From NCBI RefSeq assembly GCF_024521635.1, contig NW_026250432.1:186001-250000 (forward strand): DNA of 64,000 nucleotides. Direction: 5' to 3'. Of the stretch, positions 1 to 64,000 are shown in pieces (within the stretch, counting starts at the first letter, position 1; each line of letters begins with the position of its first letter). Origin of the DNA: Tricharina praecox (taxonomy: Eukaryota). Under the pieces are notes generated by a model. It was not told where the DNA came from. It saw nothing but the letters and a program-made list of their open reading frames with translations, and made no database searches. The position numbers were made by a program, and so were the translations under genes.

Positions 1-18
1 AACCCCTCTCCCCATCAG

Positions 19-414
19 GTCGCCCTCCTCGCCACAATCTGGGCAATAATCACGCTGTTAATGTACCGACGGATGGGGTGGACGCCGATCTACATAGCGA
101 TCGTAGACCTCTGCTGGTTCGGGATCCTTATTGGGGGGGTAGTGGTGTTGGCGCCGTGGGTGCGGCGCACGGACTGCGTGCAGTGGCAGGGCCAGAGCGC
201 CGTTCTCAACGCCGCCGGCATGAGTGTCACCTCGGGCGACGTCACCGTCGCGAAACAGTGCATGATGCTCAAGAGCTCGTGGGGACTCGCGATACTCAAT
301 ATCATACTGTTCTTTGCCTCCGCCGTGCTGGCTTGGGAGGTCTGGCATCGGACTGGTGTCGTCGTGGTTAGGCCGAGGAGGAGCAGGAGTAGTAGGAGGA
401 ATAATGGCTGGTAG
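19..414 (+). CDS. 3' exon of a small membrane protein (MARVEL-like); 5' part lies outside the window
   Basis: Acceptor cag at 16-18, then an open frame (VALLATIWAIITLL-MYRR...) with three hydrophobic helices, a Cys-containing loop and a basic C-tail. Confidence 0.65.
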   Translation, partial: VALLATIWAIITLLMYRRMGWTPIYIAIVDLCWFGILIGGVVVLAPWVRRTDCVQWQGQSAVLNAAGMSVTSGDVTVAKQCMMLKSSWGLAILNIILFFASAVLAWEVWHRTGVVVVRPRRSRSSRRNNGW

Positions 415-854
415 GTGGTAGGGGTGAGTGGCGCATTGGATTTGGGAAGCGGAAGGGGCATGGCGCGCTGGTTGGGTGGGTGTACTGTACTGTACTTTGA
501 TGCTTTTATGATTGCGACGATGACGAGAGCGGGGTCTGGGTTTTTTCTTCGGGGGATGAGGAAATGTATATACATGTACCAATTACTTACTTACCTTGGC
601 CGTATACCGTGCGAAATGGCTGGTGTTGGAAGATGAATTGGCGGGATGGGCAGTATCCGGTACATCGAGTACATACCGGACGATATCAAACCTCATCTCC
701 ACGTGATACCATGAGCTTGGAAGTTGGGGAAACATTTCTGTATGATCTCGCGTCTCGGTGTCTTGGAGCCTCAGGCTCTCAGCTCCCATCTCCTCTTGTC
801 CATGTAGTTATCCGACACAAGCCATCACTCCGCATCCGTATCTACTTTCTTGAT

Positions 855-1022
855 GATATTGTGCATCTTAGTACCTATTCCGGTATCACTGCTACTTTCC
901 AGTGTCCTTTGCATACTGCCCTCATTTTCTTCGTGGCTGCTTAGCATTGTCCATTATCCATGGCTTCTCACCAAAATCAGCCTCGTTAGAGTAGCCAAAG
1001 CCTTCAAGCCTTCAAGCCCCCC
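855..1022. repeat. Dispersed repeat, copy 1 (copy 2 at about 25243-25392, same orientation)
   Basis: Shared blocks ctgctactttcca, atactgccctcattt, ctgcttag.attgt, catggcttctcacca..tcagcctc, aagccttcaagcccc. Confidence 0.8.
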
Positions 1023-2312
1023 GTCCAGTCCGGCGGCGACTATCGTTGCATCCTCTATCTGAAGCCCAGCCTTCTAGTCTTCTACACGAGCTCGTTTCTC
1101 TTTATAAGCAGTCTTCTTTCTCTTCTTTCTCTTCTTTTCCGTATCAATACAATCAATCAAGTCAAGTTCTTCTCCCAATTCCAACACTTTTGTACTCGAG
1201 TACTTGGATCATCCGGCTCTTCCGGGAATTCGGGATCAATAGCGGCTCAGGAGTCAGCGTGCCATTCAACCAACGATTACAGCTTAGATAAACAAACCCC
1301 AAATAGAAACAGAAAGGAAACAGAAAGAGACAAAAAAACGGCTTGGCGTGTTTCAAGTTTCAACTTTACTGCCCGGGGATCTGCTTCGTTTTCCTTTTCC
1401 TTTTCCTTTTTCCTTTGCCTTTGCACCTGCAGGAACAAGAGACAGCAGCAGCAGTAGTAGGCCCTGAAGCCCTGACCGGACTGCGGATGATGTGAGTTGT
1501 AACGGCCCTGGCCCCCGGCGGCGATTCGGCTTCCCCGTGAGCACTGGGGAGTCATAGAAACTAGGAACCCGTATCGTACTGCGCTGCATCGGATCTTATG
1601 TAGGCACATCGATACGAGGGCCGAGGCGTACGTGAGTCGGAGATACGGTACGGTACTATGATATGTGTATCATTTAAACACAGGGAGCTTCTCACCGTAC
1701 CGTATTCGGTTCTGGCGAAACATCGGTTGTTTCGGCGGGGCCATGGGAATGGGAAGGTCAGACCTGTAGGTAGGTTGCTGTTGTTTCCTGGCCTGATGGC
1801 TACGCGACTCCCCTCCCCCGCACCTTGTTACATAGAGTTATGTAGTCACCTTCCTGCCCGTGCCATGTATTTTACCCATCAAAGTTACCACACCCCCCAG
1901 CATTCCCAGCAGCCGCTCCTCGCCTGGTGAGCTGCATCCATCGTAGCGCTTATGTATAGTATGCCATCCAGTGCATCATACCGTACATACCGGTATGTAT
2001 CTGTTTAAACACCTCGTTTACCACTTGGATACGTTGGGAAACTTCCGTTCCGCTGACCCCGAAGGCTGACGCAGTGTGTCGAGGTATATAAGTACGGTAT
2101 GATATGTATGTTTGATTTATCCGAGCTGTTTATCCCCCCTCGGTCGGGATTATATGGAAGCGGAAACAGAAGCAGGTCGACCTCACGCCTGCGTCCCTCC
2201 TCAATCGAGATTTCATGAAAGCCAGGCCTGTCCTGTCCTGTCCTGACGCCTGCCCCCTCCTCCTCCCCCTCCTCCGAATCGACCTCCGAATCGACCTCCC
2301 GCCGCCGCCGCG

Positions 2313-3702
2313 ATGCCTCATAGCGAGCCAGACTGTATGTAACTACGCTTTTTCTTTTCTTTTTCTATCGGAGAAGGGCTGGTGGGTGGGGCGCAACTGG
2401 CTTGACTGACTTGACTGGCTGGGGCAGATCCGGCGGAAACGGCGCGGCACTTCTGCGACACCGGGATCTGGAGGGATGCGCCGGTGCTCACGGGCACGAC
2501 GTCGTTCCCGCCGCTAGATGACGCAAAGAATATCCTTGTGACTGGCGGCGAGGGGTTCATGTCAGTCCGCTTCGCATCTCCATCTCAAGCTTCCGTCCCA
2601 CCAACGGGAAACCTGAAACTAGAAACTGACGAGATGGGATGGTCCGCGCAGTGCCTCCTGGCTGGTGCGCCATCTGACACTGACCTACGAGCACTACAAA
2701 ATCGTGTCCTTCGACAAACTCGAGTACTGCGCGTCGTTGAACAATACGCGGGCGCTCGACGGGCGTTCCAACTTCACGTTCGTGTTAGGGGACGTGACGT
2801 CTCCCGCCGAAGTCGGCGCCGTCCTCCGCACCCACAACATCGACACCGTGTTCCACTTCGCCGCACAGTCGCATGTCGACAACTCGTTCGCCCGCGGCGG
2901 CGGCTCCCTCGAGTTCACTAACACGAACGTCTACGGCACCCACGTGATGCTGGAGTGCGCACGCAACCATTCCCCGCTGAAAAGGTTCGTCCATGTCTCC
3001 ACCGACGAGGTATACGGCGAGGTGCCGGACGACGCCGAGGACCTGCGCGAGGATGCGCCGCTCGCCCCGTCGAATCCGTATGCTGCCAGCAAGGCCGCCG
3101 CGGAAATGCTGGTGCATAGCTACCGCATGAGCTACCAGCTGCCGGTGATAGTGGTGCGGAGCAACAACGTCTACGGGCCGCACCAGTTTCCGGAGAGTAA
3201 GCCTTCCCTCCCCCTCCCCCTCCCCCTTCCCCCAGTTTTCCAGAACAACTGATCCCCGCCACCAGAAATAATCCCGAAATTCACCTTGCTCCTTTCGCGG
3301 CGGCAGCCGCTGCCCCTGCACGGCTCAGGCGCGCACAAGCGGCGGTACCTGTTCGCGTCCGACGCCTGCGACGCCTTCGACACGATCCTGCACCGCGGAG
3401 CGATCGGGGGGATCTACAACGTTGGCTCGGCGGACGAGCTGTCGAACACGGCGCTGTGCCGGCATCTCCTGCAGGAATTCGGACATGATCCTAAGGATCT
3501 GGAAAGCCATGTCAGGCGCATCCAGGATCGCCCGTTCAATGATAAAAGGTATGCCGTTGATGACGCGAAATTGAGGGTGTTGGGATGGAGGCAGAAGGTT
3601 GGACTGCGGAAGGGGCTGAGGATCACGGTTGAGTGGTATAGAAGATACGGCGAGGGGTGGTGGGGTGGGCTGGAGGGGGTGCTGGGGCCGGGAACGGGTT
3701 AG
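2313..3702 (+). CDS. dTDP/UDP-glucose 4,6-dehydratase (RmlB-like extended SDR); exons 2313-2334, 2428-2560, 2652-3196, 3266-3702
   Basis: Spliced frame gives NILVTGGEGFIASW, HFAAQSHVD, HVSTDEVYG, YAASKAAAE, NNVYGPHQFPEKIIPKF and DRPFNDKRY. All three introns are GT-AG and phase-consistent. Confidence 0.93.
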
Positions 3703-5923
3703 GGAAGAGGGTCACGAGCACGCCTTGTTTTGGAGGTTCTCGAGTAGAGTTAGAGTGGACATGTAGACGGCAGTTTCTGGCGGAGGGGGGATATATCATA
3801 TACTATAGAGCGGTGTGATGGCCACCCGGGGGCTCCTTGTGCAAAGGAGATTCTTGTCCGAGTGGTTGTCCGATTGGTTGTCCAGCATGCTGCAGTGTTT
3901 TTTGTACGGATGCTACGTTGTTACAGACTTTGTTACGGACATGATGTATGGCAATACGGTAGATGTAGAGTAGATGTATAGGTAGTACTCTAAAGGGGTC
4001 ACATGTGCTCGGACTGTGGGCGGTGGGGGATGGGCGATGGGTGATGGGCGAGGGGCGAGGGGCTCCACGATTAGCAGCTGTTAGGATAACGTTGTTGAAC
4101 TACCTACTCCGCACACTGGAAGAGGCGTGGATCTCTGGTGAAGGTATACTTACCATGAGCCGAAGCTATCCTAGTCTCCGGGTCCGACCAATCCTGGCGA
4201 TGTCCAAGCCCAATGGATCGGGGAGAGTAAGAACACTATAGTAGCTACCGTACCCTCATGAAATATCACTTGCTAAAGTAGCCATCACTCGCCAACTAAT
4301 CAATCGCACCGTTCGACCGCCCGCGCTCTTTCAAGTTCGAAGTTTCAACCGAAAACACGGAGAGCACCCAGAGCACGGAGGGCAATCACTCTCGCCATCT
4401 CCGCATAACACTCGTACAATGCGTACAGTCCCTTTCACGGGTACGGTATGTACGAGCTGAGCTGAGTTGACCTCGATAGGGACTGGAAAGCTGGTATGGC
4501 ATGACGTCGACTCCGCGCCCGCATGCGGATTGCCACGACTCGTTGCACCGCCTTCAGATCAGATATAGCCATTTATCACTGGGCTGGACCATGCCGATAC
4601 GGTGGGCCAGCGAAGATTGAAGACACCACAGTCCGCAATCGGCAATCCGCAGTCTGCAGATGGTTGTTGGCCGCCAGGATCGCCCTCCACCCCACCCCTC
4701 ATTGATGCTCGATGATGCTCGGGGTGGGTCGCACCCGTCGTCGACGACGACGACACGGGGGTGCCAAGTTGGATTCAAGGTTCATGGTCCACGGAGCGAC
4801 TAAGTAACGGCATCGACGGTTGCATCCGTGCGGGTGCGGGATTGCGTGCTCGGAATCCGCCTTGATACCAGGTACTTAGTTGCGCCGGAGAACAGGTGTA
4901 GGTGTGTGGTGACGGTGACGGCGATGGTGCCGCCGTGTCGGAGCACAACATCGATCGGCCCCCCTTCCCCGCCCCGAGGCTTGCTATATAAGTAGGTAGG
5001 TATTAAGAGACCCTCGACGAGTACCTACGGACAACTGATGAACTGATTCAATTGACTAGAAAAAAGCAAAGCAAGAAAGAAAAACAGGCCTGCGAACTTT
5101 TAGAGGATACCTGTAGTGGTTGATAATGTCTGACGTGTTGAACAAGAGACCGACAGACTACCTAGACGAACAGAAAAGCAGGAATAGAGAATATTTCAAC
5201 GTTGAGCGATCGCATCGGGTCTGCCCGCCAACGCACCTCGGTCCCACCATAGGTGCCGCTGCTCGCCGCAACACAAAGCCGCCTCTGCCCCCGAATCTCA
5301 CAGCTTGCACCTGGAATCTAGGTTGGTTCTCGGCCTGTGTCGGCCCCATATACCGATGTCGGACACGGACAGGACGGGACGGGTACTGGCGTTCACCCCT
5401 CCCCCTCCATTCTCCCCGTGCAGTGCCGTGCAGTGCACGAATCCGCCTTCAGGCTTCGGCAAGCACAGTCGTCCGTGACGGTGACGGTGCTTGTGCGCGG
5501 CAAAGTAAAGTGTAAAGTTTAAACGATGTGGAGCGGGGGCGGGGGATTGCCCGATCGATTGCCGGGCAGGTATTTCTCGATCGATTGCCGGAGCCGTTCA
5601 ACCTGTAGTTATCCGGGCAGCAGTGTCCTCCGTCCGTGTCCTCTACGATCAGATCTTCAGAAGTCGCTTTGCGGTATGAGGTATGTAGTACTCGGAATGA
5701 AATGGTTAGGATCGACGCGCCGGGAACGGCGACGATCACCACGATCACCACGATCACCATGGCTAGATTCGACCTCTATACTGGAGTCTGGACTGCTTGC
5801 TGGACTAGATATAAACCACGGTCTTTGCCTGTAGAGTCGCCCGTAGAGTCGTTCTCCAGTTCCTCTGATTGACAAACAAACACACGAACCAACCGCTTGA
5901 TCACGTCCAATCACTCACTCACC

Positions 5924-8900
5924 ATGTCCCTCCACGCCGAAAGCGCCTACTCTCTGATCCCAAAAAAGCCCGGTGACAAGGAGAAGGCCCACTCCGCCGA
6001 GGTCGAAGAAGCAGCCAACCACTACCGTGCCCAGCACGCCGGGATTGCGCCGTACTTCCTAGGTTAGTCGTGCGAGTAGTATGTGTGTAGTTGATAGGAA
6101 AGGCAGGACTGATGGGCCACCTACCCAGGCCCGCAGGCGGAGAACCACGACTTCTTCTCGGGCTACATCAACAAGATCCTCTCGGAGCACAAGCGAGCAC
6201 GGGAGACGTACCACGGGTGCTCTGATCCCAGCGGCTCCGACGACGGGCGGTTCATCACGTCGGCGATGCAATCGCACCCATCATTCGTAGCCAGCCAGCA
6301 GCGGCTCGAGACCGAGCTGAACAACCTATTCTCGCTGCTGATGCAGCACAGCGTGCCGTTCTGGAGTCCGCGGTACAATGCGCACATGCTCATGGACACC
6401 AGCATACCCGCCATCCTAGGGTATATCACTACCATGGTGTTTAATCCGAACAATGTCTCGCTTGAGGCTAGTCCCGTCACTACTATGCTCGAGATCGAGG
6501 CCGGAGAGCAGTTGTGTAAGATGCTGGGGTTTCGTTTGCAGGAGGGGACGACGCTGCCGGGGTTTCCGGGGGAGATGGAGGGCCCCCTGTTCGAAGGGGA
6601 GAGGGTCGCTTGGGGACATGTACAGCACTCCGTTCCACTGCGCTGAGATGTAGTATGAATGCTGATGATACGAAAGATCACCTGCGGCGGCACGGCAGCA
6701 AACCTCGAAGGAATCTGGGCCGCGCGAAACCTCAAGTTCTACCCGCTGGCGATCCTGAACGCCATGGCGCCCGGCGAGGACCTCGAGTTCATCGCGCCGA
6801 CGTTCATGGTGACCACGTGCAAGGATCCGGACCACCCGGTGCTCTTCTCCAAGCTCACGACGTGGGAGCTGCTTAACCTGACGCCCGACGAGGTCCTCGA
6901 CATCCCCGACAAGCTGTACCGCGCCTATGGCATCTCATCAGCGTATCTCCAGAAAATCATGAAGAAACACAGTATCCAGTCCGTAGGCAAGGACGAGATC
7001 GAGCGGCAGTACGGTATCAAGCCCATGCACTGGATGGTCTCGGCTACGAATCACTATTCGTGGCCGAAGGGTTGCGCGCTCACTGGCATCGGAAGCAGGA
7101 ACATGATCGGTGTTAGGATCGATAACGAGGCTTGTCTGGACTTGGCGCATCTCAGAGAGATATTGGAAGAGCATGTCGAGAATGAAGTGGGAGTCTATGC
7201 CGTCACCGCCATCATCGGGTCCACCGAAGAAGGTGCGGTCGATAACCTCAAGGGAATCCTGGCGCTCCGATCAGAGTTCCAGAAGAAGGGCTTGTCGTTC
7301 GTTCTCCATGTGGATGCTGCCTGGGGTGGTTACTTTGCTTCCATGGTTCCTCACAAGGAGGAACGGGACGTGGGACTCGTTGCCAGTCATCGGCTCAGAG
7401 CTCATGTCGAGGAGGCTTATAGACATATCAAGTTTGCAGATAGCGTCACTATCGACCCGCATAAGAGCGGATATGTGCCGTACCCGGCAGGTGCTCTGTG
7501 CTATAGGGACGGAAGGATGAGGTATCTAGTGACTTGGACCAGTCCTTATATCGCTCGGGAACATCAGCCGGAGAGTATTGGAGTGTTTGGTGTTGAAGGT
7601 AAGTCCCCCTTCATACGAAGCTCCACGGACCGCCGAACTGACCAACGTCCAGGCAGCAAGCCCGGTGCGGCAGCTGTCGCTACCTGGCTGTCCAATTCAG
7701 TCATCGGGATGCGCGGTGATGGATATGGAGTGCTTCTAGGAGAAGCCTCCTTTTCTTGCAGCAGGGCGAGCATTCCCCATCCACTGATTTTCCATTATAC
7801 ACGGAGCTGAAGATTCCTCGTACATAGCTCTCGGCTCACTGGGCAGCCATGTCCACCGATGACGACGTCTTCAAAGTCGTCCCCTTCAACCTGCTCCCAT
7901 CGGAGCGGAAAGCAGGCTGTACACCAGCCGACATCGAAGCTGAGCGCAAATTTATCCGCGAGCACATCCTCCCCCTGCAGAACATTGACCTCCTCTCCGA
8001 CCCGAAGGCCCTCGGGCTCCTCCGCGAGCTCGGCTCAGACCTGATCATCAACTGCTTCGCCGTCAACTTCCGCCTCTCAAACGGCGAATGGAACACCTCC
8101 GTCGAAGAGGCCAACTACCTCAACAAGCGCATCGTCAAGCGCCTGTCCTACGTAGATCCAAAGCAGGATCTAAGCAGCGTCGAGTTCTTCCTGACATCCA
8201 CGGAGTTCGGCCACGAGTACGGCGACTGCGCCAAAAACTTCAAGCGGCGGCTCGGGCTTGACGTGAACGACGATGCGGACCTCTTCGTGCTGCGCAACGT
8301 GGTGATGAGTCCGTTCCCGACGGCTGGGAACTTCGTCACCATGCTCGCGGACATCTTCAGGAAGATCGTGGAGGAGGAGGTCAAAGTCTGCCAGCTGCGC
8401 AACTCGATCGATCCTGCCATCCACCGTTTCACCATCCAGGGCACCAGTAGCGACGGAAAGGTATTCCTCGCCTACGAGCCGTTCTTCCACGAGGCCGACT
8501 GCCTGACGCAGCTGATCGTGTCGGCGGACATGGCGCCTGCCGCGCTGTCCGCATACCTAGACCGCCGCTCAACGACAACCCGATATGCCACCTTCCACGT
8601 GGCAACCACCGAGAAGGTCCGGCTATCCGACATCCTGTCTGCCGGGCACTTCAGCGGCACAATGTACAAGGCCGACGTAACCAAAGACCTGTGGACCTTC
8701 CCGTCCGCCAATTTTCAAAACGTCCGCATCATCAAGAACCGCTCGCTCTCGGACCGATGCCAGGACGTCACCTACCCAGTCTCATACACGCCATTCTACC
8801 TGTACGGTACCGCCGCAGCAGGGGACCAACACATCTCGCACGTCCTAACCCGCGCGCCCAACGCCATGTTCCTAGCGGACAACATCGCGCTATCACTCTC

Positions 8901-9504
8901 AACACCACTGTCCTCCCTCGCCTCCGAGCTATCAAACGGCTGCATCCTAACCGCCACCACGATATTCGAGCAGTCGCGCCAACCGTTCTCGCCCGCGACA
9001 ACGAACGCCCCGCACCCGGCGGACCCGGCGTTCTTTTTCCTGCCGGACCGCACGCTGGAGGTGAGCGTCTACGCGGATCCGAACGGGCCGGAGGCCAGCG
9101 GACCCGGGCTGCTCGCGGACCTGGAGCTGGATAAGCCCCTGGCAACGGGGACTATGACGCTCGCCGGAAGCGTCTATGTCGACGCGAAGCATATCAACGA
9201 GGACGGACTGGATGGGCTGTTGTGGAATGGCTCTGGCTGGGAGGCGCCGGAGAAAGAGACGTCGGAGAAAGAGACGCCGGCTGCTGGCTGCCCGGGTATG
9301 GGCGCTGGAGGAGTGGGGGGAGGGATTGGCATCGGTATTGGATTGAGTGGGCACGGGATACAGGTTTCTGCTGGGGTGGAGGCGGGGCAGGGTGGGGTGG
9401 AGCACCATTTGGCGGTCAAGGCTGGGCTGAGAAGGGTCCCGGCGAGGAGGGGGCTGCTCGGTTTGTGGAAGGATGAGGTCCATGGAGCTCTTGGTCAGCG
9501 TTGA
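5924..9504 (+). CDS. Group II PLP-dependent decarboxylase (tyrosine/aromatic amino acid decarboxylase type) with a long C-terminal appended domain, about 1113 aa; exons 5924-6062, 6129-6619, 6677-7598, 7653-7765, 7828-9504
   Basis: Motifs FLGPQAEN, FWSPRYNAHM, NPNNVSLEASPVTT, WGHITCGGTAAN, HYSWPK, LHVDAAWGGY, the PLP-lysine SVTIDPHKSGY and GVEGSKPGA. Confidence 0.9.
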
Positions 9505-9709
9505 GGTTGTTAGGGCTTGGGTCGTTCCTGCCTTATAAAAAATGAACGTACGATACCTTGCGTGGTCAGGATGAATTCACCTTGTATCTCGCAAAACCTA
9601 CGTTTGCCCGTGGCATTACACCAGCTGGGTCCGTTAGACATATAGGCACATCTATCGCAATGACCAGAGAAGAAGCTGTTTCGTAGATTTTTTTATTCAT
9701 GTCTAAAAT

Positions 9710-11851
9710 CTATTTCTTTTTCTTCGCGGACGTAATGCTGCCTCCCGAACCCGACCTGGCACTCATCGGCCTACCGTCCGCTCCGACCACCTGTTCGTCC
9801 GAGACACCACCACCAGCAGCTACGGCCGCTGCCATAGCCTTGTCAAACGACCGTGGATCAATGCCGAGAATTCCTCCGTTACGGTCACCGCTGACCGAGA
9901 ACTCCCTGTAGGCATACTTCCACTCATCGAGGAAGGCACGAATGGCGCGAGAAAGCTTGTCCTTGCCACCCTTGGAATGGTGGCCCGTGCCGACAACCGC
10001 GTACAGTGGCTGCGAGGAAGTCTGGTGGGTCACGAGGATTTCTTCGAGGTATTTTATACCTTCGTCAGGGAGCAGACCTAAATAGTTTTGCATTAGCTTT
10101 CGATAAGAAAAGGCAACAGTAGCGGGGTTTATTTATACCATGAAGATCGACAAACAGTTCTACCCCCGGCTGCTTGTTACGCTCCTCGTAGATCGCCCTC
10201 GCTGCTTCCTTGTGTGCCTTGACCATCGCAAGGTTCTCATTGTTGGCCTTTCGGGAGTGTTCCTTGGCAGCCTTTGCATCGTTGCGTTGCCAGGCACCGC
10301 TCGCCATCTGTAGATACTTGGCACGCAGGACACCGTGGTTCAAAGCCTCCTTGCGATGCTTAAGGTACATGCGGTTGAGAGTGCTACCAGTCTCGAGCCA
10401 GGGAATCTGTTGCGGAGTCGGAATGTGGGACGCTGAAACTTTGGAAGTTCCTCTCTTCGAGTTAGGAGAACCACTGACTCCAGTCCAACGGTTGGAGCCG
10501 GGTCCAGGAGACCCCATGCGTACCACCTCGGCAAGAGACGACGGCCCGGTGGGAATGTCATTCTTGGGGCGACGGTCGCGTTTCTTGTGATTCTTTGCAC
10601 TACCGAGGGATGGGAAGGCTTCAGAGTCATCTAGCGGTATGGATGAATCCTGACTGCGGTCACGGTTCTGCTGGCGAGAGTGGGGACGCGAAGGCGTAAG
10701 CTTGAAGCCCGGAGGTGGACCGGTCATGCCAGGACCCATTCCTGAACCCCCGTTCCAATGTTCACCCGGCGAGAGCGAGGGGAAGGCAGAAGCATCTTGA
10801 AACTGGAAGCTGGGAGGTGGAGTAGAGGTTCGACTGTCCGAGCCGAGAGTCATCTTCGAGACCGACATGGTTGGGTCGTGAGAGAATATACACGTGTTAC
10901 CAGCAAGGCACGAACCCATGAGCCAATACTTGCAGATTGTTGTCCCCAGATCGTGGGAAAATCGGCAATCTGCTCTGAGGCATTGTCCAGTCGACAGGAA
11001 GAAGCGACAGACAACACCGTTACGAGGGGTAATGGGCCGGGATCTCTCGGGATTCGGGGTAGTGGATTTTCCGATGATGGCGGCACTCTCGACTGGCGCG
11101 CATAGATTATACCCGTGATGCTGTTGTTGCTGATCCATCAACATGGCCAGTGTTGCGGCCAAGTCGTACGAACAGATATCCAGCGCTTGATCGATCTGCT
11201 CATCCGAACGCCCCTCCCCCAAAACAGAACGTAGCATGTCGTGTGGGGTCATGTTCTGGGTCGGCCCCACGCCGTACATGTAGTTGCTATCATCTCCGAT
11301 GAGCCACTGCACCGTTTCGCTTCCCAGATCACCGTAGGCTTCGGAAGGAGCGCTTGTCACGTCGTGGTGGAGCACCGGCTCATAGTTGTTGAGGGTTGGA
11401 GAGTGCGGTATGAGAGGAGACGAGTACGCGAGCCTCGGGCTTGGTCTCGGCGACGGGAACGGCGAAGATCTGAGCGACGGAGGGAAACCGGGAGCCAGAG
11501 GAGGGGTACCGCCGAGCGATGGAGCTGGGGTGCCTACACGCTGGAATTGCCACGGAGCCGGGGAAGCACGACGGATGATGGTGTGGTTGTTACGGATGGG
11601 AGGCGATGAAGCGGGTGAGCTTTTGGTACGGTGTCGCCAGAGTACATCGAGAACCTCATTGTCCAGTACGCTGCCTTCGAGATCTGTCTTGCTCGCGATA
11701 AGAGTCGAGATTCGCTCAGCTTGATCTTCCTCGAGGATACTCTCGTCTTTGACGAGTCGCGCGAAGGTTAGCCGTGATCCGGAACGGCCACCTTTCGATG
11801 CCTACCTTGAAGGATGACGAGGCATTCCCCAAAGAGCTCGTCCGATATCAT
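9710..11851 (-). CDS. CCCH zinc finger and Smr (DUF1771+Smr) domain protein; exons 11851-11806, 11746-10139, 10077-9710
   Basis: Two CCCH fingers (CRFFLSTGQCLRADCRFSH, CKYWLMGSCLAGNTCIFSH) and Smr motifs VDLHG|LLPDEG and VVGTGHHS. Start MISDELFGECL; GT-AG introns. Confidence 0.9.
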
Positions 11852-12428
11852 GCTCTACGAAGGGGTAGTCTTTCCTTTGCACGAAGCGTCGCCGACGGAT
11901 GTAGTGATTTAGCAATCCGTTATGGTGATTATTGCTTTTCCGAACGAAGTTCACGTGTAGCGAGGAGGAAACAGCTTGTTGGGGGAAGCTCAAGGGATGG
12001 GCAGGTTAACGGCACCAGGGTGAGGCTAGGTGTTTTTTCGTTTGGCACCTATCCGAAATCCAAACCGAGTTATCGAAGGCTCCTCGTTTTGGGATCGTTA
12101 TTTCGAATGGAGTGCGATGTCAGGAAAGCGAATAAGCAAAAAGAGACATGAGAGCGGGGAGAGATGGAGAGAGGGGGTTGGATATGATTGTGAGAGCAAA
12201 GATATAAGAGAGAGGAAGGGGCAGAGAAGGTGTGCGAGCGAGCTGCAACGACTGGAGACGGGCCGACAGGGAAGTGTCCTGAGACTCGACGCGGGGGGGC
12301 AGGGGAGTGCGAGCGCTGCTCCGTGCTAGGTAGATACTTTGCAGGCAAACTGTAAAAAGGGGACCGGGTGCGGATAGGTTTGGCGGACGAGTGAGGCCGA
12401 AAGTGCCTCGTGTGCTGTGCGGGGCACG

Positions 12429-12780
12429 GGGTTAACTTGATGGAGATTACGATTGCCTTGGGCGACTTTCTCCACTTCCATCGATAAGTTGAGCAGAGAC
12501 CGAGCTCGAGTCAGTTGACGGAGCCACTGTGTGGCGCTGAATGTGCTTAGTGCAGTGGCGGTGCGCACTTGACCGGAAGGTCGTTGGGCTTGGCGAGGCG
12601 GTTTAGGTTCGGGCCTGTGGTTAGCTTTTGAATAGACACACATCGTTGCGTGCAGTGTCACGACTACCTATTCTACGGGCACCAGGGTTAACCCGGTGAA
12701 GATTACGATTGCCTTGGTAGGTTGACCTCTTCCACTTCCATTGATGAGCTTAGCAGAAACCGAGTTCGAGTTAACGACCA
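12429..12780. repeat. Diverged ~90-bp direct repeat pair (about 12429-12520 and 12685-12780)
   Basis: Shared core gggttaac..agattacgattgccttgg..tccacttccat.gat.ag.t.agcaga.accgag.tcgagt. Confidence 0.75.
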
Positions 12781-15700
12781 TCCTGCGGGCCAAACACATC
12801 ACTGTACGGTCGTCCTAGGTATCTTTCTCTCACAGTCCATCCTTCACCGGGTTTCTGTGTTTCACTAGGGTGGATTCAGGTCTTTTCGTATCTACCGACC
12901 TGGGGCTGACTTCAAGGCGGGTTTCCCGTAGACAAAAACGATGTCTTCCTTTCAGCGACCTCAAAAGCCTAGCCGCGTATATCACGTGGATACATAACTA
13001 TATGTGGCCTTTGCACCGTTGCGCATCGTTGATTTGGTCTTTGGAGGCATGGGCCAACTGCATCGTCAGCTTCTTGCGAATGTCGATGCGTAGGCCTGTT
13101 TTGACCAGTGTATAAATGTCTCTCTTTGCGTCCATAGGCGGCGGATAGAATCTTTATCCACTTCATCCTCTTCAGCCCCATCTCTCTGCTTCAACATTGG
13201 TGCTATACAGCTTATGCACTTCTCCAGGCGCAACTGGGCCAGCTCATCAAAAGAACCAAACGGCTCCGGAGTGAAGACACCAAGTCCAGACGAACGAACC
13301 AAAGGTCAAGGGAAGCCGGCGAACCACGGCCCTGAAATGCCCCGAAAAAGACCCTGAAAATGGCTCTGAAAATGGCCCTGAAGGCCCTGAAAGGAATAGC
13401 CCATTAATATCACAGAAAACTGCTGCATCAAGTAGCTCCATCATCGCACTTGCATCATGGCAGATCACGAGAACCTCAGCCGGTACGCCACGTGGACAGC
13501 AAAGCACCAGGCGGCAACCGGTCGGTCGTCAATTCTGCGGAACTGAGCTCCGGCCCCGATGGTCACCATGGGACAGTAATCGTATCGATAATCCGATGGA
13601 AAACTGTCGGAGACGGTCAGAGGCTTAGAGCTTCAGAGGGGATCACTGAAGTATGAAAAGACAAATGGCGGCTGGATGGGATTACTGGTCAGGGTGTTAG
13701 TTATTTAGGGCATGTGCAGAAATGGAGATATGATGACTCGAGGTATGTAGATACCTAGTTTTACTGACCTCAAAAGGGCCGGCTGTCATCATACCTCACT
13801 CCCAGAGGACGTTCTTTCGCCAAGTATGTAGATATCAAATATCATCCGCCGCTTCAAGGCCGAGTTGCGCCGTTCGCATATCTAGGTGGTGTTGAGGAGA
13901 GGTTCGAGCTGAACTGCCGCGCTACGAGTGACCAGGTAGATAGAGTAATCGTTAGATAGGACACCCGAGAAGGTTGGTGGTTCCGCATGGAAGCCCGATT
14001 CGAGCTAACGTGCATAACAAAGCCATTGTTTCCGTGAAACATGAAACATGGCTCGCACCAAACGAAACCACCCCCGGAAACCACCCAAAACGCTGAACGA
14101 ACAGTGGGATGCCGCACCCGAACGATCCCGAGTGTGGTAGTGTCCGTATTCGTGTTATCCGCTCAGTGTAGCCGTATGGCATGTATGGCCTTTTCTTCAT
14201 TTGTTTAATCACATGTGTACTCTCATTTAGCCTAGTATCTGGACTACTCTACCGGTACGGCGGCGTACATTTCTCCCGTTCCTGTCTACAGGGTACCAAG
14301 TTTGTACCGTATGGCTTCTCTTTTCGTTCCATCATACTCGCAATCAGTCCGTATAGATTACCTGTGGCGGTGTATGTACATTTTCTGTGTTTCCAGTCCA
14401 CAGTCCAGGTATGTTCGTAACTGGCTCGGTGTGGCCGCCCCATCCCCGCTCGCCCTCCGTCCGGGCTCGAATAATTGTGTCTGACCAGGAAACCGATCCA
14501 CGGGTGGCCCTCATAGAGCCATGGTATGTACGTCCGTATCTATGGCTTCGTGAGAGAGAGAACATCAATTTATTGTCACATATGACCTTTAATAGCATCT
14601 CTATGGCTTCGTTGGAGTGTGGAATACCGTAGCGCAACAGACGGATCGAGTGACAAGCGACGCTGGATGGCGGAAAGTTGATATAGTCGAATCGACGGGA
14701 AGAGAAGAGAGAAAAGGCGGAGAATTGCTAATGGGGTTGAATATCTAGCTTGCTCAAGATATTTTGTCCCCGGTGAAAGGCGACCTGCGCGGAAAACTGC
14801 GGCCTACTACTGCTAATAGAGTCCGGTCATCCCACGGCACTCGGAGAAAACCGTTGGTGCAAGCCCAGGATTTCAGCACATAGTAACCTACCGAGACTGG
14901 AACAGTGGTAAATATTCTCTAAACTCGCGTATGATATATGGTTGAAGTGTAATAGCTCAAGCACCGAGTTGAGTACTACGGAGCCACGAAGGAATCGCCG
15001 ACAACGAGGAAGCCGATGCCTAGGACAGAGACGCGGTAGGAACGGAACGGACACCGAGCAGCTATTTCATTAGCCGATCAGACCTTCATTATGGTCGTGA
15101 TCTAAAGCCGCCGAATCAGTTATGATGGAAAACAAGTCCCAGACTTCAGTACATGGCGGAATACCTCGTGACGTAAGCAACAGCTGAGCTACGATCCAAA
15201 TCAGTATAACTCGCCCGAGTCAGTAGTGGGGGACATGACAAACATTTCTTCACGACCAGCACGAGGTGCTTATCAAATGATCCGCAGCTTATGCGATAAG
15301 TCACAAGCCCCGGGCCAACAGTTTCGGTGGTTTATTAATATGCGGATTGGCTGGTAACTAATGGTGATGCATCGGAGATAGGCCTAAGAGGCGCCATCAC
15401 AGTCAGTAAATAGCTTAACGATCGTATAAACCCAAGACAGTGGGTGAATAATACTAAGACCTCGTTTGGACGCACCGTTTCCGTATTGTTACGGTGAGCC
15501 TGATTCTTTTTAAAAGTTTGGATTCAATTCACTCGTACAGAGCTTCTACTGCTCTGTAGTCAAATAACGTTTGGCGACCAAAACACTCAACTGCGAACTC
15601 TTACGCAACCACTCCTGTCTATTGATTTCAATACTGTCTTTATGCGGCGCATGGAGAAGCTTTAGAACTCACAATCGAAAATAGTAGCGAGCTATGGTTC

Positions 15701-16275
15701 ATCCAAATGCATCTTGTATCAAACTGCACTCCATAACTGCTGGGTCTGGTCTGCTGTCGGTGCTTGCCGAGAGACGTTCAAACGCCTGCTCGTGGCCACC
15801 TGAATACTGCATTTTGGTGCCGAAATTGTCACACGTTACGCTTTGTCTGACGGTGTGCGGTGTTGCGTAGGGTCCGAACGACTGGGTGCTCCGCATGCGT
15901 AGACTCTCATTCGTCTCTAGATACCACTGGTAGCATATTCTGTGGTTTTTTTAGAAGATACTAATGCAAGGCCACCATTGATACGAATCCGCCGTCATGT
16001 CCGATGCACTCTGCTGCGTGACCGACCATCATCGGAGATTCCACAACATTTCCTCAGCGTGTGCTTAAGCTCCCGTCACTCGTAATCAGCGCTGAGGGTA
16101 TGTTGATATCGCCTCCTACATGTTTCCCAGAACTGCGGAGCTCAATGGGCAGTGACGGTAAGTTATAAAGCGAGCAGTTCCGCAGGTCTTCTGGAGATTC
16201 CACAACAAGCTTCAATCCTACCGCAACAGTTACATACCTCCGGCCAACATACGTTCTTATAGTTCAATATCAACT

Positions 16276-17346
16276 ATGTCTCAACACTGGCTCAACATTC
16301 CCGGCAATGCACTCGTCATTGGCGCAGGTTTGTCCCCCACAACTTACAAGCCATCGAAACCCACCAATGCACTAACAATACCCGATCTGTAGGCCAAGGT
16401 ATCGGCAAAGCCACGGCGCTCGCCTTCGCAACGGGCGGCGTATCTGGCATCGTCCTGGCCGGCAGAACCCAGGCTACGCTGTCCCAGACCGAAGTCGAGA
16501 TCGGGGCCATTGCCGCCAGCCAAGGCCGCGAGGTCAAGACTCTGATCGTCATCACCGACATTACTAAAGAAGCGGACGTGATCTGTCTCCACCAGGAGGC
16601 GAAGGAGGTCTTTAGACGCATCGACTACGCCGCCAATACCGCTGGTGTAAGTCACCGCTAGCCCCCGCTCCCATGAGGAACGAAGGACAGAAAACTGACA
16701 GTCTGACACCAATGAAGCTGCTCGGGGACGACTTCAAGCCCACCACCTCGGTAACCGCCACCGAGGTGAACGCGCAGCTAGCCATGAACGCAACGGGTTT
16801 CCTCCTGTGCATGCGGGAGGCGATCAAGATGATGGAGACGCAGGAGCCGCTGTCGGTGCCGGGATTCCACACGGCGGAGCGGCCGGGGGTGCGAGGGTCG
16901 ATTGTGGTCAGGCAACAGTACCCATGAGTACCAGCTACACTATGGCCGAGTTCGCGAATTTGGGGATGATGCGGTGTGCGGGTGTGTAGATGCATATCTT
17001 TCCCTCCCTCCCTCTCCCTCCCTCCCTTGCTCCCGGGTTGAGGGGAAGTTTTACTGACGCGGGAGTGATAACTACAGCTACCGACTACGCCCTAAAGGAC
17101 ATCCGCATCAACGCCGTTGCGCCAGGCTAGATCGTCTCGGCGGGGCTCTTGGAGAGCAACAACAACACGCCCGAAAATGGTCTCAAGAGTGTCGGCTCCG
17201 TGCCGATTCGCAGGTTTAGCACGGTCGATGAGGTCGCTGATGTGGCCGTCTTCATGTGCAGTCCCAGAGCTAGCTATATTCATGGCATGAATTATGTTGT
17301 CGCTGGTGGGGTCGGGTTTGAACAGTGCTGGAGCGTCGAAGCCTGA
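16276..17346 (+). pseudogene. Short-chain dehydrogenase/reductase pseudogene
   Basis: ALVIGAG|QGIGKATA, IDYAANTAG, RGSIV and DIRINAVAPG are recognisable. There is a frameshifting deletion near 16910, the catalytic YxxxK reads YTMAE, and an in-frame TAG sits at 17128-17130. Confidence 0.85.
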
Positions 17347-18453
17347 TAGGTGCGGTTTGATGGCACTTTTGAAGATGAGTGATCCAGGGCTGGGTAGCCA
17401 GTGGAAAGCAGTCGGAAAGGGGCTTGTTGTGGGATTTTACGTGTGCAAGAGTTGAATTCAAGGATCTGAGAGTTGACCGTATGGAGATCACGAGTCGGAA
17501 TTATCATAGTAGTTACTTGCTCTCCAATACTAAAGTGATGTGTCTACTGCCTGGAGTACCGAGTAGAAAGAGGACATGTGCACCCAAAGCACCATATCAC
17601 GGTAGGTACGTACCAGTTAAACGGCCAGATTGACGTTTCAGTGAACCAAGAAACAATCCCCAAAATTACTCGGCAAGACATCACATGTATACTTAGGCCG
17701 ACCGCAGTGAAGGCTGAACTGCTTTACTGGCAGCAGGAACGGCGACCAGAACTTGCACGGGCGACACAAGTGGCCTCACCACCCATCACTCGCGGGTAAT
17801 CTCGGAGAAGGAAGTTTACTTTTCGAAAACAACAGGATAAATCAAGCAATTAACGATCCCACAAGACCAATCGTAAAAAGGACCTTCAGAATTCAAACTC
17901 TGAGGTAAACATTTTACTGATGGTGGTGGTCGCTGCCTCTCTGGAGGTAACCTCCCTTAGTACCCTCCCAGCCCCGTGAGGTTAGAGATGAAGCTCTACC
18001 GTCGCGATTAGATGCTACGCCACTGGCTATCTACCTTCCAGAGCTAGCAAGCAATCGCAATTGTTGCTTGGAACTTCAAGAGAGTGCGAGTGATGATGAA
18101 TGATTTGCTGGCCCAACGCCGTCCAAGCAAAACAGTGTTTACTATCGTCTAGCCTATTTCCGAGGCAGGCAGAGTAATGCTAGGCAGCCTCACCGACTCT
18201 CACCCTCATCCCCATCCCCGCCGCTGAATCGGCCGCCATCTCAGTGGCAGGGCTGATATAGGCTCTCTTCCCTTGTTCTCAAAGGAGCGGGCGGTCGGAT
18301 CGTTGATTGTTTGCTACGGGCGTTGAGCGGTAGGGATATTCACCCGCAGTTCTACATGAATTACGGATGGCCCGAAGGAAGAAGGAAACGAAATATTTGT
18401 AATCGTGATTTATACGTAGACCGCACCCCGGGTATCCATCTCAAATTCCATCG

Positions 18454-19619
18454 TTACAACTTCGCCGTCTTCCCACCTGCCCTCTCCTCTCGATCCTCCT
18501 GGACAAGTTTCGTAGCCAACGCCGCCAACTTCGGCGTAAGCTTCTCGTATGCCCCGGCATTCTCACTACTTGCCTGCCTCCTGGCAAACCGCGCCGAGAT
18601 CCCCTGTGTGATCACCGAGTTTCTACAGAGCATGAACGCAAGCCCCCAATTCTGTCCGTGCACCTTCCACCCCACAGCTTGCTCATAGACCTTGACCGCC
18701 TCCTCCCTACTCGGCAGGCCCGGGGTCTTTCCCGGCAAAAAGTCCGTGGCGCCCGGCGACAAGCTCGCTTCCGGATTCGTCGCGAACAGGAAAGGGGAGA
18801 GCAGATTGCACAGGTCGCTAAGCGGATGTCCCAGCGTGGACAATTCCCAGTCGAGGATTCCGACGACGCGCGGCTCGGTGGGGTGGAAAATCAGGTTGTC
18901 GATCTTGTAGTCGCCATGGATGATGACGGTGCGGTCCTCGGGCAGGGTTTTCGAGAAGTACTCCATGTTCTCGGCGAAATTCGGGATCGGGCCGACTTCT
19001 GCGCCGGTGTCGATATCGCGGGCGGCGCCCTGCGCCGCGCTGATCGTTGCTAGAGTCCGGATCTGGCGCGTGTAGAAGCCGCTGGGCTTACCGTAGCCCT
19101 CCAGGCTAACGTCGCGGAAATCGGTCTGGTGCAACAGCGCCAGTGTCGTCAGCGCCGAGTTCCACATCGCCTTGCGGTCGGCGGGTGAGACTCCCGGGAT
19201 CGACGGGTTGGAGAAGATCCGCCCAGCGACGAACTCCATCACGTAGAACGGCGTGTCGAGCACCGTCGAGTCCTCGCATAGGATTATGGCTTTGGGAGCC
19301 GGGACCGGAGTGGGCGAGAGCGCTGCTAGCACCCGGTATTCGCGCTCGACGGCGTGTGCGGTTGGGTTCAGAAGCTTTCCGGGAGGCTTCTTGCGCAGGA
19401 CGTATTGCGCGCCGTTGGAGGCCGTCAGGAGATATGTGGGGTTCGATTGGCCGTAGCCGAACTGCGCGGCGCCACGGGGAGTCAGTGATGCTGAAGGAGG
19501 ATCGGCAGAGGGACGGTACCTACCTGCTTGACGTCCAGAGGGGCTTGGATGTAGGTTTTTGCGGCCAGGTATCGCTCGAGCGCTGGAATGTCGATGGGTT
19601 GACGTATTGGGCCGGCCAT
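18454..19619 (-). CDS. APH-family phosphotransferase-like protein (ACAD10/11 N-terminal type), probably peroxisomal; exons 19619-19524, 19461-18454
   Basis: [58 protein letters not shown]-terminal AKL is a PTS1. Confidence 0.9.
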
Positions 19620-20300
19620 TTTTGCTGTAGTTGTGATGAAGTCGAGGAGGTGTGGAAGTGGCAGGCTGTGGGGGATGTCACATAGTGATAAGACATGCCG
19701 AGGTTCGGTTCATGTAAGGCACACGAGGGCGACGCGACGACCGAGATGCCGATCATGTGTGGGGAAGCCGCCGCGGCCGCGCCACGTTAGGTAGTCGGCA
19801 ATGGAGAATCGGGTTGGGACGTTGGAGGCTATGTAGAGTACGTGCATTCGGAAAACTCCGTCATTTGCGTTGGAAGAACTCTGGATCTGCCATGCGAGCT
19901 ATCTACAAGTATCTACTTGTACAGCGCCAGTGCAAGCATGTAACTATTATTTACAGGCACCTCTTGTACGTACAGTTGTGGCTTGATTCCGAATCACAAA
20001 GTTGTTGGACATTCTCTGCAACACTGAACACTGCACAGTGCAATGGAAGCCTTTCCCTATATATTCGTGTCCTAGAAATGGCACGTGTCCACGCTTATTT
20101 AGCGGACAATCGCGATCGAGCGCTGGGGTCTCGCTTCGCCCCGTGTCACTGATTGACCCCTACACGAAACCCACACGGCTGGCATGGCGGAGGCAGTGCG
20201 GCTGATCCTCGTTGGAAGAGGGGACAGGTAACGGGAACACTCAGCTCTACCTATTCTTCACATCCGCCTTCGTTCTCTCAGCGCGAGCCCGAACCCAACG

Positions 20301-22733
20301 ATGGCTGCCGTCCATGAGTATTCACAGCAACCAAAACCGCATGGCCAGCACCAAGAGCCAAGCTATCAGCTGCCGCCCGGCGGGGAACCCACGCCAGCTG
20401 CTCACGGGAGCTACGGCCAGTTTCCATATGCGCACACGAGTCCGCCGCAACAACCTCTCTCACTCGGATATCAGCCATTCCCGTCGTCGCCGCTATACGG
20501 CAGGCCCCCCGGCCAACTCTCAGAGCCCATGGGCGGTCCCCTTGTACGAAGCGCGGGGTATCCGCAACAGCAGCCACAACCACCTCAGTCCGGCGCTGGC
20601 CCCAGCCAATCGCCATTCGGCTATCAAAATCACAATCCACAGCTCCCGCAACCTGTGCCTCAACCGCCACAACTGCAAACCGCTCACCTCAGTAGACAGT
20701 CGTCACGGGTTTATGGTGGCCATGGGCACGGAGACTACGGAGGTTCACAAACCTTATCGACCCAGGGAATGGCGGGCGGATATGAACAGTATAACAGCAA
20801 CGAGCGAGTTCAACAACTAAGGAACGACGGACGGCCTGCTTCTGCTTGGTCCACGCCGCAGCACCAGCAGCACCAGCAGCATCCACCGCTGCCGCCGGGT
20901 TGGACTGCATACTGGGATCAGCGACTGCAAAAACACTACTATAGCAACGCTGCGACGGGGCAGACAACGTGGGAACCACGTAAGTACCCACAGGCCATTC
21001 ACGTAATAGTTACTGATGCCCCCAAAGCGCATGCATCGCAGTATCCGATTCCGCAGACCCCTTCCTTTGCCCATCCACCTGCTCTTTCTCAATCGCCGCA
21101 GAGTCTTCCTCAGCAATTCCATCCCCCACAGCAACACCAGCAGCGACTTCAAACACCCATTCAGCTACCTATGATCACCGCATACCCAGTTCCACAGACC
21201 CCACAGCCTCATAATATGGATTTGTCGATCGACACCGGTATGCAGCAGTACAAGCGCCCTTCAACCGGAACTCCGACCAATCAGATGCACATTCAGAAGC
21301 TTCCTCCTATCGCATCCCATGTCGAGCTGTGTGCTGAGCCAAACTCTCCAGTAACCAACAGGTCATCACCTCAGCACCCATTTGCATCACAATCGGGTCA
21401 ACCGTTGTCATTCTCGCCCGGGCCGCCACCGCCGCCAAAAGTGCTCGAAAAATCACTCATAATCACTCGCTTCGCCCACTCACCACCTCACTCGCAACTC
21501 GAAGTCGTTACAAATACCGCACCTCACCAGCCCGCATCTCACCAACCCGCCCCTCGCCAGCCCACACCTCGCCAGCCCACGCCTCGCCAGTCCACACCGG
21601 TAAACAAGGACACATCCGCTTACTCCAACTTCGGGCAAGCAATCCTGAGCCAAGTAAACACCAAGGTGCCTACCGGCAAGAAAACACCGGTCAAGAGGCC
21701 GCAGCCGTCCAATATAGATCCGTCGGTCTCGCCACTCAGCTCACCGCCCCAAGAGCCCCCCAAGAAACCCTCTGCCAAACGCTCCTCGACTCCTCCGTTC
21801 ATGTCATCAACATCGCACGGCCCCCTCTCCATGACCGAGGACGAGCTCTCTCCACGAGCAAGACGCGTAAAGTCGAACGACGAGGAACCACACGTGTCTG
21901 CCACCTTCACGGCCCTCGACAATGATCCCATATTTACCGGCTTGACGGTGAACACGGGCTTGAACGCACCACGTAACAGCGGGATGGTGACTACGCAGAT
22001 CGTGCGCGTCCATGGTGGGCATGGTGGGCACGGTGGGCATGGTGGGCATCAGGGGACAATCACGCCCCCTAGCCCCGCGATATCAATCCGGAATCCGAAG
22101 CCGGTCGTGCCACCCGGGGCCATGGAGGTGCCCCTGCTGAGGCAGAGGGATAGTGTTGTCAGTTATGGCTCTCCGGGTGGAGCGGCCGGAGGATTTCACC
22201 CCCCGCAGCAGCAGCAGCAGCAGGGTGTTCAGATGGGGCAGCAGCCGCAGGGAATGCATATGGGACAGCAGCAGCAGCAGGGCACGCAGATGGGACAGCA
22301 GCAGCAGCAGGGCATGCATATGGGGCAGATGCATCCTCCCGTCCACAGCAGCCAGATGGGGCATCAACATCAACAACATCCGCAGCAGCGAGAAGATCCA
22401 CCAGCGGACGGACAACAAAGCAACATAGTGGCGTTGCAGCAATACCACAGCGCCTTAGCGCAGCGCGCAGTTCTCAAGCACGAAGGAACAGCCGTCGATC
22501 GCCTCCGCATGCTGGCCGAGGACCTTGCAACCCTCTCCAATACCATTTACACGGCACTGGAGCGGTTGCCGGTGGGCTACGTCGAGGAGCTCGCCGGTGA
22601 GCTGAGTAACGATTGGGAAATCGTCGAGATGGATACTATGCTGAGAGGTGTACTGGTTACTCATGGAAGGGACGAGCAGGCTAGGCCGAATGAGAGGTGG
22701 AGGAAGCAGGGGCCGCCGGGGTATCATGGGTAG
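20301..22733 (+). CDS. Q/P-rich low-complexity protein with one WW domain; probable in-frame intron at 20980-21027
   Basis: 810-codon ORF with WW motif LPPGWTAYWD..YYSNAATGQTTWEP, followed immediately by gtaagt...ctgat...aag. Confidence 0.8.
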   Translation: MAAVHEYSQQPKPHGQHQEPSYQLPPGGEPTPAAHGSYGQFPYAHTSPPQQPLSLGYQPFPSSPLYGRPPGQLSEPMGGPLVRSAGYPQQQPQPPQSGAGPSQSPFGYQNHNPQLPQPVPQPPQLQTAHLSRQSSRVYGGHGHGDYGGSQTLSTQGMAGGYEQYNSNERVQQLRNDGRPASAWSTPQHQQHQQHPPLPPGWTAYWDQRLQKHYYSNAATGQTTWEPRKYPQAIHVIVTDAPKAHASQYPIPQTPSFAHPPALSQSPQSLPQQFHPPQQHQQRLQTPIQLPMITAYPVPQTPQPHNMDLSIDTGMQQYKRPSTGTPTNQMHIQKLPPIASHVELCAEPNSPVTNRSSPQHPFASQSGQPLSFSPGPPPPPKVLEKSLIITRFAHSPPHSQLEVVTNTAPHQPASHQPAPRQPTPRQPTPRQSTPVNKDTSAYSNFGQAILSQVNTKVPTGKKTPVKRPQPSNIDPSVSPLSSPPQEPPKKPSAKRSSTPPFMSSTSHGPLSMTEDELSPRARRVKSNDEEPHVSATFTALDNDPIFTGLTVNTGLNAPRNSGMVTTQIVRVHGGHGGHGGHGGHQGTITPPSPAISIRNPKPVVPPGAMEVPLLRQRDSVVSYGSPGGAAGGFHPPQQQQQQGVQMGQQPQGMHMGQQQQQGTQMGQQQQQGMHMGQMHPPVHSSQMGHQHQQHPQQREDPPADGQQSNIVALQQYHSALAQRAVLKHEGTAVDRLRMLAEDLATLSNTIYTALERLPVGYVEELAGELSNDWEIVEMDTMLRGVLVTHGRDEQARPNERWRKQGPPGYHG

Positions 22734-23284
22734 TAGGTACTAGTAGATTGTGGGCTATATAGTGGTAATTGGTGGGTGGATGGAGCAGGTTACGTGGGTG
22801 TTGTGCGGTGTGAGGTGTTTGGGGTGTTGTGTTCATACCATAGTTAGTTCATTCGGTGTTTTGACTTTATTTTTGCCCTGTAGGTGGGATATGAGATTGC
22901 AATACTATATGAAGGGATACCCATATGTTAATGGCGGAAAACGATTAGCCTTCTCAGAGGTCTTGGAAGTTGGACGTTATGAGGGTGCACTCGGTGAGGA
23001 AAGATATGAACGCGGGAGAAGTGTTGTACCGCATGTACAACCCAGCTTTGCAAAGCTCATTCACGCTGATCCTGCTTCAAACACCTAGCTACACTAAAGT
23101 GTGTGGGCTGTTCAACCACCTATTCAGAAACGACTCGAGAGTTGAGAAAGCCATTAGTTATGTAGCCACTGCGATCCCTAAATAATCATCAGTTATCACA
23201 CACTCCTATCGTCCATATGAAACGCTTACACTACCAACTACCAACACGGGTAGCTACATACCACCAAGTCTTGAGCCCCAACCA

Positions 23285-24826
23285 TGTTGGAAGGGACTCA
23301 TGGATGATGGAGGTGATCACTGAAACGATTGAAATGGAGAGAGAAGTGAAGTGATCTGTTCAGGTCTGGGAGCTACAGGTACATACAAGAGAGAGAGAGA
23401 GAGAGAGAGAGAAATAAAACTGAACTTAGACCCGCTACCGCACCGAATGTTCCAAGCACCCACCACCGATCCTCCGGGCGGCTAGTGGACTACCTACTCA
23501 CAGGAACACACTCGTTCCCACAAACCACAGCCATGCTATCCCAACGGACAGCAACTCCTTCCTGTGAGCCAGTCAAGGCCCATACAAACTGTCAAACTTT
23601 AGTTGCCTGGAGATCTCGGCACGAGTTGAGGTTTGGCGGTGGAAGAGTCTCGACGGCCACGATGGACTATCAACGAATATATAGTTACGCGGCAGCGGAC
23701 TCTGATGAGCGGCCAACTTTGTTCGGCGTCCAACCTTAGGTGGCCCCTCAGTCTTAAAATAGAGGTTTTTGCCGTATGCGATAGGTTTTTCTTCTGTATC
23801 GAATAGAATATCATCACCTGTCTACGCAAATATTTCAACAGGTTATGAGCCCGGATTGAACGCTTTAACCCGCATCAATCCTTTATTCTTCTTTTCCTCC
23901 TCTTCAATCCTCTCCCCAACGGTTGATCGCCCACGATGACCGACTTCACCGCAATTTACACATGCGAACACGGCTCCACACCCGTACTCACTGCAAAAAA
24001 CTACCACCCGTGGAAGCACAACCTCATGGACTTCCTCGTTATGGACGACGCCCTCAACATTGTCCTCGGCCTAGAACGAGCACCAGCCGACATGGCATTT
24101 GCCCTCGGCAGAGACTACTCCAGACGGTCGAACAAAGCCTTCGGAATGATACGGCAATCCACCGAGCCGCGTATCCACACCTTTATCAGCGGCCTTGGGC
24201 ACCGCGACCCGCAACGCGCATAGGAAGCCCTCGGACAGCGACTCGACTGCTCTGCAGCAGCACGCGTCGCCACCCTCATCCGGTTCCACAACTCATCGAT
24301 GCAACCCAGAACGCCGGTATCCGAGTACATCACCTACCTATGCGACATACAACAGGAGTTGGAAGGAACCCCGGACGAGCAAGATGAGAGGACGGTACTC
24401 ATGCGCCTCCTCACAACCCTTCCCAACGCATTCGTACACATAGTCGGCATAATCCTGAAAAGGGATTCCGGCTTGGAAGACCATACCCTCGACTCGGTCG
24501 CCGCAGTCCTGATCGAGCACGAAGCCGCCGGAAACCTTTGCGCCGCGTCGGCTGGGTCGAGCCCTAACACCGCCGCCGGTACTACTGTTCAGGCGGTGGC
24601 GACCAATACCAATACCAATGCGAGGAACTCGGGAAAATATGCGAAGCGTATCAAGGGCCGCAGAAAGAACACCGGTGGTAAGCCCTACGACAGGAAGCCG
24701 GAAACCGCGGACCAGGATATCGTATGCTTCTACTGCACGAAGAAGGGCTATACAGCTGGTGAATTTCGCATGAAGGAAAAGGCAGATGAAATACGGAAGG
24801 AACACCGACACGGACGAGCTTCCTAG
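23285..24826 (+). mobile_element. Truncated Ty1/copia LTR retrotransposon: 5' LTR 23285-23840, PBS 23841-23852, decayed gag 23936-24826; no pol or 3' LTR seen
   Basis: TGTTGGAA...TTCAACA termini followed directly by GGTTATGAGCCC (copia-type PBS). Gag-like motifs LTAKNYHPWK, VSEYITYL and LMRLLTTLP, plus a degenerate zinc knuckle CFYCTKKGY. A stop/frameshift lies near 24221. Confidence 0.85.
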
Positions 24827-25242
24827 CCTAATCCGGTCGACACCCATCAGCGGATCAGAGGGTCAGGGCTGCTGCCTGCTGGCCCAAGATTGATCGGCTC
24901 GAGTGATCGGTTCGAGTGACGGCTCGAGTGGACGGCACTGGGATGGCGGTTGCGCTTCGGCGAGCTCAAGATCAATGGCTCTGATGCTGAGCCCGACTCC
25001 GGCCTCCTGACTCCTTATGACACGCGAGACTAGCTGGTGGTACGCGGGACGCGCGGGACGGTGCAATGGTCACCTAGAAATTGTGCTCTGGGCTACTTTC
25101 TTCATAAGTATTTGTAGATATAAGGGATTGTGCCGGTAACTATAGTAGTAGGTACTAGTAGGCCGTACACGAGTGACTATTTGAGTCCGAGGACACATGG
25201 CAAACATGGACTATCACTTGATCGTAAGGCACTGCACAGTGT

Positions 25243-25392
25243 TGATATTATGCGTCTTGTTGCCTGTTCCAGTGTCCCTGCTACTTTCCACTGTACGTAT
25301 GAATACTGCCCTCATTTCCTTTGTGACTGCTTAGGATTGTTCATGGCTTCTCACCAGAGTCAGCCTCTTTAGCTAAAAGCCTTCAAGCCCCC
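25243..25392. repeat. Dispersed repeat, copy 2 (see 855-1022)
   Basis: Same blocks as copy 1, with many transitions and small indels. Confidence 0.8.
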
Positions 25393-27380
25393 AGTTTCAA
25401 CACACAGTGCAAGCAAGGTATGTACTTATTTGCGGCGTAGTTGAAACTTGCCATCCTGTTGGTCGGGACGCTGGGGCGAGACGGGGGATGGAGTAGGAAG
25501 AGAGGGGAGGAAATAATTACATACTGGCATCGATATTTTCGGAGGAATGTAGGCCCCAGGGGAGGGGACATAGAGATGGCTATCGACAGGTAAATATGGG
25601 AGGAGGATCACTGGGCGCGGCATCGAGCCAAGTACATATATTCTCCACCCCCCAGCCCGCTGGGTATTTTCGGCCTCGTCTTTGTTTCGTCTTATCTTGT
25701 TGTTCCACTCGCTCCCAGCGGCTGTATGAACCCGAGAGGTGAAACCGCTAAGAAGTAGTTAAGATCTGCCTGCTTGCCACTACGGCGACCTCATCATACA
25801 TAATACAAAATATCCTCTCTTGGCGTTCATGCGGTGCGTTTACTTAGGTCCTGCTCTGGGCACCGATTTCGGGGCGGGATACCGTGCATACCGTACATAC
25901 CGGTACTTAATCGGTGATTGTGACCGGCCGAGTGAGCACACTGTGGCAGAGTGATGGAGGAGCTGTCGGCGGGAGAAAACGAATGTGGTTAGTAGTTCGC
26001 ATCAACGTTGGCGGGCATGGCGGGGTCTTCCTCTTCCTCTTCCTCCTCTTCTTCTTCTTATTCTGTCTTGTTCATCCTCTATCGAATAGACGGCCAACCC
26101 CTCATCTCCTCTCTCTCCTCTGTGTGCGCTTCCTTTCTAGTCAGGCCTGGATAGGCATTGACAAAGAGCCCTCGCAAAACCACTATTTGGCATTGATGGA
26201 TACATAGGTCCTGACAATCCTCATTGATTCTGAACTGCACTAACACCTGATGGGGTGAATTCCGTCTTTGAAGTTGCGTCACATCAACCCCGCACCCGCA
26301 CGCTACATACGATCGCCGCACTCTTGCCGCCGGCGCAACCGCCCAGCTCCAAAAATAGCATCCCCGCACCCCAGGTTACGACGTTACGTACCCGTTGAAC
26401 GTTCACCCCGCAGGCGGCACACACCATCACTCGGGGCGCTTACGTTCCGGTTTATTTCGAGACCGCACTAACCAGTGTCTGCGACGTGCGTGTAACCGTA
26501 TGTATGGTACTTTATCTATACAATTTGACTGCTTACGTATGCACATGGTACGACCACATCCTCCGCTCTGATTGAGGACCGCAAATGGATGGCGGGGGGT
26601 GCTTGGCTTGTCGGGATCCCAGATGCGGGTGCTTGTGTCTGTGCCACACGTCAAGCTGATCGTTGGATCCGTGGGCGGGCTGACGGCTGACCGATCGAGG
26701 CCTGGTGGGGCGCTCACGCCTTCGCTACTCGACGTCCCCGCCCCCCATCCGGTGAGAGTGAGAACCCCTCAGGCCGCCAGTCAATCGTGTTTGAAGGAGG
26801 TGTATGTCCGAGATATTTCGAGAACGCATGCGAAATGCGCGCGCAACGAGGAACAGATGTCAGAGTCGCACCACAGTGAAGGCTATCATTCCACATCACA
26901 CGTTGAAAACTCGAAGGACGGAGTGTCGAACTTACATATTAAACCTCGACGTTGTCCCCCCAGACCAAGCAAGCATGCAAGCAAGCGGTATTCACAAACT
27001 TCAATGGGCTTTCACACGAACCACCCCCCTCGCTGTCCTGCGCGCAATTCGCCATTCCTCAACGTTCACCTCTCCAGCTCGAGGTCCTCGCATCGCCATG
27101 GCGTGAGTGCATACTACTTACCTAATAATGTACCTATATTGACACCATGACACTAGCACACCGCACACGCTTAGAAGTACATGTCAGATCAACAATTCAC
27201 GCAGCCAGAATGGAGAGCTCACGAGTCACGAGTCGCGAATTCAGTGGAAGAAACAATTACGAGTATGTACGTACATACATACATACGCAGTCCGGTGGCC
27301 CGCAGCTGGATTTGGGCGGCAAACGTCCATTCAGCCCTTCGGTGGCTTCCACCACAACCTCCACTACATGATTCCTGAGT

Positions 27381-27416
27381 TGGATGGATGGATGGATGGA
27401 TGGATGGATGGATGGA
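27381..27416. repeat. (GGAT)n microsatellite
   Basis: Direct reading; a shorter copy lies near 28511-28531. Confidence 0.9.
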
Positions 27417-30148
27417 TATGGACCATGCATGGTCAGTCTCCACGTGGAATCCGTGCCGTTTTCGTCCCATGACGTTCGACTGCAGAACAGCTGTGCTGAC
27501 ACGACAAACGGCATCATCCACCTCACCGTGACCTACGGTACGGTACATACCTACCAGCGAGTTTTTTTTAACGTATGAATGACCATGGAAGTATATATGA
27601 TACACAGGTACACAGCAGCCAGGTCACGCCGCCCAGAAGTAGGTCATCTACACTGTACATACTACGTATCAGCAGCCGACCCAGAGTGCAGCCACTCTCG
27701 TATCGAGGTTGAGGTATTTCGACATCCGCTAGAATTATACCTACATACATGTGTCTACCAGGTCGATGCCATGTGCCCAACAGGAAGTGCTTCTGCGACG
27801 ACAATACTGCAACCGCACACATACCGCAACAAGCGCAACAGCCAATCAGCGGGCCGTTGCTATCGGTCCTCGCGCTCACTGTCATTCCACCACATCTTAT
27901 CTTACGTCACCGTACTTATTGCATTAACAACTCAGGTTTACCAGTGCAGCGGTGCAGCGGTGCTGAGGCCGCGCACGGTGGCGTTCTCAGGATCAAAGTC
28001 TCAGCGTATGTACCTACGATAGGTACCTATTCAGATCTCGCAGCCGACCCTCTGCCAGCGCACTTCAATCGCCGCATCACCCCCACATCCTCCAGGCTTC
28101 CATTCCCTTTATCTTCCCAGCCGCCCTGGAAGGCCGCGTCCACCCGCCAATATCCAGTGCCCACTGTCCACTGATACCCCGCCATGTAGCCGCGCCAAGG
28201 ATAACATCCCTACGCGCGCTTGAAGATTCTCCCGGTTTCGCTTATGACGAACCCAGCAACCCTCCGTACCGTAGGTATCATCTATCTAGAGTACGTACTA
28301 TGGATACCAGGTATGTTTTTTTATCTCCGAGCGAGCGAGCGAGCGCTTCCATCATACACATTCGTATTTTGGGGATGCAGGCTGATCCTGGCCTGCGGGC
28401 CGAGGCTGCAGAAAAATATTTCGATGTATAGTACCATCCACCACGTCCACCACGGTCCACCACCAGCATCAAGATTCAACACCACCCCGGCTCCCGCGTA
28501 CCCACACGGCTGGATGGATGGATGGATGGATGTGCCCTGCATACATACATATGTACGCATGGCGTATTTATGCAGCCGGCGGCGTTTCGAATTCTAGCAT
28601 ACCCACGGCAGAATTCGTTTCGGCTGGTATGTACTGAGTGGATGTCGGCACGGTGGATGCGGTACCTACGTAGTGATATGTAGGAGGAGGGGGAGTGAAT
28701 CGCTCACGAACGTCACGCGGCGGGGCGGGGCAGGGAAACAATCCCATCCTCCCACGGACAGGGCCCGGTAAAAATCCCCCGGCTGCACGTCATGTCACGT
28801 CAACCAGCAGGCTGGCGTTTCAGCTCCTACGAACCTCCGTGTTTCGATGCTTCGCGGTATGTTCTTCACCCTTCCCCGTATGCATATCGCGTTTCCCATC
28901 TGCACAGTGCATATCCGGTAAACGCCCGGGGTCGAGACTTGTACTCTAATACCGTACTCTCCACGCGAGCAACCCCCAACTCCCGTACCGGGGATACACC
29001 CGTACTCTACCTTGTGTAAATACCCCGTCCGCCCGCCCGCCCAGTGCCCTCACCGCCCGTCCCCGCAAGTTTGGCGTACACGCATTGCAAAGACAAGCAT
29101 TAGCCGTTGACCGCCAGTGTCCGCATTCTTGCCCGCACACCTACCCGCCTGCATGAGTGTCTACTCTATGATAGATGTCGTCGTCTGCGCCGTAGTGGCG
29201 CAGACCCGTCCCCGGGACTGGTCGGTGGCAGGTCGGTGGCAGATGGTAGGCGCATGGTGTAGGGTACATACTCTACTCTACTCTACATAGAGTACGCCGC
29301 ACGCACGCGTACTCTATGTGGAGTACGTTGGGATCTTGTACTTGTTCGAGAGCGGGAGAAAAGCCAAGGACTTGCGCTGTCAAGTCTGCGCAGAGTCTGG
29401 GCGGGTCGATGGTACTGGGCGGGTCGATGGTACATGAGGTACGTTGGGGAGTAGAGTACATACATGCGCCCACAGCGGTTGGGTTGGCCGTGCCGTGCCG
29501 CGTCTGCCACGCACGCCCATTGTCCATTGCTCGCCGCAAATCATGTCCGCCGCAAATCATGTCCTCAGAGGGGCTCGAGGCACTCTATGTACCGAGTAGA
29601 TGGCGTCATGTGTGCCGTTGTGGCTTTCTGTGTGCCGTCATGGCGTTCTGTATGCCACATGTGCCATGTCTTTGTGCACATGTCCTCGTGCACAAGTCCT
29701 CGTGCGGATAGTCGGTTTTGCATCATAGATCATGGCGGCAAAGGATTCAAGAGTGTGAACCGCATTAATTCAAAGACTCCGTGTGAAAACAACCTCTCAG
29801 AAGAAAGAAAAAAACAACAAATGCCGCCAATCGCAAACCCCGCACCCAACCAGACCCGACCCCGTGACCGAAAAAAACGAATGATTGTGCGCCCAGAGCG
29901 CCATGACAGAAGATATGCTGCAAGGAAGAGAGAAAAAGAGAAGAAAAAAAAGGTAACTATACAAGTATTTACAATGAAGGTACAGGAATCCACGCATTTC
30001 TAGCCTCCCCGACTTCACTCTCCCGCATTCACCTAGCCCGCGTGTGTCGTAGTGTCACAAGGAAATTAAGAGGTATATGTTCGGAAATAGGTAAATGGCG
30101 GTGGTAGCCAGGAGGTGGTGGTGGTTGGTCTATCGGCCGGGAAAAAAC

Positions 30149-31021
30149 TTAAAAGAACCCTGTCGAGCAAAGTCCACGTTAGTATTCGGTTCCAGCGAGT
30201 GGTAAAAGCGAGGGGAAAACTTACAGTACTCGGTAGCGTACGGGATCTCGAACTTTGCGGGCATGCCCTCGCACGTCCTGGGAGCCATTCCTCCTGCAGT
30301 GTTGACTCTGTAGACGTCGGAGAACCCGCGGGTACCCTCGATGGCCGAGAGCCTGAGCCAATCGACGGCGCCGTGGTCGCCCTGCGGCGCAGCAGACGGG
30401 GCGGGCACTCCCTCCGTCTTCTTTCCGACGAAGATGTCGCTGCTGCCGCTCTTGGTGAACTCGAAGACGGGCGTGGTGGCGTCGGTGAAGTAGTGCAGCC
30501 CGACTTCGACCTTCTTGTCGCCCATGATGCTGCACAATCCCAGCAGCGCGCGGATCTTCTTCTCCTCCATGGCCAGGAGCATCGCCGGCATCGAGTGGAG
30601 TACTGCGGGGAAGTTCTGCGCCAGGCATGAGGCGTCGTACAGCAGGGCGTACGCTCCGTACGCCGCTGGTGCCACGGACGCGGTGCTCGTGGAACAGGTG
30701 TAGTTCTGCGTTCCTTTGCCGAGGACGACTCGCTTGGGTGTGCGAGGTGAGGGAGACGAGAGCTCTGCATCTGCTATGAGGTTAGCTTCCGATTGACTCG
30801 TGCTGGGGGCCCGCCACGAGGGAAGGATCGGGGGAATGCATACATCCGTCCTGCTGGATCGTCGGCATGACCGCTCTGTCCAGACTGCAACCGGTCACTC
30901 TCGCAACCCTGGAATCCTCGTAATCGTCATCGTTGTCGTCTCGTCGGGACCCTGGGAGGGCGCTGGCGACCGCCGCGAAGCCGGCAAGCACAATGGCGAG
31001 GCACTTGATGGAGAACTGCAT
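30149..31021 (-). CDS. Secreted DUF3455-family protein; exons 31021-30844, 30770-30225, 30159-30149
   Basis: Signal peptide MQFSIKCLAIVLAGFAAVASA; motifs LGKGTQNYTC, GLHYF..TTPVF, AVDWLRL, VYRVNTAGG.AP..C and YATEY|WFF*. Confidence 0.88.
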
Positions 31022-34000
31022 CTTTGTCGTGGTGCGGCTGGGAAGGCGAGCGGAGATTGAGTTGGAGGGGGAGGAGGAGGATGGAAGATGGAAGGCGTCT
31101 GGATGGAGGAAGGAAGCAGGCGGAGGAAGGAAGGAAGCAGGCGGAGGAAGGAAGGAAGACCTTTAAAGAAGTAGACTGGAACCTGACCGGTTGGTTGGGA
31201 TAGTGGGTCTGGATTGGTAGAGGAGAGACACGTTATTTATCTACCGTCAATGTGTCCAGGTGAAGGTAGGCATGCCAGTATGCGGGCGCCTGGATTTGTG
31301 TGTTGCATGCTTTCCGAGTTTCTTCGGCCAGGGACATGGATGGGCCACGACGACATGGACAGGGATGGGCAAAGGCTGCACCCTCCAACGATCCCTCCCC
31401 CCCTCCAATGATCCCTCCCTCGTCCCCCCTCCCTCCTCCAACATCTGGCTCTTGCGGCTTGCCCCGCCGACCCTCTTCTCCCTGCCGAAAATCAATTCCA
31501 GCCACTTCCTATGGTCTGTCTGTCCCGCGCGCACGCCCGTTCCTCCCTCTGTTCGGCTTGGTCCAGGCCGCTAATTCCACTCTAGATAGTCTTCCTGCCG
31601 GTGGATCCCTCGTTGTTCTCCGCTGGACGGGTGACACCCTCAAGACTCAAGACAGCCACGGCGCCCTGCGAGCGATCACGGCCAGTCAGTTGGTTCACTG
31701 TGGCTGAATCCCCTCCCAATTGCTGCCCCTTACGGTTCCCGCCCGCAGAACTTCTCGGCGCCCTCCATCAGATACAACCTCGGGGACCCCCCAACACTCA
31801 CGATCCGCATCGGGTGGGCAAGCCACCAGGCTCTGCATTCAATGCAGTCCTTCTCTCGCAGAGAAATTAACGGCCCATCACACTTTTTCATGTCGTGCAG
31901 CAGACAGGCAGCCTTGAGGAGAAACCCGGCAGCCAAAGAAGCAATGATGCATGTGTGGTTCGAAATGCAGCAGCAGCAGCACACCTGCCAGCCACGGGCA
32001 CGGCGGTTGCACGCCCACGCTAGAGATCCACACTAAACGGATCTCGGCCAAGCTTTTCTCTGGCAATCTCGCCTGCGGGAGCCAGGAAGGAGCATGGGCT
32101 GGCGACTCACGCTAGGCCTCTCGCCGACAGCCCGGCTAGCTCCTTCGCCGATAGCCTATTTTCCCCAGGCCACAAAAATAACTGGTTCGCGGCTCGCTTT
32201 GCGCTAAGAATAACCCCGTCCACTGTGCAGTCACCAGTGTGTCTCCGATATCTCTGGGCCCTCCAAACAATCATTATCGCTGTGGTGGGATTTCTGTTTT
32301 TTTGTGCCTGCTACGGTATTAGTCCCTACGCAGTGGACCGTGTGGAATTGATTATCAGCCACCAAGGCCCACGGCTACATGCTCACGAACCATGGCTGAG
32401 AAGTGAAAGTGAGGGGGCCTTGCACAATGTTGGTTTTAATCAACTGAGCGACTCGCCCATATATCGTGCGGGATTCGGCAGAGATTGAAGGGCGGCCGGA
32501 TGCAAGAGTAGAAATGCACTGCGGTCCCCGTCTCGGTCGCGAAGGTACTATAATCATTTGCGTCCCCCCCCCCCCGGTCCGACGCGTGTATGTACTGGTA
32601 CTCTACTGTAGAGTGGAGTATTTACGTGAGCGTTTGACCACGATAGACAGCAGACAGCGCTGAGTCTGTGCCGCGAAATAGGTAAACCGCCTGCACTTGT
32701 GCTCACGATCGTTGCTTGGTATGCTTGGATTTGCATTTGTTTACCGGGCGGCTTCCATCTGACCTCTAGTATGTACAAATAAAGGTCTGTAAAATTTATA
32801 AAGCGAGCACTAATAGCACTGAGCAGTGAGCACTGAGCAGTCCAACCCTAACATCCCAAATCGTCATCGTCAGATCGTCTGGAAGAGATCTACATTTAGT
32901 TACCTCGTGAACTAGAGTGCAAAAACTATTTGGCACGGTTTCGTTGTCAGACAGTCAGACTCCCGAGTCCGAGTCCGAGTCCAGACGTCTTCAAGCGGGG
33001 CTGCTGGGGGTGGGGGGGCCTTGATTTCTCATGCAGCCCTGTGGCTCGTGGCTCGTGCCCCAGTCACGGGTGTAGCCAGCCATCCAGCCACTGCGACTCC
33101 GCCACGCCGCTCGACCTCACCTCACCTCACCGAATCCGGCTGCGTATGTACGGTACATATTACTGTACATATGAAGCGAATTGTCAAATTGTCACCGACC
33201 CACCACATCCTTCCATTCAAGTGCGTTGGACGACCGATCTTCCACCCACCCACCGCCTCGTCTCCACGTCGCGGGATTGGGAACAATGGGATCCCGTCAG
33301 CAGCCACAGACGAAATGATCACAGACGAAATGAACTGAACTGAACCGGAGGCGAAGGGCCCAATAATCACCGCGTCTACGCCACATGCCTGCAGTGCTCT
33401 GCAGGCTACACCCCGACTCCAGCCCCAGTACTTAATGACCGTTGACCGCATTTAGGACGCCACAGGACCGCAGGCCACACCCCGTTTCCAGTCCCAGTCC
33501 AGACAATGTCCGTATCTGCATAGGACGCCACAGGTGTGCAGTCCAATGTCCACCCCCCACCTGCAGTCCCGCCTGCAATCCCGCTTCCAGCCTCAATGAT
33601 GGCCGCATCTAGAGTAGAACGCCACAGGTCCGCATCCCACCCTCTCCGCGCCTCCGGTCCATCGGTGCGTCGAGTGCGTCAAGTGCGTCGAGTGCGGCAC
33701 GTATGGACGAATAACTGCAGCGAACCTCGAATCTCGAGAAAGAATAAAGAATAAAGCCTCATGCTCCAGCCTCCGGGTGACCGACCACGCATGTTGTGCG
33801 CGCGTACGGCGAGGATCGAAAGAGAGGCCTGGTTGGCGCTGTGATTTTGCAAGTATGTAACCATCGTCATCGGTGATCAAGGAAGACCCTGACTCTATTC
33901 TTTATTCTTTATTCTGGCTGGGCAGATCGATAATCGATTGGACGGGCGAAGACGATCGTCGGTGTTCAGGGAATATAGACGCGCACTACCTGCTAGTTCT

Positions 34001-34648
34001 CTACAGTGCAGCGCAGTCCGAGGAACTACCGGTAGTCAACTTTTCGGTCGATGTCCGTCGGGAGTCGGGAGTCGGGATACGCCTATAATTGGCCGGGTTT
34101 CTCCCACGCCCGGTAGCACCTGGTAGCACCTGGTAGGCCAAGTTGGCCAAGAGCGCGGATTGTGCACTTCTCTGTGCGGTCGGCGCGAATTTGGGGTTTT
34201 CTATGTATGGAGGCTTCGAAGTTCGCACCCGCCTTTAGGCCCGGCTCACTCTCGAAGATAAGTCGTCTGGTCCACGGCTCGGTGGCGGTAAAGCGTCTTT
34301 GGTGCGGAGTAGATACCGGTAGCAAAAAACCTACGCCAACCACGATACGACATGCTCACTTTTTGAGGCTTCCTTTCAGAGTACTCTACCGTACTCGTAC
34401 TTGCTTTTTCGGAATCACCGATGGACGCATAGTAAGATTTACTCTAGTACTCGTACTCTACATACGATAAGGGTGTAGGCAAGTTGTCTCAGTGACTCAG
34501 TCCCTCCGAGCGAGCAAGTCCGCGATACGATCGGTCACTTTCTTCCCCTCCCCTCTCCTTTTCGCTGAATACATACTGGTGTGCAGTTGGTATGTAGGCA
34601 GGTAGAGTATGAATAATACAACAGCGAACTGTCGGGTGGAGATTGTGC

Positions 34649-34678
34649 TAACAAACAAACAAACAAACAAACAAACAA
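34649..34678. repeat. (AAAC)n microsatellite
   Basis: Direct reading. Confidence 0.9.
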
Positions 34679-37600
34679 AACTGCGGAGGATGTTCCGTTG
34701 TGGCGGGGGAGGAGGGGGAGATTGGGATTATTGTGACGGCAGGACGAGATCATGACTACATAAACAATCCCCACGTCAAGAGGCACAGTCTGCAGCTGGC
34801 TACTGGGCAGATAGGTATAACAGCCACACACCACGGGGCCGATCAGTCAAGCCACAGCTGACACTGCACCAACACTACACCGACACAGCACCGACACAGC
34901 ACCGACACAGGCACACTCTGATTCGATATGCGAGCTTTGGCTTCACCTGGCACCTGGGTGGGAACCGCCGAATTACTCCATGAGTATGCAGCATTGCAGC
35001 CTCAGCGGTCATAAGGTCTTGCCTCGGGGCAGCCTATCCCAAAAGGCAGGCGTACCCCGGAAGCCTCCACACACGCATGCATAAACCCTAAGGAAGACCG
35101 TCCAATGCAATGCATAACTGTCGCCTATCGCCAACAGCGGGGGCGCCCAGCCCCCTCTCCCCGGTACAGCCCCTGTACGGCTGCCTGTACGGCTGCCTCC
35201 GTTGTCGATCTCCTGTGTCTGGTACACAACTGCTTACTTCTCTACCAACCCATTGGCTCTCACGATTCACGAGGGCTGTTCAGTGTTCAGCTTTCAGTCA
35301 CCATTGTTCGGCCGACGGTGCTTAGCATAACTACCGTCCATTTATGCATGTTCTAACATAGAGTAGAAAAGCAATCCGAAACAAAACCCAACACCCAACT
35401 CCGCGAACGCAGGACGCCGAAAAACAAAAACCCCCGAAAGCATAGTAAACCCGAAGCAAGCCCAAAAAGAAAGAAAAGAAAACAAAACGAAAACCCGAAG
35501 CATGCCCAAATGAAAGAACGAAAGAAAGAAAGGAAAAAAAAAACAGAACTCCCCCACTTTGTTGTCATGTCATGATTCATCCCTTAACCTCCCCTCCTCT
35601 CCCCTCCCCTGTGGGCCCTTCTAAGTCCCCCGTGCAACAAGCGCCGACGCCGCCGATCCCAACCCAACCTCGGATGTCCCCGTCCAATGCTCCAATGCTC
35701 CAATGCGCAGTCCCGAAAAACCTTAACGTGGAGCGTTATACGTTGACATCCCCATCCCCATCCCCATCCCCATCCCCAATAAACCCCATCCTCAATCCAC
35801 CCCACCCCATCCAATCCATTCCATCCATCCCATCCAGCCTAGGTAGGGAGGTGGACTCCCTAGCCCGACCCGACTCGCACCGCACCGCACCGGCCCCCTA
35901 CTAGGCAATCTGCCGATCCCGAACATCCATCGCAGCATTCCCGTGTTGTAGTGTGGTCTAGTCCGGCTGACGGCCGCCGTCGTAATGTGCTGATTGTAAT
36001 TGGCACGGCCCGCCCTCGTGATTTCGATTGTGTTGTGTTTTGGTATCACTCCCCGCCCGTCCGCCCGTCCTTCCATGAAGTAGTACAACTCCCCCAACTC
36101 CTCCAATTCCTTTCTACACTTCGAACCCCATCCGCGTCATGCTCGCGGATGAGTGGCGCCGTCGGCTACGTCGCAGCCGCACGAGCTGTATGCGCACGCC
36201 CATGAGGAGTGTGTGCAGCGGCATTATGTAGAGTAGATATGTGTGCGTGTTGTGTGTGTTGTGTGTGTGAGAGGCGCGGCGGGTATTGGCGTCTCGGTGC
36301 GGTGGATGGATGGTATGTACGGATATATGCGATGCGATGCGATGAGTGATGCGGTGCGATATAATGCGATGCTTTCTGGGGGGGTTGATGCGGGCTGCTG
36401 TCTGAGATATTGTTGAGGAGTTAAGATTTGGATTGCGGCAGATGTTGGGTTCTGCGCATGATTTATGTAGGATCCGTTTTTTCGCCAGCAATATTGGGGG
36501 AGGACAAACAAACAAGCGATGCGTTTCACTGTTGCAGGGCTGAGTCCGGTTGCGATTATTCCGTCGTGGCGGTGCATTGCAGGCTTGCAGGCTTCCTTTC
36601 ACGTTTCCCGAATCCCCATGTAAGTACTCTGTGTAAGAAAATTGTATGTAAAGTACGTGATGTACGTGATGTACGTAAGCTGAGTGGTCGGCGAGATAGG
36701 GCTCGCGAGAGGGAGGGGAAGGGCGAGGGCGAGACCGCGGTGCAGCAGGATTACTAGTGGTAGGCAGCGACGGGCTGCGTTCTTGGTCATTGCGGCTGAC
36801 GGTCGTGGCGGCGCTGCGCTGCGCGGTGCGGTGCGGTATCTTACTATCATTGTCACTGTTAGAAGGGTTGTCTCTACTCTAAAGTCTAGATACCGTACTC
36901 TATTTGCAGCACGCGAAGGTCGAATTTCGCGATCAAGGCAACTACAGGCTATAGTACATACGGGCTACACATACGGGCTATAGGCTGACTGCAGCCTACA
37001 GCCCCACCTGAGGCTGACTCGGCTGCGAGCTATCACAGTACTCGTAGATACAGTACAGTAGAGTGTCACCAGTGCTAACAACCGTAGTCATACTCTATCG
37101 TAAGGCTGAGCGTGCCATGCCAGCCACAGCCTCGAGCGGAGAATCGAGATTCCGTGCTGCACATTCCAACGATTCCATTGGGCTACGAGTCAGCGTCGCG
37201 TCTGTGTGGCTGGAGGTATCGTATAGTACCAGGTGACATACCCACCTACGTGGCCGACCATGGAATCCGTATGTATGAAGTAACTACCGGGCAAAAAAAA
37301 GTCGCGCGAGCATTCCCCCCGCAGCCTTGGCCTTGCGTGGTACGTATCGTGGCACGCCGTGTGTTCGTGCGCTGCCCCTGCATCTGGATGGCGATTGAAA
37401 AATTGCATATGTAGAGTATTGTACATACCACCACTCCACCGTTTGTGTGTCAATTGTCGACCGCGAGGCTCCAGCGGGCGGTGGAATTACAGCCGGCGGG
37501 ACGATCAGGTGCTTCATCTCGTTTGCTATTGTCTTCGTCATTCGCTGGAGTACTAGTAAGCCTTTGGAAATTGGTAGAGTTTGCTGGAGCCTGGAGCCTG

Positions 37601-39394
37601 GAGAATCGAGGTGTGCATAAATAGGTGTAGGTGCCCAACTGAGTACCTTATGTACCTAATGTACCTAAATACTTCCCTACCCTTGGGTGTAAATTTCGCT
37701 TTGTGGACAGCCGCGCTCTATGTGTAGGTAAGAAGTTACGCAGACCGCAGCGCGCAGATAGCAGTAGCCTACTAAGTATATTTATACAGGTAGTTGTGTA
37801 GGTAGTACGTATCTTTATGGCAGTATCAGTCATGATGACCAGTTCAGATCAGTTCAGCTCCGTGAGGCTTGAGCAGCAGCTTTTCTGCCGGCCATCGCGG
37901 ACACTGCGGACTTAGGAGTGCGAACCCCCATCTTGACGGAAGTGGCAGCAGGCAGCAGGCAGCAGGCGCAGACGGAGGCGCTGACTCATTGCTCGCACGC
38001 ACGATTGGAGTCTCTGTGAGCCAGAAAAACTCTGACAGGGCAGGAGGGATACGAAATAAACGCTGGAAACCTAACCCAACAACTCGCACTGCAGGCTGCA
38101 GCAGCACTGCGCTGTATAGTAGAGTAAGTGATCCCCCCCTTGCCCGCAGCGTCTGTCTGCTTGTATGTTAACAGCGGCTAGTCGTTTCTGCGCACGTCGT
38201 CGCGCTAGAGTAGAGTATCCAACAGCATCGAAACGCATCGTAGGCGCCACGGAGAGTGCTAGTTATACGCTTCCGCCAACGCAGTACGCGGGTTTCCTGC
38301 CGCGTCGGCGCATACGACGGAGGTCACGTGTGTTCGGAAGCGGCGCTTGGACAGCGCTACGTAAGATACTCTAGGTACTTGGTACGTATCGGACCCCGTC
38401 CACACGATGAACGAGGCGGCTTTGCGTCTGCCACTCCCGGTCGATGACATTGTATCTCGTATCTTTTGTTTTTGTTTGATCATCATAGCATTCGACCTTA
38501 TCAGATCATGGTTGTACTATACACGCGTCCGGTTCCACCCCATGGCTGACGTCTCCGACCGCTGGCCGTGAGCTCGATGTGGGTTCCCTATTGCTCTCCG
38601 CCCGGCCCATCCGCACATAGAAAGAAAGATAGAAAGAAAGACGAACAATGAGATGACAAAATGGAAAGGAAAAGCGTCAGTCTTTCTCAAAACCCCACAT
38701 CAATGCACCCTTCCCCAATCAATTCCTGCATCTAGTCTAACGCCACATCTCTTCCAGCGTGTGCCGGAATCTCCGGCCGTCTAGCCCGTACTCTTTCCTC
38801 CACTCTGGCTCTCACCGCGTCCCAGTCTATCTATTACTCTGCCCGAGGCCCGGGTTGGGGTTGGGGTGTCTGGAGCCGGCAGTGCGAGGTTTTGGGGGTG
38901 GGGAGGAAAATATGTTCCCCTGCCTGTCGCCTTTCTTCTACTGCCATTGCTCCCTCCGCTGCCGCCGCTCTCGTTGTATCTCGTATCCCCCAAACCACAA
39001 CCCACAACAACTAGGTACCTACCATATCTAGTGAGAGACATGTGATAGCAAACATCGCGAACTCTACACCATGAACAGACAGGATCTCACTCGTCGTCGC
39101 CGTAGCCGTCCCTGGATACGATACACTAACTACGTAGGTTTGGAATGGCCATGACATTTTGTTCGGCGCATTGGGAAGTGGGTTTCCACAAAGAGACAAA
39201 AGATAATAAAATTGCTCCAGCACTGGCAAGAAACGGAAAGAAACGAAGAAGAGAACCCTTCTGAAATCCACCGGCCTAACCCGCCCAACAGAAACGCCCC
39301 AAAAATCACACTTCTCGAAGAAACGACAAACCGAAAGAAAAACAAAACTGTGAATGGATTGACGAGGAACACAGCCATCAACCCAGAAATGAAG

Positions 39395-39479
39395 TAGATC
39401 TACCCGGCCCCCGGAGAAGAAGAAACTTTTCCCAAGTCGCTTCTCATCCTTCCACCCTGCGAGCGACTGTACGAGCTAC
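39395..39479 (-). pseudogene. Isolated NACHT-domain fragment (paralog of the adjacent NACHT)
   Basis: Reads VARTVARR/(+1 nt)WKDEKRLGKSFFFSGGRVDL, compared with IARTVARMWADEKRLGASFCFVRGWGDM at about 40120-40200. Confidence 0.7.
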
Positions 39480-39510
39480 CTAGTATATGTGCGCGTTCCC
39501 GATTAGGATA

Positions 39511-42366
39511 TCAAGTTGTGTCATTGACGATCCGCCTGCCATGCCTCCAACACAGAAACGAGGCATTCAGGCGGAGAGCCACTCGTATCCCCAATGAATC
39601 CCCAATGAATCGGCATAATTTTTCAGCGTAGCCGAACAGTCCATCTGCTTTCTCAACGAGACGGGATAGGCTTGGTTCGTCAGGCCAGTCCATCTGCTTT
39701 CTCAACGAGACGGGATAGGCTTGTGATTGTATCAAGTTCAAAAACTGTAAAGCAAGCTTTCGGTATATTGTCGAAGCCATAGCGAATCTGAGCTTCCGGT
39801 CTGCTAGTTATAAATACTTGCAACCGCACGGACTTGAGAGTTCCCGCTTGAGAAAGAAGGAGAAGGATGAGCGCGATATCGTTTTCGTCATCGCACTCAT
39901 CCAGCGCATCAATAACCAGTATCAATGACTGTGGGTGGGATACACCATCCAGTCGAGAAAGTGGTTCAAGGATGAGATATTTCCATTGCTCCCTGAGGCT
40001 TTGCCGGGGGACATCAGGGTAGTCGCATAGTGTTTTATACACACCGGTGGCAATGTTAGGGTGCACACACGCCAACTGATAGGCGAGGGTAGTGAAGAAT
40101 TTCGAAGCATGAGCCATGTCTCCCCAACCCCTTACAAAGCAGAAACTCGCTCCAAGCCGTTTCTCATCGGCCCACATGCGTGCAACCGTCCGGGCTATGG
40201 TGGACTTTCCAATTCCAGCTTCGCCATTCAACCAAAAGATGGACGCATCAGTTGGACCATCCGACCAGCGCATAATTTTGCTGATGGGGTCAACTTGAGT
40301 GTTATACGAGCATGTAGGTTCGTGTTCAAAACGCCGTGAGTTGAATGCGGCGTCATAGGCGATGTAAGTTTCGGCTTTAGGGCAAATCAGTTACATGAAC
40401 TTCTATTCGACCTCTCTCTAACTTACCAAACTCTTTCAAGGCTTCCTGTTGTGGGGACGGGGTGTAGGAAATTATCCCACCAAGTCCTGTACCTAGAATG
40501 CGCGCATCAGCCACACTGTTGCCTCGCCACAACACTGAACAGAGAACAGGTTGACGAACCAACATTTCCGCCCCCTTGGAAGCTTGTAGGCAGAAGTTCG
40601 AAGTGATTGCTATCGGCCCCCTCTTTATCTACGTTTCCATTGTTGCCGGAAACGACAGGGTCCCGGAAAACTTCATCTGTGTGATCACTGTTGCCGGAAA
40701 CGACAAGGTCCTGGAAAACTTCCTCCGTGTGATCACGGTCCGGGTTTAAGTCGAAAGCCAAGTCGGATTCATCCGAAGAATCATCGAGGTGAGCAGTAGC
40801 TCTTCCGTCAGCTGTGGTCTTGAGAGATTGGGCATCACCAGGTTCTGAGCTATCGGACTTTGGCTCGACGTTGAGTGGAAGAACAAACAAGGCCAGTTGC
40901 TGCATATGTCGAGCTAGATGTCCTCGAAGCCGCTTAGGAGAACGTTCTTCCGAACATAATGGACATGGTTGCAGTCCAGCGACAATAGTTCGTTCGCACC
41001 TTTCAGCTAAATCCAACAGCTCCGACTCCTGGCCCTCATCCTGATGGCTCTGTCGCAGGTGATCGACTAGCTTGTCTTTTGAGGCGAATATTCGTTTACA
41101 GCCAGCACAAAACCATTCTCTCCGATGGACTTGTCCTTCGTGCTCATACCAATCGCGCCGGTACTCGAACATCTGATCCGGTTTCGGACAGTCCTCAAAT
41201 GTACATATGTACGGTCTTAGGTCTTTGAATACGTGTTTCCTGGCCAATTGATTTAGCATGCATGATGGTTGGCTGAGACGAGAGTACACTTACATCCAAT
41301 GATGCGTGCTTTTCATAGTTACTAGGGAGAAGCAGTACGGGCACTGAAACGGGGTTTCACCGTCAAGCATAGCACCACTTGGAGGGGGTGGAACCTGGAG
41401 TCTGATTTCGTTTTCGGTAGCATTGGATGTGGTATATGAGGTTTGAGATTGACCGGCCTCAGACGCCGCACCGACACAGTCCATTGTATCTTTCTCGATT
41501 TTGTAGGTAGTTACAGTCGTTTGACTATTTATTCGGGTCCCAGACTTTTGGCTACTCTTTGCGGTGATGCTCGTACCCGATTCTTTCCTTTGGAAGTCGT
41601 TGCCGTCATCATAGTCGGCGATCTTGTCGTGGTGGTTCTTGTGATATTGAAGCAGCTGGCGACGCCTAGTATTTGCTTTCCCCATTCGTTTCTGAAGGTA
41701 TTCCGGTGCCTGTTTGAATTTATTTCCGGCGTGGTCTTGATCGTATTTATCGTAGTGTGAGACATCGATGGCGGCATATTTCTGAAGCCTGTCGCGAGGC
41801 GCGGGCTGGCGCAAAGCAACGGAGAATCTGTAAAGACATGTAACGACGTGTGTGATGTTCAAGAAGGCGTATTCGAGCTCTGTTGTGGATGGCAGTTCTT
41901 CCTCAGCTTCATGTGTGTTCGAAGGGCCATCATCGAGAGATGTATGCGAAGAATCAGAAGACGCGTCCGACGACGATGTATCCCATGGCCCTTCTTCCTG
42001 CGTGATAAGTGTGATTGCTGTGACTTTGTCAGTGGCGTAGGTACTACCTTAGGCTTTCATCACATCGCCATACGCACCTTCCTCCAACGCTCTGTCCAGA
42101 TCATCCAACAGGTTTGTAACCTTCCCATGGACGTGTAATGCCTCCCTCAGTCGGTGGTCTAAGGAAACTCGTCCAGTCCGATGCGCACCGGAGTTTCCGG
42201 CCCAGACTCTGAACCTTCCAAGCTCATCGCGAAGAGCTACTCGTTGATCAAAAAACCCTTGGTCCTGGGACAGCAGGGTCTTAGCGAGTCGATCGAAGGA
42301 TTGGATGCACAAGTTGTAGCACGAAACAATGGATTTTATCCGCGGGGCGACGAAGGTCCTTTCCAT
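39511..42366 (-). pseudogene. Multi-exon gene: fungal N-terminal helical domain + C2H2 zinc fingers + NACHT (NLR/STAND-like); frameshifted and truncated after the NACHT core
   Basis: DELGRFRVWAGNSGAH..SLDHRL; CPYC...W.KHVFKDLRPYICTFEDC; WFCAGC; CPLC..HLARH; DAAFNS..EHEPTC; Walker A GEAGIGKST; Walker B LILVIDALDEC; VFITSRPE. A frameshift lies at about 39680 and no repeat sensor domain follows. Confidence 0.8.
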
Positions 42367-42660
42367 GGTGAATAGAGACATCGGAAGAGTCAATGATGGC
42401 TAGTAGTAATTTAGTGGAGTGTTTGCAGGCATCTGACCTGGTATAGGTGGAGGAGCTGGAGATATGGATGGTTGCAGCTGGCCAACCGCATCTTGCAGGA
42501 TAGGTGCGGGGGTGAGGGGTTGTCACGCCTCAAGATGTGGAGCTGCGGGCGGAGACCGAGCAACCATCTCTCGAACATGCTTCACCATATCCCGCATTGA
42601 AATCGGCAACACATAAACGTCCCCCAGCCGCCAAATCCAACCTCTGGACGTAGCACCAAC

Positions 42661-44708
42661 ATGGCTACGGGCATCGAAATTGCAGGTCTCGTGCTGGCTG
42701 CCCTTCCGCTTGCTGTCGAAACCATCAAGTTCTATGTCAAAGGTGCCGAAACAATGAAGGAGATGCGGCACCATCTACCAGTCTTGAAAGAGTTTGAGCG
42801 CGAACTCGATATGGAGCACGCCAAGTTCGTCGACACATGTTACCACCTTCTTGGGAACACAGTTGCACCCAAGGATCTGTCGAGCCTCATGGGTGACCCC
42901 GGAGGAGATCTTTGGGAAGCCGAGAGCCTACAAGCGAAGATTCGCAGTCGACTACCCAGTCACTCCATCGAACCTTTCCTAAAGGCGATCGAGGCTATGA
43001 AAACGGTTGTTGATGAGCTAAATGAGAAATTCGGAGTGGACAAAAGCACGGTTAGGACACCCATCCGCTGATCCAGGGTGGACCGCGCTGACCAGGGGAT
43101 CATAATACCCATCGTACAGTCCAGCAAGCGCGCTTTGAAGCGTCTGCGTAAAAAGTTTACGCTAGTTGTGTTGAAGAACCACCGTGACGAGCAGCTTTCA
43201 CGCATTCGCAGGATCAACCATGACCTAGATAAACTCGTCAACGGGGGTCGGCAATGGTTCGATCAAACGTCGACTGCGCGAGATGGATCAACCACGACTC
43301 GATACAATCGCATACGAAGCCATGCCACCGCTCTTTACACCGTTCTGAACGAGAAGCTGCAGACTCCACATTGCACATGTCCATCGTCCCACGACATAAA
43401 CCTACAGCTGGAGACGCGCAGGGGCGAGACTTTTGGACCAAGGGAACCGGATCCGAGGTTACGATTCAAGTTCATTTTCTCCTTTGGTCCCGGGTTGGAT
43501 GACGTGCCGTCCAACTGGAGAAAACTGGAATTAGAACATCTCGCCGAGAAACATCAGTCCGGCCCGCCGAACGAGGTTGTCGTCAATCCCGACGGAGACC
43601 AAGATTGTCGATACAGTTCGATTCCCACCAAAAACTCAATATCCACTGTAAAGGATGCTGTAAAACATACTGGACAGGGGCTTCCGAGTCCCACGGCTGT
43701 GGAAGAGCGAAATAATGTGACCAGGTGAGAAATCTAATTTCGAGAATTTCGATGATGTCTAACCGTGGGGGATCATGCAGCCCTCCCGAGCGTTCGAAAC
43801 GAGTTAGGTTTCTCGGAATTTCCACTGCGGTCGTTAAAAAAGCATTAGGCTTCAGCCTGAGTCCCAAGAGAACTCCGAGTCCCTTGAACGCAGCGGATTG
43901 TTCCGACGAATGTACAGATGATCTTGCTCGGACCGAAATTTCGGCCCCTGAAAAGCCCGAAATCCTCAGAACGGACATAATCCGTGACTTCTGCTTCACC
44001 ATACAGGAGGCCAAATGTGCTCAGTCTGACTTGGGAGTCCTTATCGATGGGATGAGAAAAATGCACCGTGTCTGGCTGCCCACCGGTCCATCGCTCTTGT
44101 CCCAACCAGCGACAACAGTGACACTGGAGACTCTCCTCTCCAAACGACCACCACCTGCGAGGAAAGAGAGGTTGATGCTGGGGATTAAGCTTGCGTCATC
44201 AGTCGTTCAACTGCACGGCACCGGATGGCTGAGCGAGGGGTGGAGCAATAAGGACATCATATTTCTCTGCGACGAGTCAGTAGTAGACAACAACCTTAAA
44301 GCATTGATCGAACAGCCTCTGGTGCGGCGGAGCCTCCACCCTTTGCATCCGTCGGATTCCGCCCAGAGATCAGGATCGCGGGTTGTGAGGTGCAACAGAA
44401 CACTCTTGTCTTTGGGCATCGTCCTTTTGGAACTCTGGTTTTGGGAGAAGTTGGAAGATCTCCATAAACGCAGAGAGGGTGGTGGAGGGACCACCGGTAA
44501 TACCGACACGGGTGCGTATGCGATCGCCGACGGCCTCATCCCTAAACTGTACGACGATGCCCTCAACATTTATGGCGATGCCGTGCGCCGGTGCATCCGC
44601 GGGCTAGATCATCGCGAAATAACCTTGGAAAACGACGATTACAAGAAGGAAGTTTGTCGGGTGGTGATCCGCCCGTTGGAGGAACACTTGGCTCTCTTTT
44701 GTTCTTAG
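42661..44708 (+). CDS. Fungal protein with a HeLo-like N-terminal domain and a C-terminal degenerate kinase-like domain; exons 42661-43050, about 43096/43120-43724, 43781-44708
   Basis: N-terminus MATGIEIAGLVLAALPL..; CTCPSSH; C-terminal RLMLGIKLASSVVQLHGTGWLSEGW..KDIIF, LLSLGIVLLELWF and YGDAVRRC. Introns are phase-consistent. Confidence 0.75.
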
Positions 44709-45249
44709 TTGCTCATGGCTACCTATGTCTTTTTTTCTTGTTTTTTTTGCATAGCATCGCATCTTGTAGTGTGGAGTTGCGGAATGATGATGGGCGTACT
44801 TCTCCGTATAGGGTGATCTTTCAAGCTGGTGAACTCCACTGTTGCGAGGACTCTTTCGCCAATGCCTCTCCAGACTGGAGAGCGGCGGGTAGAGAGAAAG
44901 TGATGATATATCATACAAGTGTGTGTGTGAGTAAGAGAAAGAGAGAGAGAGAACTACGACGACGCACTTGGCTGAATCCTTGATTGCCTGCGGGCTATCT
45001 GGATCATGGAATACACGCCCACTGTTTCCTTCTATCAGTCCGGAGTTGCTCTTAGTGGCCCCCCTTGATCTCTGCCCTGTGTCCTTGTAACCATCTCCTC
45101 CATTTTCAGGTTCATAGACCAGACCGAGCACAGGTGCCCCCTCCCCCCCGAATTGAGTTTGAGGTGACAAGGATTGACCATTTCTAGTGGGTCTAGTGCA
45201 CTTAAGCCAAATCCCCATTCCATGTGTCTTGCCGGTCAAAAGCCTACCC

Positions 45250-46745
45250 ACATTTATTCGGAATCACAAAACGATGGTCTTTCGTAACCACAGGCACCAT
45301 ATGCACCATGTAGAGCCATGTACTAAAGTCAGAAGCCTTATGTAGGCCTTATACATGATGGGGAAATTATTTAGGCCTTCTATAAGCGACTCATAAGCAC
45401 GTGCAACTCATAAGGCTTCCGTAAGACTTATTTCAAAATAAGGCTAATGTTTTCATAAACCAAAAATTGTTGTAACTCCTACATAATGCCTAGGTATGCA
45501 GCGAAAACCACCATCACATAAATCGGCCTTCTCACTTTGTAAGCCCGAAGGCACTCGTCAGGTATAATCAGTCATTGCTGAAATTCACACCCCTGGCGTA
45601 CAACAATGACTGCTAAACTGGCAGGTTTTGTGAAGCATTATGGGATATATCAGCCTGAGATAGGAAATCCTTAGAGCACCACACGCTCAATTTCTTCAAA
45701 AGCATGATATTTGCGTTCAATGCGCCTTATTTAAAACTATAGGTTCTATCACCTTTATGACTTTGTAGCGCATATGCGAAAATTAGACTGCATGACACGG
45801 AAATTCTTGTACCGGCCTTATGTTCTCCTAGAACCGGCACTGCTAGAGTCCCCAGTAGGAGAGGAAGCCGAAGAAGCAGACACAGACGACTAAGAGAGCA
45901 CACGGCACCGCTGGACCCTCCACCGCTGGTGCTGCCCCCCCCTTCCGCCGACAGCTTCCCCATCACTTCCTCATCACGCTGACAACTCCTCCCCCACAGA
46001 CTTCTCCTCCCGCCCAGAGAAGAAGAAACCTCCGCTGGACCCGGTATGGCAGAGCAATCGGAGAGGTGCTGGCGGAAGGACAGAAATGTCGGTGGAAGGT
46101 AAACCAGCGGTGGGGGTCAAGCGGTGGAGTTTGATGCCCTAGCCGTCGGCTTCTGCCTCTCCTCTCTTTTTCTTTTTCGTCTTCTTACTCTTCCTCTTCT
46201 TTTTTCTCTAAGATCATCTTATTATGACTACGCAAAACTAGTTTACGGAGTTTTCCTCCTCCCCACTCGGCCGACCCCGCCATGCCCGCCAACTTTGATG
46301 CCTACTACTAACCACATTCGTTTTCTCCCGCCAACAGAAATCCTCCATCACTTCCTCCACTTCCTCCTCTCGCTCACGACTCCTCCTCCCACTGGCAGCT
46401 CCCCCAGCTCTTCATCTCGCTGACAACTCCTCCTCCCGCTGGGATTCGCTGGACCGGATTCGGCTGCAGTCCGGTAGAGTAGTGAAAGAAACGTCCCTCT
46501 TTTCAGCACTTCCCTCACCAAGTACGGCAGTAAAACCTTTCTGCGATCCATGTGTACTTGTACCAGTCTTGGTGGTTTTAGCAGTCGACGGCAGTCGACT
46601 ACAGTCCGCCCCGTCCGACCTTACCGGTCGACTGGTCGGTCGGACATCCAACACACCTCCGGACGGACTGGATGTATCAAGTATGTAGTCCAGTCCCGTT
46701 CCTGGGTCCGAACGGACTGGACTGGACCGGACTACGTACTACTAC
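45250..46745. mobile_element. Probable degenerate transposon-derived sequence (AT-rich block, internal direct repeat, palindromic GGACTGGAC/GTCCAGTCC cluster)
   Basis: Composition shift at 45250-45800; gctgacaactcctcc...cgctggacc repeated at about 45978 and 46419; hairpins at 46613-46645 and 46688-46722. No transposase is recognisable. Confidence 0.4.
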
Positions 46746-46887
46746 GTAGAACACAGGCACAGTGTGAAGCCGCGAAAGCCCTCTCAACGAATTAAGGTAC
46801 CCCGTCTGACCGCCTCTGCCTATTGAAATTTGGTATCACATCATATCGTACACATCACACATCTATCATCCCTAGTTAACCACCAGT

Positions 46888-49800
46888 TTACGCCGCCACC
46901 GCCCTCGCACCAGCACCAGCAGCTAACCGTGCGGCCTTCTTCGGCGACTCCACAGCCACAGCCACATCCTCAGCAGCAGCAGCAGTCAAAATATCCTGCG
47001 CGACAGCGAGCACCTCGGCCGGCATCCCCGCCATCTTCGCGACGCGCAGGGCATGGCTCTCCGTGCTGACGCCCCTGCGCAGACGGTGGACGAACGTCCA
47101 TGCGCTGCCATCCTTATCGACGCTGATATCGGTGCACCAGGTAGCGACCTTCTTATCGCCGCGGACCCACTCACCGAGCTCGCCAAAATGCGTTGCGAAC
47201 AGCGCGCGGCACTTGTTCTTCTCGACGAGGTGTTTCAGCACCGCGTAGGCGACCGCAGCACCGTCTTTTGGCGCGGTGCCCCGCCCGACTTCGTCCATTA
47301 TCACGAAGGACCGTGGAGTGGCGTTGCGCAGGATCATCGCCGTCTCGAGCATCTCTACCATGAACGTCGACTGGCTGGCGTAGAGGTTGTCGGCGCTGCC
47401 GATGCGAGAGAAGATCTTGTCGACGATCCCGAGCGACGCGTGTGTGGCGGGTACGAACGAGCCGGTTTGCGCGATGATGCTGATTAGTGCGTTTTGCCGG
47501 AGGAAGGTGGATTTTCCAGCCATGTTCGGGCTAAGGGCTTAGTTACGATGGGAGGGTGGAAGGGAGGGAGGGGGAGGGGGGGTACCCAGTAACTAGCCAA
47601 AGCCGCTCAACATCTCCCACAAAGCAATCGTTACTAACAAACTGCCTCCCTTGCTCTTGGAGACCAGCTTCAACGGTGAAATGCCTGCCGCCTACGATCT
47701 TATGTTTCTGGTCCCGCGTGAGGGTTGGCCTGGTAAGGTTCTGTTCGCGAGCGAGGAGTGCGAAGGATGATGCAACGTCGAGTTCGTCTAGTACTGCGGC
47801 GTTGCGACGGAGCTGCGAGATGTGGCCCGATACCATCCGTAGAATGTTCTGGAAGACGACTTTCTCCTCGGCGCGGATACGTAGCCGGGTGTTGCTTATC
47901 GTTTCACCGAGTTTTGTCCATTCCTGCGTACATTAGCGGTTGCGGGTGAGCGAGTGAGAATTGGTGACTACAGGGTGTAAGAACGACCTCGTGGTTCTCG
48001 ACGAGGAAACGCTAATCACGTCGGGTACATTTACATCCTTGCCCTTGATGTGGCAGAAGTGTCCCAGCTGCGGGCTCCACTTGAGCGTAAGACTCTGGAC
48101 ATCTAGACCCGAATCAGAGAGGGTTAGAGGGCCACGCTCAGAAAACCACACCAACGTACTCAGTTTGTTTCGAAGATGCACTTCGAGGTGGCCTTTTGCT
48201 TCTCGCAGGCCCTCTAGTCGTGCGTGTGTTTCCCGAAGTAGTGGACTCGCGCTGTGTGGAGTTCCTGGTTAGCCAGCCATTCTCACTCGGTCGTGGCAAC
48301 GCGCAGATGGAGCCGAACGAACGTTTTCTTCATAACCCACGCCTCGTCCCCCTCGACGTCTACGAGTGTAGCGCTCTTGATAGAATTCTCAATCCCCCTC
48401 GCAATCCTCTTCTTTCTCCCCTTCTTCGCCTTTGTAGCACCAGCCTCGACAACCTCAGCCAGCAACTCCTCAACAACCCTCGTACTCTCCGGCATCTCCT
48501 CCGTCTCAGCTGTCTGGGACAGCGCTGCAGCGACGTCCGCAACCTCGGCCTGCTGTCTCCTAAACCCCTCCTCATCAATCGAGTCGAGAATCGTCTTCGC
48601 CAGCGCTGTGGGGACATCCAAGCGCTTCAGGATCGGCGCAAACGTCTTTTTGTCGTCGGCACGTTCCATGCGGCGCAGGATGTCGGTGGTGGCCTCGATG
48701 GTGCGTGCCAGCGCCACGAGATCGTCGGCGTCGGCTCGGCCGAGTGAGAACTTCTGCACGATCCGTTGCGAGTCGTACGTGCGCTTCAGCAGGATGGGAA
48801 TGTCCTCGCGCAGGATGTCGTCTTTGAGGAAGGCTTCCACCATGTCGAGCCGCGCTTCAATGATGTCGATGTCTGTCGATGGATTTGCTGCAGAGGCAGG
48901 ATCAGTCGAACATCTCCAGCCAATCAGGGGAAAGAAGGGACTTACTCAACCAGTTCCCCAGCAACCGCTTCCCACCCCGAGTGACCGTCCGATTGATCGT
49001 GTGCAGCAAACTTCCCTTGGCAAAGCCATCCCTCAGCGTAGCCTTAATCTCGAGCCCCCTCATGGAATTAACATCAATCGCCATAACCTCGCTCGCCTTC
49101 CGCCTGACGGGAGTTTGTAATTTGACATCGATGCCTGGCAGCCTCGACTCGACATAATCCAGCAGCCTCGCAGCCGCCGCATGTTCCAGCCGACTCAACT
49201 TCTTCAGCACATTCTTATCGACCTCCTCGCCCTCGACCGCCAGCGCCTCCCACGTCTGGAGCCTCCCCTTCTTCTCCGTCTCCTCGGACGCATCATGGGT
49301 CGTCAGCACCCACGCGCCCGAACCCTCCACGCCCTCCAGCGCCGTCTCGCCACTCTTGACGACCACCTCCCTCGGCCCGATCCTCCCCAACTCCGCCGCC
49401 AGCCCATCCGTTCCACACGTACTGCACCAGACCTCGCCCGTTCCCAGATCCGTCCAAGCCAGGCCAATCTCGCCCGCGCCCTTATTCTCGACCGCCAGCA
49501 AAAAGTGATTCTCCCCAGCCTCAATCCACTCCTCATCGATGAGTGTCCCCGGGGTAACAATCCTCTGCACGCGGCGCTCAAACATGGCCTCTCCGGTCAC
49601 AAACTCATTCTCGACCGCGCCGGCTTTCGGATATTCCTCACAAACAGCAACATACCTCCCCTCCTCCTTAACCAGGACCTTAAGAAACTGCTCGAGCCGC
49701 CACCACGGGAACCCCGCCATAGCAACAGGTCCGGCTACAGTCCGCTTCTCGCCCAGCTTCAGCCCTAGCCGCCCCGCCCACTGCGTCGCGGCGTCGAAAT

Positions 49801-50347
49801 ACAGCTCGTAGAACCCCCCAACCCGCGTCAAAAGGACTATCTCCGGCCCGAGCCGTTGCATGTTGTCGAGCGCCTGTTGGACAACGGGCGGGTAGCGCTT
49901 TCCCTCCGCCCCTTCCCCCCCCTCTTTGCTCTCCCCCCCAGCCCCATCCCCCTCCCCCGCCAGCGGGCCCACCCCATCCCCCACCCCATCCCCCGCCCCA
50001 TCCCCTGCCCCGGCCACGGGCCCCAGCGGCCCCTGCGGCACCTCCAACCACGACTTCCTCACGCGCGTACCAGCAGCAGCAGCACGCGCCCCGCGCGCCC
50101 GGTCCACAGGCAGCGGCGGCAGCGGCGGGCGCGCAACGTCCGTTGGAGCGGCTAGCTCGTCGAGCGATAGTTTCTCGCGACGCTTGGTTTCTTTGGCTGT
50201 GCGCACGGGGGTGCGGGCGTGAGTGGAGGGGGTGGTGGTGAAAGGCCGCGAGGTGGCGGGAGTGGAAAGGGCGGTGGTGGTGGTGGTGGGATTGAAGGGA
50301 GAGAGGCGCGGCGGGCGTCGCCGCAGGTGCAGGCGGAGGAGAAGCAT
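46888..50347 (-). CDS. MSH1: Mitochondrial MutS homolog; exons 50347-48946, 48887-48323, 48251-48160, 48102-47972, 47923-47586, 47530-46888
   Basis: Arg/Thr-rich presequence; LLTRVGGFYELYF, MAGFP, RIVTPGTLIDE, GPNMAGKSTFLRQNALI, STFMVEMLET, MDEVGRGT, LFATHF. Confidence 0.95.
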
Positions 50348-51215
50348 TTTTTTTTGAGTTTCGAGTTTTGGGTTTTTGGATGGATGGCTGATTCGTGCGT
50401 GCGTGGAAAATGGGCGGTGGTGGGGGGACGTGGTGGGGGCGACGGTGGGCAGACGCGTGAGCGGTTATGATGAGATGGATGCGTTGGGGCAAAGCGTGCT
50501 TTTTTTTTTAGTGGGGGTTCTCGCGTTGGTGGGGCTGCTGGTGGGGCTGGGCTGGCGGGGGGGATGTCACGAACTAGTGCGATAGTGGGTGGGCTGGTGG
50601 GGTGGGCACTGGGGGAGGGAGAGGGGGATGTGGATGGGATGGATGGAATGGAATCTGGATTGATGTTCAAACGTTCCATTGTTGTCGTAGGTCTGTCTGC
50701 ATACATGGAGAAACCGGATGGAAGATGGAAAAAGGAAAAAAAAACATCTTTGAAACCGTCTCCAAGAAAAGGTAAAAATAGGTAGAGCGCTGTACGACAA
50801 ACAGAAGAACATCACCAAAGTTGAATAGCCACACTTCCTCCCAGCTCTACGGTACGCGTGCCGTATGTATAGGCCTGACCCGACCCTCCGGCCGCCAGAG
50901 AGAAAGAGAGAAAAAAACACCGCGAAAACCCTTTTAAAAAGAAGTAACTACAGCGTCAATCAACCAATCTACGCCTCGCACCCCACCCATCCCCCAAAAG
51001 AAAAGCCTACCGAGGAAAGAGAACAAGAGAGAAAGAAAAGAAAAAAGTGACAAGTGAGACCAAATGGAGCCGTGAAAGCCGCGAATGAAAGAAATCGTCC
51101 CATCGTATCTGCCATCGCCGTCATCGCCATCGTCACCACCCACCACCGACAACCACTAGCCTCTTCCATCCAAGTTCTCCCCCGTCCGTCCGTTCATTAC
51201 TAGAGTACCGCCAGC

Positions 51216-52777
51216 TTACTGCGATGCACACTGTACACGTTCACCACCGCCGCCGTGCATGTCGTCATCCTCATCGTGCATGTGGCCGTGGCCACCCTGC
51301 TGCATAGCACGTGCCTGTTCCCGCGCGTCTACGGGCTCCAAAACGACGTCTTCCACCATGGCATCGGGGTTGAGCTCAGGGATGTTCCTCGGTGGGAGGA
51401 TGTCCTCGAGGAGCGCGAGCTTTTCGGGTGTGTTGAAGTTGTCTTCGGGGAACTTGACATCGAAGTGGATGTAGAGGTTACCCATGTCGTGGTGACGGTA
51501 AGATGGCATACCCTGTCCGCGGATCTGCTTAACGGTTCCTAGAGATCGCTGTCAGCACCACTTCCGACGAAAAGTAGACGGGCCGCCGCGACACTTACCA
51601 GGAGAGATAACCTCGCCGGGTAGGATCGACACCTGCAGGAAGCGGTCGTCGAGGTGCTCGATCACAATGGTGCCACCAGCCAGAGCTGTCAACAGATCGA
51701 TCTCGGCCTTGAAGTACAGATCGTCTCCCTTCCTCTCGAACCGATCGTGCTTCTTCTGCTCAATGACAAACACGACATCTCCGGGGATGATATCCGGGCC
51801 CTGGTCACCCTCGCCGTTGAAGGTGATCTTCTGACCCTCCTGCATGCCCTTGTCGACGGGAACGTGGAGCACCTTCCGCTCGGTGATGGTCTTCTTTCCG
51901 TGGCAGTGCTTGCATCGGTCCTTCTCCCTGATAATCTCTCCCTCTCCGCTGCAGTCGGGGCAGACAGTCTGGAAGCGCTGGATCATAGGACCCATCTGAC
52001 GCATCATCGTCTTCATACCGGCACCGTTGCAGCCACTGCACTTCTTGACCGCACCCTCCTTACCACCGCGGCCGTCGCACTTCGGACAGAGCACGCTCTT
52101 CTGCAGTGCGAGCTTCGAGATCTTTCCCTTGTAGAGATCCTCGAGCGAAACCTTGTGGACGTGCACGATGTCTCGGCTCTGCGTGACGGGGACCAGTTAG
52201 CACCGCAGCCAACGGAGGTTAGTTGCGCGGACACGACATACCCGCTTGGGACCCTGCTGCTGCATTCCGCCACCACCAAACATGCCGCCCATGCCGCCTC
52301 CGCCGCCAAAGAACTGCGAGAACAGGTCCTCCGCCGACATGCCGCCTCCCATGCCGGCATCGCCGTTGAGGCCCTCCTCGCCGTACTGGTCGTAGATCTG
52401 TCGCTTCTGGGGGTCCGACAGGATCTCGTAACTGTGTTTTCGCCGCGTAAGCAACCGACACCTCTACCACCCAGCAGCGTCAAGACGTAGGGAGAGAAAC
52501 GTACGCATGTCCAACTTCCTTGAACTTATCCGCCGCGGCCGGATCGTGAGCGTTCTTGTCAGGGTGATATTTCTAAGCGGTGGTGTTAGCGAGATTAAGT
52601 TTTTCTCCACTTGAGGGTGTGTCGTGTCCCCCCGCTCCTTGTCCTCCCCCCTCCTTCCCCCCCTCCATCACGTACCATAGCGAGCTTTCTGTACGCCTTC
52701 TTAATCTCCTGTTCCGACGCGCCAGGCTGGATCTCGAGGACATCATAGAGATGGGTCTTGCTTCCTTTCGTTGACAT
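51216..52777 (-). CDS. YDJ1: Type I DnaJ/Hsp40 co-chaperone (Ydj1/Mas5), multi-exon
   Basis: J domain (AYRKLAM|KYHPDKN), G/F region, four CxxCxGxG repeats and the C-terminal CaaX CASQ. Confidence 0.96.
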
Positions 52778-53289
52778 GTTGGCGATGTTCTATGTATGTG
52801 GGTGTGGGTGTGTGTGTGTGTGTCGGGGTGGGGCGGGGTGTATCGAGGAGGAGGAACGAAGAAGCTTTATCGTTCGTTCGTCGAGTAGTAGTGTGTGTCG
52901 AGGTGTATGTGTTGTGTTGTTGCGTGCCGGTTAGGTCAGGGTCCTGGGGGGGGAGGGTGGTGGGAGGGGTTGGGTTGGTTTATCGACAACGCAATTATTT
53001 TTTTTGCTCGTCTTTTCTTTTATTTCTCGGAGACGGAGAGGCGAGAGGGAAGGGAGGAGAAGTCAAATCGGTGGGGTACGCGGTTGCTGTCCTGTCCTGG
53101 GGTGGTGTATGGTTAAGGTAAGTAGAGTGTTGTATGAGCGAGCAGTGGGTTGGTTAAAAAGGGAAGAAGGTACGAGGCTTTGAGGGAAAGTCTTGGACGG
53201 ATGGGGGGAGGGGGGAGGGTAGCGGCGGCGGCGACGGAAAGCTGGTAGAGTAACAGTACGGTAGTGGTGGGTTCGGGATCCTCGCAGTA

Positions 53290-53485
53290 ACGTTCCTGTC
53301 CTGTCCTGCTTCTCTTATTTTCCGAGTCTCTTCTGTCTCTTCTATCTCTGCTTTGCTTCACTCCTCCCCTCTCTCTCTCTCCTCTCCTCTCTCTATCTAT
53401 CTGTCTGTCTGTCTGTCTGTCTGTATAACCTTCCCCTTCCCCCTCTCTCTCCCTCACCCTCTCGCCCTCTCGCCCTCTCGCCCTT
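53290..53485. repeat. CT/CTGT pyrimidine-rich microsatellite tract upstream of YDJ1
   Basis: (CT)n, (CTGT)n and (CTCGCCCT)n runs read directly. Confidence 0.8.
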
Positions 53486-54670
53486 TAGCCTCCTAGAGTC
53501 CCAGGAGTCTGTCCCTTTCCATACATAACGCACGCATATAGTTACATACACGCGCCCCGCAGATTCCATCTGCTTCCATCAGCATCTTTCCGCTTCGATG
53601 GTGTTCTGCGAGCCAAGCCAAGCCAGCCCATTAAACGATCTGCAAAAAAAGCAAACCACCAATAGGTAATCGGATCTGTCGCCAACAGCCGCCACCAGTT
53701 CGCAGCAAAAGCAGCAAAGGCAGCAAAGAAGTTGCCATAGGCAATCCACTACAGAGCAGAGTACCGAGCAGAATAAATCCCAACCATCGACTCGCAAGTA
53801 AATGCAGACACAGAGCCGGGAAGAAAGAAAGAAACCGTTTCCGCCCAGTTGTTTCCATACCTACACTGCCGGTACGGTACTCGGCAGCGGATTCTTTGCA
53901 GCCTTCACAGAACACGCAAACCCACGAATCCGCAAATCCGCACTAACCCCTCCCGGCTAGCCACCGAAAAGTCCAGAACGTGAAAGAATTTCCTTCACCG
54001 ACGATCACTCAGCCACATACTCCACATAGCCCATTCGCTCAGCCTTGCGGGAAAAAATGATATCATCTTTGACACATATTGTGCACAAGCTTGTTGGTTG
54101 TACCTAGCAGTGTGCGTGAGAGAAATCACCCTCTACGTATCTACCTATGTGTACAGATTCTAGCTACCATATCTATACCATACACAACACAACTGCTGCA
54201 TCGCGGCATCGCGGCAGAAACCATACCGGCATTAACAGCCTACCACCACCGCGCACGAAAAAGGAAAAGAAAAACAGAAAAACGAACAAGCATTCATGGT
54301 CGTAGTAGTAATAGTGGTCGTAGTAATAGGTAGTAGTAGAGTAAGAAGGGGGAAGGGGGAAGGAAGAGCACACATTAGAATCATCTGTTTGGGGGGAGTA
54401 GGTAGGTGGTCGGAGCACATCATCAAAAACATCACATCACATCACAATCCCATACCATAAACCGAATGAACTTTCATCCGCCGCCTTCGTATCCGCCCCT
54501 CCTCGCCTGTGAATAAAAGCACAATTGTACACCGGAATATAACACCCCCAAAAGCTCAAGAAGAAAAAAGAAGAAAAAGAGACCAAAAGAAGAACCAAAC
54601 TCAACATACACCAGCCGCCCAGTCGCCCAGCCGCCCCAACAAGTCAACAGTCAGTCAGTCACTCAGTCAC

Positions 54671-57552
54671 TCAATAATCCGTCTCCTCCGGGCAGTCGAC
54701 GCTGTCGTGCCCGTCACGCTCGCAGAGCGCACACCACTTGTCCATATCCACCGTTCCGCTGTCCTTGCCGGCCAAGGGTCCGAACGAAGAGCCCGTGTCT
54801 ACGATCGGCGGCGGCGGCGGGAGGTGGGGGAGGTGCACGCTCTTCTTCTTTTCCGCGATGGGGGTGTCGACCGAGAAGTCGTCTTCGGTGGTGGCGGACG
54901 AGACCGTAGTCGGGGGAGCAGGGGACGAAGCGGGAGGGCTTCCGCTCGGTCCGTCGGCGAGCGACAGAGACTCCTTTCGTCGCAGCGGCGGCAGGGGGGA
55001 GGACGAGGGCGTGTGTTCCTCCTGCTCGGCGGCGGCGGCAGCAGCGGCGGTCGTCGATCCGTTGGGGCCAGCTGACGCGGGGCCGCCGGCGCCAGAGCCA
55101 AACATGCTGGTGCACGTCAATATGTCGTGGCCGCCAGTCTCGCAGATCTCGCACCACGGGACGGTCGAGTCCGCATCCGAGTCGATGGGCGTCAGCTCGG
55201 AACTGTCCTTTCCTTCCGAGATCGAGGCCTCCTTGATCGGCGTAGTGTCGAGCTGGAGCTTCCGGAGCGAGTTGCCCGAGCCAGACAGCTGTCTATTTCT
55301 CCAGCCGATCCTCTCCGCCGATCCACCCGACACAACCCTGCCGCCCCATGCAGAAACAGTCTTCTCGGACGAGGCCGACGTTCTCGCTTCCCTCTTCTTA
55401 CGGAGTTCTTCGATCTCACGCTCCAGCTCCTCTTCCCGATTGACCTTGTTCTTAATCTGGTTCTGCAGTTGAGTGATCTCGTGGCTCAGCTTCTCGCCGT
55501 TCTGGCGCTCCTTAACCAGCTCAGCGCCACCATTCACCTTGGGGTGAGTCGGCGCCGCGGTATCCTCTAGCGCCACCGAATCCCTTGAGAGGGAATGGAT
55601 GATGGCCTTGAGGCCGCGGATTTCATCGTCCTTCTTCTCGACCTCGTCCTGACCATTACGCATCATCTTTCCGACCGCGGCATTGGCCACAGCAGCCGCA
55701 CTCTTCTCCCTCTCCCTTCGCAGCTCCTCCCTACTCCGCTCGACCTCGCCGCGCAAAAACTCGACTTCACCCCTCGCTTCTGCCTCGCCGCGCCTTGCAT
55801 CCTCAAGCCCCTCCTCCAACTCGGCCACCAGCTCCTCCAGCTGCTTAAGCTGCCGGGCCACCGAGTCGACATCTTCGTTGCGGTCCTGCAGCTCCCGAAT
55901 GTCTTCCATGAGGTCCGCGACGCGCTTCTCATAGACGCGCTCCGTTTCCGAGCTCGCGAGCTCCAGCGTATCGATCGTGCTCCGGAAGTCCGCGCGGTGC
56001 GCATCGAACTCGGCCGTGAGGTGTGCAATCTTCTCGTTCTTCTCGCGGAGCAGCGCCCGCAGCTGCGATGCGTCGGCATCTTCAAACGTGTTGGACCGCG
56101 GTGACATCATCCCGCCGTTCATCAGATTCTGAAGCTCGACCAAGGACGCCTCCATCTCCAGCAGTGACGCCGCCTGCCCCTGTAACTGCCGGTCCTTGTC
56201 TGACAACTCGACCTTGAGCGCCGCAATGATGCCGTCCATTTCCTCGCTCCTCGCCATTCCTATGCCAGAGTCGATCGGGGAAGAAGAGTAGTTTTGGTGG
56301 TGGTGGTGGTGGTGGTTGTGATACGGTGTCGGCATCGGTTCCTCCTCCTCCATGTGTCTATCCAGCGAGCTGCCCGGCCGCGAAAACCCGATCGAACTGC
56401 CACTCCTCAATGCCAGATTGGATTTTGGCTGCTTCAGCGTGTGCAGTTGTGATGTTGGTGTTTTGGGCGGTTTGGGTGTTGATATGGTCGGTGTCCTACT
56501 GTTCTGATAATCGCCCGCTATGCTTCCTGCCACACTGCCCGCTCTCGCACGCCCCTGGAAGTTTGGCCGTCCTATCGCCGGAGTGGGTGAAAGTGCCCCG
56601 ATCCGTGTGCCCATTGCAGACCCAGCTCGCGGAGTGCTTGGGGGAAGTAGACTCGGTCTCGATGGTCCTCCCAGAGGCCCCGGTGTGTTCATCCTCCGTA
56701 CTGGGCTTTCTGGCCGGCCCGAAAGAGATGGTCGACCACTGCCGGGGGTCTTCATAGCACTACTGAAGGCACGGCCGGCAGGAGATTCGGAGCGGACACG
56801 ATTGGGTGTTATTGCTGGCGGGGCAAGGGTCGACGGACTATCGAGGAATGTCGGAGTCGGCGGGGCTTGCGAGGAGTCTACGGAGTTTCGTTTGCTGGCT
56901 CGAGCCAGAGGAACAAAGATCCCCGACTGAGGTTGTGCCGTTGTAAAGTATCGAACCCTGCAAGAGACACACGCGAATGCCGTCAGTCAGTCGGTCAGTC
57001 AAAACGGTCGCGAAAAACAAAAGTGCGCGTGCCGCCAAGTCGAGCATTGTCTCCCGGCTGCTACAGCAAACAGCCCATCACATGGGAGACAACAACGGCA
57101 GACAGACAGTGCCAGATCGAACGAAGCTTATCGGGTGTTCCTTACCCATCGACAGCGCCGTCATTCTTCCCCCTTCCAGCGAGCTCACCCTCGAGCTCGA
57201 CGCCCACAAACACTCCGCCCTTCCCCTTCACGTTGCCAATGAACTTGACGATGCCGTGCATTCCGCCGGGGGTGTTGACCAGGTCACCGACCTCGACGTC
57301 TCCGGAGCGGGCGGCCTGGCGCACGCCATAGCCCGCGCTCGAGTCGGGAATCGACGCCAGCGAGTTCTGTGTGAGTTGGTTGTAGCTGGTCTTGCGGGCC
57401 AACATTTCTCGCGAAATCTGCGGCGTCAGCGATGGTGTTGGAGGAATGCTCTCGTTGTTGTTGCTGTTGGGTGTGGTGTAGGTTCGAAGCGAGGGCCGTC
57501 GTTGTCTCCCTAGACCGAACCTTCTCGCGGGCGTAAGTGGCGTGCTTGTCAT
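54671..57552 (-). CDS. CAP-Gly microtubule plus-end protein, CLIP-170/Bik1/Tip1-like; exons 57552-57146, 56957-54671
   Basis: CAP-Gly GVFVGVEL..GKNDGAVDG|VRYF; S/P-rich linker; coiled coil; two zinc knuckles (CEICETGGHDILTC, CALCERDGHDSVDC); acidic-aromatic tail EETDY. Confidence 0.92.
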
Positions 57553-60315
57553 CGCTTCGTGTTAGTTTCCGTTGCTCTTCGTAGTGGGTTAGGGGGGTTC
57601 GGCGCAAAGGCAGCACAGCAAGAACAGATCGCGGTTTTTTTGAGGGGAGAGAGAGGGGGGTGTGTTTTTTGTGAGGAGAGGGAAAAGAAGGTGTAGAGTG
57701 TAGACGATAGTGATTCGTTCACATACCGGTGACGGAGGGAAGGAGGAGAACGACGCAGATGCAGCTGCTTCTTCCTTCAAAATCACAGGGGCTGCTGCTG
57801 TGGCCAGGGGGAGCTGGTTGCATGGAAACGGTGTGCAGTTGCAGTTGTAGATGATCATCAAATCATTCGAGCAAAGGCCTTTCGTTTCGTTTGGCCGTGA
57901 CTGAAGAGGTTGTTTGATCCTGCCAGTCCTCTCTTCTCTTCTCTTCTTCTTCCCCTTGGCTCGTGTAGTTCGGCTGGTGAACGGTTCGATCTGTTTGTTC
58001 CAAGTGTGATGGAAGGGCGAGAGGCGAGCGTAAGGACGAATGTGAAGCAAGTTGACGAAGTTGAATGAGTCGTGTGAGAGTGAACGTGAAAAAAGTCTTT
58101 CTTCCCTTGGACTCGGGGATAACCACTAGGAGAAAGGGATCAGAGAAGAGTCGAAAGAGCAGCAGAGCAGCAGAGCAAACCCACAGACCTCTCCAGAAGT
58201 ATCAAGACTCACTCGATGGGGCGGCTCAGGGGAAAACGCAAAGAACTTGGCCCGTTTGGGAACCGCGTTCGCCCTCCAGCCCGCACATGCACACACGAAC
58301 GAACGAAACGAACGAAACCCATCCAAGAGAGCAGTTATGTAGAAGAATTATGTAGATACCGGCTGGATGCTTCTCGTCTCCTTTCTTCTCTCGCCCGTGG
58401 TACGGCAGACCTCGAAGATATACACTTTTTTTGTTTTATGAAACGCGTTCACACGCACCTCGCTCAAAACCTTGCAAGGCGAGGCGAGGCGAGGCGAGAA
58501 GCCTTTATCTCTTGGGCTGACGGGCCGGGGAGCCTGGCTGGTGTGGAGATGGGGCTCAAGTACGTCCTTAGTTATCACAAGATCCTCATGGAAGGAGATC
58601 GCCACATATGCATACGTTTAACCTCGCTCCAGCCAGCTAAGACCAATGAATGTTCCTGGCTTTCTGGCCTGTCAGAAGTGATGCTCAGAGCCTGTCAATT
58701 GTCAAGTGAGGGGAATCCGAACGATCCCGTTGGCAGGTGCGGGCTGCCGGCCGGTGTCACTCATGGCTTGACAGGCGAAAGGGAGTCATTTCTCAAAGTG
58801 ACAGATGCGTGGTTATATTGGGACACGTAGGTAGCGTACCCAGAAACTGTCGAGTGATAAAGACCTGGTTCTGATGTTGTGATGTGCTCTAAGACTGACG
58901 CCTCCGGACTGCCACTATGTAGGAAAATAGGACAACCAGCAAATAGGAGTTCTTCACCAGCGATCACGCCGATTCCTAATATCCACCTAAGCATTTGCTT
59001 ATGACAGTGTTCCTGTCGCCACGGGAAAAGCACTGACCCCGACGGAATCGGAGCTTCCAGCAAGGCCGATAGGCTGTGCCGCCTAACTCCGCTTCCTGCA
59101 TGCATATGCGGGAGTACCTCGATATCGCCAGCCCTGGAGAAAACAGGTGGGTGCTCGATTACCGCGCGCACGCTTATCGACTGCTGCATCCCCTCCGGGT
59201 TCGGTGGACATCTGCCGTTTGCTTGCTTACTTCGTGTGTAGATATTTCCGCCGCAGCCGTAGAGCTCGTACACATGTAGAGTAACTGTGCCCATCGGCCC
59301 CACAAATCGCTACGGACAGGAGTGCGTGCAAGACACGTCGTTACCTACATCTTACTCTGCACCGTTCGGAAGATGGGGTTGCAGTCTGGGCCCTGCCAGA
59401 GGTCGGAATCCGGATGCTGGTGACTCGTGAGGACCCTTCGCCGTGCTTGACGGCAAACGGACTGCTGAGGATGCTGTTGGCAGTTGCCTCCTCCCCCTCG
59501 CTTCCCGGAGATCGGAGGAGGTCGAAAAAGGTGGACGAGATTTAACTCCGCATCCGGGCCCGATCACGTAACCATGCAGCACAAATGCTTAACTGCTGCC
59601 TGTAAGCGGCGACAGAATCCAGATATCCGACAACTTTAAAAAAAAGTCAAAAAAAGTAATCCTTTGTCCCATCTTTCAAATGCTCATGTGGGAGGGGCGG
59701 GTTTCAGATAAATCAACATGTAAAAAGATACGTTCACGAAGAATCCTTAGATAAGCAGGAATGCACCAGCAGTTTTCGATGGTGTGTAATTCTTGCAAAG
59801 CGGAGCTATACCGCATTGGGCAGTCACCGGCGCAGCAGGGGTGATTTACAAGAATTGACAAATTGGCGGGGCAGGCTGCGGGTCGGATTAGGCGGTGTAA
59901 GCAGCTTGTAATCATCCGCAAGCAAAATGATGCTTCTCTGCAGCACCAGCCAGGCCAAATGGTGGCTGCTTGTCAACCTCTAATCTTCGCTCCGTGTGGG
60001 CAAGTTCCTTGAGAATAATCTGCTAGTGGACCCCGTTCACCGCTTCGCATTCCAGTTCGGGGATAGCTGTACCTTAATGGGGTGAAGACAGCGTTCAATC
60101 GCGACTCCCCTCGGATATCCGCTGGACCCCAAGACGCTGAGTGGGCGGGGTGTAGCAGGAGGATGTGCAGCAGTGGGAGGAGGAGGAATGATATAAAACC
60201 TACCCTTCTCCCAGACAATCATCCCATTCTCATTCCCAGCACACAGCATCTCATCCTCTTTCCTCCACACACAACCTCATCCACTCTCCCCAAGTCAACC
60301 CCACAAACCTCAACA

Positions 60316-61053
60316 ATGGCCAAGATCGCTATCGTCATCTACTCCATGTACGGCCACGTTGCCACTCTCGCCGAGGCCGAGAAGAAGGGTATCGAGGCTG
60401 CCGGTGGACAGGTCGACCTCTACCAGTATGTTGCACATTACTCACGATCTACAGATGTTGTGGTGAAAGATCAATCGCTGACAGTGTTTCTCCAGGGTTC
60501 CCGAGACTCTCCCCCAGGAGGTCCTGACCAAGATGCACGCCGCTCCCAAGCGTGACTACACCATCGCTACCGCTGATGCCCTCCGCAACTACGACGGTAT
60601 CATCTTCGGTATCCCCACCCGTTACGGAAACTTCCCCGGCCAGTTCAAGTCCTTCATCGACACCACTGGTTCCCTGTGGCAGGAGGGTGCTCTCTCCGGC
60701 AAGTACGTTGCTCTGTTCATCTCCACTGGAACCATGGGTGGAGGTCAGGAGTCGACTGCGATCGCCGCCATGAGCACCTTCGCCCACCACGGTCTCATCT
60801 ACGTTCCCCTCGGATACAAGCACGCTTTCCCCATCCTTGCCGATCTCTCTGAGGTCCGCGGTGGTTCCCCTTGGGGTGCTGGTACCTTCGCTGTATGTTA
60901 TCCCGCATTCTTCGCACTCAATCGGAATGATATACTGACATGTAAAAGGGCGCCGACGGTTCCCGCTCTCCCTCCGCCAAGGAGCTCGAGCTCGCTGAGA
61001 TCCAGGGTAAGATGTTCTACGAGACCGTCGCCAAGGCCTACGGATCAGCGTGA
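60316..61053 (+). CDS. PST2: Flavodoxin-like NAD(P)H:quinone oxidoreductase (WrbA/Pst2/Ycp4 family), 203 aa to the first stop; exons 60316-60425, 60496-60892, 60949-61053
   Basis: [55 protein letters not shown]-like tataaa at about 60192. Confidence 0.93.
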
Positions 61054-61548
61054 CTCCATGGTAGTGACAACACTCCTGCCGCTGTTGAGGGCACCTCGGC
61101 ACCAGCAAGGAACGGAGCTTCGGCAGTACGGAAGAAGGAGAGGAAGGAGAAGGAGGCGGGACCCTGCGGACTTCCAGGGAACTGTGTCGTTACGTAGGTA
61201 GTTGGCTGAGCGCGGGAGTTCTGGGATTTACCTTCGTTTTTTCCTTTTCGCTAGTTTTCGGTTCAGCGTCTGCGTAATAGTTCAAATATGGGACATTCCG
61301 TTGCCTAATAATAAATAAACAAAATTTTTGTCTCCCAACTTCCGTGATCGTTTTGTGTCTGTGTCAGGTTTTCACGAGCGGGATGGAGCCCCTGCTCGCA
61401 GAGCAGAGGCTAATCAAGCGGCTAGCCGGTGGTCGCACTTCGGCAACAGCCGATCGCTCTCCCCACCCCTCTTCCGCCCGCTCCAAGTGACCTGAACTTC
61501 CCAACTCTCCCCCGCATCCTCCGTCTCCAATCTATACAACACCAAACC

Positions 61549-62892
61549 ATGTCGGAAAAGCCATTACAGAATGATCGTCTCCTGCGTGCTGCAAAAGGTC
61601 GGAACCGCTGCTCGATTGACCCATTGCCTTACTGACGTTGCCATTCAAGGCCTACCGGTCGACCGCCCGCCAATGTGGGTGATGCGTCAAGGTGCACTTC
61701 CTCAACTCCTCCGAGCTGTCATCCGACATATGGCACAATTACTCACTAACATGTTAACCCACGAAAGCCGGTAGATACCTTCCTGGTACGTCTATCCTTC
61801 CCCCTCACTCCTCCTCCTCCTCCGCATTCCCATCTAACGTTACTGGCACACAATAGAGTACAATGCCACCAAGGGCACACGCGACTTCTTCGAGATCTGT
61901 CGGTCGCCCGAGATCGCGAGCACGATCACGCTGCAGCCGATCGAGCGGTTCCAGCCACTCATCGACGCGGCGATCATCTTCAGCGACATTCTCGTCGTGC
62001 CGCAAGCGCTGGGGATGACGGTAGAGATGGTTGAGAAGCGGGGGCCGGTATTTCCCGAGCCTTTGCGGCACCCGAGTGATTGCGAGAAGCTCCGGAAGGA
62101 GGTGGATGTGACGAAGGAGCTGGGCTACGTCTTTGAGGCGATTAAGGAGACCAGACGGAAGCTCGACGGAAGGGTCCCGCTGTTCGGCTTCGTCGGCGCC
62201 CCCTGGACCCTCATGGCTTACATGATCGAGGGGGGTGGCAGCAAGATGTTCACAGAGATCAAGCGCTGGATCTTTGCCTGGCCCGAGGAGTCCAAGGCGC
62301 TGCTGCAGCAGATCACAGATGTCGTGATTGAATTCCTCGCGCGGCAGGTTGAGGCCGGCGCACAGGTACCTCCCGCCCCGCTCACAGCCCCACTCCGCGC
62401 TGACACACCACTTAGATCGTACAAGTCTTCGACTCCTGGGCAGGCGAGCTGGCACCGCACGACTTCGCGGTCTTCTCGCTGCCCTACCTGCGGCAGATAT
62501 CGTCGCGGCTGCCCGCGCGGCTCGCCGAGCTCGGCCTCGACCGCGTGCCCATGACCGTCTTTGCCAAGGGCGCGTGGTACGCGCTCGATGACCTGTGCGA
62601 CTCCGGCTACGACTGTGTTGGCCTCGACTGGACGCATGATCCTGCCGAGGCGTGCAGAATCGCCCGCGGCAGAGTCACCCTCCAAGGGAATCTCGATCCG
62701 AATACTCTGTATGGTGGACGCGAGGCGATTACGAAGGGCGTGGAGAGGATGGTTGGAGGGTTTAAGGAAGCCAAGGGAAGGTATATTGTTAACCTCGGAC
62801 ATGGAATCACCCCTGGGGTCAACCCGGACGATCTTAAGTGGTTCTTTGAGGAGGTCGTTAGAGTCGGCACTGAGGTTTATAAGGAGTTTTAA
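61549..62892 (+). CDS. HEM12: Uroporphyrinogen decarboxylase, multi-exon, including an 18-nt micro-exon at 61768-61785
   Basis: [65 protein letters not shown]. Confidence 0.96.
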
Positions 62893-63242
62893 ACCACCAG
62901 GGCTGCGCTGTGTGGAAGTGATGGGAGATGTCATGTACTCTAGATGACGAATCGATGAACGTGGTTGACAGGAAACGTTTGATTGCTGATGCTGAATCGG
63001 ATAGGTATACTGATGCTTCGGATTCGGTATTCAAGGCAATGGTGTGCAATCATCCATCTAGAGGCTGGGTTACAACTTGCAAGTTCTAGAATTCCCCAAA
63101 TACTCTATGATCACTCGCTGCCCGACCTTGATCGGGTATTGGAAAGTATGACCGAATATTGTATTGAGAAAGTCTGCAGGCCTCGATAGAAGACGGGAAA
63201 GAGGGGTGGTATGTAGCATAGGCGAGCCGTCATGACTGAGTA

Positions 63243-63567
63243 ACCGACTACGCAACAAACGACTACGCAATGAACGACTATGGAACGGACGACTACATAA
63301 GGAATAGACGACTACATAAGGAACGAACGACTATGGAGAGAACGACTATGGAGTGACCGCCTATGGAGCGAACGACTAAGGAACGGACGACTATGGAACG
63401 GACGACTAAGGAACGGACGCCTATGGAACGACCGCCTATGGAACGACCGCCTACGGAGCGACCGCCTATGGCGACTACGCAACGAACGACTACGCAACGG
63501 ACGACTAAGGAGCGACTGCATAAGGAACGAACGACTAAGGAACGACCGCCTATGGAGCGAACGACTC
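63243..63567. repeat. ~15-bp minisatellite (GGAACGRMCGMCTAW-like units)
   Basis: About 20 degenerate units such as ggaacggacgactat, ggaacgaccgcctat and gcaacgaacgactac. Confidence 0.9.
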
Positions 63568-64000
63568 GATCTCGGTATTACAACATCGGGTATACCTACT
63601 GGAATAGACTCTCATCTAGTACATAGGTGGGTAGATGTAGGGTGGATTTAATCGAGTGAGAGGGGGGGGTGGGGTGGGGGGGGGGGGAGCTGTCATACTA
63701 CATTCCCTTACTCTAAACAAACCTCCACTATCCCTCCCTGAAGGAAGAGGGGGCTTCCACCACCGCCAGACTTCGGTCGAATGAGATTTTCCGCTGCCCG
63801 ATGCTGCTACTTCCCGTTGACGCCGAGTGACCGCACCGGACCGGACCTGTCAACGCCACATTGTACATCGTACCTGCACTGGTTACATGTGGCATTCGGT
63901 AGGTGGGTTACAGTCTACTGAGTCCACTGAGTCCAGCGTACATGGTCGAGTACGATACATACGGTGCATACTCGAGTACGGTACGGGATTCGGTATGGAT

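Follow-up and report, generated by a model that had tools for sequence, protein, structure and literature searches.

A conserved CaaX-ended extension behind the UGA stop codon of a Pst2-like fungal gene, probably reached by ribosomal readthrough

INTRODUCTION

Programmed readthrough of stop codons in fungi has so far been documented for isoforms that carry the peroxisomal targeting signal PTS1. Passages of two studies (Stiebler et al. 2014, PMC4207609; and PMC12233894) describe such isoforms for metabolic enzymes of fungi, among them Ustilago maydis, and for human MDH1 and LDHB: a short in-frame extension with a C-terminal targeting signal lies behind a stop codon in the context UGA-CU(A)(G) and gives a minor extended isoform with dual localization. 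In U. maydis, the core motif is UGA-CU. A CU directly behind the UGA is enough to make readthrough efficient, and an A as the third nucleotide past the stop boosts it further, being stimulatory rather than required (passages of PMC4207609). The high-readthrough motif is given as UGA CUA G (passages of PMC12233894).

C-terminal tails are also known from flavodoxin-like proteins of yeasts. [quoted passage not shown] The flavodoxin-like proteins of C. albicans promote virulence, according to the title of PMC4556627. The family also counts the allergens Alt a 7 and Cla h 7 among its named members. A literature search, with subscription journals outside its scope, returned no link of readthrough with Ycp4, Pst2, WrbA, flavodoxin-like proteins, or Alt a 7, and the main text of PMC4207609 holds no mention of quinone, flavodoxin, prenyl, farnesyl, or CaaX.

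Here we analyze a Pst2-like gene of Tricharina praecox in which the frame behind the UGA stop codon continues into a CaaX-ended tail. An earlier note, made from the sequence alone, had proposed that this one gene makes both a soluble and a lipid-anchored protein. We find that programmed ribosomal readthrough at UGA-CU(A) is the likely source of the tailed form, which we predict to be a minor, 251-aa, CaaX-lipidated, Ycp4-like isoform made beside the 203-aa soluble form across Pezizomycotina.

RESULTS

The gene encodes a Pst2-like protein in three exons

The gene lies on the forward strand of the window, the whole 64,000-nucleotide stretch of DNA that was analyzed, and all coordinates below refer to that strand. 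By fold, its product is a WrbA/Pst2-type flavodoxin-like NAD(P)H:quinone oxidoreductase, for which quinone reductase activity with FMN is predicted. The model protein matched the Pfam family FMN_red (E = 6e-16; 58.8 bits, with a cutoff of 24), as well as Flavodoxin_2 and Flavodoxin_1. Over residues 1 to 198, it aligned with the structure of yeast Pst2 (5mp4_A; E = 4.5e-82) and, with full-length similarity, with that of bacterial WrbA (2r96_A; E = 3.9e-53).

The exon boundaries were taken from spliced RNA-derived contigs of two sequencing runs, X1 and X2. Exon 1 (60316 to 60425) opens with the ATG at 60316, and its end is set by the contig joint 60425^60496 found in both runs; its translation agrees with the public model P0002. 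Intron 1 (60426 to 60495) is 70 nt long, has GT..AG borders, and is skipped in the contigs of X1 (depth, 200.6) and X2 (depth, 189.1). Exon 2 (60496 to 60892) holds the core of the FMN_red/flavodoxin fold, as supported by contig pieces, Pfam, and 5mp4_A. It is followed by the 56-nt GT..AG intron 2 (60893 to 60948), which corresponds to the joint 60892^60949 in X1 and X2. The coding part of exon 3 (60949 to 61050) comprises 34 codons and ends in AKAYGSA, the end of the 203-aa form. The earlier note had placed the exons from the letters alone and had the spliced reading frame end in AKAYGSA-TGA at 61051 to 61053; the contigs of both runs agree with its exon structure, and its coordinates and sequence were correct when read again. 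The mRNA assembled from these exons translates into 203 aa, a stop, 47 aa, and a second stop.

Beyond the last intron, the X1 (depth, ~200) and X2 (depth, ~189) contigs match the window with 0 differences and run unbroken from 60949 to 61293 and 61288, respectively. Both retain the TGA, cover the whole extension, and continue past the TAG at 61195 to 61197. A soil metatranscriptome contig (X4; 60981 to 61136) also crosses the stop unspliced. A further run, X3, covers only 60526 to 60825 and is silent on the stop. Another X4 record (record 5), with 10 differences in 74 nt, was rejected as a product of this gene and assigned to the conserved part of a gene from another organism. In X4 record 4, we observed a joint that "goes back 179" in exon 1 and the 5' leader.

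The frame behind the stop ends in a conserved CaaX motif

In the same frame, 47 sense codons (61054 to 61194; LHGSDNTP...GPCGLPGNCVVT) follow the TGA and lead to the TAG at 61195 to 61197, as had been proposed; this second stop would close the ~251-aa form. The remaining 3' untranslated region, from 61198 up to the ends of the RNA contigs, reaches 61293 in X1 and 61288 in X2. The candidate readthrough extension consists of a variable linker, a K/R/E-rich patch, and a conserved C-terminal motif, GPCGLPGNCVVT (61159 to 61194). Within this motif, the upstream Cys codon occupies 61165 to 61167 and the CaaX box CVVT occupies 61183 to 61194, directly before the second stop. The proposed pair of cysteines is thus present, and both are invariant in a 16-sequence alignment (A2). 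The invariant columns of that alignment are G, P, C, G, L, P, and the CaaX Cys, and the tail consensus is GPCGLP-x-x-C-x-x-x, with the second Cys, a candidate palmitoylation site, six residues upstream of the CaaX Cys. Hence the Ycp4-type trait, a C-terminal CaaX extension after a flavodoxin-like domain, is present in this gene, where translation would have to decode the TGA to reach it. The CaaX box of the window ends in T, which is not known as a classic farnesyl or geranylgeranyl residue at the X position; most relatives end in L or M.

Taken alone, the window is only suggestive of a coding extension. When the sequence from 61054 to 61293 was shuffled 20,000 times, 10.7% of the shuffles were open for at least 47 codons, and a CaaX-like end occurred in 7 of the 1,007 stop-to-stop segments of at least 40 aa in the six frames of the window. 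Third-position C makes up 23% in the extension versus 54% in the main open reading frame (ORF), a weak codon bias that suits rare translation and also weak constraint.

The extension frame is conserved among related loci

For comparison, we collected 30 fungal metagenome loci with a close homologue. In 16 of these, the main ORF ends in TGA and is followed, directly and in frame, by 45 to 99 codons that end in GPCGLP-x-x-C-x-x-x-stop. At one further locus (L014), the frame past the stop is open to the contig end. Where the main ORF closes with TAA or TAG instead, as in 6 loci, such an extension is absent. The second stop is mixed in kind, being TAA in 7, TAG in 6, and TGA in 5 of 18 sequences (L022, described below, among them). 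The alignment of related 3' regions that the earlier note had proposed as a check found the TGA-CT context, the frame, and the terminal CaaX all conserved among the 16 related loci.

Across the extension, all 16 sequences are open in frame 0, whose 972 codons hold not a single stop, against 17 stops in frame +1 and 52 in frame +2. As a control, the same frame was read over the same length beyond the second stop, where 52 stops occur in 965 codons and the frame is open in 0 of 16. Substitutions follow the same frame. Between the window and its closest relative, L026, the in-frame dN/dS of the extension is 0.09 (Sd, 20 of 35.8; Nd, 9 of 105.2; Fisher p = 2e-8), as against 1.72 in frame 1 and 1.59 in frame 2. 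Two other pairs gave 0.14 (L010 versus L011) and 0.29 (L016 versus L020). In the coding part of exon 3, the window and L026 differ by 10 synonymous and 0 nonsynonymous changes. The only indel inside the extension is one of 9 nt, and the first one past the TAG, of 2 nt, lies just 3' of the extension. As judged from these substitution patterns, the extension is under frame-specific purifying selection, and the comparison with relatives, which we regard as decisive, raises it far above chance.

Three loci serve as natural controls. In L013 and L017, the stop context is TGA-GTG, an in-frame TAG follows after 21 codons, and the relic GPCGLPSNRSVA is without the CaaX Cys. In L022, the frame from the stop to the tail is not open, and a canonical 98-nt intron (GTGCGT...TTTTGTAG) holds the TGA and joins the tail frame. 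This compares with a pattern reportedly described by Freitag et al. in 2012, in which some lineages gain the same extension through readthrough and others through splicing.

The tail extends well beyond these loci. An exhaustive profile search yielded 67 cluster representatives, of which 45 have the tail motif; in 6, the stop position is filled by W followed by L. Among named NCBI gene models, the tail was found in 33 from 16 Pezizomycotina genera. A word-index protein search with the tail of L004 gave 2 candidates and no match, because the tail is too variable for a search of this type.

In extension-bearing sequences, the first stop is TGA, mostly in a CT context

The first stop of the window (TGA, 61051 to 61053), which we propose is a leaky site of programmed readthrough, is found in the window, in the RNA contigs, and in the 16 related loci. 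All 17 extension-bearing sequences (the window plus the 16 related loci) have TGA here, and none has TAG. The bases behind it (61054 to 61064) read CTC CAT GG TAG in the window, where CTC CAT GGT directly follows the TGA, confirming the TGA-CTC context named in the earlier note; the consensus of the relatives is CTA SAT GG. Among 16 distinct sequences, position +4 is C in 15, +5 is T in 15, and +6 is A in 11; farther 3', +7 is G in 7, +8 is A in 13, +9 is T in 14, and +10 is G in 14. One relative, L001, has TGA-TCG and is an exception to the CT context. The closest relative, L026, has CTA where the window has CTC, and with C at both +6 and +7, the window is without the extended high-readthrough motif (A at +6, G at +7). 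Readthrough in the window may therefore be weaker than it would be with CTA.

No RNA structure was detected 3' of the stop: a 90-nt fold of the window had a z score of +0.70, with 154 of 200 shuffles folding at least as well, and the RNAalifold consensus of 15 sequences had 0 pairs. Decoding of the UGA as selenocysteine was considered and rejected, since fungi are without the machinery, according to passages of PMC4207609.

Alternative routes to the tail

A minor mRNA could also drop the stop by alternative splicing, either of a 15-nt segment or of another intron, so that exon 3 would run on in frame into the CaaX tail. This is the route implied by the public gene model: taking the 15-nt GT..AG "intron" at 61050 to 61064 out of the spliced mRNA gives the 246-aa protein P0002 exactly. 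In other genera, too, many NCBI models include the tail but have no residue that corresponds to the stop, and the convincing 98-nt intron of the L022 lineage indicates that a spliced route to the same tail is possible in the family. The RNA evidence consists of contigs, from which minor spliced or edited mRNAs drop out, so rare isoforms could have escaped them. Nevertheless, no joint at 61050 to 61064 or elsewhere near the stop is found in the contigs of X1, X2, or X4, although contigs drop rare variants, and the RNA contigs likewise hold no joint for the alternative intron at 61007 to 61064 that the earlier note had named. A length of 15 nt is far under the 70 and 56 nt of the real introns of this gene and lies under known fungal intron sizes. 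Because no RNA joint supports it and because of this difference in length, we judge the segment at 61050 to 61064 to be an annotation artifact.

The related sequences also argue against splicing. In 7 of the 16 distinct sequences, an A or C precedes the TGA, so that the GTGACT pseudo-donor is missing from them. When frame-preserving GT..AG pairs of 40 to 400 nt were searched for in 17 sequences, no donor was common to all; the GTGACT that overlaps the stop ranked first in 7 of the 17, and among the top candidates listed, only 2 had a branch-site motif. Moreover, the junctions of public models vary among congeners and look ad hoc. In Wilcoxina, the model terminates at the position that is occupied by the TGA in the Wilcoxina-like locus L019, and the Geopyxis and Pyronema models are without the tail. 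The Tricharina model skips the stop by an invented small intron, and many models of Penicillium, Aspergillus, Fusarium, and Colletotrichum probably invent inconsistent small introns as well. Finally, splicing would demand neither a TGA in 17 of 17 sequences, nor the CT(A) context, nor a frame that is open from the stop onward. We consider splicing an improbable source of the tailed form.

A second alternative is A-to-I editing of the mRNA, which would turn UGA into UGG at one stage of the life cycle, for example during sexual development, a route known from other genes of filamentous ascomycetes. In Fusarium graminearum and Neurospora, C-terminal extensions have been documented to arise by stop-loss editing (passages of PMC13123824), and the runs examined here may miss the relevant developmental stage. 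However, the editing preference in fungi is biased to UAG, as passages of the same study describe, whereas the stop here is TGA in all 17 sequences. The conserved downstream CT(A) is a motif of ribosomal readthrough, and the structure data given above (z score of +0.70; 0 consensus pairs) show the stop without a hairpin. In X1, X2, and X4, the contigs hold only A at 61053, with no G or other letter, an argument of little weight since contigs can hide minor variants. We regard editing as very unlikely. That the extension is unexpressed, being either a 3' untranslated region open by chance or the remainder of a Ycp4-like ORF, continuous in the ancestor, that a recent nonsense allele or a sequencing error interrupts, would fit the open shuffles and the weak codon bias but is hardly credible given its frame-specific selection, its 972 stop-free codons, its invariant terminal motif, and the TGA, rather than a sense codon, in the contigs of two runs, the closest relatives L026 and L019, and 14 further loci.

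DISCUSSION

The claim that one gene gives rise to 203-aa and ~251-aa CaaX forms had left two mechanisms open. Of these, ribosomal readthrough is favored by the conserved TGA-CT(A), the frame-specific selection, the invariant motif, and the retention of the stop in RNA, whereas A-to-I editing is disfavored by the TGA in 17 of 17 sequences and, weakly, by the absence of A>G in the contigs, which can hide minor variants. A leaky type of stop, together with a coding-like tail that bears a lipid-anchor signal and is conserved in many filamentous fungi, makes it probable that a single gene yields soluble and membrane-bound forms of the enzyme.

Under programmed readthrough, the majority of ribosomes would stop at the UGA at 61051 to 61053 and release the 203-aa soluble form. 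In the weak-termination context UGA-CU, some would insert a near-cognate tRNA (Trp, Arg, or Cys is expected) and continue for 47 codons. The resulting ~251-aa isoform would carry a flexible linker and a GPCGLPxxC-a-a-X end, with a CaaX prenylation box and a candidate palmitoylation Cys. The lipidated tail would then anchor the enzyme to membranes, in the way suggested for the Ycp4 paralogues that yeasts encode separately, and a few lipidated subunits might be enough to tether the oligomeric enzyme.

A broader scenario is more speculative, and we put it forward as a rather doubtful possibility. Readthrough may have been a one-gene answer to the Pst2/Ycp4 split since the ancestor of Pezizomycotina, with the UGA-CUA switch setting the ratio of soluble to lipid-anchored enzyme and a few lipidated subunits tethering oligomers to the plasma membrane. 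Such a switch could adjust the antioxidant capacity of the membrane to oxygen or to oxidative stress with transcription unchanged, because termination at stops followed by C reportedly responds to oxygen-dependent hydroxylation of the ribosome (passages of PMC4207609). If this scenario is true, the locus would be the first conserved example of a lipid anchor encoded by readthrough.

The locus also exposes a systematic problem of annotation, in that public models either halt at the TGA or bypass it with spurious introns.

Several known systems resemble this locus in part. A Drosophila readthrough extension with a predicted prenylation signal (Dunn et al. 2013; PMC3840789) is alike in kind; it is a single prediction in an animal, mentioned in a table, and the passages of that paper that concern it are without conservation analysis or function. 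Stop-loss editing in F. graminearum, of DBF2 and others (passages of PMC13123824), likewise involves a conserved extension behind a conserved stop and two forms per gene, which here are predicted. There, the stop is a UAG in a hairpin and the tails are destabilizing; here, it is TGA-CT(A) without a hairpin, and the tail holds a conserved lipidation motif.

Among proteins of the same fold, yeast Pst2 (5mp4) and bacterial WrbA match residues 1 to 198 and have no extension and no CaaX. Yeast Ycp4, which we liken to the predicted long form by its published description, has its tail in the ordinary ORF of a separate paralogue, beside Pst2-type paralogues without a tail. Unlike in Ycp4, the tail described here lies behind the conserved in-frame stop of a single gene, and a continuous ORF is absent from the genome, the RNA contigs, and the 16 related loci. 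The listing of S. cerevisiae Ycp4 as an Erf2 substrate (passages of PMC5364179) would fit acylation of the second Cys. These comparisons suggest that filamentous fungi bring a conserved antioxidant enzyme to the membrane by translational recoding and yeasts by gene duplication.

The PTS1 readthrough isoforms (passages of PMC4207609 and PMC12233894) share with this locus the UGA-CU(A)(G) context, an in-frame C-terminal targeting signal, and a minor extended isoform with dual localization, the last being predicted here. The differences are that the signal is a CaaX box with an upstream Cys, the enzyme is a flavodoxin-like quinone reductase, and the extension, of 45 to 99 aa, is mostly variable and has been read from sequence. 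A CaaX lipid anchor would be a new class of cryptic signal for programmed readthrough in fungi.

Structure of the gene and its predicted product

The gene comprises three exons at 60316-61293 (+ strand), as defined by the sequence and by spliced contigs assembled from two sequencing runs, X1 and X2, which match the window without a single difference. The contigs join 60425 to 60496 and 60892 to 60949 on the + strand, removing GT..AG introns of 70 and 56 nt, respectively, and from 60949 they are continuous to 61293 (X1) and 61288 (X2). Both runs are recorded only as "RNA?"; the intron-free joints show that their contigs derive from RNA. Translation of the exons yields 203 residues, a TGA codon at 61051-61053, 47 further residues, and a TAG codon at 61195-61197. 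An earlier note, made from the DNA alone, had the coordinates, reading frame, TGA-CTC stop context, and product sizes (203 and ~251 amino acids) right. Judged by its matches, the 203-aa part belongs to the WrbA/Pst2 type of flavodoxin-like quinone reductases: the protein matches the Pfam families FMN_red (E 6e-16), Flavodoxin_2, and Flavodoxin_1, and residues 1 to 198 match the yeast Pst2 structure (5mp4_A; E 4.5e-82). The 47-aa extension, which ends in ...KKERKEKEAGPCGLPGNCVVT, has no match in Pfam.

Several features of the flanks were also observed. The spliced contigs (record lengths 1214 and 1189) reach 246 nt (X1) and 226 nt (X2) further upstream of 60200, past a TATA-like box at ~60193-60199, which reflects either a long 5' leader or a merger with an upstream transcript. 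On the 3' side, a 20-nt A/T-rich block at 61305-61324, CTAATAATAAATAAACAAAA, is identical in the window and its closest relative, the metagenome locus L026, in a flank otherwise identical at only 82 of 131 aligned positions. This block lies 12 to 17 nt past the last positions covered by the RNA contigs (61293 in X1, 61288 in X2) and may be a polyadenylation-related element. The next gene downstream, at 61550-62700 (+ strand; ATG at ~61550, short introns near the 5' end), encodes uroporphyrinogen decarboxylase; its ORF piece at 61838-62554 matches Pfam URO-D (E 1.2e-63).

The frame beyond the stop codon is conserved

Taken alone, the window is weak evidence for the extension: its shuffled 3' region was open for at least 47 codons in 10.7% of shuffles, and a CaaX-like end (CaaX being the prenylation box) occurred in only 7 of its 1,007 long stop-to-stop segments. 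Comparison with relatives settles the question. We used a 203-aa close relative to scan metagenome contigs and read each of the resulting 30 loci in frame beyond the end of the main ORF. The taxonomic spread of these loci is judged from their likeness to named proteins; they are 61 to 86% identical to models from Penicillium, Phyllosticta, Teratosphaeria, Colletotrichum, Pyrenophora, Acephala, and Wilcoxina, among others. At 16 of the 30 loci, an open frame of 45 to 99 codons begins directly after a TGA and ends in GPCGLP-x-x-C-x-x-x and a stop codon; L014 has the same layout and stays open to the contig end. Among these loci, the comparison of 3' ends that the earlier note had proposed found TGA-CT, the open frame, and the terminal CaaX all conserved. 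None of the 6 loci whose main ORF ends in TAA or TAG has such an extension, nor does L027 (TGA-ATC). L024 runs off its contig, and L029 and L030 gave no match to the C-terminal query. A natural negative control is provided by L013 (2249-2640) and L017 (1451-1840), a paralogue or lineage with a decayed tail, where the context is TGA-GTG, an in-frame TAG follows after 21 codons, and the relic GPCGLPSNRSVA lacks the CaaX Cys.

The first stop is TGA in all 17 sequences (the window and 16 loci), and the second is TAA in 7, TAG in 6, and TGA in 5 of 18 sequences, L022 included. Among 16 distinct sequences, the stop is followed by C at +4 (15), T at +5 (15), A at +6 (11), A at +8 (13), T at +9 (14), and G at +10 (14), a consensus of TGA CTA SAT GG. 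CTA is used despite the strong preference of the window's main ORF for C-ending codons (third positions 54% C, 3% A). The extension frame is open in 16/16 sequences, with no stops in 972 codons, and frames +1 and +2 contain 17 and 52; the control stretch, of equal length and in that same frame beyond the second stop, has 52 stops among 965 codons and stays open in 0/16.

Substitutions follow the same frame. Between the window and L026, the extension has 20 synonymous differences over 35.8 sites and 9 nonsynonymous differences over 105.2 sites (dN/dS 0.09; Fisher p 2e-8), versus dN/dS of 1.72 and 1.59 when these columns are read in frames 1 and 2; exon 3 has 10 synonymous and 0 nonsynonymous changes. 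Protein-guided alignment gave dN/dS of 0.11 for this pair, 0.14 for L010/L011, and 0.29 for L016/L020. The only indel between the window and L026 extensions is 9 nt long, and a 2-nt indel lies straight after the TAG. Across the 16 aligned sequences, no variation occurs at the residues G, P, C, G, L, and P or at the CaaX Cys, and the linker is barely alignable. From these patterns, the extension is almost certainly protein-coding. An explanation by chance, by an error in sequencing, or by a nonsense allele of recent origin is contradicted by the TGA in RNA contigs and related loci, the unbroken frame, and the frame-specific dN/dS.

Occurrence in databases and public gene models

We searched 1.84 billion cluster representatives exhaustively with a profile (cutoff E 0.001) and obtained 67 matches, 45 with the tail motif and 43 with the CaaX arrangement at the end. 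Six fragments span the end of the main domain and read W at the stop position, then L; we infer that these are gene calls under a code reading TGA as Trp. Two such proteins are named (Variospora aurantia and Coniosporium uncinatum). A word-index search with the alignment as query found 36 proteins of at least 224 aa, 33 of them named NCBI models; GPCGLP is present in 35/36 and the CaaX arrangement ends 32/36. The 33 named models come from Penicillium, Aspergillus, Teratosphaeria, Phyllosticta, Pyrenophora, Colletotrichum, Fusarium, Neocosmospora, Diplogelasinospora, Rhypophila, Rhynchosporium, Acephala, Watsoniomyces, Cirrosporium, Variospora-like, and Tricharina. Separately, the fragment P0023 (on a contig of 33.6 kb) carries Arg at the position of the stop in other sequences (...KKVNF-R-IEGPTDEG...) and continues beyond GPCGLPSKC without a CaaX end; it may come from a lineage in which a sense codon occupies this position, or it may reflect an unrecognized intron.

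With exon 3 plus the extension as a protein query, we retrieved a 246-aa NCBI/UniRef model, "putative NADH-quinone oxidoreductase [Tricharina praecox]," which is the window gene minus five codons at the stop and otherwise identical. When 61050-61064 (15 nt, GT..AG) is cut out of the spliced mRNA, the translation equals this model letter for letter. The segment is far below the size of the gene's real introns, and no joint there was present in the X1 or X2 contigs or in a soil metatranscriptome contig (60981-61136), although contigs can miss rare isoforms. We read the 15-nt "intron" as a modeling device to reach coding-like sequence past the stop. Named models with the tail (P0083 to P0114; Penicillium, Aspergillus, Fusarium, Colletotrichum, and others) have no residue at the stop position, and their junctions to the tail vary even within one genus, which suggests ad hoc stop-skipping introns; they probably use model introns like that of Tricharina. 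The Wilcoxina, Geopyxis, and Pyronema models (201, 200, and 200 aa) lack the tail, and yet the Wilcoxina-like locus L019 carries TGA-CTAG followed by a CaaX extension of 45 codons. Most likely, inconsistent annotation has hidden a readthrough isoform.

Splicing, editing, or readthrough

Removal of the stop by alternative splicing is not supported by the contigs. The look at splicing suggested earlier found no joint at the stop in the contigs, and the loci have no donor in common: GTGACT occurs in 9/16 distinct sequences, and A or C precedes TGA in the other 7. Splicing would also leave unexplained the exclusive use of TGA, the CT(A) context, and a frame open right from the stop. Some lineages do use an intron, as L022 shows: its tail lies in another frame, the intervening frame is closed, and a canonical 98-nt intron containing the TGA (GTGCGT...TTTTGTAG; L022:622-719) joins ...VNFG to the tail frame. 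In this lineage, it seems to be splicing or intron retention, and not readthrough, that gives access to the tail. A-to-I stop-loss editing, the other route in the earlier note, is disfavored because fungal editing is described as biased toward UAG (PMC13123824), whereas none of the 17 sequences has TAG at the stop position; the contigs show no A>G, which is weak evidence.

These features fit functional translational readthrough at a short context, as described for fungi and animals. In Ustilago maydis, UGA followed by CU is reported as enough for efficient readthrough, which UAG or UAA lowers; an A as third nucleotide after the stop boosts it further, and a subsequent G is noted as important (PMC4207609). 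UGA CUA G is named as a high-readthrough motif (PMC12233894). The window has the core TGA-CT but C where most relatives have A. Folding found no conserved RNA structure 3' of the stop, which means that the short context would need to be enough on its own. Ribosomal UGA readthrough, which would give a CaaX-bearing isoform of the quinone reductase, is probably the mechanism. The conserved TGA-CT(A), frame-specific selection, and invariant tail support the earlier proposal of such a candidate isoform.

Comparison with Ycp4 and a predicted lipid anchor

The last CaaX residue is L or M in most relatives, T in the window, and A in L026; L and M are geranylgeranyl- and farnesyl-type X residues. A second invariant Cys lies six residues ahead of the CaaX Cys. 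In the open-access library searched, we found no paper tying readthrough to Ycp4, Pst2, WrbA, Alt a 7, or flavodoxin-like proteins, and the most likely reading is that readthrough encodes a conserved CaaX isoform of this flavodoxin-like quinone reductase that had not been reported before. The predicted long product would resemble Ycp4, which in Candida albicans has a ~90-aa C-terminal extension with a CAAX box at its end (PMC4556627). Saccharomyces cerevisiae Ycp4 is tabulated, with Ras proteins, among the substrates of the palmitoyltransferase Erf2 (PMC5364179), and by analogy the upstream invariant Cys is a candidate palmitoylation site. The closest precedent for a lipid-anchor signal is a Drosophila readthrough extension with one predicted prenylation signal (PMC3840789; PMC4973966).
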